64,000 bases of DNA from an uncultured Chthonomonas sp. (GTDB lineage Bacteria > Armatimonadota > Chthonomonadetes > Chthonomonadales > CAJBBX01), in NCBI GenBank assembly GCA_903951425.1, contig CAJBBX010000118.1, positions 85,273-149,272 on the forward strand, read 5' to 3'. Below are positions 1-64,000 of this stretch, in pieces. The translations under genes and the position numbers were made by a program. Every line of letters starts with the position of its first letter. The stretch's first letter is position 1. The notes under the pieces were generated by a model that did not search any database, was not told the origin of the DNA, and saw nothing but the letters and a program-made list of their open reading frames with translations.

Positions 1-1194
1 TCGGACCGGCCCTTCCAGCCGCGCGGGTTCAACTACATCCGGCTTCGGATGATCGGCGAGCCGGGCAAGGGCGTCCTTTGGCACGACACGCTGAACCCGG
101 CTACCTACGCGCCCAACGACGCCGAGACGGCCCTGACCGAGATGCAGCGGCGCGGGTTCAACGCCGTGCGCATCTTCCTGGATCATGCGCAAGGGGCCGG
201 GCTCGCCGCGGCGGGCGGAGAGGGGCTCTCGCCGGGATACCTGGCCAACCTCGTCGACCTGTTGCGCCGGGCGCGGCTTCACCGCGTTCGGGTGATCCTC
301 TGCTTCTGCTACGTGGCCGACGCGGCGCCCTACCGCGCCCTCGTCGCCCCGGCGGCGGAGGGGATTGCCGGGATCAATCAGGTCTACCTCGCGCCGGGGC
401 ATGTGGCCGCGAAGGCGCTTTGCATGGCCGACGTGGCCCGGGCCATCAAGCAGCGCGAACCGAGCCTGCTCTCAACCGTCTTCAGCTACGAGATCGAGAA
501 CGAATCGCACTACGATGCGACTGCGCCGCCCTTCTCGCTGCGGACCGGGACCGTGACATTCGACAAGCGGGCTTACGACATGGCATCCCAGTCCGAGCAG
601 CAGCGGTTGGCCGACGACGGGCTGGCATACACCGTCCGGGCCTGCGCCAAAGCCGTGCGCGAAGTGGACCCTCGGGCCCTCATCGGCGTCAGCGCCTTCA
701 CGTTCCGGGCGGTGGGCCGCAGCGGACCGGCGCGGCACTGGACCGACAAGACGCCGGACCCACGTTTCCCGATCCGCCCGGTAGCCGCGGCGGCTTCGGC
801 GGCTTCCTACGTGGACGTCCACTTCTACCCGGGTAGCGAGGCGGATATCGATCGGGACTTCGCCTCCATCGAATGGTCCGTGGTGAAGGAGGTCTGCGCA
901 CAGCGCGGTAAGCCCCTGCTGGTGGGCGAGATCGGCGCCTTCCGAGGCCCCTACCCAACGCCGGCGCTGGCCGCCGAGGGCATGAAGCGCGCCATCGGCC
1001 GCCTGTTACGGGAAGGCTTCGCAGGCGCCCTGTACTGGACGTATGACACGCGCGAACAGGACGCCGACCTATGGCACGCGCGTTCCGGCACGGGGCAGAT
1101 CATGGAGGCGCTGGAGGAGGCCTTCGCGGACGTTCCCGCTCCGCAACCGCCAAAGCCCGCCGAGCCCGTCGCGGAGCCGTCTGCGGGAGAGTAG
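1..1194 (+). CDS. GH5-like (clan GH-A) glycoside hydrolase, 5' end outside the window
   Basis: Frame is open from base 1 (SDRPFQPRGFNYIRLR). Motifs GFNAVRIFL, YEIENE (acid/base), DVHFYP, LLVGEIG (nucleophile), YWTY. Confidence 0.75.
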   Translation, partial: SDRPFQPRGFNYIRLRMIGEPGKGVLWHDTLNPATYAPNDAETALTEMQRRGFNAVRIFLDHAQGAGLAAAGGEGLSPGYLANLVDLLRRARLHRVRVILCFCYVADAAPYRALVAPAAEGIAGINQVYLAPGHVAAKALCMADVARAIKQREPSLLSTVFSYEIENESHYDATAPPFSLRTGTVTFDKRAYDMASQSEQQRLADDGLAYTVRACAKAVREVDPRALIGVSAFTFRAVGRSGPARHWTDKTPDPRFPIRPVAAAASAASYVDVHFYPGSEADIDRDFASIEWSVVKEVCAQRGKPLLVGEIGAFRGPYPTPALAAEGMKRAIGRLLREGFAGALYWTYDTREQDADLWHARSGTGQIMEALEEAFADVPAPQPPKPAEPVAEPSAGE

Positions 1195-1251
1195 ACTAAG
1201 CATAACCATCCCGGTTGGCCCGGGACCCATTCGTGGGAAGGAGAGACGATA

Positions 1252-2171
1252 ATGCAGATTCGGACTGCGGCCGCCCTGGCGGCGGCGACGCTGGCGGTAT
1301 CAGGCATAGCCGCCCAGGCCCAGCAGGCCGGCCAGGGCGCGGGCAACCAGAACCGCCGGCCGCGCGTCGGTATGCAGAAGCTCGGCTGGAGGCTGGCCTG
1401 CCAGGCCTGGACCTTCAACCGCATGACGGTCTTCGAGACTCTGGACACGCTGAAGGGCCTCGGGGTCCGCTACGTTGAGTTCTTCCCCGGCCAGAAGGTC
1501 TCCAAGGAGCAGGATGTGGCGTTCGACCACAACGCTTCGCCCGAGATCATCGCGGCGGTGAAGGCCAAGCTGCAGGAGACCAACGTCCGCGCTACCGCGT
1601 ACGGCGTCGTGGGCCTGGGCAGCACCGAGGCGGAGGCGCGCAAGGTCTTCGAGTTCGCCAAGACGATGGGGATGCGCACGCTCTCCACCGAGCCCGGCGA
1701 AGAGACGCTGCCCATGCTGGACAAGCTCGCCACGGAGTACAAGATCGGCGTCGCCATCCACAACCATCCGAAGCCCAGCCACTACTGGAGCCCCGAGTCC
1801 GTACTGAAGGCCACCGAGAAGTGCTCCAAGCTCGTGGGCGCCTGTGCAGACACCGGCCACTGGCCCCGCTCCGGCGTGAACCCCGTCGAGGGGCTAAAGC
1901 AGCTGAAGGGCCGCATCGTATCGCTGCACTTCAAGGACCTGGACAAGGACAACGGCGACGTGCCCTTCGGCACCGGCACCGGCAACGCCGAGGCCCAGCT
2001 GCGCGAACTGCGCGACCAGCGCTTCAAGGGCACCTTCTCCATCGAGTACGAGCGCACCACCGGCGCTCTTCCGATCTGCTTGAGAACGTGCGGAAGTGCG
2101 TGGAGTGGTTCCGCGCCACCTCGCTCAAGCTGGCCGCCGACGTGCCGGACGCCCCCGCCGAGAAGCCTTAA
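1252..2171 (+). CDS. Secreted sugar phosphate isomerase/epimerase (xylose-isomerase-like TIM barrel), frameshifted near 2064-2072, probably an assembly artefact
   Basis: Signal peptide. Motifs AIHNH, ADTGHW, LHFKD, SIEYE. A plausible C-terminal helix (DLLENVRKCVEWF...AEKP*) lies in another frame ending at 2171. Confidence 0.8.
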
Positions 2172-2197
2172 CGCTCGGCCGCGCCGCCTAACCCGCT

Positions 2198-2231
2198 GAA
2201 GGCCGCCCTTGGTTCACCGGGGGCGGCCTTC
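2198..2231 (+). terminator. GC-rich hairpin, probable terminator
   Basis: GAAGGCCGCCC (2198-2208) pairs with GGGCGGCCTTC (2221-2231) downstream of the epimerase. No U-tract. Confidence 0.5.
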
Positions 2232-2294
2232 GGCGCGTCTGAACCGGTCACGCTGCCATACTGAAGGCGAACTGCTCAGAAGGAGATACAGGCC

Positions 2295-3326
2295 ATGCTT
2301 GCCGCCCAGCTACTCGACTTCAGCCGCCTCGAACTCGTCGACCTGCCCATCCCGACGCCCGGACCGGGTCAGGTGGTGGTGCGCATCCGCTCCTGCGGCT
2401 TCTGCGCCACGGACTTCAAGGCGATCAAGGGCATCCGGCGCAACGTGCGCTTCCCGCTGGTGCCGGGGCATGAGCCCGCCGGCGTCATCTCCGCGGTGGG
2501 AGCCAACGTGGCGGGCTTCAGCGATGGCGATGAGGTCATCGTACAGCCCAGCGGCTTCTGCGGCGTATGCACCTGGTGCCGGCGCGGCCTGACGCACTAC
2601 TGCGAGGTCTCCCACACCACCGGCGGCGACGGCCCGGACGACGTGCGGCCCGGCAGCTTCGCCGAGTACCTGCTCACCGACGCCGCCACGGTCTACCGCA
2701 AGCCGGCGAGCATCTCGTTCGACTCGGCGTGCCAGGCCGAGCCCGTCAGCGGCGCATGGAAGGGCATTATCCACCTCTCCGAGATGAAGGTGGGCGACGA
2801 CGTGGTCGTGATCGGCACCGGAGGCATCGGGATGTATTGCCTGCAGGTGGCGCACGCCGCCGGGGCCGGTCGCCTGATCGCGGTGGACGTGAGCGAGCGC
2901 GCCCTGGAGACTGCCCGCAAGCTGGGCGCTACGCACTGCGTGAACCCGGCCAGGGTCGACGCCAGGGCCGCCATTACCGACATCCTGCCGGCGGGCCCGG
3001 ACCTGGTGGTGGAGGCCGCAGGGCCCATCGAGGCCGTAAAGCTAATGGTGGGCCTGCTGCGGCGCGGCACGCGCTGGAACGTCTTCGGCATCACCACGCA
3101 CGAGACCTTCGAGCTTGACGGCGGACTGATGCACTTCCTCGAGGCCCGCATGGACGCGAGCTTCGGCACCAATCCGCTGGCCATGGACCGTGCGATTCGT
3201 CTCATCGAGCGCGGCCTGGTCGATCCCGAGCAGGTGATCTCGCACCGCTTCCCGCTCTCGCGCATCCATGAGGCGGTGGAGGTGATGGCTGGACCGGACC
3301 GTAACAAGGTGATCATCAACCCCTGA
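2295..3326 (+). CDS. Zn-dependent medium-chain alcohol/polyol dehydrogenase
   Basis: CATD, GHE, structural Zn motif CGVCTWC...C, GTGGIG NAD-binding motif. AAGGAG RBS. Confidence 0.9.
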   Translation: MLAAQLLDFSRLELVDLPIPTPGPGQVVVRIRSCGFCATDFKAIKGIRRNVRFPLVPGHEPAGVISAVGANVAGFSDGDEVIVQPSGFCGVCTWCRRGLTHYCEVSHTTGGDGPDDVRPGSFAEYLLTDAATVYRKPASISFDSACQAEPVSGAWKGIIHLSEMKVGDDVVVIGTGGIGMYCLQVAHAAGAGRLIAVDVSERALETARKLGATHCVNPARVDARAAITDILPAGPDLVVEAAGPIEAVKLMVGLLRRGTRWNVFGITTHETFELDGGLMHFLEARMDASFGTNPLAMDRAIRLIERGLVDPEQVISHRFPLSRIHEAVEVMAGPDRNKVIINP

Positions 3327-3458
3327 CGTCGGGGGCTTTCCAAGGGTGATCGACGCTCTCGAGGCCCGTAGCCGCGTATAAGGCAACGGTGAAGCGGCTT
3401 GGGGCCGCGCCGCGCTTTGGCACGTTCTGAAGCGCCGAATGGAGGCGTCCGACCACCC

Positions 3459-3914
3459 ATGGAAACACGAAACGCCGAGCAAGTTCGTAGCGGGCTGGCG
3501 CTGCTGGCGATCCGCGTCGCCGGCGGTACGGTCTTCTTCTACCACGGCAGCGGCAAGCTCTTCGGCCTGTTCGGTGGCCCGGGACTTGCCGGCTTCACCG
3601 AGCACTCTCACCTGCCTGCGGCAGTAGCGTTCCTGGTGGCGCTGGCCGAGTTCTGCGGCGGTGTGTCGCTTCTGACCGGCGTACTGACGCGTCTGGGTGC
3701 GGCGGCCATCATCCCGGTGATGCTGGGCGCCATCTTCCTGGTGCATGGCAAGAACGGCTTCAGCCTGCAGCAGCAGGGCTACGAGTACGCCTTCACGCTG
3801 CTGCTCATGGCCATTGCACTCCTCATGACGGGCGCAGGCCCGTATTCACTGATACGTTTCCTTCCAGACAAGTTCAATCCGGCCCGCTCCAAGCCTGTAG
3901 CCAGGGCCGAATAA
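3459..3914 (+). CDS. DoxX family membrane protein
   Basis: R...HGSGKLFG, AEFCGG, HGKNGF, GYEY, GAGPYSL motifs. GGAGG upstream. Confidence 0.85.
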   Translation: METRNAEQVRSGLALLAIRVAGGTVFFYHGSGKLFGLFGGPGLAGFTEHSHLPAAVAFLVALAEFCGGVSLLTGVLTRLGAAAIIPVMLGAIFLVHGKNGFSLQQQGYEYAFTLLLMAIALLMTGAGPYSLIRFLPDKFNPARSKPVARAE

Positions 3915-3925
3915 GGGGTACGCCC

Positions 3926-4534
3926 ATGTCCAAGACTGCCAACGTAGCCGTTATCTTCTACTCCCGCGACGGATCGACGGAGACGCTCGCCAAGGCCATC
4001 GCCGAGGGGGCCCAGTCCGAGGGCGCCGAGGTCAGGTTGCTTCGTGTGCGGGAGATCGTCGGGCCCGAGGTCATGGCACACGCGCCGGGCTGGGCCGAGA
4101 ACGCCGAGCGGATGAACGCCCTTTACGCCGCCCCCACCGCCGCCGATGTGGAGTGGGCCGACGCGGTGGTCTGGGGTTCGCCCACGCGCTTCGGCAACGT
4201 CTCGTCGGAGTTACGCGCCTTCATCGACACGCTGGGCGGCCTCTGGGCCTCCGGTAAGACCGTAGGAAAGGTGGGTGGCGCGTTCGCCTCCACCGCCTCG
4301 CCCCACGGCGGCAACGAGGCGACGATCCTCTCCATGTACACGACCATGGCGCACTTCGGCATGGTGATCGTCGCGCCCGGCTTCGGCGAACCGGCCGCCT
4401 TCGGCTCGGGCACGCCCTACGGCGCCTCGTCCGTTGCAGGCCAGGGCCCGAACCCGCCGACGGACGGCGACCTCGCAGTTGCCCGCTACCAGGGCAAGCG
4501 CGCGGCGCAGGTGGCCGCCAAGCTCAAGGCCTAG
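3926..4534 (+). CDS. wrbA: NAD(P)H:quinone oxidoreductase, WrbA flavodoxin
   Basis: FYSRDGSTE, GSPTRFGN, HGGNEAT, GTPYGAS motifs. Confidence 0.9.
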   Translation: MSKTANVAVIFYSRDGSTETLAKAIAEGAQSEGAEVRLLRVREIVGPEVMAHAPGWAENAERMNALYAAPTAADVEWADAVVWGSPTRFGNVSSELRAFIDTLGGLWASGKTVGKVGGAFASTASPHGGNEATILSMYTTMAHFGMVIVAPGFGEPAAFGSGTPYGASSVAGQGPNPPTDGDLAVARYQGKRAAQVAAKLKA

Positions 4535-4540
4535 AACGCA

Positions 4541-4573
4541 GACGGCCCCGGAGCGCCATGCCCCGGGGCCGTC
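4541..4573. terminator. Hairpin between convergent wrbA and the Rpn-like gene
   Basis: GACGGCCCCGG / CCGGGGCCGTC, perfect 11-bp inverted repeat. Confidence 0.55.
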
Positions 4574-4605
4574 CCACAGCCTGAGCTATAGGCGCGGCAC
4601 CTCGC

Positions 4606-5548
4606 CTACAGCCCAAGCTCCTCCGGCGAGCGGGCGTCGAGCATCTGCACGCCCAGCAGGCTCGCCTCTTCGTCGGTGAGCGTGGCGGTCCTGCCGCGGT
4701 GTGCGTCGTTTGGCGGACCGAACCGACGCTCCAAATGGGCGGATCAGCATCGCGTGCGCCGCTTCCATTCGACCCTCGTCCACGCCCAGGCGGCGGCCCT
4801 CGTCCACGCCGATCCGGCGCCCTTCGTCGACGCCCAGCCTGTGTCCCTCTCGCATCAGGGCCTCGGCCCCTGTCATGGTCATTTCATTCACCTCCTCATG
4901 CCTCTCGCCCTGGGCCTCCGGCGGCAAGGCCTCCAGTTCGCGCATGGCGGTGGCCAGAGCCGCCTTCATCGCCTCGGTGTCACCGTCCGCCGCCAGCAGG
5001 ACCCGCAGCACGGTGGCAAGCGGCGACAGGCCGTCGGACGCCTCGGGCAGTCCGTCAAGCCCGACGAACAGCGTTTCGTGCCTCGGCACGAACCGTTGTA
5101 GCGCGGCGGACGCCTGCATGACGGCCTCCAGCCCCGGCACGCGCGCCCAGCGGCGCTTGCCCGTGTAGAAGACCAGAGGCACGATGGGCGCCAGCCTGCG
5201 CCGACCGGAGCGCGGTCGCTCCTGCTCCCAGCGGTGCCGCTGCATGTCCCATACCTGTACCATATACGAGAGCACCCGCAAGTTCATCCACAGGTCGGGC
5301 TTCGACGGGTGCTCCACGAGCAGGTGAATCCAGACCTCCGACTTCCCGGTGCGGAAGGGCACGCGGTAGAGGAGGTCGGCCTCCTGCTTATGCAGGTCGG
5401 CGGGAACGAACGATCGGTTCACCCGTTCGGCGCTCCCGAAGTCCAGCGCGTCGGCCACCAGGTCGCGCAGGTTGGAGGTCGACTCAAGCAGCCAGAGCGT
5501 GCCGCGGTCGGCGAACTCACGGATCGGGGGGTCGTTGGCATCGTGCAT
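4606..5548 (-). pseudogene. Rpn/YhgA-like recombination-promoting nuclease (putative transposase), degenerate
   Basis: SFVPADL...EADLLY, LLVEHPS, PIVPLVFYTG motifs and EG repeats. Frameshift near 4737-4739, with a DUF4351-like tail (HLERRFG...LDARSPEELGL*) in another frame. Confidence 0.75.
4773..4848 (-). repeat. 24-nt tandem repeat (x3) encoding EGxRxGVD
   Basis: CCYTCGTCSACGCC at 4773, 4797 and 4821. Typical of Rpn C-terminal EG repeats. Confidence 0.8.
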
Positions 5549-5704
5549 AGCGGCGGAAGCCCCCTCACACAATAATCGCCGACACGGGCCGACAAGCTGA
5601 ACAACGGAGCGACTGTCGCCGATCTGATCATCGCGGCACGTACCTGACAGGCGGTGGCCGCAGCTGCTACGACCCGCCGGGCGTGCTGGGCCAGACGTGC
5701 CGAA

Positions 5705-5732
5705 GGGCCGGGCATCACACGATGCTCGGCCC
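5705..5732 (-). terminator. Hairpin downstream of the T2SS operon
   Basis: GGGCCGGGCATC-acac-GATGCTCGGCCC, 28 nt past the last stop codon, one non-Watson-Crick position. Confidence 0.5.
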
Positions 5733-5759
5733 CTCGGTTCGCGTGTAGCAGCCTGCAGG

Positions 5760-6620
5760 CTACTGCGGAGGTCGGTTGCCGCCGCCGCCGGGGCCACCAG
5801 GACCACCAGGGCCGCCGCCGCCCATCATGCCCGGACCGCCCATGCCGAAGCCGCCCATGCCGCCTCGACCGCCGCCCATACCGCCCATGCCGCCCATGCT
5901 CATGTTGACGCCGATACCGGTGGCGAGGAAGACGCCGTCATCGGCCTCGCCGCCCATGGCCATGATGCGATCGCCCACCTTAACGCTGGCTAGCGTGACG
6001 GTGGTGATCTTGGTGATCTTGGCATCGGGCGCGAGCTTGATGATGACCGACACGTCCTTGCTGACGGCGATGGTCAGCGGAGAGGTGGCGGAAACCTTGC
6101 CCGTCACCGACCCGAAGGCCATGGCAGGCTGCTGCGGCTGCTGGCCACGGTTGCCCTGGCCCTGCGCCGCCTGGCCGGGCTGGCCGCCCTGCCCCGGACC
6201 ACCTGGCCCGGGACCACCCTGTCCCGGCTGGCCGCCGGGGCCGCGGCCCATGTTCATGCGCAGGAAGTCAGGCATCTGGCCCGCGTTGATCGAGTTGGCC
6301 GTCAGGCCGGTGGGCATGCCCTGGATTTGGACCTGGTCGTCGACCTTCAGGTCGGAGACCTGGATGGTCACCTGACCCGCTACCTGGGTCTGCGCGTTGA
6401 CGCGGACCGCCGTCTCACCGCCTCCACCGAAGGGCGAGTTCACCATGATGGTGCTGGCGGCGCGGTCGATCGATGCGACCGTGCCCATGACGAAAGGCAT
6501 CCTGCCCATCTGCCCGGGGCCGCCCATGCCCGGTCCGGGTCCCATCCCTGGTCCCTGTGCCGAGGCCGCGGTTGCGACTGCGGCCAGGGTCAGAGCGGCC
6601 AGCCAACGTGTGGTTCGCAT
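5760..6620 (-). CDS. Secreted Gly/Met/Pro-rich protein with two DUF5666-like beta domains
   Basis: Signal peptide MRTTRWLAALTLAAVATAASA. Two repeats of the form GxV...(L/V)KVxDx(V/I) separated by GPG/GMG low-complexity tracts. Last gene of the gsp operon. Confidence 0.65.
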   Translation of the reverse strand: MRTTRWLAALTLAAVATAASAQGPGMGPGPGMGGPGQMGRMPFVMGTVASIDRAASTIMVNSPFGGGGETAVRVNAQTQVAGQVTIQVSDLKVDDQVQIQGMPTGLTANSINAGQMPDFLRMNMGRGPGGQPGQGGPGPGGPGQGGQPGQAAQGQGNRGQQPQQPAMAFGSVTGKVSATSPLTIAVSKDVSVIIKLAPDAKITKITTVTLASVKVGDRIMAMGGEADDGVFLATGIGVNMSMGGMGGMGGGRGGMGGFGMGGPGMMGGGGPGGPGGPGGGGNRPPQ

Positions 6621-6661
6621 GTCGGGAATCCGTCCTTTCTGCCGGTTGGCTTCAGCCGGCA

Positions 6662-9427
6662 TCACGACTTACCGGGGACCTTGGCGCCATCCTTGGGAGC
6701 TTCAGCGGGTGCGTCCTTGGCGGGCCCGTCCTTCAGCGGCACGAGCTTTGCCGGCTCGTCCTTTGCCGCGGCTTGGGGCTGGCCCAGCCGAGAGTTGAGC
6801 ACCTTCTCAAGGGTCTTGGGCTGCAGCTGCCCTTCAACCTGCTCGCGTAGTGCGCGGGCGTCGGCCTCGTCCCTCACCACCTTGGGGCTGAGGAAGACAA
6901 GGAGCTCGGTCTTCGACTTGGTCTGGTTGGTCGATCGGAAGGCGGCGCCCAGCAGCGGGAGGTCGCCCAGGATCGGGATCTTGTTCACGGTAGAGGAGAG
7001 GCTGCCCTTGATGATGCCGCCCAGCACCACGGTCTCGCCGTCGCGGACGCTGACGGTGGTCTGCGCCTCGCGCTGGTTGACGACCGGTGCGTTGAAGTCC
7101 GTGTACCGCACGAAGTCGTTGGCGGTCTGGGTCACGTCCATCGTCACGTAGCCGTTCGAGGTGATGCGCGGCGTGACGGTCAGGACGATGCCTACGTCCA
7201 TGAACGAGTAGCTGTAGGAGTAGTTGCCGTTCGAGTCCACCCGCTGGTTGGTGACGTAGGGCAGGCTCTGACTGATATTGATCTCGGCCTCGGAGTTGTT
7301 GCTGGTGAAGATGCGTGGCGTGCTGAGGACCTCGAACCGGTTGTCGGTCTTGATGGCGCCCAGGAAGCCCGAGTACTCCTTGGCTGTGAGTGTGTAGCGC
7401 ATGCCCTGGGGCTGCGCCGCATCGGCCGCCAGGCCGAAGGCCGTCGTGATGGCCGAGCTGCCGCCCTTGAAGTTCCACTCCATGCCCAGCTTGTTGGTGG
7501 CGTCCAGGCTGGCCTCGACGATGAGCGTCTCGATCATCACCTGCTCGGGTATGCGGTCCAGCTGATCCAGGATCTTCTGCAGGACCTCGCGGTTCTGCGG
7601 CGAAGTGACGATGATGACGCTGTTCGTGTTGGTGTCCGCGATGGCGGAGACGGTGCCGGAGAGGTTCTGGTAGGTGACCACGCGGCCGGAGCTGTCATAG
7701 CTCACGGCGTTCTGTGTGGAGGACTGCGAGGAACGGTTGCCGCCGCCGCCGCCCATGATCTGCGAGATCATGCCGCCGAAGCCGCCCATGCCCTGCGCCC
7801 GAGCGAGCGCCACCGCTTTGGGGTCGACGCCGCGGCGTACAGCATCGACGATCTCGTCGTCGGTCAGTACTTCGGTAGGCTCAACCTCGGTGACCTGGGC
7901 CGGAGCGTTCAGGCCCGGCAAGCCGCCGGTATTCCGGTTGTTGGTGGTGCGGGTGGTGCCGGTGTTGGTTCGGGTCGATCCGGTGCCCGTCCGGTTCGTC
8001 GTTGACCCGGCGCGTCCGCCGCCGAACGAGCTGTTGAGGAGCGAAGCCACCGTATCGGCCCGAGCGTTCTTCAGGCTGATGACGAATGCGCCGGTCTCGA
8101 ACTTGATCGGCTTGTCGAGCTCCTTGATGACCTGCTGGACGACTTCCTGGTTGTCCGGCACCGTGGTGACGATTAGCGAGTTGGTGCGCGTCTCAGCCGC
8201 CACTGTGCCCACGCCGCCGGTGGCGCTACTGCTGCCGCGGTTGCCGCCGAACATCCCGCCGAACATCCCTCCTCCTCCGCCGGTGTTCTGCTGGCCGGTG
8301 TAACCGCGGCCGCGGCTTGCGTTGGCGTTCAGGACGTTCATGATGATCGATGTGAGGTCGGAGGCCGTCGCGTACTCCAACGGGTAGACCTTGGAGATCT
8401 GGGCCTTGTCGGCCTCTTTGTCGATCTCGCCGATCAGCTTGAGGATCTGCTCGTGGTCGGTAGCCGAGGCGTTCACGATCACGCTATTGCTGTAGTCGTC
8501 GGAGGAGGCGCGCACCGTGGATGACTGGCTGCTGCTGCCGCCGCGCCGCCCGAAGGGGTTCATGCCACCGCCGAACATGCCGCCGCCACCGCCGAACATA
8601 CCGCCGCCGCCGCCGAACATGCCGCCGCCACCGCCGCGCTGCGCCACCAGCTCAAGGTTCGATCCGGCATCGCCGCCTTGCGCCTGGTTGACGGCCGGGA
8701 CGATCCGTCCGCTATCCGTGCGCTGGCCGGGCGTGGGAGTGGTCGTCGGAGCGGCGCCTGGCGCGCCGCCCGGCGTAGCGGGTGCGCCGCCGGGTGTGCC
8801 ACCGGGCATCCCGGGCATGCCGCCGGGCATCCCGGGCAACCCCATCATCCCGGGCATACCGAACATACCAAAGCCCTGGTTGGCCGTGAGGGCGAAGACG
8901 TCGTTGATGACGCGGGCCACCTGGCTGGCGCTGGCGAACTTGATGCTGTAGACCCTGAGCACGGTGTTGGACTGTTGGCTCGAGCCGAACATCGACGCCA
9001 TGGCTGACATGTCGAACCCGCCCGTCCCCGACGAGCCGCCGCGGCCGCTTCCGCCGCTACCACGCTGCTGCTTCTGCTTGACGACCATCATGGCGCCGTC
9101 GCGCTTCAGCTCATAGCCGCGGAGGCCCAGGGCGACGCTGAGCATCGAAAACGCGTCGCGGAGGGTCTGCTGCTTGGGGCTCTGCAGGGTGATCGGCTGC
9201 GTGAGCGACGGGTCCTTAACGATGGGGATGCCGCTGGCCCGGCTCAGCACCTGCAGAACGGCGTCTACGCTGGCATTGCGGAAGTCCAGCGTCACCTTCA
9301 CCTTGGGGTTCAGCCTGTGCGTCGACCAGAGCGTCTCGTCCTCACCGAAGAGGTCCATCTGCGCAGGCGACGGCGCTACCGTCAACAGGAGCAGAGCCGC
9401 TCCTGCCAGAAGTGTGAGCGATCTCAT
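6662..9427 (-). CDS. gspD: Type II secretion secretin GspD with large low-complexity insertions
   Basis: Signal peptide, N0 (LDFRNASV), repeated N domains (NSVIV/NSLIV...LD), QVMIETLIVE, LSTPRIFT, GETVVLGG, KIPILGDLPLLGAAF, ELLVFLSP. Confidence 0.92.
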   Translation of the reverse strand: MRSLTLLAGAALLLLTVAPSPAQMDLFGEDETLWSTHRLNPKVKVTLDFRNASVDAVLQVLSRASGIPIVKDPSLTQPITLQSPKQQTLRDAFSMLSVALGLRGYELKRDGAMMVVKQKQQRGSGGSGRGGSSGTGGFDMSAMASMFGSSQQSNTVLRVYSIKFASASQVARVINDVFALTANQGFGMFGMPGMMGLPGMPGGMPGMPGGTPGGAPATPGGAPGAAPTTTPTPGQRTDSGRIVPAVNQAQGGDAGSNLELVAQRGGGGGMFGGGGGMFGGGGGMFGGGMNPFGRRGGSSSQSSTVRASSDDYSNSVIVNASATDHEQILKLIGEIDKEADKAQISKVYPLEYATASDLTSIIMNVLNANASRGRGYTGQQNTGGGGGMFGGMFGGNRGSSSATGGVGTVAAETRTNSLIVTTVPDNQEVVQQVIKELDKPIKFETGAFVISLKNARADTVASLLNSSFGGGRAGSTTNRTGTGSTRTNTGTTRTTNNRNTGGLPGLNAPAQVTEVEPTEVLTDDEIVDAVRRGVDPKAVALARAQGMGGFGGMISQIMGGGGGNRSSQSSTQNAVSYDSSGRVVTYQNLSGTVSAIADTNTNSVIIVTSPQNREVLQKILDQLDRIPEQVMIETLIVEASLDATNKLGMEWNFKGGSSAITTAFGLAADAAQPQGMRYTLTAKEYSGFLGAIKTDNRFEVLSTPRIFTSNNSEAEINISQSLPYVTNQRVDSNGNYSYSYSFMDVGIVLTVTPRITSNGYVTMDVTQTANDFVRYTDFNAPVVNQREAQTTVSVRDGETVVLGGIIKGSLSSTVNKIPILGDLPLLGAAFRSTNQTKSKTELLVFLSPKVVRDEADARALREQVEGQLQPKTLEKVLNSRLGQPQAAAKDEPAKLVPLKDGPAKDAPAEAPKDGAKVPGKS
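8573..8635 (-). repeat. 21-nt tandem repeat (x3) encoding GGGGGMF inside gspD
   Basis: GAACAT at 8573, 8594 and 8615, each followed by GCC/ACC runs. Confidence 0.85.
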
Positions 9428-9428
9428 T

Positions 9429-10025
9429 TCAGTTCGCCTTCCTTTCAATTGCCATGCCTCGCCCCCGCAGTGCGGACAGGTCGATGCGCAGAGGCTGTAC
9501 ACCCGTTGCGGCCGGAACGGGCCGGACGGGCTCATTCTTGATGTCGCCGCCGGCCGCTTCGGCCGGATCGGGGAAGCTCAGCTTCGTCACATGATTCTTA
9601 CGATCGCGCAGGGCAACCGCAACAGCATCTATGGACTGCACCAGCAGACCGTCCCATTTCTGCCCCGATTGGAGCTCCATGGCTTCTTTGGTGGCGTCGT
9701 TCTCAACGACGGCGATGCGGGACCCGTTGACCACGCTGATGCCGGTAAGACGCCATGTGCCGCCGCTGCCCACCACCCCAGGCCGTCCACCGTAGGCCGC
9801 GGTCCGGCCGGAGACCACCTGGGGGTCGAAGGCGTTCCGGCCCGTTCCGGCGTAGCGGGCGAACTTCACCGATGCGACGTCGGCGCCGCCGGCGGTCTTG
9901 CCCGACCTATTGGCCGCCACGACGCCGCTCTGCGTCGTTGTTTGCGGGGTCGTGAGCATCACAGCCGCTATGATCACCGCGGCTCCAACCGCGATGTAGA
10001 GGACAGGGCTCTTGCCGCTAGCCAT
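9429..10025 (-). CDS. GspC/PilP-like membrane-anchored protein
   Basis: N-terminal TM segment, RNAF, and WRLTGIS...AVVE beta module. Directly upstream of the secretin. Confidence 0.55.
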   Translation of the reverse strand: MASGKSPVLYIAVGAAVIIAAVMLTTPQTTTQSGVVAANRSGKTAGGADVASVKFARYAGTGRNAFDPQVVSGRTAAYGGRPGVVGSGGTWRLTGISVVNGSRIAVVENDATKEAMELQSGQKWDGLLVQSIDAVAVALRDRKNHVTKLSFPDPAEAAGGDIKNEPVRPVPAATGVQPLRIDLSALRGRGMAIERKAN

Positions 10026-10584
10026 TTCGCTTGACCCCCTTCGCTGCCTGCGCAGGCGCCACAACCGACCGGATGAAGGCCGATACACCCAGCGTGGCGC
10101 TTACCGTGTCAGTGGCGGCATCGGCGGAAGCCAGCTGCGCCGAGCGGAGAAGGATACGGGTGCCCGGCTTGTCCAGCATGGCCAGGAAGGATCGGACTTC
10201 GGGGTACGTACCGATCACCTGCACCGAGAAGGGCAGTTCCGTGATGCCCTGGTAGTCCACCACGCGCTGGGCGCGGAAACCGGCCATCTTCAGGTCGCGA
10301 GCGTCGGCCTCACGGGTTAGGCCGGCCATGAGGGCCGAGGTGACGGCATCGGAGTCGCCCGGCCAGATGCGCTTGGCGGCGGCCTTCTCGGCCGATGTTG
10401 CGTCGAGCTGGGCCTGGTCACGCGTGCTGTTGAGCTTGGCCAACGTCTTGCGGTGGCTGTTCTGCGCGGCCTCCGGGTCGGGTCGAGGCGCTACGGTGAT
10501 GAGGCCCACGGAGGCCAGGATCACGAGCAGCGACAGGACCAGAACCGTGATGGAGACCATACGGCCGTGGCCGGCATCCTTCAT
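10018..10584 (-). CDS. GspM/PilO-like inner-membrane platform protein
   Basis: Single TM, coiled segment, ELPFSVQVIGTYPEVRSFL ferredoxin-like signature. Position in operon. Confidence 0.7.
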   Translation of the reverse strand: MKDAGHGRMVSITVLVLSLLVILASVGLITVAPRPDPEAAQNSHRKTLAKLNSTRDQAQLDATSAEKAAAKRIWPGDSDAVTSALMAGLTREADARDLKMAGFRAQRVVDYQGITELPFSVQVIGTYPEVRSFLAMLDKPGTRILLRSAQLASADAATDTVSATLGVSAFIRSVVAPAQAAKGVKRNG

Positions 10585-11885
10585 TGCGCACCTCCGGCCG
10601 AGCCGGCCGTCTGCCCCGGCTTGCGGATGGGCTTGGCGGCCTTCTTCGGGGGCGTCGGCATGGCAGGGTTCCCCGCCGCCGCGGCCGACACGCTGAATTG
10701 CACGACGGGCACCATGCCGATGCGGCTGGTGTTGGCCGAAACGAGCCGGGCATCGGCCACACGAGGCGTGCGGCCAAGGCTGTCCAGGATGCCCGCCACC
10801 TGCGTCGGGTTTCCTGCGGTGCCGCGAACCTGGATGGGCTTGCCGCGCTCCACGCTGAGGCCGGTGATCCAGACCTCCTGCGGGAGGCTGTCCGCCACGA
10901 CGTTCACGAGATCGCTGATTGGTTGACCTGGCTCGAAGGCGTCCCTGAGGGTTCCCTGCACGGCCGTGGCATGCTTGGCCCTGTTGATAGCGGATTGGGC
11001 GGCCGAGCGGCGCTTCCCGGTCTCGCGGGTCTGGGCGCCTGTCACGCGGGCGGCGTCGGCCATAGCCGCCCCACGGTCGCGCCATGCGGTCACGCCCAGG
11101 GCCAGGGCCACACAGGCGGCCAGGGCGGCTGATCGCGCCAGGATGGCCGAGCCGCGCGTCTCCTGCCGAACCCTATCCTCGGGGAGGACGAAGTCGAAGA
11201 GCGGCGCGTCGGGTAGCAGGTCCACCGAGTGGCCCTCGAGGGGCTCGCCGCCGGGGATATCAACCGAGCCGATGCAGAGCACCGGGAGGCCCTCGGCCTC
11301 GGCGGCGGCAGCGGTGCGGCGCACCTCGGTGGCGTCGTCGCCAGGGGCGGTCAGGCGTGCGAGTACGGGCAGGCCGTCTCGGATGACATCCACGGCCAGG
11401 CCGGCATCGGTGGCCTCGGCCACCACGGCGTCATGGCGCCCCGCGGCGGCGGCCAGCGCGGCGGCTCCGAAGGAGGCCGGCACGATGCGGAGCGGCACGA
11501 GGCCTGCGGACCGGGCGGCGGCGAGGAGGTCGCGCAGGTCGCTGACGCGCATGGCGGCGACCAGGGTCGTGCAGCCCTCGGAGCCCTTGCCCGCCGACTG
11601 CGCGACGTCGAAGACGATCTCGTCCGGCGCCATGGGGAAGTGCGTGGCGATCTGGGCGCCGACCATCTTGCGGAGGTCGGCGCGGGCGGCGCGGGGCAGC
11701 GTCAGCACCCGCAGGAACACATGGCTGCGCTCCACGCCGATGACGACCTTTCGGCCTCGCCCCAGGATCGGGGTCAACTCATCCAGCCTTGCGGCCGCCT
11801 TGCGGCTCCCCGTGGCGGGATGGACCGCCCTGACCGACCCTGGCGACCAGACGACCGCCGGAAGAGCGTGATGTCCGTGTTTCAT
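10581..11885 (-). CDS. GspL / PilM-PilN-like platform protein
   Basis: Cytoplasmic actin-like part (FLRVLTLP, HFPMAPDEIVFD), a TM segment, and a PilN-like domain (LPQEVWITGLSVE...VRGTA). Confidence 0.7.
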   Translation of the reverse strand: MKHGHHALPAVVWSPGSVRAVHPATGSRKAAARLDELTPILGRGRKVVIGVERSHVFLRVLTLPRAARADLRKMVGAQIATHFPMAPDEIVFDVAQSAGKGSEGCTTLVAAMRVSDLRDLLAAARSAGLVPLRIVPASFGAAALAAAAGRHDAVVAEATDAGLAVDVIRDGLPVLARLTAPGDDATEVRRTAAAAEAEGLPVLCIGSVDIPGGEPLEGHSVDLLPDAPLFDFVLPEDRVRQETRGSAILARSAALAACVALALGVTAWRDRGAAMADAARVTGAQTRETGKRRSAAQSAINRAKHATAVQGTLRDAFEPGQPISDLVNVVADSLPQEVWITGLSVERGKPIQVRGTAGNPTQVAGILDSLGRTPRVADARLVSANTSRIGMVPVVQFSVSAAAAGNPAMPTPPKKAAKPIRKPGQTAGSAGGAQ

Positions 11886-13120
11886 GTGGATCCTACCGTT
11901 GTCGAGTATGTAGCATCTTGGTTCCAGCCCCACCACGAAGGCGCTCCGGAGCCGGGCGCCCTTTGCCAGGTGATCACCCGGACCCGATCACTGTCCTTGC
12001 GAACCACCACCTCCACCGCCTGGCCTTGGCCACCGCTGGACCCGTAGGCCCGAATGATCCAGACGTCGCTGCCCACCACCAGCCGGTCGGCGATCTCGCC
12101 GAGGAGGCTACCCTCCAGGCCCGGGATCGTGGCCAGCTCGCCCAACGACGCAAGCCCGGCGGACTGGCGCGAGACGATGTTGGCAGCGATATCGGACGTC
12201 ATGTTCGGCAGCGTCATGAGTACAGCCTGCGAGACGGTATTGGCGTTCATCTTTCCGTGTAGACGTGTGCTGTTGGTAAAGGTGACCGCATCGAGCAGTT
12301 GCTGGGCCATCTCGGGGCTGACGCCGGGCGTCGTGAGGAGCTGCTGGAAGTTGGAGTAGGGCCCGGCGTCGGCCAGCCGTTGGGCCAGCATGGGGTCGGC
12401 GCCCATCTGCATGAAGAACATGGGGCTCAGTTGGCCCGAGCCCACGTTGCTGCGCGTGCTGCCGTCGGCGCGGGTGTTGGGCGCGCCGCTGTCGGAAGTG
12501 AAGACCCGCGCAAGCGGGATGGCGTTACCGCTGTCGTCGTCCAGTGAGACGCCCGTGCGGAGGTCCTCGTCGAGCGTCGTGTAGAGGCGCCGCGCGGTCC
12601 AGCCCTTGACCAGGAGCAACTCGTCGACGGTCTGGATCGTCCCCCGGCGGGCGTTGTACGGCGGGGTCAGCGAGTTGTAGTAGCTGTCCTTGGCGCCGAC
12701 GGCTCGTGGCAGGGTGCTTCCCTCCCGCCAGTCCAGCAGGCAGTCCCGCATCTCGTCGTCGATCGGCAGGAGGTCTAGCTGCTCCTCCTCGGCGAAGTTC
12801 ACGTCGATCATCGCTCCGGCATCGACGATCTCCAGCCGAAATGTGCTGTTGCCGACGGTGTACTCGGCATTCCCGAGGTCGCCCAGGGTCGCCCAGTCGT
12901 CTGCCAGGGTGACGAGGTTCGAGTCGGCGGCTTCAAGCGTGGCGATGGCCAACGCCACGGCCGACCTGGCGGCGAAGTCGGCGCGCTGCAGCCTGAGCCG
13001 GTTCTGCGCCGCTTGCATGGACTCCCGCTGGTCGGCGGCCAGCATGGCCATCAGCGCCACGAGGCACGCGACGAGGACCAGCACCTCGACCAGCACGAAG
13101 GCTCCCTTGCTGCGCCTCAT
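11882..13120 (-). CDS. gspK: Minor pseudopilin GspK
   Basis: Prepilin-like N-terminus, IVDAGAMIDVN, LLDWR, DELLLVKG, GKMNANT, HhH-like segments. Confidence 0.85.
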   Translation of the reverse strand: MRRSKGAFVLVEVLVLVACLVALMAMLAADQRESMQAAQNRLRLQRADFAARSAVALAIATLEAADSNLVTLADDWATLGDLGNAEYTVGNSTFRLEIVDAGAMIDVNFAEEEQLDLLPIDDEMRDCLLDWREGSTLPRAVGAKDSYYNSLTPPYNARRGTIQTVDELLLVKGWTARRLYTTLDEDLRTGVSLDDDSGNAIPLARVFTSDSGAPNTRADGSTRSNVGSGQLSPMFFMQMGADPMLAQRLADAGPYSNFQQLLTTPGVSPEMAQQLLDAVTFTNSTRLHGKMNANTVSQAVLMTLPNMTSDIAANIVSRQSAGLASLGELATIPGLEGSLLGEIADRLVVGSDVWIIRAYGSSGGQGQAVEVVVRKDSDRVRVITWQRAPGSGAPSWWGWNQDATYSTTVGST

Positions 13121-13845
13121 TCGACCGACCCCGTGACCGTGCTGTTGGCGTCCACGTCGCTTGCGGGCACGGCCACCGTGAAGGTCCGCACCGTCTCAGT
13201 GGCGTCATCGGCAAGCACGTAGCTGACGAGGATAGCACCCGGCAGGCGACGCTCGGTGGCGGTATCCCAGGTATCGTCCCATGATTCGCCGTTCCAGAAG
13301 CGAAAGCCGATGCTGCCCACATGGCCGGAGAGGACGCGCTGGTTGCCGCCCTGGGTGTAGTCGCCGTCAGAAGGGCGCTGGATGCGAACGAGGAGGCCGT
13401 CGACGCTCTCGGTGCGCCCCTGGAGCTGGCCGCCAAGCTGCACCTCGGTGACGCCGCCGGCCGGGCCTGCCGCCGTGTACTGCGTCTCGTAGTCATCCTC
13501 GCTCAGGAGCGGACCGAAGTCGGGCGCCCCGGCGGTGGTGGTGAAGACGAGCGTGTCACATCCCAGTGTGCCGGTGTCTCCGGTGGCGTCGGCCGTGCCC
13601 ACCATGTACGTGGTTGTGTCCTCCGCGTCCTCGGTGAGCTTGGCGCCCTCGATGAGTCGGGTGATCTGGCGCTCCAGTGAGGCTACCGGGTCGGTATCGG
13701 ATTGGCGGGCGGTATGGCGGCGCTGCTGGTCGAGTCCGGCCATGAAGCCGTAGCCAACGGCGCCTGTCAGCGTGGCCGTGAGGGCCAGCACCAGCACCAG
13801 CTCGATCAGCGTCAGGCCCGACCGGCCCATTCGTCGCGCGCTCAT
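13117..13845 (-). CDS. gspJ: Minor pseudopilin GspJ
   Basis: G|LTLIEL cleavage motif. FRFWNGESWDDTWD...LPGAI signature. Confidence 0.8.
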   Translation of the reverse strand: MSARRMGRSGLTLIELVLVLALTATLTGAVGYGFMAGLDQQRRHTARQSDTDPVASLERQITRLIEGAKLTEDAEDTTTYMVGTADATGDTGTLGCDTLVFTTTAGAPDFGPLLSEDDYETQYTAAGPAGGVTEVQLGGQLQGRTESVDGLLVRIQRPSDGDYTQGGNQRVLSGHVGSIGFRFWNGESWDDTWDTATERRLPGAILVSYVLADDATETVRTFTVAVPASDVDANSTVTGSVE

Positions 13846-14216
13846 TCGCTCACCGATGTGAGCGGGCGCACGTACTGCAGGAACGTGAGCGACTGCTCGT
13901 CGTCGCCGAGCGTCGCGGCCACGGTGACCTCGTCCACATCGGTGGCGCCGCTGGTCTGGACGTCGATGGTCCACATGATGTCGGGGTACCCTGCGTCCGT
14001 GAAGTCGCCGCCGTCGCCGAACGACGATGGATCGGTCGAGGCGATGACCTCGTTCGCCTTGGCGGTCACGAGCCGCTGCAGAAGTTGGTTGCGGGCTACC
14101 TTCACGTCGGCCTGGCCCAGGGCGCGCAGGCCACCCATGACGGCCGTGACCGCCACAGCCACCAGCAGGGCGGCCATGAGCACCTCGACCAGCGTGAAGC
14201 CCCTGCGCCTACTCAC
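13842..14216 (-). CDS. gspI: Minor pseudopilin GspI
   Basis: G|FTLVEVL, short length, GDGGDF...WTI, lies between H and J. Start uncertain (GTG 14216 or 14231). Confidence 0.75.
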   Translation of the reverse strand: MSRRRGFTLVEVLMAALLVAVAVTAVMGGLRALGQADVKVARNQLLQRLVTAKANEVIASTDPSSFGDGGDFTDAGYPDIMWTIDVQTSGATDVDEVTVAATLGDDEQSLTFLQYVRPLTSVSE

Positions 14217-14736
14217 GGACCTCGATCTCACCGGCCGTCCACTCCGTCTCGTTTTGCTCTTCCGGCTCGCCTCGCAGCCAGTAGGCGCGCCCCTCCTTGG
14301 TGAGCGTCAGTGTTCGCACATCGGCGCCGTCGACGAACGTCAGCGAAGCCTCGGCGGCCCTTCCGTCCGGGTAGGCCCACCACTCCCACTCGCCCTGGTC
14401 GATCTCGGTGCCGGCCTGCTGCTGGGAGTCCAGGGTGAACCAGTCGGCGAACGCAACCCGCGTGACTTCCTGCGCCTCGCCGTCGATTGGCACCTGCTCC
14501 ACGACCAGCGCATCCTCCAGCACGGTCATACGGACCGGGTTGCCTGAGCTCTGGGCGCTGTTCAGGGCCGTGATGGGTGCACGGGCCAGCTTGGCCATGA
14601 CATCGTCACGCTCACGGGAACGGCGAATCATCACCAGGTTGGGCACAACGATGGCCGTGGCAAGCAGCAGCACCGCCACCACCGCGTTCATCTCGATGAT
14701 GGTGAAGCCACGCTGTCCAGCCAACCTGCGCCTCAT
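14209..14736 (-). CDS. gspH: Minor pseudopilin GspH
   Basis: G|FTIIEM, YPDG motif, directly after gspG. Confidence 0.7.
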   Translation of the reverse strand: MRRRLAGQRGFTIIEMNAVVAVLLLATAIVVPNLVMIRRSRERDDVMAKLARAPITALNSAQSSGNPVRMTVLEDALVVEQVPIDGEAQEVTRVAFADWFTLDSQQQAGTEIDQGEWEWWAYPDGRAAEASLTFVDGADVRTLTLTKEGRAYWLRGEPEEQNETEWTAGEIEVRE

Positions 14737-14757
14737 GTCGGTGCCCTGTCTCCCCGC

Positions 14758-15201
14758 CTACTCACTGGTGATGTCGGCGTTTTCCGCCGAGCCGCCCGCC
14801 GCGCCGTCGGCGCCGTAGGAGGTGATTGAGAAGTCTTCGCCGTTCGCGCCCGGCGACTCGTACACGTACGGGTTGCCCCACGGGTCCAGCGGAATCTCCC
14901 GACTCGTATAGGGGCCGCGCCAGTTGGTGGCGTCGGAAGGCTGCACGCGGAGGGCGTTGAGCCCCTCGTCGCTGGTCGGGAAAGCGTCGTTGTCCACGCG
15001 GTACTGCTGCAGGACGCTCCCCAGCGTGGCGATATCCGAGGCCGCCTTGGCGATCTTCGCGTCCTCGGTGCGGCCTACCACGCGCGGCACGACCAGCGAA
15101 GCCAGGATGCCCAGGATCAAGATGACCACAAGCAGTTCGATGAGCGTGAAGGCCCCCCGCCGGCGATCCACACGGGGCTGCCTGAGCATAGGCCCGATCA
15201 T
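14758..15201 (-). CDS. gspG: Major pseudopilin GspG
   Basis: [19 protein letters not shown]...GLNAL, WRGPY, PLDPWGNPYVY, SYGADG...ADI. AGGAGG RBS before ATG 15201. Confidence 0.95.
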   Translation of the reverse strand: MIGPMLRQPRVDRRRGAFTLIELLVVILILGILASLVVPRVVGRTEDAKIAKAASDIATLGSVLQQYRVDNDAFPTSDEGLNALRVQPSDATNWRGPYTSREIPLDPWGNPYVYESPGANGEDFSITSYGADGAAGGSAENADITSE

Positions 15202-15212
15202 GGCTCTCCTCC

Positions 15213-16430
15213 TCACTTCACCAACGCCTGCGCCTGGAAGATAGGCAGCAGCACTGAGACGACCACATAACCGACGAAGACGCCCATGGAGAGCACGATG
15301 ACGGGCTCCACCAGGGCTACGAGTCGACGCATCCCCGTATCGACCTCGAAGTCGAGGCTGTCGGAGACGCGGCTGAGCATGAGCGGCAGGTCGCCGGTCT
15401 CCTCGCCGATGGCCACCATGTGGGTCAGGACCGGCGGGAATGCACCTGCGTCCGCCATGGCTTCGGCGATGGGACGGCCCTCGCGGACGTCGGACTCGAC
15501 CTGCTTGGCGCTGACCGCGAAGAGGCGGTTGCCGGCCGCCAGGCCGCTGATGTCGATGGCCTCCAGGATCGGCACTCCGCCATAGACCAGCGTGCCCAGG
15601 ACGCGGGCGAAGCGGGAGACCGTTGCCTTGGTGATCACAGGGCCGACCACGGGCAGGTTGAGTAGCGCCTTGTCACGGGCGAATGCGCCCGCGGGCGTGC
15701 CCAGCCAGACCCGCAGGCCCACCACGATGGCCACGATCGAGCTGATCACAACCACCCAGTTCTCAACGATGAAGACGGCGACGGCGATCAGAATCCGCGT
15801 AGGAGCGGGCAGGTCGCCGCCGAGGTCCTTGAAGACGCCGGAGAGCTTGGGGATGACGAAGGTCATGAGGAACGTGATCACGGCCAGGGCGGTCATGGAG
15901 AGGATCGCCGGGTAGACCAGCGCGCTGACGATCTGGCTACGCCGGGAGACTTCCTTCTCCTGCAAGTCGGCAAGTCGCGCCGCTACCTCGCCGAACTGCC
16001 CGCTGGCTTCGCCTGCGCGGAGGGTCTGGGTGTAGACCTCGGCGAAGAGCCTCGGGTGCTTGGCCAGCGCCTGGCTCACCGGCAGTCCGCCGCGCACATC
16101 CTCCAGCGCCTGTGCGCAGACCGCCTGGAGCACGGGGCTCTCGGACTGCTCGCCCACCACGTGGAGGACGCGGTCCAAGGGCAATCCGGCCCGAGCCAGG
16201 TCCGCGAGGCGCCTGGTGAAGACCGCCATGTCCTGCGCGGCCACCTTGCCGTGGATGTCGTGCCCCGAGTGGCGCTTGCCGCTGGAGCCTGCCTGGGCGA
16301 TGTCGGTGACGAACCGGCCCTCGGCGGCCAGGCGGGCGATGGCCGCCTCGCGGGTCTCCGCCTCCACCACGCCGGTGCGCTTGGCGCCGGAGCTGTCGAG
16401 CGCGGTGTAGTTGAAGGTGACGGCGGGCAT
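15213..16430 (-). CDS. gspF: T2SS inner-membrane protein GspF
   Basis: AGLPL, AGEASG, ALVYP, GGVPILEA, MVAIGEETGDL, EP motifs. Confidence 0.92.
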   Translation of the reverse strand: MPAVTFNYTALDSSGAKRTGVVEAETREAAIARLAAEGRFVTDIAQAGSSGKRHSGHDIHGKVAAQDMAVFTRRLADLARAGLPLDRVLHVVGEQSESPVLQAVCAQALEDVRGGLPVSQALAKHPRLFAEVYTQTLRAGEASGQFGEVAARLADLQEKEVSRRSQIVSALVYPAILSMTALAVITFLMTFVIPKLSGVFKDLGGDLPAPTRILIAVAVFIVENWVVVISSIVAIVVGLRVWLGTPAGAFARDKALLNLPVVGPVITKATVSRFARVLGTLVYGGVPILEAIDISGLAAGNRLFAVSAKQVESDVREGRPIAEAMADAGAFPPVLTHMVAIGEETGDLPLMLSRVSDSLDFEVDTGMRRLVALVEPVIVLSMGVFVGYVVVSVLLPIFQAQALVK

Positions 16431-17995
16431 CAGAGCGCCTCTCTCTGGCAGACCCTGAGCACCTCATCGGGCGACGTCTTTCCGTCCAGCACGGCCAGGC
16501 GGCCATCGCCGAGGAGGGTGCGCATGCCCTGCCGGCGGATCGCGTGGTCGCGCATGTCGTTGGAGCTGGCGCGGTCCACCGTGAGCCGCCGGATTGGCTC
16601 GTCGACGATGAAGAGCTCAAAGAGCGCGTGACGGCCCTTATATCCCGTCTGCTGGCATCGGTCGCAACCGGCGCCGCGCATGAGCGTGCCGCCGGGCAGG
16701 TCGGAGCCCTCGATGCCGATGGCCTCCAGCGCCTCGGCGCGCGGCTCGTAGGGCTGGGCGCAGTTGGCGCAGATGCGCCGCACCAGCCGCTGGGCGACGG
16801 TAGCCACCAGCGATGAGGCCACCAGGTAGGGCTCAACGCCCATGTCCAGCAGTCGGGTCACGGCGCCGGCGGCGTCATTGGTGTGCAGCGTGCTGAAGAC
16901 GAGGTGGCCGGTGAGCGCCGCGTGGATGGAGATGTCGGCCGTCTCATGGTCGCGGATTTCGCCGACCATGATGACGTCGGGGTCCTGCCGCACGATGCTC
17001 CTGAGGCCGTTGGCGAAGGTGAGCCCGATCTGCGGGCGCACCTGAATCTGGCTGATGCCGGGTACCTGGTACTCCACCGGGTCCTCGATGGTCAGGATGT
17101 TGGTGGTGGACGACCAGATCTCCTGGAGCGAAGCGTAGAGAGTGGTCGACTTGCCGGAGCCGGTGGGCCCGGTGGAGAGGATCACGCCGTGGGGCACGCG
17201 GATGATGGTTCGGAACCGGGCCAGCGCGTCCTGCCGCATGCCCAGCTCTTCCAGCCCCAGCATGGCTGTGGTCTTGTCCAGGATGCGCATGACGGCCCGC
17301 TCACCGTAGACGGTGGGGACGATGCTCACGCGGACGTCGATGGCGCGGCCGGCGATGGTGATCTTGATGCGGCCGTCCTGCGGGAGGCGCCGCTCGGCGA
17401 TGTTCATCTCGCCCAGGATCTTGATGCGGGAGATGATGGCGGCGTGCATCCGGCGGGGCGGCTGGAGCGCGTCGCGGAGCATGCCGTCCACGCGGAACCG
17501 GACCTTCACCTGCCGCTCGTAGGGTTCGACGTGGATGTCGCTGGCCCCGTCGCGCACGGCCTGGGCGAAGATGAGGTTCACCATCTGCACCACGGCGGCC
17601 TCGCCGGCCATCTTCTGCAGGTCGGCAAGGTCGGTCGTGTCGTCGATCTCGGCGCCGGCCTGGTCGTCGGCCTTGTCCGGCAGGCCGGACAGGATGCGCT
17701 CGATGAAGATCTCTTCGATGAGGGCCCGGATGAACGACGGAGCGGCCAGCACGGCGCGGGTGGGGTACCCGACCAGCTTGCCCACTTCGTCGGCCGCGGC
17801 GAGGGCGGTTGGGGCGCCGATGGCCACCGTCAGCACGCCGTCGCGGAGCTCCACGGGCAATACCTGATGCCGGAGGGCCAGTTCGGGCGGCGTCAGACGG
17901 ACGGCCTCCTCGGACGGCTTGACGACCTCCAGGTCTATCCACTCGAAGCCCTGCCGGCTGCTCGGCGTCTCCAAGGACCCCATCGTATCGCTCAC
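16430..17995 (-). CDS. gspE: T2SS ATPase GspE
   Basis: ASDIHVEP, LPQDGRI, GPTGSGKST, TIEDPVEY, RQDPDVIMVGEIRD, TGHLVFSTLH, tetra-Cys motif. Start chosen from a GGGGGAAG RBS (alternatives 17983 and 18064). Confidence 0.93.
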   Translation of the reverse strand: MSDTMGSLETPSSRQGFEWIDLEVVKPSEEAVRLTPPELALRHQVLPVELRDGVLTVAIGAPTALAAADEVGKLVGYPTRAVLAAPSFIRALIEEIFIERILSGLPDKADDQAGAEIDDTTDLADLQKMAGEAAVVQMVNLIFAQAVRDGASDIHVEPYERQVKVRFRVDGMLRDALQPPRRMHAAIISRIKILGEMNIAERRLPQDGRIKITIAGRAIDVRVSIVPTVYGERAVMRILDKTTAMLGLEELGMRQDALARFRTIIRVPHGVILSTGPTGSGKSTTLYASLQEIWSSTTNILTIEDPVEYQVPGISQIQVRPQIGLTFANGLRSIVRQDPDVIMVGEIRDHETADISIHAALTGHLVFSTLHTNDAAGAVTRLLDMGVEPYLVASSLVATVAQRLVRRICANCAQPYEPRAEALEAIGIEGSDLPGGTLMRGAGCDRCQQTGYKGRHALFELFIVDEPIRRLTVDRASSNDMRDHAIRRQGMRTLLGDGRLAVLDGKTSPDEVLRVCQREAL

Positions 17996-18062
17996 TGGCT
18001 GCTTCCCCCACGGTTCGGCCGGCTGCGCCCATCGGGCGGCTGTACATACTGACGCGCCGGAC

Positions 18063-18125
18063 ATGAACGAATCATGAAAGACCCGGCTGGGCGGGTCTCG
18101 CGTGCGGCCTTCATCGACTTTTCAT
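18063..18125. promoter_or_regulatory. Two oppositely oriented TTCAT-N6-TTCAT tandem boxes, candidate OmpR-family binding sites
   Basis: ATGAA at 18063 and 18074, TTCAT at 18110 and 18121. 11-bp period, in the divergent intergenic region. Confidence 0.55.
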
Positions 18126-18190
18126 CTCCATGGCCTATCCTACAGACAGGATTACGGCCGATCGGTATCGGGTGCGGCCCGGAGGGCGCC

Positions 18191-18874
18191 ATGAGACTAC
18201 TCATTGTAGAAGATGATCCAGACATCGCGGAGGTGGTGCGTCGTGGACTGGTGGCCGGCGGCTACGATGTCGACGTCGCGGCGGACGGGGAGGCGGGCCT
18301 TCGGGCCGCGCAGGAGCACGAGTACGCCGCCGTGCTGCTGGACATCATGTTGCCCGGGCTCAGCGGCTGGGAGGTTTGCTGTCGGCTGCGGACCGGCAGG
18401 CGCACGACGCCGATCCTCATGCTCACCGCCCGCGACGCCGTGGAAGACCGCGTCAAGGGCCTCGACCTGGGCGCCGACGACTACCTCCCCAAGCCCTTTG
18501 AGCTCTCCGAGCTACTGGCCCGGGTGCGGGCGCTGGTGCGACGCGACCGCGTCCACCGGACCCGGGTGATCCGTCTGGGTGAAGTGGTCATCGACACCGG
18601 CGCCCGGCAGGTGACCGTGGCGGGCCGCGAGGTACATCTCACCTCCCGCGAGTACACGCTGTTGGAGGCCCTGGCCTCGCATGAGGGGCGGCCGCTGACG
18701 CGCGAGTACGTCCTCGAGCGCGTCTGGAGCGACGATGAGAGCTACAGCAACACCGTGGACGTCTACATCGGCCAGTTGCGGCGCAAGATCGACGGCGGCC
18801 GGAAGCCGAGCCTGATCCAAACTCTGCACGGCGTCGGCTACGTCCTTCGAGCGAGCCACGAGGAGGAGCCATGA
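18191..18874 (+). CDS. OmpR/PhoB family response regulator
   Basis: LLIVEDD, LLDIMLPG, LTARD, GADDYLPKPF, winged helix NTVDVYIGQLRRKI...GVGY. GGAGG RBS. Confidence 0.95.
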   Translation: MRLLIVEDDPDIAEVVRRGLVAGGYDVDVAADGEAGLRAAQEHEYAAVLLDIMLPGLSGWEVCCRLRTGRRTTPILMLTARDAVEDRVKGLDLGADDYLPKPFELSELLARVRALVRRDRVHRTRVIRLGEVVIDTGARQVTVAGREVHLTSREYTLLEALASHEGRPLTREYVLERVWSDDESYSNTVDVYIGQLRRKIDGGRKPSLIQTLHGVGYVLRASHEEEP

Positions 18875-20430
18875 GGGTCGCGGCATGGCGCATCACATCG
18901 ATCCGGGCGCGCCTGACGCTCTGGAACGTGGCGGCGCTGGCGCTCATCCTCCTGGGTCTGGGCGCCGCCCTGCGCTGGAGCGTGGAGCGCAACCTCATCG
19001 CGTCGGTGGACAGCGACCTGCGGCTCCGTATCGCGCGGCACCAGGAGTTCTGGCAGAACCCGCCGCCGGAGTTCCGTGTCTACGGCCCGGTGAACACCAA
19101 GGCCATGGGCGGCGCCTCGTGGCTTCCCGATCGCGGAGGGCCGCCGGGACCGCCGCCGCAGGGGGCGCAACCCGACGGACAGGACAAGGGAAAGCAAGGC
19201 GTGCAGTCGGGGCGGGCGCCCGGGCCCCCGCGGCAGGGCGGGGCCTTTGCCGGGCCCGGCCCGTGGCGGCGGGGAGGCCGCCGGCCGCAGTGGACCGAGC
19301 GCGCGTCTGAGGCGGGGTACGACCTGGCCGGGCGCGCCATGTTCCCCATGGGCGCCGGCAAGGCGTGGCTGCGGTCGGGCTTCGATCGGGCGGCAAAGGG
19401 CAAGCAGACCATTGCCACCATCCGCCGCCAGGGGACCGAAGTGCGGGTCGCCTACGCGCCGCTGAAGCGCGACGGCATCGTGCTGGCCGTGGTTCAGGTC
19501 GCCTACTCCCTCGGCGACGTGGGCCTGGCGGTGGCCAACCTCAGCCGGACACTGCTCATGCTTGCCCCGGTCGGCCTCCTGATCGCCGCGCTGGGCGGGC
19601 TCTTGCTCACGGGGCGCATGCTACGGCCCCTGCGGCGGCTCACTGCGGAGGCGGCCTCCATGGGCGCCGATGACCTCTCGCGGCGTCTGCCCGTCGCCGG
19701 CCGCGACGAGTTCGCCACACTGGCCGAGACCGTGAACGACATGCTGGGACGGATCGAGCATGCCTTCGAGCAGCAGCGGAGGTTCACGGCCGACGCCTCG
19801 CATGAGCTTCGTACGCCGCTCACGGTGATCAAGGCGAATGCGGGCCTGGCGCTGGCCGACGAGACGCTGCCCGCCGAGCACCGGCGTTCCGTGGCGAGCA
19901 TCGACCGGGCCGCGGGGCGCATGCACCAGACGATTCAGGACCTGCTCCTGCTGGCACGCTCCGACGCAGGCGAACTGACGCCGAGCCTGCGCCCCACGCG
20001 CCTGGCCGGGACGCTGGAGGATGCCGCCGAGTGCGCCTTCCCGCACGGAGACGCGCGGCTGAGGCTGGAGTGCGGCGATCTGATGGTGATGGGCGACGCC
20101 GGCCACCTGACGCGTCTCTTCACCAACCTGCTCGACAACGCCGGTCGCCACACGCCGCCCGGCGGCCGGATCACCGCGGACGCGCGGCGCGAAGGGGGCA
20201 AGGTGGTCGTTACGCTGCGCGACACCGGCGCGGGCATCGACGCCGAGCACCTGCCGCACGTCTGCGAGCGCTTCTATCGGGTCGACAAAGCCCGCGCGCG
20301 GCAGCACGGCGGCACGGGCCTCGGCCTCGCCATCTGCCGGAGCATCGTGCAGGCCCATGGGGGCTCCATGCGCCTGGAGAGCCGCCCGGGCGAGGGCGTC
20401 ACGGTGACGGTGGAGCTGCAGGCGGCGTAG
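18871..20430 (+). CDS. Membrane sensor histidine kinase (HAMP-HisKA-HATPase)
   Basis: Two TM segments, DASHELRTPL, NLLDNA, DTGAGI, GGTGLGLAI. ATGA overlap with the regulator. Confidence 0.95.
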   Translation: MRVAAWRITSIRARLTLWNVAALALILLGLGAALRWSVERNLIASVDSDLRLRIARHQEFWQNPPPEFRVYGPVNTKAMGGASWLPDRGGPPGPPPQGAQPDGQDKGKQGVQSGRAPGPPRQGGAFAGPGPWRRGGRRPQWTERASEAGYDLAGRAMFPMGAGKAWLRSGFDRAAKGKQTIATIRRQGTEVRVAYAPLKRDGIVLAVVQVAYSLGDVGLAVANLSRTLLMLAPVGLLIAALGGLLLTGRMLRPLRRLTAEAASMGADDLSRRLPVAGRDEFATLAETVNDMLGRIEHAFEQQRRFTADASHELRTPLTVIKANAGLALADETLPAEHRRSVASIDRAAGRMHQTIQDLLLLARSDAGELTPSLRPTRLAGTLEDAAECAFPHGDARLRLECGDLMVMGDAGHLTRLFTNLLDNAGRHTPPGGRITADARREGGKVVVTLRDTGAGIDAEHLPHVCERFYRVDKARARQHGGTGLGLAICRSIVQAHGGSMRLESRPGEGVTVTVELQAA

Positions 20431-20435
20431 GAGCA

Positions 20436-20467
20436 ACGGCTGAGGCGACCGAGCCCGCCTCAGCCGT
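20436..20467. terminator. Hairpin between convergent genes
   Basis: ACGGCTGAGGCG / CGCCTCAGCCGT, 12-bp inverted repeat just after the kinase stop. Confidence 0.6.
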
Positions 20468-20491
20468 GACGCCGAAAGACATGAGGCGCGG

Positions 20492-20860
20492 CTACGGCAC
20501 GGCTGTGTGCGGCGCTACCTCGCTACGGGTGGCCACCGCCGTCTCCGCCGTGTTGACGGCGGTGTCAGCCGTACAGCGGACCAGTTGCCCCATGCCGCAG
20601 ATCAGCACGCCGCCTACCCAGAAGAAGAACCCCTGCAGGCAGCCACCCACCAGGTAGGCCAGCAGGACCACGCCGCCGGCCAGTGCGCCGTCGGAGCTGA
20701 AGCGTGACACCTCGGACAGCTTGGCGGTTACCACGACACCCAAGATGCAGATGAGTGCGGCAAGCACGAGGCCGACGCCCTTGACGATGGCCCCAATGAA
20801 CTCCAGGCCCGCTGCTACTCGGTAAGCATCGGAGTACCTGGCTAGACTTCTGTCGCTCAT
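20492..20860 (-). CDS. Hypothetical two-TM membrane protein
   Basis: Two hydrophobic stretches, RYxDAY N-terminus, GQ...DTAVNT tail. AAAGGA upstream of ATG 20860. Confidence 0.55.
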   Translation of the reverse strand: MSDRSLARYSDAYRVAAGLEFIGAIVKGVGLVLAALICILGVVVTAKLSEVSRFSSDGALAGGVVLLAYLVGGCLQGFFFWVGGVLICGMGQLVRCTADTAVNTAETAVATRSEVAPHTAVP

Positions 20861-21086
20861 ACCGGCTCGGTCCTTTCGCATGGAACGGGCCGCGGCTCGT
20901 CCGCGGCGGCGCTGCTCGGACCGTGACGATCTTGGCGGGCCCCCATGTCCGAGCAGGTATCGAGCATTCCATGTCGAGCCGGACTGATGCGTGACCAGAG
21001 CGTGACCGCACCGGCCGCGTCAGGATTCGTTCAGTTCGCCTCGCTCCTAGCGTGGGCCCTGGTTGGGCCAGGTGACGCGGGGCATG

Positions 21087-24000
21087 TCATGGCGCCTCCG
21101 TGAACGTGACCGCGTCGAAGAGGCAGCGGGCAAGACGGGTGCCGAGGATGATGATCGCTGAGGCCGCGTTGTCCGGCGCGGTGAAGACGCCGCCGTGCGC
21201 CGCGTAGTCGCGGGGCTTGTCGGCGCCCGTCCAGTCGTTGGCGTAGGCGATGTGCCTGGAGGCGGCATCGAGCCACTCCAGCGTCACCTTGTAGTCGCCG
21301 TCGCCTGCAAGCTGGTGAACCATGGCGGACAGTCGGTACCGCACCGAGGGCTTCACGCCGAAGCGCGCCGAGGTGGCCTGGGCTTCGGCTCCCGCCCCCA
21401 GTCCGTCGCTCAGCAGGGCGTTCCGGCCTTCATAGGCGACCCCGTCGGCGACCAATCGGGCGCCCGGCTCCAGGGCCCAGCCCTCGGTGGCGGCCTCGAA
21501 CCCGCCGTTGCGGAGTTCGGCCTTCAACTGCGGGGCGCGGTAGCCGGCGGCGATGCAGCCGTCGAGGAGCAGGTCGCCCTCCTCCTGCGCGAAGGTGACC
21601 CGGACGCAAACCGCGCCCTCGGCCGCGCCGGTCCACCAGCCGTCGCCCTTGGCCGGCGCGAACTCCAACCGGGGTAGCGGCCGGCCCTGCCAGGTCACCG
21701 AGGCCGGCGGCGTAACGCCGTAGAGGACGCCCCCCGCCGAGGCGCCGGCGCACTGTCGCAGGCGTAGCCGGACGCCTCCGCCGTGGGCCGACGCCTCGAT
21801 GGGCAGCGCGAACGTCACGCCGCGCAGCGTGCCGCCGGGCAGCGGAGCCGAAACGATGGACGGCTCGAAGGGCGCGCGCATCTTGCCCAGCAGGTTGCCC
21901 ACGATGCCGGTGGGCGCCAGGCACCACTCGTAGGCGTCGGCGCCCGTGAGGAGCGAGTAGGAGTCGGGGTAGAGGCCCACATGGCCGCACTGAGCGCCCT
22001 CGGGCTTCTGCTGTTTTTCCGCCGAAGCGAGGATCAGGTCCGCCACGCCCGCCCAGTCGAACCGGGGATCGTAGCGGGCCAGTTCGCGGATCACCTCGGC
22101 GTAGGCGAGCCCGACCCACTGGACCGGCCAGCCGAACCAGCCCTGGTCGAAGAAGGTGGTGCCCATGACCGAGATCGTCGCACCGGGCATGACCGGCCGA
22201 TCGGCGGGCTCCCAGAGGCAGACAAAGGCGAGCCCCGCCATGGCCCAGCGATGCGCCGATGCGAGGTGTGCGGGGTTATGGGTGATCTGGTAGCCGCGCA
22301 GGAAGCAGCGCGTGGCCAGCGCGGCGGCCCGGAGGTTGGGGCAGGTGAGAGGCACCTCCCAGCTCTCGGCGCCAGCAGGCTTGATGAAGCGGTCCAGGCG
22401 CTCCAGGCCCCGTAGTCCCGCTCGCACCGCCGCTGGGTCGCCCGTGGCGGCGGCGTAGGTCAGCACGGTCTCCAGCGCCGTCGCGCCGGAGCCGAGCTCC
22501 ACGTCATCGGGCTCGGCCAACGTGGCCCGCGGCCCCTGTGCTCCGAAGATGTGCCGGAAGGCCCAGCCGCCGTCGGGGAGCTGTTGAGCCATGCGGCCAT
22601 ACGCCGCGCCGCGCAGGGCTTCCATTGCGCGCTCGGGATCGCCGACGAGCAGGTGGGTCGCCGGGCCGCCGGGCCCGCCCACTGCGTCCATGGCCTGGCG
22701 GGTCACGTTGGTGGCCGACAGGGCCGCGTCGCCTGGTTCCATGGCCGCGCCCAACTGCCGCACCCGGGCGGCGAGGTCGTCGGCATAGCCGGGCTTCAGG
22801 CCCACGGCGGTGTACCAGCCCTGAACGCCCGGCACCCAGCAGGTGCGAGCGAAGGCACGGGTGCAGAGGGCCATCTCGGCCTGACCGGACCGGGGACGGC
22901 GAAGCGCCGGCATGGGGTGCGCCGCGGCCCAAGCGGCCACGGCGTCCGGGACGGTCGAGCCGCCAGGCAGGACCAGAAGTTCGCAGTTCAGGCTGACCGC
23001 CTTGCCTGCTGCGCCGGGAAGCGGGGCGGGCAGGCGGTTCTCCGGCAGGCCACGACGGAAGCCGGGAGCGGAGATGCCCATGGCCAGGTTGTCGGCGCCG
23101 TCGGGGCTTGGCGCCTCGAACCGGGCCAGAGGGAGCGGGTTGCGGCCGTCCCAGCGCTGGTTCGGGTCCCAGGCGATGCCGCAGAGCCCCTGCTCGCCTG
23201 CCGCCACCATGAGCGGCACGGTGACCTTGTAGGGATGCGGGACACGCCGGTCGCGGATCTTCCACGCTACGCCGCGGTCGCTGGAGGAGGCCTCCCCCGG
23301 CGCCAGGTACTCCAGCCCCGCGAAGAGCGCGCCAGCGTGGCTGCGCCCGAAGGCGCCGTCGCCGGCCCGGAGCAGCGGGGCGGTGAGGCAGGCCACCGAC
23401 TTGCCGGCGGGCGGCGTGGCCGTCACATGCAGCGCCACCATGGGGCTATCGGGCGAGACCGTGAAGCGGGCGACGACGGCGCCGCCGCCCTCCGAGCCGC
23501 GCAGCACCGCCTCGGCCCGGCCGTCGCGCACCGTGATGGCCGGCGGACCGAAGGGCACGTCCGCGCCGGGGATCGGCGACAGGGCGGGCGCGCCGGAGCC
23601 CAACGCCAGCCGCGCCGGCGAGGTGATCGTCCCCACCCGCGTCCAGCCGATGCCGGACCTCGTGTATAGGATCACCGGCCCGTAGCCCCCTCCGGCGGGC
23701 GGGAAGAGGAGCGCTACCCGACCGTTGGCGAGGGCGCCGCACCGCCCGAACACACGCCCGTAGGGCCGCGGCGAGGAGTTGATCGGCGGGCTGGGCAGCG
23801 GCTCCACCACGACGGGCTCGGCGATGCCGGTGAGGGTTCCGGCGCGAGCCCCCAACCGGACGGTGCCCGTGCGCCCGAAGGCCAGGGCATAGCCGCCGCC
23901 GGGCAAGGCATGCGCCGCCGCGGCTCCGTTCCAGCGCACGGGCGGGTCCGGCGCCGCGCAGACGTTGCCCCACCGATCCAGAGCCTCGACGCGGGCGCCC

Positions 24001-25082
24001 ACGGGCTCGCCCGCCTCGACAACGCTGGGGCAGACCACGCGAAGGCGGACCGGACGGTCCGGCACGACGTCGAAGCGGCCCCCCTCGGTGTGGGCCAGGT
24101 CCAGCGCGTCGCCGTCCGCCTTGCAGTCGGAGCCGACCACCCAGCGCGCGCCTTTTACGGCGGTGCGTTGGGCCCGCAGGCCCGGCCCGCCGCCGGATCG
24201 GTCGCCGATGGTGATCTCAACGGCCTGCCCCGGCTCCAGGGCGGGCCAGACGAGGCGCACCAGCAGCATCCCGGCCTGTCCGCGCTCCACCTGGAACTCG
24301 GAGCCCTGCGGACCGCGAACGCGCACGTACCCCTGGGCCTTGGGATCGATCCCCTGCGGGTCGGACCAGTCCAGCGATGTGGGCATCCGGCGCAGGGCGA
24401 TGAGCCCGCCCGCGGGCAGGCCGCTGGTCCCGCACGTGAAGTCGGCGCGCCATGTGGCGTAGGCGCCGGCGGCCACGCGGTCGGGACCGGTGACGACTGC
24501 GGCGCCGTCGCCGTTGCGCCGCGTACGTGCGGCGATGGGCTCGGCGGGACCGGCGTCGGCGAGGCTGATGTCGTCGAACAGGCAGCAGGAGCGGGGCTGC
24601 ACGCCCAGGATGAGAACCACTCGCGCCGCGCCCTCGGGAGCCACGAAGACGCCGCCGTGGCGGGTGAAGGGGCCGGGTTCGCCCCGGCCGCGCCAGTCGT
24701 TGTCGTATTTCAGGTGCTTGCCCGCCGCGTCCTGCCAGTCCAGCGTCACTTTGTAGTCGCTCTTCGGCGCCAGGGCGCGCACCCACGCGGCGAGGCGCCA
24801 ACCCCGGCCGGCCACCACGGGCACGGGCGCGGAGTAGGCGTCCACCTCGGCCGAGCGGCCGCGGGCATCTAGCTGCAGGGCGGCCGAGCCGGCGCGGCCG
24901 AGGCCCTTCGCCACGCGGGCCGCCTGGGCGGAGCCCTGCGCCGGGCGGCCATAGGGTCCGGCGGTCAGCGTCCAACCCGCGGAGCCCCGCTCGAAGCCGC
25001 CGTTGGCGGGCGTTTCGGCAGCGGCAGCGGCCGTTGCGGCGCAGGCCGCCAGCAGGAGCGTGGCGAGGGCTCGCTGGATCAT
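21087..25082 (-). CDS. Large secreted protein with CBM4/9-like modules at both ends and a probable helical glycosidase/lyase-like core
   Basis: Signal peptide MIQRALATLLLAACAATAAAA, two NGGFE...W repeats, helical core with QLPDGGW and SWEVPL. Confidence 0.55.
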   Translation of the reverse strand: MIQRALATLLLAACAATAAAAAETPANGGFERGSAGWTLTAGPYGRPAQGSAQAARVAKGLGRAGSAALQLDARGRSAEVDAYSAPVPVVAGRGWRLAAWVRALAPKSDYKVTLDWQDAAGKHLKYDNDWRGRGEPGPFTRHGGVFVAPEGAARVVLILGVQPRSCCLFDDISLADAGPAEPIAARTRRNGDGAAVVTGPDRVAAGAYATWRADFTCGTSGLPAGGLIALRRMPTSLDWSDPQGIDPKAQGYVRVRGPQGSEFQVERGQAGMLLVRLVWPALEPGQAVEITIGDRSGGGPGLRAQRTAVKGARWVVGSDCKADGDALDLAHTEGGRFDVVPDRPVRLRVVCPSVVEAGEPVGARVEALDRWGNVCAAPDPPVRWNGAAAAHALPGGGYALAFGRTGTVRLGARAGTLTGIAEPVVVEPLPSPPINSSPRPYGRVFGRCGALANGRVALLFPPAGGGYGPVILYTRSGIGWTRVGTITSPARLALGSGAPALSPIPGADVPFGPPAITVRDGRAEAVLRGSEGGGAVVARFTVSPDSPMVALHVTATPPAGKSVACLTAPLLRAGDGAFGRSHAGALFAGLEYLAPGEASSSDRGVAWKIRDRRVPHPYKVTVPLMVAAGEQGLCGIAWDPNQRWDGRNPLPLARFEAPSPDGADNLAMGISAPGFRRGLPENRLPAPLPGAAGKAVSLNCELLVLPGGSTVPDAVAAWAAAHPMPALRRPRSGQAEMALCTRAFARTCWVPGVQGWYTAVGLKPGYADDLAARVRQLGAAMEPGDAALSATNVTRQAMDAVGGPGGPATHLLVGDPERAMEALRGAAYGRMAQQLPDGGWAFRHIFGAQGPRATLAEPDDVELGSGATALETVLTYAAATGDPAAVRAGLRGLERLDRFIKPAGAESWEVPLTCPNLRAAALATRCFLRGYQITHNPAHLASAHRWAMAGLAFVCLWEPADRPVMPGATISVMGTTFFDQGWFGWPVQWVGLAYAEVIRELARYDPRFDWAGVADLILASAEKQQKPEGAQCGHVGLYPDSYSLLTGADAYEWCLAPTGIVGNLLGKMRAPFEPSIVSAPLPGGTLRGVTFALPIEASAHGGGVRLRLRQCAGASAGGVLYGVTPPASVTWQGRPLPRLEFAPAKGDGWWTGAAEGAVCVRVTFAQEEGDLLLDGCIAAGYRAPQLKAELRNGGFEAATEGWALEPGARLVADGVAYEGRNALLSDGLGAGAEAQATSARFGVKPSVRYRLSAMVHQLAGDGDYKVTLEWLDAASRHIAYANDWTGADKPRDYAAHGGVFTAPDNAASAIIILGTRLARCLFDAVTFTEAP

Positions 25083-26341
25083 GGAAGCCTCCTTGCGTGC
25101 GTGCCGTCGCGGTAGTCCGCCAGAGCGCGGCCACGCCACCAGACCAGGCCCGCCACGAGGACGCAGGCCAGGCCGCCGGATGCGATCGAGAAAGGTACGC
25201 CCCAGAGGCCCGCCACCAGCCCGGCCTCCAGGTTGCCCAACTGCGGGCCGCCCATGACGAAGAGCATGTTCACCGCCGTCATGCGGCCGCGCAGGCGGTC
25301 GGGCGTCACCATCTGCCGCAGCGTCTGCCGCAGGATGGTGCTGACCGTGTCGCCCGCGCCCAGCAGGGCCAACGCGGCGAACGCTGCCCACATGGTACGA
25401 GACAGGCCGAACAGGGCGGTGGCAACGCCATAGAGCGTCACGGCCGCCAGGATCGCCCGTCCGGTTCGGCGGGGCGGCCGCAGCATCGCCATGACGGAAC
25501 CAGAGGCCAGCGAGCCCATCCCCTCGGCAGCGGCCAGCAGGCCGTAGCCCTCAGCGCCGACCTTCAGCACGTCGGTGGCGAAGATGGGCAGCAGGGACGA
25601 GGCCGTGGAGAAGAACGTGGCGGTGAAGTCGAGGCCCATGGTCCAGATCAGGATCGGGGTGCGGAAGACGAACCGCAGCCCCTCGGCCGCCGCCGCAAGG
25701 CCCATGCCGGGACCGGGGCCCTCGGGTCGGGCGTCCTTGGGGCGGATGGCCAGCAGCGCCGCGATGACGGCCAGGAACGAGGCCGCGTTCACCCAGTAGA
25801 CGGCCGCCATGCCCACTCGGGCCACCAGCAAGCCCGCGGCAGCCGGGCCGACGATGGCGGCCGTGTTCGATGCGATGGAGTTGAGCGAGACGGCATTGCC
25901 GAAGTCCTCTCGGGGCACCAGGTTGGGCATGAGGGCCTGCCGGGCCGGGTTGCCGAAGGCCTGGGTAGCCGCGTTGACTGCGGTGATGCCGTAGAGCAGC
26001 GCCGCCGTGTCATGCCCGGCTCCCGTGGCGGCTGCCAGCGCGGCGGCCGAGAAGCCCAGCAGGATCTGCGTGACGATGAGCACCCGGCGTCGGTCGGCGG
26101 AATCGGCCATGGCGCCGCCGGCGATGGAGAGGGCGACCATGGGTAGCGCCCGGTAGAGCCCCATGAGGCCCAGTGCCACGGGCGAATGGGTCAGCGCGTT
26201 GAGATGCCACAGCAGCGCCGCCGACTGCATCTGCGTGCCCGCCACGGAGATCGTCTGGCCGATCCAGATCAGCCTGAAGTCGCGGTGCGCCAGCGCCGGG
26301 AAGCGTGCTCCACGGCGGGCGTCCTGGGGTGGTTGCTGCAT
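25079..26341 (-). CDS. MFS transporter (H+ antiporter / EntS-like)
   Basis: About 12 TM segments, DFRLIWIGQ, GAMADSADRRR, PARQALMPNLV, PDRLRGR. Confidence 0.9.
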   Translation of the reverse strand: MQQPPQDARRGARFPALAHRDFRLIWIGQTISVAGTQMQSAALLWHLNALTHSPVALGLMGLYRALPMVALSIAGGAMADSADRRRVLIVTQILLGFSAAALAAATGAGHDTAALLYGITAVNAATQAFGNPARQALMPNLVPREDFGNAVSLNSIASNTAAIVGPAAAGLLVARVGMAAVYWVNAASFLAVIAALLAIRPKDARPEGPGPGMGLAAAAEGLRFVFRTPILIWTMGLDFTATFFSTASSLLPIFATDVLKVGAEGYGLLAAAEGMGSLASGSVMAMLRPPRRTGRAILAAVTLYGVATALFGLSRTMWAAFAALALLGAGDTVSTILRQTLRQMVTPDRLRGRMTAVNMLFVMGGPQLGNLEAGLVAGLWGVPFSIASGGLACVLVAGLVWWRGRALADYRDGTHARRLP

Positions 26342-26446
26342 TCGGCGGCGCTCTCCTGCGGGCAGTCTACCTCGCGTCCGTGAGCCGGCTCGCGGGTATC
26401 CTTGCTCGGCGCGCCGGAGCGGCGCCACCCGTTTGGAGGAAGTGCC

Positions 26447-29400
26447 ATGATCTGCCGCCGTCTCATGCCCCTGCTGGCCGCCGCAGGCGCCCTGCTCGCC
26501 GTGCCTGCCCGCCCCGACGACCTGGAGCGCGGCTTCCGCAATCCGCCGGTCTCAGCCTGGCCGCAGGTCTGGTGGCACTGGCTGGCGGGCAATGTGTCGC
26601 GCCCCGGCATCACGGCCGACCTCGAAGCCATGAAGCGCGTGGGGATCGGCGGAGGCACTATCGCCAACATCCCCTTTGCGGCCGACGGTCCCGCGCCGTT
26701 CATGACGCCCGCCTGGCGCGAGATGACGAAGCACGCCGTGCGCGAAGCCGACAGGCTTGGGCTGGAGGTGGGCTGCTTCAACTGCGAGGGCTGGAGCAGC
26801 AGTGGCGGCCCCTGGGTGAAGGCCGCCGAGGCGATGCAAGCGCTGGTCTGGACCGAGGCGCAGGTGCAGGGCGGCGGTCACGTCGTGGCCCGCCTACCCC
26901 AACCAACCACCCGGCTGGGGCACTACCGCGATGTGGCGCTGTTGGCCTTCCCCACCCCGGAAGCTGAGCATATCCGGCCCGTGCACGACCTTCGGCCTGC
27001 CGCATCGACCGGTTCGGGAACGCCCGTAGACGGTGCGAGCCTCTGCGACGGCGACCCCGGCACCTTCATCGCCACGCCCTTCGACGGCCGGCGCGACGGA
27101 CATCTCGACCTCACCTTCGATCGCCCCGTCAGCGCCTGCGGCTTCCGCCTGACGCCGGGACCGCAGTGGACCCGAGACGACGTGGAGCTACTGGTCTCCG
27201 ACGACGGCGCCGGCTTCCGCAGCGTGGGTCGCTACCCCATGCCACAGTCATTCCTGGACATCGGCGTCGAGTGGCAGACGACAGCGAGCTTCGCGCAGGT
27301 CACGGCTCGGGTCTTCCGGTTCGCGTTCCACCTGAGCCAGGGGCGCACGTTCCAGGCGGACGCCACGGCGAACACAGTGGCAGACCTGGAACTGACAGCT
27401 GAGCCGGGGTCGCGGCTCATACCGGACAACACAGTCGTTGACCTCACCGTCCGCATGGGCGCCGACGGCTCCGTGCAGTGGGACGCACCAGCCGGCGATT
27501 GGACGCTCCTGCGGCTGGGCCACACGCCCATCGGCAAGAAGAACCATCCCGTGACCAAGTGGGGCGAGGGCCTGGAGTGCGACAAGCTGAGCCGCGAGGC
27601 CGTCGAGAGCCACTGCCGCAGCTTCGTCAACAAGGTGATAGCCGATGCGGGGCCGCTGGCAGGCAAGACGCTGGCCTACAGCCTCATCGACAGCTACGAG
27701 TGCGGCGACCAGAACTGGACCCCGGCACTGCCCGATGAGTTCCATCGGCTCCGCGGCTACGAACTGAGGAACTGGCTCCCGGCCCTCACCGGCAGGACGC
27801 TCGGCGACGAAGCGACCACCAGGCGCTTCATGGATGACTTCCGCCGGACCGTGGCCGACCTCTGGAACGAGAGCTACTACGCGGCATTCACCCGCATCGT
27901 CCGGCGGCAGGGGCTGAAGAGCTCTGCCGAGGCTTACGGCAACGGCGGGTTCGACGCGCTGCGGGCGAGCGGCGTCAGCGACATGCCCATGAGCGAGTTC
28001 TGGTTCGGCAACCTGGACGACGGCGGCATCTCGCGCATGGCCGCATCGGCAGCGCACGTCTACGGGAGGCCCATCGTCGGGGCCGAGGCCTTCACATCCG
28101 GCGACCTCTGGAACTTCGACCCGTGGAGCATGAAGACGCAGGGCGACTGGATCTATGCGCAGGGCGTGAACCGGTACTACTTCCACAGCTATGCCGGGCA
28201 GCGCTGGACCGACGACCGGAAGCCGGGCTGGGCCTGGGGCAACGGCATCCACCTGACGCGGAACCTGACCTGGTGGGAGCAGGGCAAGGCCTACTTCGGC
28301 TATTTGGGCCGGTGCCAGTACCTGCTGCAGGCAGGCAAGCCGGTTGCCGACATCCTGTCGTATGCCGGCGAGGACGGCTACTCCTTCAACAGCGAAGGCC
28401 GGGCGCTGCGAACCGCACCGGAAGGGTACGCGCTCGACGGCGTCGATCGCGATATGCTCCTGCAGGGCCTGCGCGTGGTCGGCTGGCGCATCGTGGCTCC
28501 GAGCGGGGCCACCTACCGGATCCTCGTCCTGCCCAACGAGCGCGCCATGTCTCCTCGTGTGCTGCGCCGCATCGCCGATCTGGTGCGCCAGGGCGCGGTG
28601 GTCGTCGGCCCGCGCCCAAGCCGTGCGTTCGGCCTCGCCGGGTTCCCTCGCGCCGATGACGAGGTGATCGGCCTGGCAGCGAAGCTCTGGGACGGGTTGG
28701 ACGGCAAGGCGACGATCTGCAATCGGGTCGGCAAAGGGCGCATCTACTGGACCGGCGATGCGGTCCGCGTGCAGCCAGCGCTCGATGACGTGCGGCTGCG
28801 GCCCGATTGCGCGATCCGGACCGACGACACCACGCGCATGCTCTGGCTCCACCGCCGCGTGGGCGGCGCAGAGGTCTACTTCATCACCAACCAGGAGCCG
28901 CTATCGGCACGGGCCACCTGCACGTTCCGGGTGGCGGGACTGCTGCCGGAGGTATGGGACGCCGAGACGGGCGCCGTGCGTGTTGCCCCGGTCTGGCGCA
29001 CCGAGCCCGGCGGGCTCACCGCCGTTGACCTGCGCTTCGGGCCGGGGCAGGCGCTCTTCGTGGTCTTCCGCAAGCGGGCCCAGGCCGTCGATCGGCTGGT
29101 GCGGCTGGAGTGGCGGCCGGCATCGCCCGAGGCGGCGCGCCGCCATACGCTGGATATCAACCGCGCGCTCTACGCCGCATCGGATGGCTTCGGCGCCCCG
29201 CAGGACCTGACGGCCCGCGTGGCGGCGCAGGTGCGAGGCGGGGCGATCAAGCTCGACGCCACCAACACGCTGGCGGGTGGCGACCCGGCGCCCTTCCATG
29301 TGAAGGAGCTACGGGTGGAGTACACCTACGACGGGCGTCCGGGCTCTGTCACCGTGCGGGAGAACGGCGTGCTCCGCATCCCGGCCGTGCAGGCCGATGC

Positions 29401-30025
29401 CGAGTCGCCCACCTACGACGTGGTTGCCGGCACCGGCACGCCCGTGCTCACGTCCTGGCAGCCGGCAGAGGTCGCTGCCGCCTACGCATCCGGCAAGGTG
29501 GTGCGCCGCGCGCTCCCCGGAGCGGAGACCGCGCAGGTGGCGGGGCCGTGGAAGGTCACCTTCGCCACGCGCTGGGGCGGCCCAGGCCGTGTGGCTTTCG
29601 ACAACCTCACCGACTGGACGACGCGTCCGGAGGAGGGCATCCGCCACTTCTCCGGCACCGCGGCCTACGAGACCACCTTCCAGGCGCCGGCGGCATGGGT
29701 GGCAAGCAAGAAGGTGGTGACGTTGGACCTGGGTTCGCTGAAGAATCTGGCGGAGGTGAGTCTCAACGGCCACGCGCTGGGCGTGATCTGGCGGCCGCCG
29801 TGGCGCGTCGATGTCTCATCGGCGCTGAAGCCGGGCGCCAATCGGCTGACCGTGCGGGTGACCAACCTGTGGCAGAACCGCCTGATCGGCGACGCGGCCC
29901 TGCCGGAGGCGAAGCGCGTGGCCACGGTGACGCACAACCCGTACCGGTCCGATTCACCCTTGGCGGAGTCGGGACTGCTGGGGCCGGTGACGCTGCGTGC
30001 CGCGTCACCGACGACCCTGCGGTAG
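26447..30025 (+). CDS. GH106 alpha-L-rhamnosidase-like secreted enzyme
   Basis: WWHWLAGN, GWSSSGGPW, GLECDKLS, IDSYE, MSEFW, GAEAFT, C-terminal ESGLLGPV. F5/8-like insert. Confidence 0.85.
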   Translation: MICRRLMPLLAAAGALLAVPARPDDLERGFRNPPVSAWPQVWWHWLAGNVSRPGITADLEAMKRVGIGGGTIANIPFAADGPAPFMTPAWREMTKHAVREADRLGLEVGCFNCEGWSSSGGPWVKAAEAMQALVWTEAQVQGGGHVVARLPQPTTRLGHYRDVALLAFPTPEAEHIRPVHDLRPAASTGSGTPVDGASLCDGDPGTFIATPFDGRRDGHLDLTFDRPVSACGFRLTPGPQWTRDDVELLVSDDGAGFRSVGRYPMPQSFLDIGVEWQTTASFAQVTARVFRFAFHLSQGRTFQADATANTVADLELTAEPGSRLIPDNTVVDLTVRMGADGSVQWDAPAGDWTLLRLGHTPIGKKNHPVTKWGEGLECDKLSREAVESHCRSFVNKVIADAGPLAGKTLAYSLIDSYECGDQNWTPALPDEFHRLRGYELRNWLPALTGRTLGDEATTRRFMDDFRRTVADLWNESYYAAFTRIVRRQGLKSSAEAYGNGGFDALRASGVSDMPMSEFWFGNLDDGGISRMAASAAHVYGRPIVGAEAFTSGDLWNFDPWSMKTQGDWIYAQGVNRYYFHSYAGQRWTDDRKPGWAWGNGIHLTRNLTWWEQGKAYFGYLGRCQYLLQAGKPVADILSYAGEDGYSFNSEGRALRTAPEGYALDGVDRDMLLQGLRVVGWRIVAPSGATYRILVLPNERAMSPRVLRRIADLVRQGAVVVGPRPSRAFGLAGFPRADDEVIGLAAKLWDGLDGKATICNRVGKGRIYWTGDAVRVQPALDDVRLRPDCAIRTDDTTRMLWLHRRVGGAEVYFITNQEPLSARATCTFRVAGLLPEVWDAETGAVRVAPVWRTEPGGLTAVDLRFGPGQALFVVFRKRAQAVDRLVRLEWRPASPEAARRHTLDINRALYAASDGFGAPQDLTARVAAQVRGGAIKLDATNTLAGGDPAPFHVKELRVEYTYDGRPGSVTVRENGVLRIPAVQADAESPTYDVVAGTGTPVLTSWQPAEVAAAYASGKVVRRALPGAETAQVAGPWKVTFATRWGGPGRVAFDNLTDWTTRPEEGIRHFSGTAAYETTFQAPAAWVASKKVVTLDLGSLKNLAEVSLNGHALGVIWRPPWRVDVSSALKPGANRLTVRVTNLWQNRLIGDAALPEAKRVATVTHNPYRSDSPLAESGLLGPVTLRAASPTTLR

Positions 30026-30032
30026 CCGTGGA

Positions 30033-33000
30033 CTATGGCATAGCGACCAGCCTGCCGTCCAGCTCGATGGCGGTCACCTTGCCGTCGGAGCCTGTCATCA
30101 CGAAGGCGCAGGCTCCGGCGGGCATCTGCAGGTTGGCCGTCATGCCGGGCAGGCGGACGGGCAGGGCCTGCTCGCCCGTGTCGGTGCGGGCTAGCATGGT
30201 CAGTCGCCCGCCGCGCCGATCGGGGATGGTGAGGCAGCGGACCGTTCCGCCGGGCGCCCGCACGGTGTTCGGATGGACCCCGGCCCGATGCAGGGCCACG
30301 GCGTAGAGGGCCTCGTCGGTGTCGTGCGGCCGTAGCTCCAGCGGGTAGGGCGCGAAGAGGACGCGGCCCTTGCCGGCCTTGGCTTCCATGGGCGGCTCGC
30401 CCCAGATGTCGTCGGGCACATCGAAGGGAGAGACATCCTGACGCCTGGCCAGGCCCAGCATGGCGTAGCGCGCCTCCTGCGTGGGCCGACGGGCCCCGTC
30501 GAATCCGATGCCGCCGCTGAAGTAGAGCGTCCCGCCCGCCACAACCCAGCGTGCCACCACTTCAAACGCCGCGTCGGTCGGGCAGTAGGGCAAGGGCCAG
30601 AAGATGGCGCGCGCACCCTCGGGAACCGCGGCAAGGTCCTCCTCGTTGAGCACGCCGAAGTTGACTTGCTGGCTCAGCAGCAGCTCGACCGAGCGCTGGA
30701 GCGCCGAGTGGATGGCGTCGAACCGCGGCCCAACGCGGTGCGCGTCGGGCAGGAGCAAGTAGACTTTGGGCCGCTCGTAGACGGGCTCGAAGTCCTTTAG
30801 GAAGGCGCCGAGGGCGGCGTAGGTCTTCATCCACGGCTTGGCGACGGGCGTTCCCCGATGCCAGAGGCCCCAGGGGAAGACCATCTCGTCCATGTCTTTC
30901 CAGCACCAGGCCGCGGCGAAGGCCCCGCCCAGGCCCACCGCGTGGTGGACCGTCCAACTGAAACGGCGCTTGCTCTCGGCGTCCGGTGCGCCGATGGCTC
31001 CGGCGTTGCGCGCCTGGTGCGCCTCTTGGGCGCCGAACTCGCCGACGCTGAGGCCCTTGCCGTAGGCGCGGCGGTCGATGAGGCTGAACTCCAGCGGGAA
31101 GCCGCGAAGGTCGCCGTAGTAGTGCATGTTCGAGAAGTCGGTATGCCGGACGCCCAGCACCTTGTCGGCGGGCGGCATAGATGGTAGGTAGCCCACGCAG
31201 ACCGGCGCCTTCGGGTTGCCGCGCTTCACGCCCTCGACGTTCGCCTGGAGCCACCGGTTCAGCACCTCGGCCTCGAAGCGCTTGCGGTCGGCGGTGCGGA
31301 CGTCGTCCCACCGATCGGAGCCGCCTTTCAGCGGCACGTTGGGCAGGGCGGCCTCGGGCGGGGTAGCGTGCCAGGCGGCCTTCAGCGCGGCGTCGGAACC
31401 GTACTTGCGGGCCAGCCAGGCGTTCCAGAGCGCCGCCATGTCCGGCCGGTCGGGGATCGACACGGCAGGCTCGTTCTGGATGTCGAAGAAGACGCCAGTC
31501 GCGTCCTTGTACCGGTCGGCCCAGAAGGCGTTCCAGTCGGCCTGTGCGCGAAGGTCCTCATCCGTGAGGGCCACGTCGAGCCAGTCGTGGAGCGTCAGGA
31601 AGATCGCTACGCGGCGCTTCATCGCCAGGTGGACGATGGCGTCCATCTGCCTGCAGAGCCGTTCGGGCCGGTTGGCCAGGTCTAGCGAGTTGTGCGCGGC
31701 CTGCCCCTCGTAGCCCGCCTTGGCGAAGGGCGAGAAGTGGAGGATACGGAGGATGCGCACGTTGCTGGCGGCCATGCGCAGGAGGTCAGCATCCCAGACG
31801 GCCGGGTCCTCACGATCTGAGTAGAACATGAAACCGGTCTGGTTGGCGCCGAGCAGGAAGCGGGGGACGCCGTCGACCGTCAGGTAGTTGTCCTTCCACG
31901 CAACCTTCGGCCCGATGGCCAGGGTCGTGGCCTTGCGGACGACCAGACCGGCGAAGGCGGTGTCGGCCAGCGCGATGCCCACGGTCAGATTGGCCGTCAG
32001 GCGCACGATGGATGGCAGCGACTCGTCGATGGCCAGCCGCATGCGCACCATGGCGCCCGTGTGCGGCTCCAGCTTCACCTTAACGGAGGAGACGGACCTG
32101 GCCTCTGCGTAGACGGAGACCGTGCCGGTCTTGGCGGTTGCCGAGTCGTTGCGAACGCGAATCTCAAGCACAGCCGTCTCGCCCGGCGAGTAGGATGCGT
32201 ACTCGGACCGCAATCCGCGCAGCCACATGTTGCCGGCGCACGCCTCGGCGGCCAGCGCGAGCAGCTTCTCCTGCCCCTGGCCGCCCAGCACGACCTTCTG
32301 CCCGGTGACGCCGCTGAAGGCCCAGGTCGAGCCCGCGTAAGGACCCGTATGGTTGCGCATGAGGCTTAGGGCGGAGCCGCGGGGCCTGCCGTCGGCGTCG
32401 GCCAGTTCGAGCATGGGCACCCAGCGGCGGTAGACCGGCGGGAACACGGGATTGTTGTCGCCGATGAGGCCCGACGCGGCGAACCCCTCGGCCGGTTTCG
32501 GCAACACCGCATCCAGCCGGCTGGCGGCCGTGGGCCAGATGCCGGTGAGCCATGCCGACGGCTGCGAATGCGTCGCGCCCTTGAGCTGGAACGACGGGTC
32601 GAAGATGCCGATCTGCTCGGGCGCGAAGGTCATGGCGTCGCCGGCTCGGCCGAACCGCGTGGTCATGCCTTCGGCGGCCGGGATCGGCTGGGTCATCTCA
32701 CCGGCTGTGACGCCGCTGCCCGCCTCGACCCACGCCTGCCCGTTCCATTCGACCAGCTTCTGGAATGCATAGCCGCCGAGCGCGATGAACCCGCCACCCT
32801 CGCGCAGGTAGGCGAGGAAGGGCTCGCGCAGCGCGGCCGGGAAGTAGGGGGCGCTGGGGAGCACGAGGGCCTGCATCCGGCTCTTGGACAGCAGCCCGCT
32901 GGCCAACAGGTCGCCCGCCCTGATGATCGGAACCGAGTAGCCCCGGTTCTTGAGCGCCTCGGCCAACTGCTCGGCCTTGTGCGCCGCAACGAAGCCGTCA

Positions 33001-33632
33001 GGTAGCCCCGGCCCCATGTCCAGGATGCCGATGACGGGCCTGCCGTCCTGATTGACGCTGAGCCCCGGGGTCACCGGTAGCTCAGATCGTGTTGGTCCAT
33101 CGTCGATATCCCACTCCATGGAGTTCATCACGACTTCCAGGTCCGCGTAATTGCACCCTACTAGCATACGGCTAGCCGCGGCCATATGGCGGGTACCTGC
33201 GCCCCTTGGCTCAAAAGCAAACCGTGTTACTGGGATCCGCAGCGTACGTCTCCCGGCCTTCCATTGGCCGAACGGCACTCCGTCAGCGGTAACCGGGGCC
33301 ATCCAGGCGTCCTGGTCGGGCTCCCATAGCCAGACGTGCATGGCCGCGCTACCGGACGAGCGCACCTTGGTGAGCGTAACCAGTAGCGCACGGGCGCGCG
33401 GCGGTACCGTGCAGGGAGCAGTCAGGTTACCCCAGTGTGGTGCAGCATCATGGTAGGTGATGCGCATTCCACCCGGCGCGGCGGCCACCTTCGGCGCCAG
33501 TCCGCCGTCGTTCTGGTGCCGCCAGACACCCGGGTCCTTAAAGTTGTGCAGGGGCGTCCGGTCGGCCCTGCCCGCCGTCGGCGTCGCCAGTAGCGCCGCC
33601 ATGGCCAGCACTGCAAGCACGTACCTAGACAT
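30033..33632 (-). CDS. Secreted multi-domain clan GH-A hydrolase (GH5/GH42-like) with trimerisation-like domains
   Basis: Signal peptide, DIQNEP, WLARKYG...LKAAW, MHYY, VGEFGA. Confidence 0.65.
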   Translation of the reverse strand: MSRYVLAVLAMAALLATPTAGRADRTPLHNFKDPGVWRHQNDGGLAPKVAAAPGGMRITYHDAAPHWGNLTAPCTVPPRARALLVTLTKVRSSGSAAMHVWLWEPDQDAWMAPVTADGVPFGQWKAGRRTLRIPVTRFAFEPRGAGTRHMAAASRMLVGCNYADLEVVMNSMEWDIDDGPTRSELPVTPGLSVNQDGRPVIGILDMGPGLPDGFVAAHKAEQLAEALKNRGYSVPIIRAGDLLASGLLSKSRMQALVLPSAPYFPAALREPFLAYLREGGGFIALGGYAFQKLVEWNGQAWVEAGSGVTAGEMTQPIPAAEGMTTRFGRAGDAMTFAPEQIGIFDPSFQLKGATHSQPSAWLTGIWPTAASRLDAVLPKPAEGFAASGLIGDNNPVFPPVYRRWVPMLELADADGRPRGSALSLMRNHTGPYAGSTWAFSGVTGQKVVLGGQGQEKLLALAAEACAGNMWLRGLRSEYASYSPGETAVLEIRVRNDSATAKTGTVSVYAEARSVSSVKVKLEPHTGAMVRMRLAIDESLPSIVRLTANLTVGIALADTAFAGLVVRKATTLAIGPKVAWKDNYLTVDGVPRFLLGANQTGFMFYSDREDPAVWDADLLRMAASNVRILRILHFSPFAKAGYEGQAAHNSLDLANRPERLCRQMDAIVHLAMKRRVAIFLTLHDWLDVALTDEDLRAQADWNAFWADRYKDATGVFFDIQNEPAVSIPDRPDMAALWNAWLARKYGSDAALKAAWHATPPEAALPNVPLKGGSDRWDDVRTADRKRFEAEVLNRWLQANVEGVKRGNPKAPVCVGYLPSMPPADKVLGVRHTDFSNMHYYGDLRGFPLEFSLIDRRAYGKGLSVGEFGAQEAHQARNAGAIGAPDAESKRRFSWTVHHAVGLGGAFAAAWCWKDMDEMVFPWGLWHRGTPVAKPWMKTYAALGAFLKDFEPVYERPKVYLLLPDAHRVGPRFDAIHSALQRSVELLLSQQVNFGVLNEEDLAAVPEGARAIFWPLPYCPTDAAFEVVARWVVAGGTLYFSGGIGFDGARRPTQEARYAMLGLARRQDVSPFDVPDDIWGEPPMEAKAGKGRVLFAPYPLELRPHDTDEALYAVALHRAGVHPNTVRAPGGTVRCLTIPDRRGGRLTMLARTDTGEQALPVRLPGMTANLQMPAGACAFVMTGSDGKVTAIELDGRLVAMP

Positions 33633-33659
33633 TGCCTGCCTCCCTTGCGACCAATGCCG

Positions 33660-35258
33660 CTACAGCCCCAGAAGCCGACGCTTGGCGGTGAGGAGCCACG
33701 CCGCGCCCCGCGGGAAGCGGTCGTAGCCTTGCAGCGGCGCCAGGAGCGCGTCGGCGGGGGTGGAGCCCAGCGTGCGCAGTAGCGCCTGGTCTCGCAAGCC
33801 GTCGGCGAAGACCTCCCACCGGATGCTGTCCAGCGGCCCCTGCGGCCCCGGATAGACGACGAACGGATCGCCGTAGGGCCAACCCGGCCAGGCGCCGCCG
33901 GCCTGCTCCGAGAAGGGGTCGACCAGCTGCCGCGACTGTGACCGGTACCAGTAGTTGTAGCCCCAGTGGAGGAAGCCGCCGGCCTCGAAGCGATGGAGCA
34001 GCCAGCCGATGGAGCGGATCTTCACCAGCGGCGTGTCCATCAGGCGGTTCACGAACCGGCCGCGCGGCCCGCAGCAGAAGTAGGCCCACGCCGGAATGCC
34101 CGCCTCGGCAAAGGCCCGGGACTCGGAGATGGAGGGGATCGGGATGTCCACAAGCCCCAGTTTGCCGAACTCCAGGTTGCTCAGCGCGTCGGACGACCGG
34201 AGCCAGGGCGCCAGATCGCGGAGCATGGCGCGGGCGCTGCGATAACTCTCCAGGTGGTCCAGCCCCGGCTCGTCCGAGACGTGGAAGAGCGACACATCAA
34301 GCAGCTTGCGCTCGCTCAGGAAGGCGTGGAACCGCGGCAGGAACTGCGCCAGGAAGCGGCGGTAGATCGGCGAGACGGCGCCGGTAGAGGCGGGCCAGAG
34401 CAGCGAGGCCGGGTCGGCGTTGTCGCGGTAGACGCGGAGCGCGTGCTTCACGCCCCACTGGCTGAAGAGGTGCGTCCACTCGAAGTAGCTCGCACCGGCC
34501 TTGCGGGCCGTGGCGACCCAGCGGTCCACATCGGTGAAGTCGAACTCGTAGCGCCCCCGTGTCGGCTCCGACACGCGCAGGAGCTGGGTGGGGCGCTTGA
34601 CGCCGTCGGTGGGCGGTGTGAAGATGGGCACGTACTGGCTGGAGCCGCCGTGGGAGGCGTGGTCCGTCATGTACCGCCGGCAGATGGGCCAGAACGCCTC
34701 GGAGAAGGGCTCCACGCCGTACCAGTCGCAGAGGGCGTCGGCGTAGAACCAGTGCGTTACCCAGAAGGGCTTGCGGAGGTCGATCGCCGGCTCGCCCACA
34801 AGTAGCGTCACGCGCATCTCGGCGGGCGGCTGCCCCTCGATGCTTGTGCGGACCAGCAGATCGTGGGCGCCGGGGTCCATGCCTCGGGCCGTGGAGAGGC
34901 TCACCCAGAACGCGGCGGTCTCCGATGGTCCCACCAACGCCGCCTGCTCCGGGTAGAGCGGGTCCGGCGCCAGGCCCGGCACATACCCGGAGCCCTCGCA
35001 CTCATCGGCCGGCGTGTCGGTGTTCAGGTGCGCCATGGCGACCATGCCCACGCGGCGCACAAGCGCCGCAAGTCCCTCGCATCCCGGCTCCACAGCGACC
35101 TCGGCCCGAACTGCGGAGGTCGAGCTGTTGCGGACGCAGACCTGGAACGAGGCCCGGTCATTGCGGGCCGCACAGACGGTAAGCGACGTGGCATCCCGCG
35201 CAGGGGATGCGGGATAGACGCGGCGCAAGGATGATTCGAGCCAGGCGCAGGCGGACAT
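33660..35258 (-). CDS. DUF4091 / GH123-like glycoside hydrolase
   Basis: PDPLYP, HVSDEP, WAYFCCGP, GFLHWGYNYW, GDPFVVYPG, SIRWEVFADGLRD. Confidence 0.8.
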   Translation of the reverse strand: MSACAWLESSLRRVYPASPARDATSLTVCAARNDRASFQVCVRNSSTSAVRAEVAVEPGCEGLAALVRRVGMVAMAHLNTDTPADECEGSGYVPGLAPDPLYPEQAALVGPSETAAFWVSLSTARGMDPGAHDLLVRTSIEGQPPAEMRVTLLVGEPAIDLRKPFWVTHWFYADALCDWYGVEPFSEAFWPICRRYMTDHASHGGSSQYVPIFTPPTDGVKRPTQLLRVSEPTRGRYEFDFTDVDRWVATARKAGASYFEWTHLFSQWGVKHALRVYRDNADPASLLWPASTGAVSPIYRRFLAQFLPRFHAFLSERKLLDVSLFHVSDEPGLDHLESYRSARAMLRDLAPWLRSSDALSNLEFGKLGLVDIPIPSISESRAFAEAGIPAWAYFCCGPRGRFVNRLMDTPLVKIRSIGWLLHRFEAGGFLHWGYNYWYRSQSRQLVDPFSEQAGGAWPGWPYGDPFVVYPGPQGPLDSIRWEVFADGLRDQALLRTLGSTPADALLAPLQGYDRFPRGAAWLLTAKRRLLGL

Positions 35259-35304
35259 GGTGGTTCCCTCCCGGTGACGGCGCACCCGCGCCGCCGTGGC
35301 CTAG

Positions 35305-35332
35305 GTTCGGCGGACGCACAGCAGGTTCCTGC
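35305..35332 (-). promoter_or_regulatory. GCAGGA-N18-GAAC promoter-like motif (copy 1)
   Basis: Upstream of the DUF4091 gene in the sense orientation. Confidence 0.6.
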
Positions 35333-35530
35333 GGCGGGCGAGGCAAGCGCCGGGGTCGGGGCCCTTCACTTCGTTCAGGGCGACGTCAACGGCAGGCGGT
35401 GCGCGGCCCAAGACTGGTCGGTGGGGCGGTCGTTAGTGGGGTCAACGCGGTCATGCCCGTGCCGTCGGGTCGCCGGAGGGCGACTTCGCGCCGTTCGTAG
35501 CCGTCGGCCCTTGCCGGTGGCCCTACCTCG

Positions 35531-35558
35531 GCAGGACTTGCCGCACTTGCCGTGGAAC
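35531..35558 (+). promoter_or_regulatory. GCAGGA-N18-GAAC promoter-like motif (copy 2)
   Basis: Upstream of the GH32 gene in the sense orientation. Confidence 0.6.
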
Positions 35559-35604
35559 TTGAGCGCGGCTGGGTGGAGTTGCCGGCCGACACCGGGAGGG
35601 CGGA

Positions 35605-37908
35605 ATGCGCGAGTGCTTGCAGTGGGGCGGACCGGCATGGCAGATCATACTGGCGGCGGCGCTGGCCGTGGCGGCCTGCGCTTGCGCGGCGGGGCCGCAG
35701 ATCGGCGACGGCGTGGTGCGTGACAAGACGCTGGTGGTCTGGGCCGCCGTGAGCGATCTGAAGCAGCAGGGCGGCAGCGCGCTGACGCTGGACGACGGCG
35801 GGCCCATGTTCGACGGCATCGTCTTCGGCGAGCTGGCCAAGGCGCGATGGATGCCGGGCAGCGACGGCTGGAACCGCACCCAGCGCGAGCAGGACGCCTG
35901 GCCCGCCGAGGCCGCCGGCCCCGACGAGTTCGTGCAGGTCGCCGTCAGCTACCGCGGCAAGGAGGTCTCCCTCTACCGCAACGGAGCGCTGGTGGCCCGC
36001 TACGCCATGGGCGGCGAACCGGTGAGCTTCGGCCCGGCGGCCGTGGTCATGTTCGGCAAGCGCCACACGCAGGCCGGCGCAAGCGACACCTTCGCCGGCC
36101 GCATCCGCGACGCGCGCATCTATGCCTCTGCCCTGGACGCCGAGGCCATCGGTCGCCTCAAGCCGGGCTCGGTGGAGGGCGGACCGGCGCCCTGGGCCTG
36201 GTGGTCCTTTGCCGATGAGGGGCTCCGCGAGCGCACGGGCCGCTTCGCCGAGATCAAGCTCGTGGGCGATGTGAAGCTCCGCGACGGCTGTCTGGTGCTG
36301 CCCGGCAAGGGCGCCACGGCCATCATGACCGCATCGGCGCAGGGCGCAGCTGCCGCCGTGCCGCAGCAGTGGGGCTTCACGGGGCCGGTGCCCGACGCAG
36401 CGCTGCAGTCGGCACGCCTCCTCCGCGAGCGCTTCCTGGCGGACCCCTGGCGGCCCGGCTACCACTTCTGTGTGCCCGAAGACATGGGCGAGCCCGGCGA
36501 TCCCAACGGCGCCTTCTACGCCGATGGCCGCTACCACCTGATGTACCTCTACAACCGGAGCGGCTCGGGCTTCTGCTGGGGGCACATCTCCAGCGTCGAC
36601 CTGCTCCATTGGCGGCACCAGCCGGACGGCATCGGACCCGGCGGGACCGACGAGGGATGCTTCAGCGGCGGCGGGTTTGTGGATGACGACGGCGCGGCGT
36701 ACCTCTCCTACTGGATGCTCTGGGGGCCCAAGGGCATCGGCGTGGCCCGCAGCGCCGGCCCACCCTACGACTTCTGGCAGAAGTCCGAAGCCAACCCCGT
36801 GATCCGCAGCACCGAGTTCGGCCTCACCGAGACTACCGACGCGGCGGGCATGCCCATCACCATCGGCTCGGCGGATCCCTCCAACATCTGGAAGCACAAC
36901 GGCAAGTACTACATGCTCACCGGCAGCCTGCTGGTGCTGAACAAGATCGGCCGAGCGCCCGACGCGCCGCTGAGCGAGCAGGGCGACCGGCTCTACCTCT
37001 TCGAGTCGACCGACCTGAAGAGCTGGACCTACCGCCACGTGTTCTACGAGCGCAGGCCCGAGTGGACCGACCGGAGCGAGGACAACATGTGTCCCAGCTT
37101 CCTGCCGCTCCCGTCGAGCCCGGACGGCGGCAAGGCGAGCGGCAAGCACCTCCTCCTCTTCATCAGCCACAACATTGGCTGCCAGTACTACGTGGGCGCG
37201 TACAAGGACGACCGCTTCCTGCCCGACAACCACGGCCGCATGACCTGGGTGGACAACACCTTCTTCGCCCCCGAGGCGCTGGTCGACGGCAAGGGGCGGC
37301 AGATCATGTGGTCCTGGCTTACGGACAACCCCGGCGGCGACAAGGCCAAGGGCTGGTCGGGCGTCTTCGGTCTGCCGCGGACGCTCTGGGTCGGCTCGGA
37401 CGGGACGCTACGCATGCGCCCGGTGGCCGAACTCGAGCGGCTTCGGCTGAACCCAAAGGCATGGCGTCCCACGACGCTGTCCGACGCCGCCAAGCCGCTG
37501 GAGGGGGTAAAGGGCGACTCCTGTGAGATCGCGCTCCAGATCGCCCCCGGCACGGCGCAGAAGTCCGGCGTGAAGGTCCGCGCATCTGCCGGCGGCGAGG
37601 AAGAGACGCTGCTCTACTACGACGCCGCCAAGCGCGCCCTGGTGATGGACAGCACGCACAGCGGCGTTGCGGGCCGCAAGGTAGTGGAGAGCGCGCCGCT
37701 GGAGCTGAAGGCCGGAGAACCGCTACGGCTGCGGGTCTTCGTGGACAAGTCGGTCGTCGAGGTCTACGCCAACGACCGCCAGGCGATCTGCCGCCGCGTC
37801 TTCCCCGGCCGGCCCGACAGCCTGGGCGTGTCGCTCTATGCCGAAGGCGGCGCGGCCAAGTTCAGCGGCGTGAAGGCATGGGAGATGGCGGCATCCAATC
37901 CGTACTGA
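35605..37908 (+). CDS. GH32-like beta-propeller hydrolase with N-terminal LamG-like domain
   Basis: RPGYHF, DPNG, YHLMY, WGHISSVDLLHW, CFSG, C-terminal LRVFVDKSVVEVYAN. Signal peptide. Confidence 0.85.
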   Translation: MRECLQWGGPAWQIILAAALAVAACACAAGPQIGDGVVRDKTLVVWAAVSDLKQQGGSALTLDDGGPMFDGIVFGELAKARWMPGSDGWNRTQREQDAWPAEAAGPDEFVQVAVSYRGKEVSLYRNGALVARYAMGGEPVSFGPAAVVMFGKRHTQAGASDTFAGRIRDARIYASALDAEAIGRLKPGSVEGGPAPWAWWSFADEGLRERTGRFAEIKLVGDVKLRDGCLVLPGKGATAIMTASAQGAAAAVPQQWGFTGPVPDAALQSARLLRERFLADPWRPGYHFCVPEDMGEPGDPNGAFYADGRYHLMYLYNRSGSGFCWGHISSVDLLHWRHQPDGIGPGGTDEGCFSGGGFVDDDGAAYLSYWMLWGPKGIGVARSAGPPYDFWQKSEANPVIRSTEFGLTETTDAAGMPITIGSADPSNIWKHNGKYYMLTGSLLVLNKIGRAPDAPLSEQGDRLYLFESTDLKSWTYRHVFYERRPEWTDRSEDNMCPSFLPLPSSPDGGKASGKHLLLFISHNIGCQYYVGAYKDDRFLPDNHGRMTWVDNTFFAPEALVDGKGRQIMWSWLTDNPGGDKAKGWSGVFGLPRTLWVGSDGTLRMRPVAELERLRLNPKAWRPTTLSDAAKPLEGVKGDSCEIALQIAPGTAQKSGVKVRASAGGEEETLLYYDAAKRALVMDSTHSGVAGRKVVESAPLELKAGEPLRLRVFVDKSVVEVYANDRQAICRRVFPGRPDSLGVSLYAEGGAAKFSGVKAWEMAASNPY

Positions 37909-37963
37909 GGGGGTGACACCGTAACGCGAGTGTCCGTGTCAGTCCGTGTTCGCCCGTGTCACC

Positions 37964-38668
37964 CTACCCCCACTCCGCTACCAGCGGCAGGTGGTCTGAT
38001 GCCGGCGAGGCTACGGTCCATGCCCTGGCCTCGCCCAGCTTCGGGCTGCGCAGGATGACATCGATGCGGGCGTTGGGAGCGTCGGCCGGATAGGTGGGCT
38101 GCGAGTCGGCCGATGCGGCGTCGGCCAGGCCGGATCGCCGCACGAGTTGGGTGACCTCCAGGCTGTCCGGTGGGGCGTTCAGGTCGCCGCAGAGGATCAC
38201 GGGCTCGGGGCATCCGCCGGCCATCTCCGCCACGGTGGCTGACGAGAGCAGGCGGTCCGTGGCGTTGAGACTCCAATGGGTCGTCATGACCCGGAGCGGG
38301 CCGCCCGGCGCATCCACCACCAACTCGAGCAGACCGCGGCTCTCCCAGCGCATGGCCGGGCGCTCGCGCTCGCGGTCGTTGGTCAGGCGGTGCATGCCGA
38401 TGGAGTGGATGGGCAGGCGCGTGGCAACGGCGTTGCCGAACCGCGCGATGCCCAGGCGGCTCACCGGGTGGAAGGCGATGCGCATGCCCAGCATCCGCTC
38501 CAGTTCCGCGGGCTGATCGGCGAAGCGGCTCACCGGCAGGAAGCGGTGGACCTCCTGCAGGCAGACCACGTCGGGCCGCAGGTCGCGGAGCGTGTCGGCC
38601 ACGCGGGCGAGGCTTCGCACGCCGTCGCAGCCCAGCCCGCCCCGTATGTTGTAGGTCACGATGCGCAT
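37964..38668 (-). CDS. Endonuclease/exonuclease/phosphatase (EEP) family protein
   Basis: TYNI, DVVCLQEV, GNAV, GDLN, RIDVI, SDHLP. Confidence 0.9.
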   Translation of the reverse strand: MRIVTYNIRGGLGCDGVRSLARVADTLRDLRPDVVCLQEVHRFLPVSRFADQPAELERMLGMRIAFHPVSRLGIARFGNAVATRLPIHSIGMHRLTNDRERERPAMRWESRGLLELVVDAPGGPLRVMTTHWSLNATDRLLSSATVAEMAGGCPEPVILCGDLNAPPDSLEVTQLVRRSGLADAASADSQPTYPADAPNARIDVILRSPKLGEARAWTVASPASDHLPLVAEWG

Positions 38669-38755
38669 GGGCGCCTCTCGCGGCTCGCCTTCGTTGGGTA
38701 GCATGGACACAATGGCGCGCACTCGCGCCCGCTCACGCGTAAAGGATAGAGCACA

Positions 38756-40246
38756 ATGGTCACCTCGTGGCATCTTCTCAGTACGGCATTCGCGTTGGCG
38801 CTCCTGGTGGCGGCCGGAGCCAGCCAGGCCGTCGGGGTCAGCGTCTGGCCCGCACCGGCAGGCGAGAAGCTCTCCAGCCTCTACAGCGTCCGCGTGAACG
38901 GCAAGGCTGTGCCGGTCCAGTTCTGCCGGGTCTCAGCAGTTCCGATCAACCAGGTCTGGCCCGGCTACCAGCGGCCCATCGACCAGAGCGAGGAGGCTGC
39001 CTTCGCCACCTGGGGCATGGACGGCCCCGTCACTGTGGAGGTGACCTCCGCCCGTCCGTTCTCGGCCGCCGTCGTGCGGCCGCTCTCGCGGAGGGTCCGG
39101 GTCACCCGCAAGGGCGCCAAGCTCACCTTCACCATGGCCAAGCCCGGGCAGGTCACCGTGGAGCTGGACGGCCGCCACCACGCGCTGCACCTCTTCGCCA
39201 ACCCGCCCGAGGCCGCCGCGCCCAAGCCCAACACGCCCAACGTGCGCTACTTCGGGCCGGGCGTCCACCGGCCGGGGCGCATCGACATGAAGAGCGGCGA
39301 GACGCTCTATGTGGCGGGCGGCGCGGTGGTCCACGGCTCCGTGCAGGTGAACGGCGTCACCGGCGTGCGGATCCTGGGCCGGGGCGTCATCGACCTGAGT
39401 GAGTATGAGCGCGACAAGGGCGGCGGCTGCATCCGCCTGTCGAACAGCTCCGACGTGAAGATCGAGGGCGTCATCCTGCGCGACCCGGACGTCTGGTGCC
39501 TCTCCGCGTTCGGCTGCAGCCGCATGGAGATCGCCAACGTCAAGCTCGTGGGCCTCTGGCGCTACAACGCCGACGGCATCGACCTCTGCAACAGCCAGGA
39601 CGTGGTGGTGCGCGACAGCTTCGTGCGGGCCTACGATGACGCGATCGTGCTCAAGGGCCTTAACTGGGGACCGACCGGCTTCAGCGACCGCCCTGTGCGC
39701 GGCATCCGCGTCAGCAACTGCGTCATCTGGTGCGATTGGGGCCGCGGGCTGGAGATTGGCGCGGAGACCTCGGCGCCGGAGTTCACCGACATCGTCTTCT
39801 CCGACTGCGACATCATCCGCACCACGCATATCGCCATGGACATCCAGTGCGGCGACCGGGCCAGGGTACACAACGTCCGCTACGAGGGCATCCGGCTGGA
39901 GACCGACGACATCTGTCCCTCGCCGAAGATGCAGGCCACGCGCGACGAGAAGTACGTCGAGAACCCGAACGACGCCTACGTACCGTTCCTGCTGGTGATC
40001 GTCATCGCCCAGAACCCCTACTCGCAGGACAAGGAGCGTGGCGTGGTGACGGGCATCACGTACAAGAACCTCTCGGTGGTCGGCAAGCGTATCCCCAAGT
40101 CCTGGTTCCAGGGCCTCAACCCGCAGCACGGCGTCAGCGGCATCGCCCTCTCCGGCGTGACCTTGAACGGCAAGCCCGCGACCACCGCCGAGGCCATGGG
40201 CCTGTCGCTGGGCGCCCACGTAAGCGAGGTGACCGTGGCGCCGTAG
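38756..40246 (+). CDS. Secreted parallel beta-helix glycosidase (GH28-like)
   Basis: LHLFANP, YFGPGVH, NADGID, YDDAIVLK, WGRGLEIG. Confidence 0.75.
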   Translation: MVTSWHLLSTAFALALLVAAGASQAVGVSVWPAPAGEKLSSLYSVRVNGKAVPVQFCRVSAVPINQVWPGYQRPIDQSEEAAFATWGMDGPVTVEVTSARPFSAAVVRPLSRRVRVTRKGAKLTFTMAKPGQVTVELDGRHHALHLFANPPEAAAPKPNTPNVRYFGPGVHRPGRIDMKSGETLYVAGGAVVHGSVQVNGVTGVRILGRGVIDLSEYERDKGGGCIRLSNSSDVKIEGVILRDPDVWCLSAFGCSRMEIANVKLVGLWRYNADGIDLCNSQDVVVRDSFVRAYDDAIVLKGLNWGPTGFSDRPVRGIRVSNCVIWCDWGRGLEIGAETSAPEFTDIVFSDCDIIRTTHIAMDIQCGDRARVHNVRYEGIRLETDDICPSPKMQATRDEKYVENPNDAYVPFLLVIVIAQNPYSQDKERGVVTGITYKNLSVVGKRIPKSWFQGLNPQHGVSGIALSGVTLNGKPATTAEAMGLSLGAHVSEVTVAP

Positions 40247-40257
40247 CTCGCGCCGGT

Positions 40258-41931
40258 CTACCAGGCCGGCGGCTTCACCCAGTCGAGGCCGTTCTCGGCG
40301 TGGTAGATGGCCACCAACTCGCGCAGGGCCTGCCGGCCCGCCTCGGTGCGTTGGCCGGGATGGGCGTAGTGGTCGCGGTCGAGCAGGGCGCGATTGTACA
40401 GGATGCGCCACCGCCAGGCCTTGACCGCCCGTGCCGGCATGGTGGTGGCGGCGCGGTCCAGGTGCGCCAGGGCCTCCGCCGAGCCTGCGTCCTGCGGCGG
40501 GCGTGTATGGTTGCGCTCCAAGATCGCCACGGCGGCGAGGACGTCGTCGGCCGCCTCCGGACCGAACTCGTAGGCGGCGTACTCGCGTAGGATGGCGGCA
40601 GCCGGGCGGTTCTGCTGCCAGTAGAAACCGGCGTAGAGCGCCTTGTTCATGTCCTCGTAGAGCCCCTCGGAATAGGGGAAGCCGCCCGCCAGCTTCGCCC
40701 TGGCGCTGTCGTAGAGCCCCTGGAACCGCCCCGGCAGCGGGTTCGCGCCGTATCCGCCCCAGGGAGACATGCCCCACATGCTGATCTCCGGAAAGCTCAC
40801 CAGCGGCAGGCCTCCGGGCACGCCCTTCTCCAGCGGATAGCGCGGGAACACGGTGTGCGAGTCGGCCATGATCATGTCGAGCCAGCCGTGGTCGTTGCGC
40901 AGGGCCTCGGTGAGGCCGGCCCACTCGCCCTCGTCCTTGTGGGCATCGAAGAGCCACGTGGAGAGAATCACCTTGATGCCGGGGTACATCGACCGGGCCA
41001 GTGCGGCGATGGGCCTGGCCATCCGCAGGAAGCCGTTGGAGCCGTACGGCGCGCACTCCTTGCAGCCGCAGCCGCCCTGGTCGTAGGGCCAGATGGAGAT
41101 GCAGTCCAGGCCGATGTCGCGATAGGTCTCGAACGACCGGCGCATGGCCTCCAGCACCACCTCGCGGGCGCCGGGCTTGCTCGGGCAGAGCTCCACGCCG
41201 TACATGCCGCGCACCTCGATCTGAGTGGGCGGCGTCAGGCGGAGGGCGGCGGGGCTGTCAGCATAGCCCTCGTTGGCGAGTAGCGTGAGCCCTGCGCCCA
41301 TGCCGATGCGCTTGGCGGCGGCCAGGATGGCGTGCAGGCGGGCGCGCATGGCCGCTGCGGCCGGGTCGTCATGCCCGTTGAAGTGGTGCATGTCGTACCA
41401 GACCACGAGGGTGTTCGTGCCCCATAGGCCAAGCTCCTCAACGTAGCGCTCGACCTCGGCGATGGGAGCGTCGTGGTAGAAGTTGTGGAAGTGCGTGGCG
41501 AAGTAGATGGCCCGGAAGGGCTTGTCCGGCGCCGATACGCCCCGCCACGGGCCGGCCTGCAGCCCGTCGTCGGACCAGCGGGCATCGCGCAGCCACTTGC
41601 CCGCGCCGAAGAGCAACCCGCGGTCGTCCGGCGCCGCAATGCGTACCGAGCCGCCCTTGCCGTCGGCGATGCGGAAGCTCTCCGGCCGGAGCCGCCGGTC
41701 GCGGGCGAGTTCCAGGGTCAGATCGGCGCGGCCGCCGGTGACCACGCGGGCGCCGCACCGCTCCTCGATCTTGCGCTGAAGCAGGCCTCCGATGCGTTGA
41801 CCCACGGCTCCCGGCGCCGTCACCTGGATCCGTACCGTTCGGGCCATCGCCGTCCTCCCCTGTCCCGTGGCGCACGGAGCCGCTGCAACGCACACGCTTG
41901 CACACACCGCTACCCTGACCCACGCACTCAT
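40258..41931 (-). CDS. Secreted hypothetical glycoside-hydrolase-like protein (GH20/GH67 N-terminal-like domain plus TIM barrel)
   Basis: PESFRI...RGLLFGAG...R motif, YFATHFHN, WPYDQGGCGC, YSEG. Confidence 0.55.
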   Translation of the reverse strand: MSAWVRVAVCASVCVAAAPCATGQGRTAMARTVRIQVTAPGAVGQRIGGLLQRKIEERCGARVVTGGRADLTLELARDRRLRPESFRIADGKGGSVRIAAPDDRGLLFGAGKWLRDARWSDDGLQAGPWRGVSAPDKPFRAIYFATHFHNFYHDAPIAEVERYVEELGLWGTNTLVVWYDMHHFNGHDDPAAAAMRARLHAILAAAKRIGMGAGLTLLANEGYADSPAALRLTPPTQIEVRGMYGVELCPSKPGAREVVLEAMRRSFETYRDIGLDCISIWPYDQGGCGCKECAPYGSNGFLRMARPIAALARSMYPGIKVILSTWLFDAHKDEGEWAGLTEALRNDHGWLDMIMADSHTVFPRYPLEKGVPGGLPLVSFPEISMWGMSPWGGYGANPLPGRFQGLYDSARAKLAGGFPYSEGLYEDMNKALYAGFYWQQNRPAAAILREYAAYEFGPEAADDVLAAVAILERNHTRPPQDAGSAEALAHLDRAATTMPARAVKAWRWRILYNRALLDRDHYAHPGQRTEAGRQALRELVAIYHAENGLDWVKPPAW

Positions 41932-42030
41932 TGCCGATTGGTCCTCCGCAGGCACGGGAGTGTTATACGCTCCGCCACCAAGGTACGCCGGGGCGGGGGC
42001 GCTTCCCTGCACCGTCGGGGTTCACACGCG

Positions 42031-42066
42031 CAAACGCCCCGCCTGCCGAAGCAAACGGGGCGTTTG
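42031..42066 (-). terminator. Hairpin downstream of DUF1559 gene 1
   Basis: CAAACGCCCCG / CGGGGCGTTTG, 11-bp inverted repeat. Confidence 0.6.
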
Positions 42067-42105
42067 GGATGCGGCACACGCCGGCCGACGCCGGCGCACC
42101 GGAGC

Positions 42106-42963
42106 TTAGTAGAGGCCCCAGAGGTTGAACTTGGCGGTCCACGCCGGCGGCGCGGTGATGTAGAAGGTGTTCACGCCGCTACCGGAGCCGGGGTTGGTGC
42201 GCAGCGTCACGATGCACGCGTTGTACTGGGCGGCCGTGGGGCACTGCGACAGGAAGTTGTTTACGTGCATCCACTTGGCGTGGCCGTCCGCGAACGAGAG
42301 GTTCAGGCCCTCGTTGTGCGGCGCGTTGCGGCGATCGGTGGTGCCGCTGGGCTTCAGGTAGGGCTCCCAGGACTCGCGAAGGGCGGCCGGGTAGAGGACG
42401 TTGCTGCCGTTGTTAATCAGATAGTTGTAGGTGACCTGATTGTAGAGCTCCTGGATCAGGAACGTCTCGGCCACGGTCTGCACACCGGAGAGCGAGCCGC
42501 CCAGGAACGAGGGGCGATCCTGCAGGCCGTTGCTGGCGCCGGTGATGGAGAGGTTCAGGGCGTAGGCGTTCTTGAGTTCGCCGTTCACGGCCCAGGCCTC
42601 GGCGTCCTTCTGGCGGCTGGGGCACTGCATGATCTGGACGTTCTTCACGTACGGCAGCAGCCAGGACTCCCACTTGTAGTGGTTCACGCGGGTGGCGAAG
42701 GTGCCGCTGGCCGACGGGTTCAGCGGGCTACCCGATCCGGCGGGGAGGCTGTAGTCGGCGTGCGGGTACATCTCATCGTAGTCCTGCACGTACATGTAGA
42801 TCGCGGTGCCGAGTTGCTTGATGTTGGAGAGGCAGGAGACCTGGCGGGCCTTCTCTCGAGCCTGGGCGAAAACTGGGAACAATATCGCGGCGAGTATCGC
42901 GATAATGGCGATCACTACCAGCAGTTCGATGAGTGTGAACGCCTGCCTGCGGCGCTGGTCCAT
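42106..42963 (-). CDS. DUF1559 prepilin-type protein with H-X9-DG motif
   Basis: A|[60 protein letters not shown]. Confidence 0.92.
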
Positions 42964-43092
42964 GCTATCTTTTCCCTTCCCGAATAGGAGTTGAGGTGCG
43001 TAGCCGACGGCGCCGCTGCCGCCCGGGCCCGTACCCCTGCAGCAAATATACCACGGCGCTGTCAAGCCGCCATGAGGCGGCCCCGGACAGGA

Positions 43093-43125
43093 TCGCGCCC
43101 CGCCGAGATGCCTGGCGGGGCGCGA
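43093..43125 (-). terminator. Hairpin between the two DUF1559 genes
   Basis: TCGCGCCCCGCC / GGCGGGGCGCGA, 12-bp inverted repeat. Confidence 0.6.
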
Positions 43126-43152
43126 GGGGTCAGGCGATGCAGAGCGGACGGG

Positions 43153-43950
43153 CTACTCGGCCTGGATGGTCCAGTCGGCGGCGGCGGTGGTGCCCCAGCG
43201 GCGCCACTTGGCGTGGCCGTCGCCGAACACGGCCTCGAAACCGCCGGAGTGGCGGCGCGCCACCTTGGAGGCGGTCGCGTTCGAGAAGTGGTCGGTGCGA
43301 ATCTCCTGCTGGATGCCGCGGATGGAGTTGCCGAGGTCGGCGGTGCGGGTCCAGGCATCCATGATGTGGATGGTGCCGGCCGCGTCCTCAACGTCCGCCA
43401 GCGCCACGGAGAGCGTGGTGCCGGTGGTAACGAAGCCGCTCTTGTTGCCGTTGTAGAATCCGGCCGTTGCCCACGAGGAGGCGGTGTTCGGGATCAGGTT
43501 GCGGCCGTACGAGAGACGGTTCACCAACTGGCGTCCCAGGGTGCTGCCGTCGCCGGCGTTGCCGTAGGGATTCGGGTTCGCGTAGCTGCTGGTGATGCCG
43601 ACGTAGGCGGAGGTCACGCCGTTGCCGAGGTCCTGCTGCACGGGGCTGGGCTCGCCCGAGGGGCAGACGAAAACACCCTCGTTCTTAACGTAGCTGAAGA
43701 GCATGGTCGGCCAACTGGTCGTTGGGGCCGAGGAGGGCAGCTGGCTCGGCGGGTAGATCTCGTCGTAGTCCTGTGCGTACATCAGGAGCGCCGTGCCGAT
43801 CTGCCTCATGTTGGACATGCAGGCAGCCTGCCGGGCTTTTTCCCGCGCCTGTGCGAATACGGGGAACAGGATCGCCGCCAGGATGGCGATGATGGCGATG
43901 ACGACTAGCAGTTCGATCAGCGTGAAACCGTGCGTGCGGCTTCGGTGCAT
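43153..43950 (-). CDS. DUF1559 prepilin-type protein with H-X9-DG motif
   Basis: G|[60 protein letters not shown]. Confidence 0.92.
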
Positions 43951-44141
43951 TGTGGGCAATCTCCCTTGTTGCGGATCGCCTCGGGCCTCATGGTTCACCG
44001 CATTCCTGTGGCCGACCCGAATCCGTCCGTCAACGCACCAATATACCTGCGGCTTGCACTCGTTGCCGTAGGACTCCGGCGTACGGTTTGGGCGTAGAAT
44101 GGAGGACGCAAACGCCCATCGCCACCGAAAGGTCATCGCCC

Positions 44142-45191
44142 ATGCCCGCCACACGGCAGCCCGACTTCAGCCAGTTCCTCAAGGTGCTCACCCGCACAGG
44201 GAAGCCCGACCACCTGCCCTGCTACGAGCATATCACCAGCCCCGGGTTCGTGGATCGGCGCACGGGCAAGCCCTTCAGCCGCATGCCCTACGGCTCGGAG
44301 GAGTACTGGCAGACCTACGTGGACTTCTGGATCGGCATGGGCTACGACTGCATCCCCATGGAGATCACCCCGCGGCTGGTCCTGCCGCCGCGTGAGGCCC
44401 ACGAGGGCGCCGTGAGCGTGGAGAGCGAGGCCACCGCCTGCATCCGCAGCATGGCCGAGTTCGAGGCCTACCCCTGGCCCGATCCCGCCGACCCCATGGA
44501 GTTCAGCCACTTCGAGACCGTGGGCCGCCTGATGCCCGAGGGCGCAAGGATCGTCGGCGGCGTCTGCGCGGGGCCCTACGAGTGGTCCACCTACCTCATG
44601 GGCGTCGTGGGGCTATCCATGGCCATCTTCGACCAGCCCGAGCTGGTGGAGGCGCTCTACAGCCGGCTGAAGGCCATGTACGTCAGCGCCGTGCGGCAAC
44701 TGGCCACGATGGACTGCATCGGTGCGTTGCGCCAGGGCGATGACCTGGGCTTCAAGACCGCCACATTCCTCAAGCCCGCGACCCTGCGCCGGCACATCTT
44801 CCCGATCTACAAGGGCATGGCCGCCGAGGCACACGCTGCGGGCAAGCCCTTCATTCTCCACTCCTGCGGCAACCTGGCCAACGTCTACGAGGACCTCATT
44901 GACGACTGCAAGATCGATGCCAAGCACTCGTTCGAGGAGACCATCCTGCCCGTGGAGGACTTCAAGGCTCGATACGGCGCCCGTTGCACGCCGCTGGGCG
45001 GTCTGGATGTCGATATGATCTGCCGGGCCGACGAGGCCACCCTCCGCGCCTACACCCGCGATAAGGTGGAGAAGTGCTTCGCCGACGGATACTGGGCGCT
45101 GGGTACCGGCAACAGCCTGACCGACTACATGCCCGTTGAGAACTACATGATCGTGCTGGATGAGGCCGCTAGCGTGGCCGCAACGCTGTAG
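44142..45191 (+). CDS. Uroporphyrinogen decarboxylase (UROD/MtaA-CmuA) superfamily protein
   Basis: YPWPDP, GDDLG, ILHSCGN, GGLD, GTGNS motifs. Confidence 0.8.
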
Positions 45192-45214
45192 GCCTGCCGG
45201 AAAGGAGCCGAACC

Positions 45215-45616
45215 ATGCTGACGCCCGAACGCGCCAAGCTCGAGAAGCAGATGATCAGGATCGCCAAGGCCGGCGACGCCATGGCCGTCCGCGAGATGGT
45301 CGAGGCCGATCCGTCGCTGCTGGAGGCCCGCGACAAGGACGGCTGCACTCCGCTCCAGTGCGCCGCCTGGCGTGGCGACACCCAGATGGCCGCGCTACTG
45401 CTCGACCTCGGCGCCGACGTGGCCGCGCGGAACCAGAACGACCACTACGGCGACACCGCGCTCCATGCCGCCGCCCACGGCAACCACAAGGAAGTGGTGG
45501 CCCTCCTCCTGGAGCGAGGCGCCGACCGCGAGGCCGTGAGCGCTGCGGGCCGCACGCCGCTGCAGGAGACCGAACAGCACAGAGCGACCGCCGCCGCCAG
45601 GCTCCTCAAGGCCTGA
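45215..45616 (+). CDS. Ankyrin repeat protein
   Basis: GCTPLQCAA, GDTALHAAA, GRTPL, and LLxxGAD repeats. AAGGAG RBS. Confidence 0.9.
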   Translation: MLTPERAKLEKQMIRIAKAGDAMAVREMVEADPSLLEARDKDGCTPLQCAAWRGDTQMAALLLDLGADVAARNQNDHYGDTALHAAAHGNHKEVVALLLERGADREAVSAAGRTPLQETEQHRATAAARLLKA

Positions 45617-45642
45617 ACCCGCACCCCGGAGGGAATACACCC

Positions 45643-47715
45643 ATGAACCTATCCGCCATCCTGATTTGCGCGGCCATCGCGGCCGCCGGCGCAGCCCTGG
45701 CAGCGCCCGACGAGAAGGCCGTCATCTCGCTGGAGGCGGGCATCCCCGAGACGCTGGTGCGCAACAACGTCACCGTGGAGCTGATCAAGGGCGGCGCGCG
45801 GCAGGGATTGCAGGTGCAGTACGGCGTCACGGACTGGCCTAACGCCTTCTTCCGCCCGGTGATCGGGGTGTGGGACTGGTCGGGCTGGACCGGCATCGCG
45901 GTGGACGTCTTCAACCCTGAGCCCGAGGCGCAGACCGTCAATATGCGCGTGGACAACGCGGGCGCCGACGGCGTCACGGCATGCAACCAGCTCGGCGGCG
46001 CTGTGAAGGCCGGCGAATGGACCACCTTCCGTCTGCGCTTCAACAAGGGCGGCGACAAGGGGCTCTGGGGCATGCGCGGCCTCCCCGTCACCGGTCCCAC
46101 AGGCGGCGGCGCGGTGCTGGACCTCTCAAAGATCACCGCGTTCCAGGTGTTCCTCGCCAAGCCCACGCGCGAGCATACGCTGATCCTCCGCAACTTCAGG
46201 CTCTACGGCAAGGGCGACGCCTCGGCCCAGGTGAAGTACCCCTTCGTGGACCGGTTCGGCCAGTACCGCAACGCCGAATGGCCCGGCAAGCTCCACTCCG
46301 AGACAGAGCTACGGCAGAGGCTCGCCAGGGAGGGCTCCGAGCTGAAGGCCGCGCCTCGGCCTGCCGACCGCGACGGCTACGGCGGCTGGGCGTCCGGCCC
46401 CAGGCGCCAGGCCACGGGCTGGTTCCGCACCGAGAAGGTCGACGGCCGGTGGTGGCTGGTGACGCCGGAGGGGCGTCTCTTCTTCTCCAACGGCGTGGAC
46501 TGCGTGGGCCCCGGCGAATACACCTTCATCGACGGCCGCGACCGCTGGTTCGAGTGGCTGCCCGAGGATGCCGGCCCGTACGGGCAGTTCATCGCCCGGC
46601 AGGAGGGCGTCCACAGCATGGCGGAGGCCATCGGCGGCAAAGGGCGCACCTTCAGTTTCTACTGCGCCAACCTGGTGCGGAAGCATGGGTCCGACTGGCG
46701 CAAGGAGTGGGAGAAGACCAGCGCGGCGCGGCTGAGGGCCTGGGGCTTCAACACGGTCGCCAACTGGTCCGACTGGGACTTCATGTCGCGGGCTCGCATA
46801 CCCTTCACCGCCAGCGGCGGCGTCAGCGGCACGTCGCGGCGCATCGAGGGGGGCGGCGGATACTGGGCCAAGATGGTCGATGTCTTTGACCCGGGCTTCC
46901 CGGCGGCGGCCGAAGAGGGCCTGTCCGGCGTTGCCAAGCGTTTCGCTGCCGACCGCTACTGCATCGGCTACTTCGGCGACAACGAGATCTCCTGGGACGC
47001 AGTGGAGCGTGGGGCCCTGGCCAGCCCGCCCGACCAGCCCTGCCGCGTGGCGCAGGTCGACGCGCTCAAGGCGAAGTACGGCTCACTGGAGAAGCTGAAC
47101 GCCGCCTGGGGCGCGTCGGCGGCATCGTGGGAGGCGCTACGCGTGCCCGAAAGCCCCAACGCGGCGTGCCGCAAGGACCTGGACGACTTCATCCACGCAT
47201 TCGCGGTGCGCTACTTCGAGGTCTGCAAGGCCGTCGTCCGCAAGCACGCGCCCAACCAGCTCTACCTGGGATGCCGCTTCGCCTGGGCGCCCCGCCCCGC
47301 CGTTCGGGCCTGCGCCGAGGTGGCCGACGTGGTCAGCTTCAACATCTACCAGGGAGCCGTTAACGGGGCCGACTACACCGGCGCTAACGACCTCGGCAAG
47401 CCGATCGTCATCGGCGAGTTCCACTTCGGCGCGCTGGACCGGGGCATGTTCCACGAGGGGCTGGGGCCGCGCACCAGCCAGCGAGAGCGCGCCGACGCCT
47501 ACCTGACCTACGTGCGGAGCGTTGCGGACTGCCCGAGCTTCGTGGGCTGCCACTGGTTCCAGTACATCGACGAGCCGCTCACGGGCCGCTGGTTCGATGG
47601 CGAGAACTACAACATCGGCCTGGTGGACGTCACCGATACCCCCTACCCCGAGCTGATCACCGCCGCCCGCAAGGCCCACGCCGAGGTCTACGCGCGGCAC
47701 AGCAAGGCGAGGTAG
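45643..47715 (+). CDS. GH50 beta-agarase-like secreted hydrolase
   Basis: VDRFGQY...WPGK, ATGWFRTEK...WWLVTPEG, WGFNTVANWS, DNE, IGEFHFGA, HWFQYIDEPLTGR, ENYNIG. Confidence 0.85.
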   Translation: MNLSAILICAAIAAAGAALAAPDEKAVISLEAGIPETLVRNNVTVELIKGGARQGLQVQYGVTDWPNAFFRPVIGVWDWSGWTGIAVDVFNPEPEAQTVNMRVDNAGADGVTACNQLGGAVKAGEWTTFRLRFNKGGDKGLWGMRGLPVTGPTGGGAVLDLSKITAFQVFLAKPTREHTLILRNFRLYGKGDASAQVKYPFVDRFGQYRNAEWPGKLHSETELRQRLAREGSELKAAPRPADRDGYGGWASGPRRQATGWFRTEKVDGRWWLVTPEGRLFFSNGVDCVGPGEYTFIDGRDRWFEWLPEDAGPYGQFIARQEGVHSMAEAIGGKGRTFSFYCANLVRKHGSDWRKEWEKTSAARLRAWGFNTVANWSDWDFMSRARIPFTASGGVSGTSRRIEGGGGYWAKMVDVFDPGFPAAAEEGLSGVAKRFAADRYCIGYFGDNEISWDAVERGALASPPDQPCRVAQVDALKAKYGSLEKLNAAWGASAASWEALRVPESPNAACRKDLDDFIHAFAVRYFEVCKAVVRKHAPNQLYLGCRFAWAPRPAVRACAEVADVVSFNIYQGAVNGADYTGANDLGKPIVIGEFHFGALDRGMFHEGLGPRTSQRERADAYLTYVRSVADCPSFVGCHWFQYIDEPLTGRWFDGENYNIGLVDVTDTPYPELITAARKAHAEVYARHSKAR

Positions 47716-47738
47716 GGGGCGGACGGAGGGAGAACGTC

Positions 47739-48074
47739 ATGGCTGACACCTTCTTCTGGCTCGCGCTGTACTTGATCGAGACCGTGCCGATCTACATGGT
47801 TGCGCGGAAGTCCGGGCAGCAGAACGCCTGGCTGGCGTTTGTTCCCATCGGCAACCTGTGGCTGCTCTGCGACATGGCCGAGATGGAGGCCTGGTTCCTC
47901 ATCATCTTGCTGGTGCCATACGTCAACATCGTATTCCTGGGGTTCGTCTGGTGGCGCATCGCGGAGAACACCAACAAACCCGGCTGGGTGGGCCCGCTCA
48001 TGCTGATCCCGCTGGTGAACCTGGCGGTGGGCTGGTACATCGCCACGGCTGAGGGAGGCCGGTTCGTGGCGTAG
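47739..48074 (+). CDS. Small membrane protein (DUF5684-like)
   Basis: WLAFVPIGN, VPYVN and IPLVN hydrophobic repeats. Confidence 0.7.
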   Translation: MADTFFWLALYLIETVPIYMVARKSGQQNAWLAFVPIGNLWLLCDMAEMEAWFLIILLVPYVNIVFLGFVWWRIAENTNKPGWVGPLMLIPLVNLAVGWYIATAEGGRFVA

Positions 48075-48157
48075 GTCGGGGCGGGAGGAGGGCTGTGCGG
48101 CACGGCTCGCGGCGGGGTGGCTGCGATGGGCGATACTACGTCCGGAGGGGACGCGAT

Positions 48158-48391
48158 ATGCCTGTCGTACTGGATACCCGCGATATTCCAGCGCGGATCA
48201 ACGAGATCATCGGCCTCGTCCGCGATGGCGTCGAGGTCATCCTGACCGTGGACGGAGCGGCCTCGGCTCGAATAGTCGCGAGCGGCACGAGCGACCAACC
48301 ACGCCGCCCAGGCCTGCACCGAGGCGCGACGGCCATGCAGGATGGCTTCGACGAGCCGTTGCCGGATGCCTTCCGGCTGGGTAGCGCGTAG
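48158..48391 (+). CDS. Phd/YefM-like antitoxin with DUF2281-like tail, no toxin partner seen
   Basis: GVEVILTVDG...ARIV, RRPGLHRG, DGFDEPLPD. GGAGG RBS. Confidence 0.7.
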   Translation: MPVVLDTRDIPARINEIIGLVRDGVEVILTVDGAASARIVASGTSDQPRRPGLHRGATAMQDGFDEPLPDAFRLGSA

Positions 48392-48421
48392 TCGGAGACG
48401 ATGGCCCGGCTGAGCATCGCC

Positions 48422-48601
48422 TCAGTACCGCCGCCCCTCCTCAACCGGTTCGCGGACAGTCAATCCGTCGAGATTGAGTCCGCTTCGGAAACCTTGCATC
48501 GCAGCCACTGCCTTAGCGGTGGCGGTCGCCGAACCCGACGAACCTGGCTGGTGCGTGATGGGCGCCTGCGCCGCCGAAACGATATGACCGTCATCGCTCA
48601 T
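48422..48601 (-). CDS. 59-aa ORF with an antitoxin-like C-terminus (not in the ORF track)
   Basis: ATG overlaps the NTP-transferase TGA. Ends AVAAMQGFRSGLNLDGLTVREPVEEGRRY*. Confidence 0.45.
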   Translation of the reverse strand: MSDDGHIVSAAQAPITHQPGSSGSATATAKAVAAMQGFRSGLNLDGLTVREPVEEGRRY

Positions 48602-49326
48602 CGGCCCCTTCCCAGCGCCTCTTCAGCCTCGGCCAGCGCCTGCGGGGTGCCTACGTCGGACCAGAGGCCCTGCAGCTTGTAGCCGCGGACGGGCTCGCCC
48701 TGGGCTATGAGCCAGCCTATGGCGTCGGTCAGCTCGTACTCGCCGCGCGGGGACAACTGCACCGAACCGAGGGCGGGCCAGATGGTGGGACCGTAGACGG
48801 ACAGGCCGCTCTGGTTCCAAGGGCCCACGGCCGTGCCGGCCGGCGGCTTCTCGATGATGCTGGTCATGCGCCGTCCATCCAGCGTGATGGCCGCACCCAC
48901 CGAGACGTCGCTGAGGTTGATGCCCACCAGGGCGGCGCAGGGCTCGTCCTCGAAGTCGCCCACGATGCCCTGGTAGTTGGCCACGTCCGTCAGGATGTCG
49001 CCGTACCCGCCCACGATGGCGTCGTCGCCGGCGAACTCGCGACCGTGCTTCAGGGCCGCCGCGGTACCGTGGATTTCAGTCTGCCAGACGTAGGAGAAGC
49101 GGGCATCCCACCGCGAGCCGTCACCGAAGTAGTCCTCGATGACCTTCCCGAAGTGCCCGATGACGAACTGGAACTGGTCGACGCCGGCGCCTCGCAGCCC
49201 GTTGACGATCCGCTCCAGCACAGGCACGCCCGCCACCGGCACCATGGGCTTGGGCCTGTCCGCCGTCAGCGCGCCCAGCCGCTTGCCCTTGCCCGCCGCC
49301 ATGAGGACAGCCTTACGAACCTTCAT
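48598..49326 (-). CDS. Sugar-phosphate nucleotidyltransferase
   Basis: MAAGKGKRL, PKPM, YGD, IEKP, SPRGEYELTDAI, WSDVGT. Confidence 0.9.
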   Translation of the reverse strand: MKVRKAVLMAAGKGKRLGALTADRPKPMVPVAGVPVLERIVNGLRGAGVDQFQFVIGHFGKVIEDYFGDGSRWDARFSYVWQTEIHGTAAALKHGREFAGDDAIVGGYGDILTDVANYQGIVGDFEDEPCAALVGINLSDVSVGAAITLDGRRMTSIIEKPPAGTAVGPWNQSGLSVYGPTIWPALGSVQLSPRGEYELTDAIGWLIAQGEPVRGYKLQGLWSDVGTPQALAEAEEALGRGR

Positions 49327-49448
49327 TCAGATCCCCCATACCGTGAACCGCCCATCCCGGTCGTGCCTCGCAACGAGACGGAGCACCGCGACGATCCGCC
49401 GTCGCCGTACCTTTCGACTTTAGCCTTGCCCCTGTCGACTTCCTCGCC

Positions 49449-50006
49449 CTATCTGGACGCCAGCAGCTTCCGCACCAGTTGCAGTGTCATGCGGCAGTCC
49501 GCTATGGCCGAATGGGCGTCGAGGACCGGGATGCCCTGGTGCTGGCAGGCGACGCCCAGCTTGTGCCACCGGAAGTCGCCGGGCCGGCGGCCCGGCTCGC
49601 CCTTGAACTCGGCGTAGGTCCGCATGGCGCAGAGCCAGGAGAGTGGCGTACGGGACCAGTCGATGAGCAGGCCGCGCATATTGGTGGACGACTTGAGGAT
49701 GCCCAGGTCGTATTCGGCGTTGTAGACGACGCAGTGGTGATCCGTCAGCAGGGCGCGAAGCTCGTCGCAAACATCGCTGATCTTCGGCGCGCCGGCCACC
49801 ATGGCGTTGGTGATGCCGTGGATGGCCACCGCGTCCGGCGGGATGGGCCGCAGCGGCTGGACGAGCGTGTCCATCAGCACGTCGCCGTCAGACGAGAGCA
49901 CGCCGATCTGCACCGCCTCGGCGCCCGGCCCGATGCCGGTGGTCTCAGTGTCCAGCACGACCCAGGGGTCCGACGCCAGCGCGGCTTTCAGCCTCTTCAT
50001 GAACAT
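49449..50006 (-). CDS. DEDDh 3'-5' exonuclease (DnaQ-like)
   Basis: LDTETTG, IHGIT, YNAEYD, AHSAIADC. AGGAGG RBS. Confidence 0.9.
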   Translation of the reverse strand: MFMKRLKAALASDPWVVLDTETTGIGPGAEAVQIGVLSSDGDVLMDTLVQPLRPIPPDAVAIHGITNAMVAGAPKISDVCDELRALLTDHHCVVYNAEYDLGILKSSTNMRGLLIDWSRTPLSWLCAMRTYAEFKGEPGRRPGDFRWHKLGVACQHQGIPVLDAHSAIADCRMTLQLVRKLLASR

Positions 50007-50018
50007 GGTCGATCCTCC

Positions 50019-51551
50019 CTAGCCGACGATGCCGGCCACCTCGGCGAAGTCCTCGCGGAGGTGGGCGTAGAGCTTGCGATAAACGCCGTGGTACCGCTTG
50101 TAGGCGGCGTGGTTCACCGGGCAGACGTCGGACCCGGCGTCGGTGACGCGGATCACCTGTCGGCAGGCCGCCTCGACGCTGGGATAGACGCCCGCGCCCA
50201 CGCCCGCCAGCAGGGCAACGCCCAGGGCCGGGCCCTCGTCCACGTTGGTCAAGACGTGCGGGTGGCCGGTGACGTCGGCCTGGATGGCGCGCCATAGCGG
50301 GCTGCGGGCGCCACCGCCGGAGGCCCGGACCTGGCGGATGGGCAGTCCAATCTCCTCCATGATGCCGAAGCTGTCTGCCAGACCGTAGGCCACTCCCTCC
50401 AGCACTGCGCGGGCGAAGTGGGCCTTGCCGGTGCGGCGCGTGGCGCCGAAGAAGACGCCCCGGGCCGAGGGGTCGGGGTAGGGCGTCCGCTCGCCGGTGA
50501 GGTAGGGCAGGAAGAGGAGCCCCTCGGACGCGGCGGGCGCCTGGGCGGCCTCGGCGCAGATCAACTCGTAGGGATCGCGGCCCAGGGCGGCTGCCACGGC
50601 CTTCTCCTCGGTGCAGAAGGTGTCGCGGTACCACTGCAACGAGCCGCCCGCCGAGAGCATGACGCCCATGAGGTGCCACTTGCCGGGCACGGCGTGGCAG
50701 AAGGTATGGAGCCGCAGGGCGGGATCGACGATGGGTCTGTCCGAGAAGGCGAAGACCACGCCGGAGGTGCCCACGGTGCTGCTGACGATGCCCGTCTCCA
50801 CGATGCCGCTACCCACGGCGCCGGCGGCCTGATCGCCGCCGCCTCCGACCACAGGGGTGCCCGGGGTCAGACCGGTGAGGCCCGCGGCTTCGTCGGTGAT
50901 CGTACCGGAGACCTCGGGCGACTCCCAGGCGCGGGGCATCCAGTCGCGGGGGATGCCGCAGCCGTCCAGCATGCCGTCGGCCCAGCGTCGGTTGGGCACG
51001 TCGAAGAGGGCGGTGCCGGAGGCGTCGGAGACCTCGGTGGCGAACTCGCCGGTGAGCTTCAGGCGGATATAGTCCTTGGGCAGCAGCACCTTGCGGACAC
51101 GAGCATAGGCCTCGGGCTCGTGGTTGCGGAGCCAAACAATCTTGCCCGCCGTGAAGCCCGTAAGCACCGGGTTGGAGATCATCTCGACCACGCGGTCGCG
51201 GCCGATGGTCTCCATAATCCAGTCACACTCGGCCTGCGTCCGCTGGTCGTTCCAGAGGATGGCTGGGCGGATGACGCGGTTGGCCTCGTCGAGGAAGACC
51301 GCTCCGTGCATCTGCCCTGAGAGGCCCACGCCGCGCACCTCGCGGGGGTCGATGCCGGAGGTTTCCACCACCTGGCGCACGGTGGCGCAGGTGGCCGACC
51401 ACCAGTCGGCTGGATCCTGCTCCGACCAGAGCGGGCGAGGGCTGTAGAGCGGATACTCGGCCGTGGCGCGGGCGAGCACGAGGCCCGTCTCGTCGATGAG
51501 GATCGTCTTGGTGCCGCTGGTGCCGATGTCGATGCCGATCAGGTAGGCCAC
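50019..51551 (-). CDS. xylB: Xylulokinase (FGGY family)
   Basis: GIDIGTSGTK, SGQMHG, ILWND, SDASGT, GGGDQAAGA, PYLTGERTP, GGGARS. Confidence 0.88.
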   Translation of the reverse strand: MAYLIGIDIGTSGTKTILIDETGLVLARATAEYPLYSPRPLWSEQDPADWWSATCATVRQVVETSGIDPREVRGVGLSGQMHGAVFLDEANRVIRPAILWNDQRTQAECDWIMETIGRDRVVEMISNPVLTGFTAGKIVWLRNHEPEAYARVRKVLLPKDYIRLKLTGEFATEVSDASGTALFDVPNRRWADGMLDGCGIPRDWMPRAWESPEVSGTITDEAAGLTGLTPGTPVVGGGGDQAAGAVGSGIVETGIVSSTVGTSGVVFAFSDRPIVDPALRLHTFCHAVPGKWHLMGVMLSAGGSLQWYRDTFCTEEKAVAAALGRDPYELICAEAAQAPAASEGLLFLPYLTGERTPYPDPSARGVFFGATRRTGKAHFARAVLEGVAYGLADSFGIMEEIGLPIRQVRASGGGARSPLWRAIQADVTGHPHVLTNVDEGPALGVALLAGVGAGVYPSVEAACRQVIRVTDAGSDVCPVNHAAYKRYHGVYRKLYAHLREDFAEVAGIVG

Positions 51552-51554
51552 GGG

Positions 51555-53069
51555 TTACTCCTCCTCTTCAGCGGCCGGGCGCTCCTGCGCCTTGTCGGCC
51601 TCGCCGGCGTTCTTGGTGGCGGCGGCCCGGTCGGCCTCCATCTCCGCCACGCTCTTGGTGTGCAGCCGCGCGGCGCCCTGGTAGCCTTCGCGCACGGGCA
51701 GCATCGGCCCCTTGGTCAGTCGCTTGCGGGCGGCGGCGATGGGCTTCTTGTACTGCGGGAGCCACTGGGCCTGCCCGACGAGGAGCTCGTCCACCATCTG
51801 CCAGACCTCGGGCGGGTTGCAGACCGCGCCGGTGAGCGGGTCCATCATCATGGCCTGGCGGAGGAGCGTGTCGTCGCCATGGACGGCGGCCTCGACGGCC
51901 ATCCGCTGCACGGTGACGCTGGCGTTGCAGACGGCGGCGCAGCCCAGCGGCAGGTCGCCCACCTTGGGGATGCCCATGCCGTTGTAGTCGACGTAGCCGG
52001 GGGTCTCGATGATGGCGTCATCCGGCAGGTTGGTGATGCAGCCCCGGTTCACCACGTTGAAGTGGCCACGGTAGCAGCGACCGGTCTCCAGCGACTCGAT
52101 GATGTAGGAGCCGTGCTCGTGGCCGCGGTTGGCAGGCTTGTAGTCGATGGGCGGCGAGGCCATCCAGTTCGGGAAGTCGTGGTCGAACCAGTTGCGGCCC
52201 TCGACGCAGACGCGGAGGTAACCGCCGGTCTCGCCGTTGATCCAGCTGCCGAGGTCGATCCAGTCGCGAATCTGGCCCTCGCGCTTGCGGTACCAGGGCA
52301 GGTACTCGCTCAGGTGGCCGTTGGACTCGGTGGAGTAGTAGCCGAAGCGGCGCATCATGTCGATGCGGACCTTCTCGGTGCGGCTCAGCTCCGGATGGGC
52401 CTCAAAGGCGGCGAGGACCTTATGCGTCAGGTCGCGGCCCTTGTGCTTGACGCTGATGTACCAGGTCTGGTGGTTGATGCCCGCGCAGATGATGTCCACC
52501 TCGTTCTGCGGCAGGCCCAGGGCCATGGCGATCTGCCAGTGCCCGCCCTGCACGCCGTGGCAGAGGCCCACGGCTCGGACGCCCCCATACTTGGTGATGG
52601 CCCACGTGTTCATGGCCATGGGGTTGGAGTAGTTAAGGAAGAGGCAGTCCGGCGCCGCCACCTCGCGGATATCCTTGCAGAAGTCCAGCAGCACGGGGAT
52701 GGTGCGCTGGCCGTACATTATGCCGCCGGGCGCCAGCGTATCGCCCACGCACTGGTCCACGCCGTACCGCAAGGGGATGTCGATGTCGGTCTGGAAGGCC
52801 TCCAGGCCGCCCACACGGACAAAGGAGAAGACGTAGTCGGCCCCCTCCAGCGCCTCGCGGCGGCTGGCAGTGGCGGTCACCGTGGCGGCGATGCCGTTGG
52901 CCTCGATGTCCCGGGCGCAGAGCCGGTACACCATGTCCAGGTTGTGCTCGTTGATGTCGGTGAACGCGAACTGGGTGTCCTGAAGCTCGGGCACGCACAG
53001 GATGTCGCGAACGATGGCTCGGGTGAACCCGACGCTCCCGGCGCCGATGCATGCGACCTTGATGGGCAT
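51555..53069 (-). CDS. melA: GH4 alpha-galactosidase (NAD+/Mn2+-dependent)
   Basis: IGAGSVGF, QCVGDT, LNYSNPM, GLCHG, AGINH, TESNGHLSEY. Confidence 0.85.
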   Translation of the reverse strand: MPIKVACIGAGSVGFTRAIVRDILCVPELQDTQFAFTDINEHNLDMVYRLCARDIEANGIAATVTATASRREALEGADYVFSFVRVGGLEAFQTDIDIPLRYGVDQCVGDTLAPGGIMYGQRTIPVLLDFCKDIREVAAPDCLFLNYSNPMAMNTWAITKYGGVRAVGLCHGVQGGHWQIAMALGLPQNEVDIICAGINHQTWYISVKHKGRDLTHKVLAAFEAHPELSRTEKVRIDMMRRFGYYSTESNGHLSEYLPWYRKREGQIRDWIDLGSWINGETGGYLRVCVEGRNWFDHDFPNWMASPPIDYKPANRGHEHGSYIIESLETGRCYRGHFNVVNRGCITNLPDDAIIETPGYVDYNGMGIPKVGDLPLGCAAVCNASVTVQRMAVEAAVHGDDTLLRQAMMMDPLTGAVCNPPEVWQMVDELLVGQAQWLPQYKKPIAAARKRLTKGPMLPVREGYQGAARLHTKSVAEMEADRAAATKNAGEADKAQERPAAEEEE

Positions 53070-53111
53070 GGTGGTTATCCTCTGGGTGGGTGTGATGGCG
53101 TCGATCAGGCA

Positions 53112-55880
53112 CTACGGCTGCAGCGGCAGCTTCACCTTGGCCGGACCGAAGACGCTGATGCCGGCCAGCGACGTGAAGTCCGTCTCTTGGTCGCTGACGA
53201 TACGCAGATAGCGCGCGCGTACGGGCCGCGCCCCGTATGTTACCCAACGCCGCTGGGGCCGCTGGGGGTCGATGTCGCGGTCGTTGGCCATGGCGTAGGC
53301 GAACGAGAGCGGCCCCTGCCGTGCGATCGTCGTAACGCCGCGGCGGAACTCGGGCTCGTCGGAGACCTCTATGTGGAACCGGGGGAAGAACCGTCCGTGG
53401 TCCTGCGATTGTTCCAGGCTCACGGCCGCCACCTCGATCGGGCGACCCAGGTCCAGCCGGATCCAGGAGCCTGCGACGGCCGAGCCGCCGATCCAGGTCG
53501 ATCCGTGGACGCCGTCGACGAGGTGGTCGATCCCCTCGGCGACGAGCGACGTGGTGGCGCGGCGCTGGTCGGCCAGGTCGTCGGACCAGTTGACCTCCGC
53601 CGGGACGATGTTGGTCTGCACCGGGAGTGCGTAGCGGGCGCGGTGGCCCTGCCAGGTGGCCTTGTTGAAGTCGAAGAGGCGGACGAACCGCCAGTCGGTC
53701 TGGCCGAGGGCCTCGACCTTCAGGAGGAGGACCACGTTGACGCCGACCACGTCGATGCGGCCGAAGGGGTTACGCTTGAGCAGCGTATGCCCCGTAGCAG
53801 TCGTCGCGTCGGCCTTTTCGCCGCTCTCCTGCATGGGCAGTTCGAGGAGACCGATGGCGTTGGGTACGAGGCCCTCGGCCACCAAGCCCTTCTCGTCGAT
53901 CCGGTTGTCGGAGCACTGCCAGATAGTAACCCTGGCCGCGGGCAGGCCGGAGCCGTCGGCCGCCAGGAGACGCACGGCGCAGGAGCGGGGCAGGTCGTAC
54001 TGCCACTCGCCGTAGAATCCGTTGCGGTAGGGCGTGCCCGCGTTGAGCCCGCAGACCGTGTGCGCCTCGTAGAGGCCCGTCCCCTCGGTGTAGGCCGGGT
54101 TGGGCCGGCAATCGTCGCCGCCCATGAGGCCGGCGTAGGCATACATGGAGCCTCGTGTGACGTAAGTGTCGCCCTGCTTCAGCTTCACCTTGCCGTTGGG
54201 CTCGCCGGGCATGGAGGGCTCCTGATTGGACCAGTAGGCGTCGAACGCGCCCAACACCTGGTGGCTCAGCTCGTGGATGAGCGAGCCCTCCAGGAAGATG
54301 CGCGTGGCCCGCACGAAGTCCTTGAGCTCCTGTACCTTGGCCGGATCGGCCGCGTCAGGGCCTTCCAGCCATTCGGCGCCCCACTCGCCGTCGAAGTGGA
54401 AGTCTGGCTTGTCGGCCAGACGGTGGATCGGCCCGTGGAGCTTGCCGTCGGCGACGATCTCGATCTCATCCAAGGTCACGCGCTGGCGGCAGCCGTCCGG
54501 GGCCAGGCCGTCGAACCGGGAACGGTCGAGGAAGGTCTCGTTCCAGATTTGCTCGTGCCACTTCAGGTAGTCCTCGAAGCTGTAGGAGCCGTAGGCCGAG
54601 AGGAACTTGCGGCCGTAGTCATAGACCGAGCGCTCGACCCAGTGCTTCCAGGTACGGGCCTTGATGTACTTGGTCTGGGCGTTGTTGTTCTTGGTGATCT
54701 CGGGGACCTTGCCCGCCGGGTCCACCTCGAGCATGAGCAACTCGTCGCGGATGTCCGCCATCCCGCCGCGCCATGCCAGCCGCACGCTGAGGCGCACTTC
54801 GGCGTCGGGCGCCAGGCGGACCGTGGTGGTCCCGCCGGCGATGCGCTTGCCGTTGTAGGTCCAGACGTAGTCCAGCGGCCCGGCGTAGGGGTCGAATCCC
54901 GTGTTCTTGATGTGCGCCGCGTAGGTGAGCAACTGGCCCGGCTTCGGCCACTTCTGCGTGGCGGCGTTCAGCGGCCGGGTCATGATGCCGGGGTTGTCGG
55001 ATCGGAAGGGCTTGCGGGCGTAGGCGGTCTCGCCGTCGTCGTGGTAGCGCAGGAAGCGCGGAGTGCGTTCGATGAAGGTGACGTTCAGGTCGATGCCCCT
55101 GGCTTCGCCTTCGCCCTCGGTGGGCGCGAAGGTGACCTCCAGCGCGGGCCGGAGCCGCTCGTCCATGCACTCCGAGCTGTAGAACGAGACGGGCTGCCTG
55201 CCGCCGATGGGGTCGACCGTCTCCAGGACCCAGCCGCGGTTGCGGTACTGGCGCGCCAGCCAGCTTCGCACGTCCTCCGTGAGCCCGGAGCCCTGCAGGA
55301 CCAGCGCGCCCGTGGAGGCGTCCACGCTGACCGAGGTGTCCCAGCTACCCGTGGGGCGCAGGCGACGATCCTCGCGGCCCGAGGCGCCGGGCAGATGCCA
55401 CGCCACGCGATTGCTGCGCGGGCTGTGGAAGGCCGAGCCCCACGTGGAGGTCCAGTACTGCCCCTCGCCGTCGCCGCCGCCCTCGCGCCAGTCCGCCTCC
55501 ATGCGGCTGAGCCGGAGCCGCACGTTGGGTCCGAAGCGCCCCGGAACCGGGTGGAGGATGAGCCGTGCGGAGAGTACTTGCGAGCGACGCCAGACGGCGC
55601 GGTTCAGCTGCCCGAACTTCAGCAGGATCCGGTCCCGCCGCCCCGCGGCGAGCGTCAGGGCCTGCGCCGCACCGAAGTTGGCGCTCGGACGCCCGGCGTC
55701 CAGCGTGGTGTCCTGAACATCCATGTAGGTGTAGGACTTCTCCGCCCAGCGCACGGCCATGGCCCGGTACGGGTCGATGCGCTCCATGCGGCGAAGCAGC
55801 ACCGTCTGTTCGGGCAGCGCGGCCGGGGCCGGTCCGGCGGCGGCGCACACCAGGGCCAACAGGGCAAACGTCCAGCACAT
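53112..55880 (-). CDS. Secreted multidomain protein: DNRLRE-like + CARDB-like + HExxH + F5/8 type C-like
   Basis: QDTTL...NFG...LLKF...RPALEV, VDPAGKVPEITKNNN, IHELSH, LVDG...W...WIRLDLG...ARYLRI. Confidence 0.6.
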   Translation of the reverse strand: MCWTFALLALVCAAAGPAPAALPEQTVLLRRMERIDPYRAMAVRWAEKSYTYMDVQDTTLDAGRPSANFGAAQALTLAAGRRDRILLKFGQLNRAVWRRSQVLSARLILHPVPGRFGPNVRLRLSRMEADWREGGGDGEGQYWTSTWGSAFHSPRSNRVAWHLPGASGREDRRLRPTGSWDTSVSVDASTGALVLQGSGLTEDVRSWLARQYRNRGWVLETVDPIGGRQPVSFYSSECMDERLRPALEVTFAPTEGEGEARGIDLNVTFIERTPRFLRYHDDGETAYARKPFRSDNPGIMTRPLNAATQKWPKPGQLLTYAAHIKNTGFDPYAGPLDYVWTYNGKRIAGGTTTVRLAPDAEVRLSVRLAWRGGMADIRDELLMLEVDPAGKVPEITKNNNAQTKYIKARTWKHWVERSVYDYGRKFLSAYGSYSFEDYLKWHEQIWNETFLDRSRFDGLAPDGCRQRVTLDEIEIVADGKLHGPIHRLADKPDFHFDGEWGAEWLEGPDAADPAKVQELKDFVRATRIFLEGSLIHELSHQVLGAFDAYWSNQEPSMPGEPNGKVKLKQGDTYVTRGSMYAYAGLMGGDDCRPNPAYTEGTGLYEAHTVCGLNAGTPYRNGFYGEWQYDLPRSCAVRLLAADGSGLPAARVTIWQCSDNRIDEKGLVAEGLVPNAIGLLELPMQESGEKADATTATGHTLLKRNPFGRIDVVGVNVVLLLKVEALGQTDWRFVRLFDFNKATWQGHRARYALPVQTNIVPAEVNWSDDLADQRRATTSLVAEGIDHLVDGVHGSTWIGGSAVAGSWIRLDLGRPIEVAAVSLEQSQDHGRFFPRFHIEVSDEPEFRRGVTTIARQGPLSFAYAMANDRDIDPQRPQRRWVTYGARPVRARYLRIVSDQETDFTSLAGISVFGPAKVKLPLQP

Positions 55881-55919
55881 GGCGATAGGCTCCCCTCGAC
55901 GATCTGCGACACCGATGCG

Positions 55920-55947
55920 GTTCACCAAACGGGCCGCTCTTTCCTGC
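55920..55947 (-). promoter_or_regulatory. GCAGGA-N18-GAAC promoter-like motif (copy 3)
   Basis: Upstream of the DNRLRE/HExxH gene in the sense orientation. Confidence 0.6.
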
Positions 55948-55962
55948 GCGGCGTAGCGGCCT

Positions 55963-58900
55963 TCAGCGCGCCGGGCGGTACCGGATGGCTCCGGGCGCCG
56001 GCTGCAGCAGCATCATGCCGCCCGGCTCCGCGGCAACGGCCGCCCGCCCGATCTGCGCGCCGGATGCGTCATGGACTGTGAACGCGGCGCCACGGCCCAG
56101 CAGCGCGGCATCGGCTCGTAGCGGGTAGGGCGTGCCGAAGATCACCTCGGCGGCGCCGGGAGCCCCGCGCACCACCACCATGCCCGCAGTCACCAGCCCG
56201 CCGAAGTCGTGCTCCTTGCCGCCGCCGTCGGCGAACCGGAGGGCGTCGTCGCGGACGAAGCCGATGCGCCGCCCTTCCGCTTCGGTGCAGTAGGTCAGAA
56301 ACCCGTCCGGGCCGGTGGCGGCCCACGAGGAGGGCGTCAGCACGATGCCCTGTCCCGCGGGGACCTCCCACTTCTCGGCGTCCGAGCGGTTGACCCAGAC
56401 CGTGAGCCCGTTCCGGTAGCGGACCCGCACCGTGCCGCGCTCGTTGGCGCCTGTGATCAGCGCCTCGGAGACCTGCTGGAACCGGGAGCCGTCCCAGTAG
56501 CCGATGTCGACGACCGGCTCCTGGATCATCCGCCGCTGCAGGGCGCCCATGAGATGGTAGTAGCGCAGCGAGTCGGCGGGATCAGAGACCGGGAAGTAGC
56601 CCGCGTGGCCGTAGGCGATGGTGGTGGCCATGGTGTGGTAGAGGCCCGCCGACCAGGCTTCGCCGGGGAGCATGGAGAGGTCCGCCCCCTGCGGGTGGAG
56701 CCGCAGCAGGTCGAAATCGAGCAGGAGCGGCTGCTTCGGCGGGTCGGGCAGTCCCATCTGGCCGTAGCTGCCGTCAATGAGCCCGGCGTAGAAGGCGTGG
56801 TGGCTCCCCTCGGAGAAGCAGGGCGTGCCGTAGGTGCGGCGCTGCATGGCGAGGATTCGTGCATAGGCCTCGAAGGTGGTGCGCAGCTTCCCCGCGCCGG
56901 GCAGGCCCGCCTGGTAGTCCACATAGACCCAGGGCGCCACCGCAGTATGCACGTCGCAGTAGGTGGCGTTCACGCCGAACTTGGCGACCTGCCGGGGACC
57001 GTAGAGCGCGGACATCTCCACCGCCTTGCTGGGCTTGATGCTGAAGGTGGGCGGCCACGCGCGCTGCCACTCGTTCTCGGGCGTCCGCGTCACGTAGGCT
57101 TCGTCCCACGACTTGCCAAGCGGCGAGTAGTCGCAGTAGTTGTTGTACGGTCCTACCCTGTAGCCCAGGGCTCGCATGGCGGTGTAGTAACGCCGGATGC
57201 CCGCATCACCGCCGGCGTCGGGCGGGCCTTCGGCGGTCATGGTGTACTCCTGCGGGCCCTGGCCCACATCGCCGCCCTCGGTCCAGGAGTCCTCGTGCTG
57301 CGTGACGATGAGGTTGTCGATGCCGTACGCCTTGTACTCGCGGAAGCGGGCCAGCCAGGTCTCGAACCGGTTCGGAGCGGTGCCGCCCAAATGCGTGTAC
57401 ATGTGCGAACGCAGCACGGCCGTCATGGGACTGGGCGGGTTTGGGATGGAGGGCAGCACCTCCTCGAAGCGGGGCGAGACGGTAAGTACACAACGCTCGT
57501 TCAGCGGGACGCGCATGCCGTCGGTGAGGGGTCGGTAGGTCACGGAACCCGCGTAGGCCACCTCCGCCGGCGTCTCCAGCAAAGCGCGCCCTTCGAACCA
57601 GGATGCGTTGGTGGCGTACCAGTCAGGTAGGTGCGTGGCGAAGGCGTCGACGTCGGCCACGGCGCCCGCCCCGCCGGCGCCCATGAGCGAGTAGAAGGGG
57701 ATCGGGATGTAGCGTCCGGCGGCGAGGCCCGAGGCGCGCCCGAGGCGCAGGCCGGCCATCTCCGGGCGCGAGCAGGACCAGCTATGCACCAGCGATCGAC
57801 CCACGGCTCGCAGCGATAGGACCACCTCGACCGAGCGCGGCCCCAGCGACCAGCGCCACCGGGTACGCAACGTGTCGCCTGCCAGGACGGCCGAGAGGAG
57901 CGTCCGGCGCACGTCGCGGCGGTCGGGCTCGACGGCTTGGCCGTCTACCAGCCAGACAGGCCCGCAACCCACAGCAGGCCGGAAGCGAGACCTGCCGCAC
58001 CGGACTTCCAGGTCATCCAGCGTGCCCGTGTTCGGTGTGTAGACGTAGCCGACCTCGCCATGTGCGTTGGAGGAGGCGAAGACGAAGGAGCGGCCGGTTC
58101 GGCGAACGATCAACCGCACGGGGCTCAGGGGCGGCGGCACGATCGTGTCGCGCCGGGTGGGGATCGGCAGGGGCGGCTGCGGCGCGAAGGCGACCCTGGG
58201 CAGAGCCTCGGTGTAGAAGGCGACCGAATCGAAGTAGAGCGTGCGCGGGGCCTTGTTGCCGCAGTTGCGGATCTCGAGGCCAACGAACGCCGCAGGACCG
58301 TCCAACCGGCCGTTGCGGTCGCCGCCCTGGTAGGAGCGGCCGGGGTCCGCCGCGGGAGCCGCCGGGACGGTTCGGTGCAGCAGGCCCCAGAACTTCCAGT
58401 TGACGCGACCCGTGGGCAGGCGGTGCGTCTCGCCCGTCCGGTCGCGGACCAGCAGCACGATCTCCACCTGCGGCGTGGTGGGGTCAGGCATCCAGTCCCA
58501 GTTGTTGCCGAAGACCCACGCCTGCACGGCGTTCCAGCGGGCAGGCAGCGCGATGGGCCGTGGAGGGATCAGGACGATGCGGCCCGTGCCGTCGCTGGAC
58601 GAGTAGGTCAGCTTGCCCGTGGGCTTGCCGAAGAGCGGCTCCTCGGGCGAGCGGACGAACCGCACGGCCATCTCGCCGTAGGCCGTTGCGGTCCAGCCCG
58701 AGATGTTGTCGAACGTGACCTGAGCCGGGTGCGCCCGGCGGCGGCCCACGAAGCCGCGCAGGGCTGGGCGGACGGGGCCCGGCGACGTCTCCACCCCGGC
58801 GAGGGTCTTCGTGCCGGTCCGTGGCGCCACGTCGGACGCCTCAAGGGCGTCCATGTGGAAGGCGAAGGGCCTGGCGCCGCCGGCGGCCTCGTGCTGGGCG

Positions 58901-59436
58901 ACGAAGACCATGCGGCCGATGCGGGCCGTATCGAGCTTGCCGTCGGCGTCCACGGACCAATCAGGCTGGGTCCATTCGCGCAGCGGCGGCAGCTCCACCA
59001 GGCTCCAGCCCCGCCGCTGGTAGACGCTGCCGGGGATGGGGGCCGTCCACTGTGCGTCAGTCCCGTCGGCGGCGCCGCCACTCTCGCGAAGGATGAGGCC
59101 GCCGTGCGCCGGGCCGCCCGCCTTGCTGCCCAGGATGCGGAACCGGATGCGCGTATCGGGGCTGAACCGAAGGTGCGAGACATCCGTGCCCCAGGTGGCG
59201 CGAACCATATCGACGCGCTGGTTGCTGAGCGTCACCTCCAGCGACCAGCGGCCGTCGAACGCGGCCGACCGGCTGCGTCGCACGGTGGGATCGGGCCCCA
59301 GCTCGGCCCCCCAGCCGCCGGAGTTGTCCTCGAAGCCGTCCAGCAGCGTATAGGCGCCGGGCCGTGCGGAGCCGTCCGTAGCCACGGCGGGACCCGCGGC
59401 GCAAGCCACGGCCAACAGAGCAAGCATCCAGCGCAT
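55963..59436 (-). CDS. Secreted DUF5696-like glycoside hydrolase with N-terminal CBM-like domains
   Basis: Signal peptide, LLDGFED jelly-roll start, PYNNYCD, YCDVHTA, FSEG. Confidence 0.55.
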   Translation of the reverse strand: MRWMLALLAVACAAGPAVATDGSARPGAYTLLDGFEDNSGGWGAELGPDPTVRRSRSAAFDGRWSLEVTLSNQRVDMVRATWGTDVSHLRFSPDTRIRFRILGSKAGGPAHGGLILRESGGAADGTDAQWTAPIPGSVYQRRGWSLVELPPLREWTQPDWSVDADGKLDTARIGRMVFVAQHEAAGGARPFAFHMDALEASDVAPRTGTKTLAGVETSPGPVRPALRGFVGRRRAHPAQVTFDNISGWTATAYGEMAVRFVRSPEEPLFGKPTGKLTYSSSDGTGRIVLIPPRPIALPARWNAVQAWVFGNNWDWMPDPTTPQVEIVLLVRDRTGETHRLPTGRVNWKFWGLLHRTVPAAPAADPGRSYQGGDRNGRLDGPAAFVGLEIRNCGNKAPRTLYFDSVAFYTEALPRVAFAPQPPLPIPTRRDTIVPPPLSPVRLIVRRTGRSFVFASSNAHGEVGYVYTPNTGTLDDLEVRCGRSRFRPAVGCGPVWLVDGQAVEPDRRDVRRTLLSAVLAGDTLRTRWRWSLGPRSVEVVLSLRAVGRSLVHSWSCSRPEMAGLRLGRASGLAAGRYIPIPFYSLMGAGGAGAVADVDAFATHLPDWYATNASWFEGRALLETPAEVAYAGSVTYRPLTDGMRVPLNERCVLTVSPRFEEVLPSIPNPPSPMTAVLRSHMYTHLGGTAPNRFETWLARFREYKAYGIDNLIVTQHEDSWTEGGDVGQGPQEYTMTAEGPPDAGGDAGIRRYYTAMRALGYRVGPYNNYCDYSPLGKSWDEAYVTRTPENEWQRAWPPTFSIKPSKAVEMSALYGPRQVAKFGVNATYCDVHTAVAPWVYVDYQAGLPGAGKLRTTFEAYARILAMQRRTYGTPCFSEGSHHAFYAGLIDGSYGQMGLPDPPKQPLLLDFDLLRLHPQGADLSMLPGEAWSAGLYHTMATTIAYGHAGYFPVSDPADSLRYYHLMGALQRRMIQEPVVDIGYWDGSRFQQVSEALITGANERGTVRVRYRNGLTVWVNRSDAEKWEVPAGQGIVLTPSSWAATGPDGFLTYCTEAEGRRIGFVRDDALRFADGGGKEHDFGGLVTAGMVVVRGAPGAAEVIFGTPYPLRADAALLGRGAAFTVHDASGAQIGRAAVAAEPGGMMLLQPAPGAIRYRPAR

Positions 59437-59474
59437 CGTTCGGGGCTCCCCTCGCGGTTTCGAGTGCGACGCTG

Positions 59475-59502
59475 GTTCGCCGGGGCGGGCTCTGTTTCCT
59501 GC
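59475..59502 (-). promoter_or_regulatory. GCAGGA-N18-GAAC promoter-like motif (copy 4)
   Basis: Upstream of the DUF5696-like gene in the sense orientation. Confidence 0.6.
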
Positions 59503-59561
59503 AAGGTATGCTACGTCGGCATGAGCCATGCGCCCGGATACGGCGGCGCGGAGGAGGCCCC

Positions 59562-61625
59562 ATGGTTGGACTTACGGCGGGTGCGCTGGCCCTCCTGGCC
59601 GTGCCTGCGCTGTCGCACGGCGAGGCGGCGATCGACCGGAGGGCGCTCGTATCGCGCCACACGATCCGCTGGAACGATGCGCGAGGCGTGACGCCGCTGG
59701 GCAACGGGGAGTTCTGCTTCAACGCCGACGGAACCGGCCTGCAGACCTTTGCCGGCAGCACGCTCTCGCACTGGGCGTGGCACTCGGAGCCGCTGCCAGC
59801 CGGATGCACGCCCGTCGATGTGCCTCCCACGGGCACCGTGGAGCAGGGCCGCATCCTGGGCAACATGAAGCGGGCCTCGGGCAATGGCGCGCTGGACGGC
59901 TGGATGTTCCGCAACCCGCACCCGCTCAACCTGGCGCGCATCCGCTTCGTCCGGCCCAACGGCGACGCCATCCGCCCCGACGAGGTGAGCGGCATCGAGC
60001 GAAGCCACGACCTCTGGACGGGGCTACACACGGCGCGGTTCGTGCTCGACGGCGAGGCGGTCACCGTCGAGACCTGCGTCCACCCGAAGCTCAGCGCCGT
60101 GGCCATCCGCGCGCGGTCGGTCCTGCTCGGCTCGGATCGCCTGCGGATCGCCGTGGAGTTCCCGTACCCCACAGCCGACGCAAGTCGGGATTGGATCGGC
60201 GACTGGTCGCGCCCGGCGGCCCACTCCACCCGCAGGGAGGCGGCCCTCGGCGGGCTACGCGCCGATCTCATCCGCGAGGCCGATGGCGCCCGTTACGTGG
60301 CTTCGGTGGCCTGGTCGCGGGGCTGCATGCCTCGGCCCGCGGGCGATCCTCACGCCCTCCCGATGGCGACCGGCCCCAACGGCGTGCTGGAGCTGGTCTG
60401 CGCCTTCGCGCCAGAGCGCACGGCCCGGATCCCCTCGTTCGCCGCAACGGCCTCGGCGACTGCGCGCCACTGGGAGCGCTTCTGGCGGCAGGGCGGCGCG
60501 GTGGACCTCTCCGGCAGCAAGGACCCGCGCTGGATGGAGCTGGAGCGGCGCATTGTCCTTTCGCAGTACGAGATGGCCGTGAACTCCGCCGGGAGTTGGC
60601 CGTCGTCCGAATGCGGGCTGACGAACCTGGACCCCTGGCACGGCCAGTTCCACATGGAGATGGTCTGGTGGCACCTGGCGCACTACGGCCTCTGGGACCG
60701 CCTGCACCTGTCCGACGAGGCGCTGGGCTGCTACCGGACCTTCCTCCCCACTGCGCGCAAGCTGGCCGCCCAGTTCGGATATCGGGGCGCGAAGTGGGGC
60801 AAGCAGGTGGGTCCCGAGGGCCGGACCGCGCCGTGGGAGGGGAGCTTCGTCCTCCACTGGCAGCAGCCGCACCCGCTCTTCTTCGCCGAGCTGGAGTACC
60901 GCCTCCGGCCCACGCGCAAGACGCTGGAGAAGTGGCGCGACATCGTGCAGGAGACCGCCGAGTACATGGCCGACTTCCCCACGCGCGACGCCCAGGGTGT
61001 CTACCACCTGCGCCCGGTGATGGCCGCGTGCGAGGAGCCGACAACCTATGACCCGGTCTTTGAGCTGGCCTACTGGCGCTGGGGGCTGGACGCCGCGCAG
61101 AGGTGGCGCCGCCGCCTGGGGCTACCCACCGAGCCCCGGTGGGACGAGGTGCGGCGCGGGCTGGCGCCCCTGCCGAAGCGCGACGGGCTCTACGTCCTCT
61201 CGCCCGAGCGCACCGAGGTCCATGGCGGAAGCCACCCCGACGCGCTGGGCGTCTACGGCATGCTGCCCCCGCTGGAGGGGGTCGATGCGGCCGCGGCCCG
61301 CGCCACGGTGGAGCATATGGCGGCCACGTGGGACTGCATGGGCTGGGGCTGGGACTTCCCCTGGATGGCCATGGCCGCGGCCCGCTGCGGGCGCCCGGAC
61401 CTGGCCGTGGAGGCGCTGCTGAGCCCGCACCCCAACAACCGGTACGACGAACGGGGCATCAACACCGGCGGCCCCTGCCCCTACCTGCCCGGCAACGGGG
61501 GCCTGCTCTACGCGGTGGCCATGATGGCGGCGGGCTGGGACGGCGCCCCCGCGGTCCACGCGCCCGGCTTCCCCGCGGACGGCCGCTGGAAGGTGCGCTG
61601 GGAGGGGCTGAAGCCGGCGCTGTGA
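59562..61625 (+). CDS. Secreted six-hairpin glycosidase (GH65/GH95-like)
   Basis: IDRRALVSRH, GNGEF, ELERRIVLSQY, FHMEM, WQQPHP, WGWDFP, YLPGNGGLL. Confidence 0.75.
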   Translation: MVGLTAGALALLAVPALSHGEAAIDRRALVSRHTIRWNDARGVTPLGNGEFCFNADGTGLQTFAGSTLSHWAWHSEPLPAGCTPVDVPPTGTVEQGRILGNMKRASGNGALDGWMFRNPHPLNLARIRFVRPNGDAIRPDEVSGIERSHDLWTGLHTARFVLDGEAVTVETCVHPKLSAVAIRARSVLLGSDRLRIAVEFPYPTADASRDWIGDWSRPAAHSTRREAALGGLRADLIREADGARYVASVAWSRGCMPRPAGDPHALPMATGPNGVLELVCAFAPERTARIPSFAATASATARHWERFWRQGGAVDLSGSKDPRWMELERRIVLSQYEMAVNSAGSWPSSECGLTNLDPWHGQFHMEMVWWHLAHYGLWDRLHLSDEALGCYRTFLPTARKLAAQFGYRGAKWGKQVGPEGRTAPWEGSFVLHWQQPHPLFFAELEYRLRPTRKTLEKWRDIVQETAEYMADFPTRDAQGVYHLRPVMAACEEPTTYDPVFELAYWRWGLDAAQRWRRRLGLPTEPRWDEVRRGLAPLPKRDGLYVLSPERTEVHGGSHPDALGVYGMLPPLEGVDAAAARATVEHMAATWDCMGWGWDFPWMAMAAARCGRPDLAVEALLSPHPNNRYDERGINTGGPCPYLPGNGGLLYAVAMMAAGWDGAPAVHAPGFPADGRWKVRWEGLKPAL

Positions 61626-61786
61626 TCCCCTTGACCCAGTCCGCCCTTGCCGTCACTCTGAGGCGGCCCCAGTGCCGAAGCCCCCCCCTGACGAGCAAGG
61701 GCCACGGCGGGCCCGTGTTGACGACACTGACCGGACTGACGATGAGGCGGCGGGGGCTCGGCCCGCGCGCCGGGGAGGACCTGCCT

Positions 61787-64000
61787 TTGCCTGACACCAA
61801 GCTCACACGCCGCGAGGCGCTGGCGGCGGCTTCCGCCGCCGCGGCCCTGGCCGCCGACGGCGCTGGGGTCGCCGGAGCCGCCCAGCCGGTCGCGACGTTT
61901 CCTGATGACCCCTTCTCGCGGCCTGCCGCCTTCCGGACGCCACACTTCGAGACCATGGCGGGGTGCCAGATATCCGGCGACGTCAAGGCCCGGGCCACGA
62001 CCTACCGCACCACGAGCCTGAGCCTGGACACAGCCTCGGAGCCCTACCGCACGCTCTGGTGCTTCAACCTGCGGGCCGAGGGGCAGGCGGTGCTGGTGTT
62101 GGCCGAGCGAGTGCGCCATGCGCCGTCGGCAGTCACCTTCCGCGCGGCCAACCTCTCGTCCCGGCCCATCACCTTCTCCATGCAGATGCATGAGATGCCC
62201 TGGCAGCCGGGGAAGGAGGGCGACGCCGTGGCCTGGGGCGCGGGAGGCCCACGGCTGGAGCCTGGCCAGGAGGCGCTCCTGCGGTTCGACTTCGCCGCCG
62301 CCAAGCCGTCGAAACCCGTGGAGCGCGGTCCCGCCTGCCCGCTGGGGCCGCTCGTCATCGCGGCGCAGGGACTGGAGGCCGGCATCGACTACACGCTGCG
62401 GCTGGGCGAGTTCACGCTCCACACTCCGCCTGCGCCGTCGGTCGCGAGCCGCTTCGAGTGCCGCGCCGAGCTGCAGGCCGGGACGGAGATGGCTGCCGCG
62501 CTGCACCTGGCGCGTGGAGGCTCGGGCGGCCTGTCGCTGGAGTTGCGCCGCGACCCCTGGGTGCTTTGGCGCGTCCACCTGACCGACGACGAGGCCCGGC
62601 AGGCGCGCTCGGCTACCGGCGTCCAGCTGCGCCGCACCCTCCCGTGGTACGTTCGCGCGGGCCGCTACCGGCTGGGCCTGGCCGAGGCAGGCCTCCGCGC
62701 GGCAGGCGCCGAAGCGGACCTGACCGTGCGCAACAGCCGCCGGCCGCCCCTGCCGCGCGCCGAGAGCCGGACGCACAACGGCCGCCGCTCCCTCGTGGTC
62801 GACGGCAAGCCGGTGGCCTGGCGCGGCTACGCCTCGTACGACTACCAGCCGGGCAACGTAGCCGAGTTCGGCGCGCACGGCGCGAACGTCCTCTGCGTGC
62901 CCACGTGCGCGGGTCTGCACGTCTACCAGATCACGTGGCCCACGTGGGTCACTTCCGGCCGCACCGACTTCGGCGAGCTCGACGAGGCCGTCGCCTTCTC
63001 GCTGCAGGCCAACCCGGAGGCGCTCCTCTTCCTCCGGGTCTCCATGGCGCTGCCCCACTTCTGGTCGCAACAGCACCCCGACGAGATCGCCCTGGCCGAC
63101 ATGGAGCCGGGCCGCGTGCCCTGGTTGGAGTACGGCTCCACGCCGGGCGCCTCGATGGGCTCCGAGACCTGGCGCCGAACCCAGGCGCAGGCGCTGCGGG
63201 CGCTGATCCGCTACTGCAAGGTGCAGCCCTGGGCCTCCAGGCTGATCGGCTTCTGGGTCTGCGGCGGCACCACCGAGGAGTGGTTCGCCTGGGGCTCCAA
63301 CGACGGCCGCTACACCGACTACAGCGCCCCGGCCCAGCGCGCGTTCGACGAGTGGCTGGACGAGAACCGGCTGCAGGGCCTCCCGCCGGGCGAAGCCTCC
63401 CCGCCCGCGCCCGCGCAACGCCGAGCGCCCGGTCGCGACCTCTACGAAGGGACGCCGCAGGGCGCGTGGGCCGCCGCCTACCACCAGCACCTCTCGGACC
63501 TGGTGGTCGATACCATCGCCTACCTGGCCCGTGTGGTGAAGGAGGAGACCGCCGGGCGCTCGCTGGTCTGCACCTTCCACGGCTACGTGCTGCAGCTCGC
63601 CGGCGAACCCCGCCAGGCCCTCAGCGGCCACTTCGCGCTCCGGCGCCTGCTGGCCTGCCCCGATGTGGACGTGCTGGGCGGCATCCCGCTCTTCGAGGGG
63701 CGCGACCTGACCAACGGCTACGCCTCCTACGTCACCGCCTACGAGAGCGTACACGCCTCGGGCAAGCTCTACTGCAACGAGAACGACCTCTTCTCGTGGC
63801 TCCACCACAGCCTCTGGCACACGCTGTATGACGCCAATGACCCCCGTGCCGCGGCCATAAGCCTGCATCGGAGGGCCTGCGCCGAGGATGCCGTCTGCGG
63901 CGCCATGGCCCAGAAGTTCAGCCTGCTCGCCTCGTGGCACCACGACGCCCAGCTTCAGCGCGACTTCGCCAGGCAGGCCTCAGTCTACGCCTCGGCGCTC
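61787..64000 (+). CDS. Tat-exported GH42-like hydrolase, 3' end outside the window (not in the ORF track)
   Basis: GGAGG RBS and TTG start, MPDTKLTRREALAAA twin-arginine motif, in frame with the window end. GGTTEEWF, DYSAPAQRAF, ENDL. Confidence 0.7.
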   Translation, partial: MPDTKLTRREALAAASAAAALAADGAGVAGAAQPVATFPDDPFSRPAAFRTPHFETMAGCQISGDVKARATTYRTTSLSLDTASEPYRTLWCFNLRAEGQAVLVLAERVRHAPSAVTFRAANLSSRPITFSMQMHEMPWQPGKEGDAVAWGAGGPRLEPGQEALLRFDFAAAKPSKPVERGPACPLGPLVIAAQGLEAGIDYTLRLGEFTLHTPPAPSVASRFECRAELQAGTEMAAALHLARGGSGGLSLELRRDPWVLWRVHLTDDEARQARSATGVQLRRTLPWYVRAGRYRLGLAEAGLRAAGAEADLTVRNSRRPPLPRAESRTHNGRRSLVVDGKPVAWRGYASYDYQPGNVAEFGAHGANVLCVPTCAGLHVYQITWPTWVTSGRTDFGELDEAVAFSLQANPEALLFLRVSMALPHFWSQQHPDEIALADMEPGRVPWLEYGSTPGASMGSETWRRTQAQALRALIRYCKVQPWASRLIGFWVCGGTTEEWFAWGSNDGRYTDYSAPAQRAFDEWLDENRLQGLPPGEASPPAPAQRRAPGRDLYEGTPQGAWAAAYHQHLSDLVVDTIAYLARVVKEETAGRSLVCTFHGYVLQLAGEPRQALSGHFALRRLLACPDVDVLGGIPLFEGRDLTNGYASYVTAYESVHASGKLYCNENDLFSWLHHSLWHTLYDANDPRAAAISLHRRACAEDAVCGAMAQKFSLLASWHHDAQLQRDFARQASVYASAL

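Follow-up and report, generated by a model that had tools for sequence, protein, structure and literature searches.

Phe-rich, predicted disordered loops in the N domains of an Armatimonadota type II secretin and their possible role as a periplasmic plug

The GspD secretin of a type II secretion operon from an Armatimonadota bacterium carries four long inserts in its periplasmic N-domain region, which are predicted to be disordered and are studded with Phe-Gly (FG) dipeptides retained among its orthologues. We propose, with a probability of roughly 45%, that these loops form a cohesive, displaceable plug in the periplasmic entrance of the pore that adds to its sealing. A standing problem is how secretins let folded proteins through and yet remain sealed, and most of their structures do not resolve the disordered constriction formed at N3. 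The family described here would be a phylum-wide natural variant, with the N3 loop amplified and copied into N1 and N2 and with Phe stickers selected, and thus a handle on whether the constriction seals, grips or selects.

The gspD gene is intact, occupies positions 6662..9427 on the minus strand of the window (the whole 64,000-nucleotide stretch that was analysed) and encodes 921 residues; we place its start at the ATG at 9427 from the signal-peptide-like N-terminus and the agreement with homologues. The product consists of a signal peptide (approximately aa 1-22), domains N0, N1, N2 and N3, the secretin β-barrel and a disordered C-terminal tail, as judged from Pfam, an AlphaFold2 model and fold matches. 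Pfam gives PF00263 (Secretin, E 3.8e-48), three stretches of PF03958 (Secretin_N) and, for N0, PF21305 at E 1.6e-5, which is below the curated cut-off. The nearest folds to the AlphaFold2 monomer model, which is weak overall (pTM 0.35), are GspD/PulD, and the β-barrel strands are present in it. With a secretin domain comprising a double β-barrel and intact central-gate hairpins (6827..7543, minus strand; Pfam and model), an N0 and three ring-building N domains, all within a gsp operon, the protein is a type II secretion system (T2SS) GspD. By analogy with the 12-15-mer outer-membrane channels for folded proteins, each pore would contain about 15 subunits, and it probably lacks a top gate, as the lip region is no longer than in XcpQ.

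The rest of the operon lies upstream on the minus strand: a probable GspC-like gene (9429..10028), identified by position and having no Pfam match, a homologue of which precedes gspD in all 15 loci compared; GspM/PilO-like and GspL/PilMN-like platform genes (10018..11885; Pfam and locus comparison); the pseudopilins GspK and GspJ, two N-methyl minor pilins (probable I and H) and GspG (11882..15216; Pfam); and gspF and gspE, the latter an ATPase with an MshEN domain (15213..18064; Pfam). The order J, K, L, M, C-like is maintained in related loci, GspC being assigned by position only, and no pilotin gene is evident near gspD. Directly downstream, on the same strand, 5760..6620 encodes an exported DUF5666 protein whose linkers are rich in Gly, Met and Pro and whose tail reads GMGGFG; its DUF5666 match is weak (E 7e-5, below the cut-off) and its start at 6620 was read from the sequence. 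Short contigs of one RNA run match L2 (defined below) and the 3′ end of gspD; contigs cannot show transcription.

Four inserts, all given here on the minus strand, interrupt the N-domain region. L0 lies in the N0-N1 linker (38 aa; 8966..9079) and is Gly/Ser-rich, then FDMSAMASMFG, with GGFDMSAMASMFG at aa 136-148 (8984-9022). The other three each sit between helix 1 and strand 2 of their domain: L1 in N1 (125 aa, 6 FG; 8519..8893), with GFGMFGMPGMMG at aa 185-196 (8840-8875) and (GGGGGMF)x3-GGGMNPFG at aa 265-293 (8549-8635), the latter encoded by a 21-bp tandem array of 3.5 copies; L2 in N2 (39 aa, 2 FG; 8213..8329), with GGGGGMFGGMFGG at aa 383-395 (8243-8281); and L3 in N3 (123 aa; 7661..8029), with SFGGG at aa 467-471 and GMGGFGGM at aa 546-553 (7769-7792). 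L3 corresponds to the variable insertion of InvG and to the unresolved PulD loop 288-303, the profile match to 6hcg_A starting at 303. In the AlphaFold2 model, built from a 94-sequence alignment, pLDDT is below 50 over aa 123-152, 184-301, 372-404, 471-519 and 544-574. All the motifs quoted in the earlier note were located in this reading frame, and its description of FG/GM low-complexity inserts in GspD is borne out. Of these inserts, which it places in or between the N domains, one lies in a linker and three lie within domains. L3 is not uniformly low-complexity: one stretch consists of Thr, Asn and Arg, and the middle part is acidic and in places helical (helices at aa 523-545, pLDDT approximately 65).

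L0 to L3 amount to 325 aa with 11 FG, a count reached by none of 5000 composition-preserving shuffles (mean 3.6), and over 120 aligned proteins (GspD and 119 relatives) the FG total is 1127 vs 541 ± 19 in 200 shuffles. GspD contains 7 FG per 200 residues, where a working definition of FG repeats asks for at least 5 in 200 (PMC8311347), a threshold passed by 23 of 4353 proteins of the source genome. When these script-called proteins are ranked by FG per 200 aa, a second GspD comes first, an FG-tailed stand-alone STN protein second and the studied GspD joint third. An assembly artefact is an unlikely source of the loops, since two runs from other studies yielded contigs that agree with parts of L1, L2 and L3 in every letter.

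Phe occurs in each of L1, L2 and L3 in all 120 aligned proteins, the lowest loop Phe count among them being 9. At least 5 FG are present in the loops of 115 (21 of 22 after thinning to less than 70% core identity), 110 have at least 5 FG per 200 aa, and cultured Fimbriimonas ginsengisoli carries an orthologue; a search of the ESM Atlas returned generic secretin clusters only. Identity to the GspD query is 24% in the loops vs 59% in the core, and Tyr, Trp and Lys are nearly absent from the loops (totals over the 120 proteins: F 1818, Y 51, W 8, K 182, R 2390 in the loops vs F 2920, Y 1184, W 257, K 4186, R 2762 in the core), a pattern that points to selection on loop chemistry rather than on sequence. 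The earlier note had expected both Phe and Met to be conserved stickers. This holds for Phe; Met is rejected in that role, being enriched 4-fold in all Gly-rich tracts of the source genome and ranging from 0 to 25 per protein in the loops (median 7), with no trade-off against Phe (Spearman -0.09, p 0.32).

The loops could instead reflect a neutral habit by which exported proteins of Armatimonadota and planctomycetes gain Gly/Phe/Met/Gln tracts wherever inserts are tolerated, with no role at the gate. The source genome has 128 Gly-rich tracts in 83 proteins, many of them exported; tandem DNA repeats underlie the loops, whose Gly runs vary in length among the three closest homologues; and 7 of 21 GGFGGFG loci fall outside secretin systems, the motif occurring also in LTXXQ, S9 peptidase, TPM, HlyD-type and anti-sigma proteins. 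(The count leaves out one match, G037:C4, that has no locus, and a reversed-pattern control, which likewise encodes G-F/L-G-G, was left out.) Against such a habit, Phe makes up 5.5, 12.1 and 5.0% of secretin tracts vs 1.7, 2.9 and 1.7% of other Gly-rich tracts, approximately 3- to 4-fold more in three of three genomes, in small samples with crude gene calls (the controls from G026 and G190 span 0.8 Mb each and provide 12 and 21 tracts vs 3 and 2 secretin tracts). Every aligned protein keeps at least 9 loop Phe, and Phe codons (11 TTC and 1 TTT), being AT-rich, run counter to the GC pressure of a high-GC genome. As Met and Asn codons are AT-rich too, these within-genome controls also led us to reject a high-GC linker artefact, upholding the claim that the composition differs from that of ordinary Gly linkers. 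We consider the neutral habit unlikely.

Nor is the feature general among secretins. Among proteobacterial GspDs (12 of 544 plasmid records, chosen for diversity among the best 40), none of the 12 reaches 5 FG per 200 aa; their long inserts are nearly confined to N3 and are rich in Ser, Thr, Ala and Gly, with approximately 1% Phe. None of 66 secretins of at least 2300 aa reaches this density, and a planctomycete-type secretin group does. Within the source genome, three C73 secretins have no such loops, and a PilQ-type secretin, through which a pilus presumably passes, carries a Gly/Met loop in the corresponding position.

Several features would suit loops that act as holdase bristles, with short amphipathic Phe/Met elements gripping hydrophobic patches of cargo, or lipid anchors, and passing them to the pseudopilus tip, sealing being secondary. 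The GGM tails of GroEL and the Met bristles of SRP54 are analogues. Short amphipathic elements recur in the loops (FDPSMF, NPFQQMF, QRFQAAARF), a QRF/DRF/RQF element being found in L2 of 83 of the 120 proteins, and distant multi-N secretins of the phylum sample, in which the Gly spacer is shorter, keep aromatic clusters (such as PTGFFFFVF and GGFFWWW). At least two F/W within 8 aa occur in 336 of 360 orthologue loops, 45 of 69 distant multi-N loops and 1 of 9 proteobacterial loops. The HMM loop finder used overlooked the majority of the short N1/N2 loops of proteobacteria and got some calls wrong; filtering retained 9 of 10, 69 of 77 and 262 of 291 loops. Similar tails are also carried by LTXXQ proteins, which we take to be of the Spy/CpxP chaperone family. 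However, the cargo is putative only, the presumably pilus-passing PilQ-type secretin has its Gly/Met loop at the same site, and the strong bias towards Phe rather than Leu, Ile, Val, Tyr or Trp, together with FG order beyond composition, suggests self-cohesion more than generic gripping. We therefore regard a primarily gripping role as unlikely.

Self-cohesion is what the plug would require. In solved secretins, the N3 loop at the L3 site is described as forming the periplasmic constriction while the pore is closed and being displaced by the entering filament, and homology to InvG, PulD and pIV supports an inward orientation for the N3 loop only; the N1 and N2 loops may also reach the lumen. 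The loops of an assembled ring would cling together, perhaps through Phe-Phe and Arg-Phe contacts, into a soft plug, filling the periplasmic entrance and spilling out of it, and cargo and pseudopilus would push it aside. Such a plug would make a pore that probably lacks a top gate more watertight and might briefly grip hydrophobic cargo surfaces, while specificity would still depend on the customary contacts of GspC, N domains and pseudopilins, and GspE rather than gel partitioning would supply the energy. The aromatic clusters that outlast the Gly spacer in distant secretins speak for the plug as well. An added constriction, the top gate of XcpD, is reported to provide non-specific watertightness without selectivity (PMC10550240). 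PulD is described with a luminal plug and without such long loops, so plugs have other sources too. Gly/Phe/Met tails on unrelated exported proteins are an observation against the plug, as are the loop-free C73 secretins and the low FG density of the 66 long secretins.

Fifteen copies of L1-L3 confined to a vestibule assumed to be 7.5-10 nm wide and 10-15 nm tall would reach 420-1540 mg/mL, above the approximately 250 mg/mL reported for Nup98 FG particles (PMC4283134), and much of the chain therefore cannot sit inside the assumed vestibule. This estimate also fits loops that run outwards or pass between rings, folding where they make contact and acting as assembly glue that stabilises the N1-N3 stack or docks STN-FG proteins. 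In the needle-filled state, the equivalent InvG loop is described as threading out between N3 and N1, partly folding into a helix and stabilising the N domains, and the PulD N0-N1 linker as wedged between N1 domains; sub-motifs are conserved in L2 and L3 (LxTxV..Q in 92 of 120). The loops are, however, mostly variable-length repeats that expand by slippage, which fits distributed stickers better than a stereospecific interface, and we judge the glue to be unlikely. Of the claim that the loops lie in or around the channel, the N3 part is supported by homology, with the proviso that the InvG loop leaves the lumen once the needle fills it.

The earlier note's boldest suggestion was a selective gel for large cargo. 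In such a nuclear-pore-like phase the loops would be a permselective FG meshwork into which cargo partitions, escorted by Gly/Phe-tailed periplasmic proteins. Most aligned proteins pass the FG-repeat threshold; the loops are predicted to be disordered, as Nup98 domains are, and their hydrophobic (FILVM) fraction (17.5% in GspD, median 16.1%) is akin to the 13-17% of Nup98; and the PEX13 YG domain is described as an extranuclear precedent for folded cargo (PMC9795577). Candidate partners exist: 6 of 21 GGFGGFG loci encode stand-alone N0/STN proteins with a terminal FG tail, there is one barrel-less N0-N3 module, and in 4 of 15 loci a tailed gene, LTXXQ-like or DUF5666, comes after gspD. Conversely, such a neighbour was not seen in the other 11, several of which are truncated. 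DUF5666 was rejected as an obligate partner: a homologue is present in 3 of the 15 loci, several of which are cut off downstream. FG density is 3.4 per 100 aa over 325 aa in GspD (median 3.5, maximum 6.5 across the 120 proteins) vs approximately 8 per 100 over approximately 550 aa in Nup98 (6.3-10.3 among Nup98 domains), with approximately 8 FG per chain spread over four short loops vs approximately 43 in one Nup98 domain. Charged residues make up approximately 13% (medians D+E 4.8%, R+K 8.75%; GspD 4.0% and 7.1%) vs approximately 2.5% in Nup98, L1 coming closest (6-7%). A diffusive filter is also unneeded because the pore keeps its central gate intact and the system has a piston ATPase and a pseudopilus. 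The earlier note's interpretation is, overall, partly supported, two of the three outcomes that it named as refuting (unconserved Phe, an ordinary Gly-linker composition) having turned out in its favour; the selective gel itself we think improbable. Equally doubtful is its extension to a convergent FG phase inside secretins of Armatimonadota and some planctomycetes, in which STN-FG proteins, barrel-less N modules and tailed LTXXQ/DUF5666 proteins would be co-gelling subunits or cargo carriers. If the loops did phase-separate selectively, bacteria would have evolved an FG barrier by convergence, in a far simpler pore; it would be the third such barrier after nucleoporins and PEX13. No description of an FG-loop secretin was found in the literature searched; for the nuclear-pore-like structures of Gemmata, the terms FG repeat, phenylalanine and secretin are absent from the main text of PMC5287468. 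The bioRxiv listing of that paper counts "fg repeat" twice.

Among known systems, the Nup98 FG and PEX13 YG domains resemble the GspD loops in being disordered, Gly/Asn/Gln/Thr-rich chains with one dominant aromatic residue and many copies tethered to a pore for folded proteins (PMC4283134, PMC9795577). The GspD loops are homologous to neither; they are short and anchored at both ends, with half the FG density and approximately 5-fold the charge (Arg-rich) of Nup98, in a pore that retains a hard gate and piston. The Nup98 gel is reported to take in transport receptors; for the GspD loops, a receptor and phase behaviour would be hypothetical. The T2SS secretins GspD/PulD/XcpQ(XcpD)/ExeD (PDB 6HCG, 5WQ7, 5WLN, 5ZDH, 6I1X) share the N0-N1-N2-N3-secretin layout, the gate hairpins and an operon with E, F, G, J, K, L and M. 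They differ in that the studied GspD has inserts in N1, N2 and N3 with approximately 6% Phe, vs approximately 1% in the sampled proteobacterial proteins. The variable N3 insertion (InvG 217-267, PulD 288-303, the N3 loop of f1 pIV) is described at the same site, disordered and tied to the periplasmic constriction, whereas in the studied family it spans 78-156 aa, is repeated in N1 and N2 and has a conserved Phe/Gly bias. Dickeya OutD has a Ser-rich loop, of which we found no account in the literature checked for it. Finally, the Vibrio-type top gate is described as a folded β-hairpin cone on the outer face, whereas the GspD loops are a predicted disordered mass on the periplasmic side; as an accessory constriction that confers watertightness without specificity (PMC10550240), it would nevertheless be a functional model for the plug.

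The gspD gene (positions 6662-9427 of the window, minus strand) encodes a secretin of 921 residues, and the Phe/Gly/Met motifs quoted in the earlier note are present in it. Pfam assigns it the secretin domain and three stretches of Secretin_N, and an N0 match falls below the cut-off; those relatives that bear a name are all from Armatimonadota. Upstream lie genes for GspE, F, G, two N-methyl pilins, J, K, PilN/PilM-like and PilO-like proteins and then an unassigned one at the GspC position, and downstream is a DUF5666 protein (weak Pfam match). GspE (16430-18064) carries an MshEN domain, so this type II secretion system (T2SS) may be open to c-di-GMP regulation; just downstream of the operon, an apparently frameshifted open reading frame (4586-5806) looks similar to Rpn/YhgA-type transposases. 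Cutting between conserved anchors in an alignment of the query with 119 homologues delimits four loops: L0 in the N0-N1 linker (residues 117-154), L1 in N1 (179-303), L2 in N2 (367-405) and L3 in N3 (467-589). AlphaFold2, run on a 94-sequence alignment, predicts all four as disordered in a model of low overall confidence (pTM 0.35), where L1-L3 each connect helix 1 to strand 2 of a ring-building domain. Together the loops contain 12 Phe, 19 Met and 11 Phe-Gly (FG) dipeptides, the last a count never attained in 5000 shuffles (mean 3.6), and parts of L1-L3 are matched exactly by contigs from other runs. In all features tested the protein is a regular GspD; what varies is the triple Phe/Gly insert.

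Across the 120 aligned proteins, identity to the query is 24% in the loops versus 59% in the core, and lengths range from 35 to 131 residues in L1 and from 78 to 156 in L3. As judged from this alignment, loop composition is kept while sequence and length vary. The Phe of the stickers envisaged in the earlier note is conserved, with Phe in each of L1, L2 and L3 in 120/120 proteins and at least five FG in 115 (21/22 after thinning to <70% core identity). Loop aromatics are nearly all Phe (1818, against 51 Tyr and 8 Trp), and Arg is favored over Lys (2390 versus 182). The Met stickers proposed alongside them are not conserved (0-25 loop Met per protein), and Met is enriched 4-fold in all Gly-rich tracts of the query genome; the GM flavor is therefore a local habit. 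FG runs often start directly after an AQ, QQ or PQ dipeptide (92/120 in L3, 67/120 in L1; 7769-7800 and 8549-8650 in the window), and the mature N-terminus resembles this, with Phe within 8 residues after AQ in 100/101.

That the loops as a whole are a neutral habit of the lineage is the least probable of the readings compared. Their composition differs from that of ordinary Gly linkers: Gly-rich tracts hold more Phe in secretin proteins than elsewhere in three genomes, at 5.5% versus 1.7% (120 other tracts) in the query genome, 12.1% versus 2.9% in G026 (0.8 Mb sampled) and 5.0% (only two secretin tracts) versus 1.7% in G190 (0.8 Mb sampled). A GGFGGFGG DNA pattern has matches in 17/41 genomes, and the 21 distinct loci examined comprise five GspDs, one barrel-less N module, six STN/N0 proteins with an FG tail (three by Pfam, three by likeness), two probable system parts assigned by eye and seven others (LTXXQ, S9 peptidase, TPM, HlyD-type, anti-sigma, one unknown and one probably off-frame). 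The FG trait is concentrated in secretin systems, though not confined there.

Several small stand-alone proteins, at G000:C156:115028-115717 in the query genome (L104) and at loci L069, L071, L072, L075, L076 and L084, consist of an STN/N0 domain, then the apparent opening strand and helix of an N domain, then a long FG/GM tail, and so resemble a secretin N-terminus ending inside the loop; the L104 gene sits just upstream of one for a PilQ-type secretin, which has a Gly/Met loop. An exported protein of 480 residues (L110:3966-5408; G037:C3:163965-165407) consists of N0, N1, N2 and half of N3 with a dense GGFGGF tail; no barrel gene follows it, and the preceding gene has a DUF5666 likeness by eye, with no tblastn match. 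The second GspD of the query genome (G000:C21:4478-7129, L112), in a separate partial gsp cluster, has FG-rich N-domain loops and the top FG count per 200 residues among the 4353 called proteins. Three tandem short secretins (G000:C73:28711-33352) are without FG loops, and no gsp genes adjoin them in the stretch listed.

Sampling 201 genomes across the phylum provided 30 loci, where the loops of distant multi-N secretins are shorter yet retain dense aromatic patches (at least two Phe/Trp in 8 residues in 45/69 loops), but only 5/30 proteins attain the published working FG-repeat threshold of 5 FG per 200 residues; it is therefore Phe, and less so the FG dipeptide, that marks the phylum as a whole. 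The suggested comparison with other T2SS secretins gave a difference, as none of 12 proteobacterial GspDs taken from plasmid records attains the threshold; these mostly have one N3 insert, rich in Ser/Thr/Ala/Gly, with 1.3% Phe. Giant secretins (P0122-P0226; 1600-4600 residues, many N domains) are, where named, mostly from Phycisphaerae or other planctomycetes. Among these 105 secretins, longer than 1612 residues, 21/39 below 2300 residues pass the threshold and 0/66 longer ones do. Some giants above it bear tandem GFGGGGQ repeats. In the FG-rich giant group many FG runs follow an N-domain helix (by eye), the same site as the query loops, and the group is kin to a Fimbriiglobus (Planctomycetota) protein with GGF-type loops, yet only 2 FG per 200 residues.

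The earlier placement of the loops in or around the channel stands for N3, where the site is known from homologues: passages of PMC8563730 describe the disordered N3 loop of f1 pIV as directed into the pore, 74 Å wide there, and loop 288-303 of PulD is not resolved in its structure (excerpt of PMC6882859); the profile match of the query to PulD begins at 303. The N1 and N2 loops would also point inward because the rings stack similarly, a matter on which the portion of PMC6532946 consulted gives no answer. If 15 subunits, at 95 Da per residue, share a vestibule taken to measure 7.5-10 nm by 10-15 nm, the estimated L1-L3 concentration is 580-1540 mg/mL for the query and 420-1130 mg/mL for the median orthologue, above the about 250 mg/mL of Nup98 particles (passage of PMC4283134); thus the loops could fill the vestibule and would have to overflow or partly exit.

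The Phe/Gly loops are real and conserved, and apparently undescribed so far: no description of FG-rich secretin loops was found in the main texts of the open-access papers searched. The part consulted of an FG-protein review (PMC8311347) tabulates worm and human proteins, with no match in the text for bacteria or secretin, and the main text of a Gemmata pore paper (PMC5287468) has no match for secretin or FG. New here are the tally of conservation across 120 proteins, the controls within genomes and across phyla, the Nup98 benchmark and the volume bound. PEX13 (abstract of PMC9795577) sets a precedent for a nuclear-pore-like phase, of which the STN-FG proteins are candidate partners. The loops, however, lie outside the Nup98 values for both FG density (3.5 versus 6.3-10.3 per 100 residues) and charge (about 13% versus 2.5% charged residues), and we consider such a phase unlikely. 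Just as unlikely is that the loops act as holdase bristles, and a role as assembly glue is slightly less likely still.

Our preferred reading, to which we give a probability of about 45%, is that the loops form a cohesive, displaceable plug. The barrel retains its central-gate hairpins, and its lip region is not longer than that of XcpQ; therefore a top gate is probably absent. We infer cohesion and sealing, as we do the N1/N2 orientation, and the putative plug mechanism is plausible: a brush with Phe/Arg stickers would improve the seal and would give way to the pseudopilus, as the InvG loop does to the needle. In XcpD, adding the top gate improved sealing and added no specificity (passage of PMC10550240); we liken the loops to that gate in sealing without specificity, with the difference that their brush would act from the periplasmic side.
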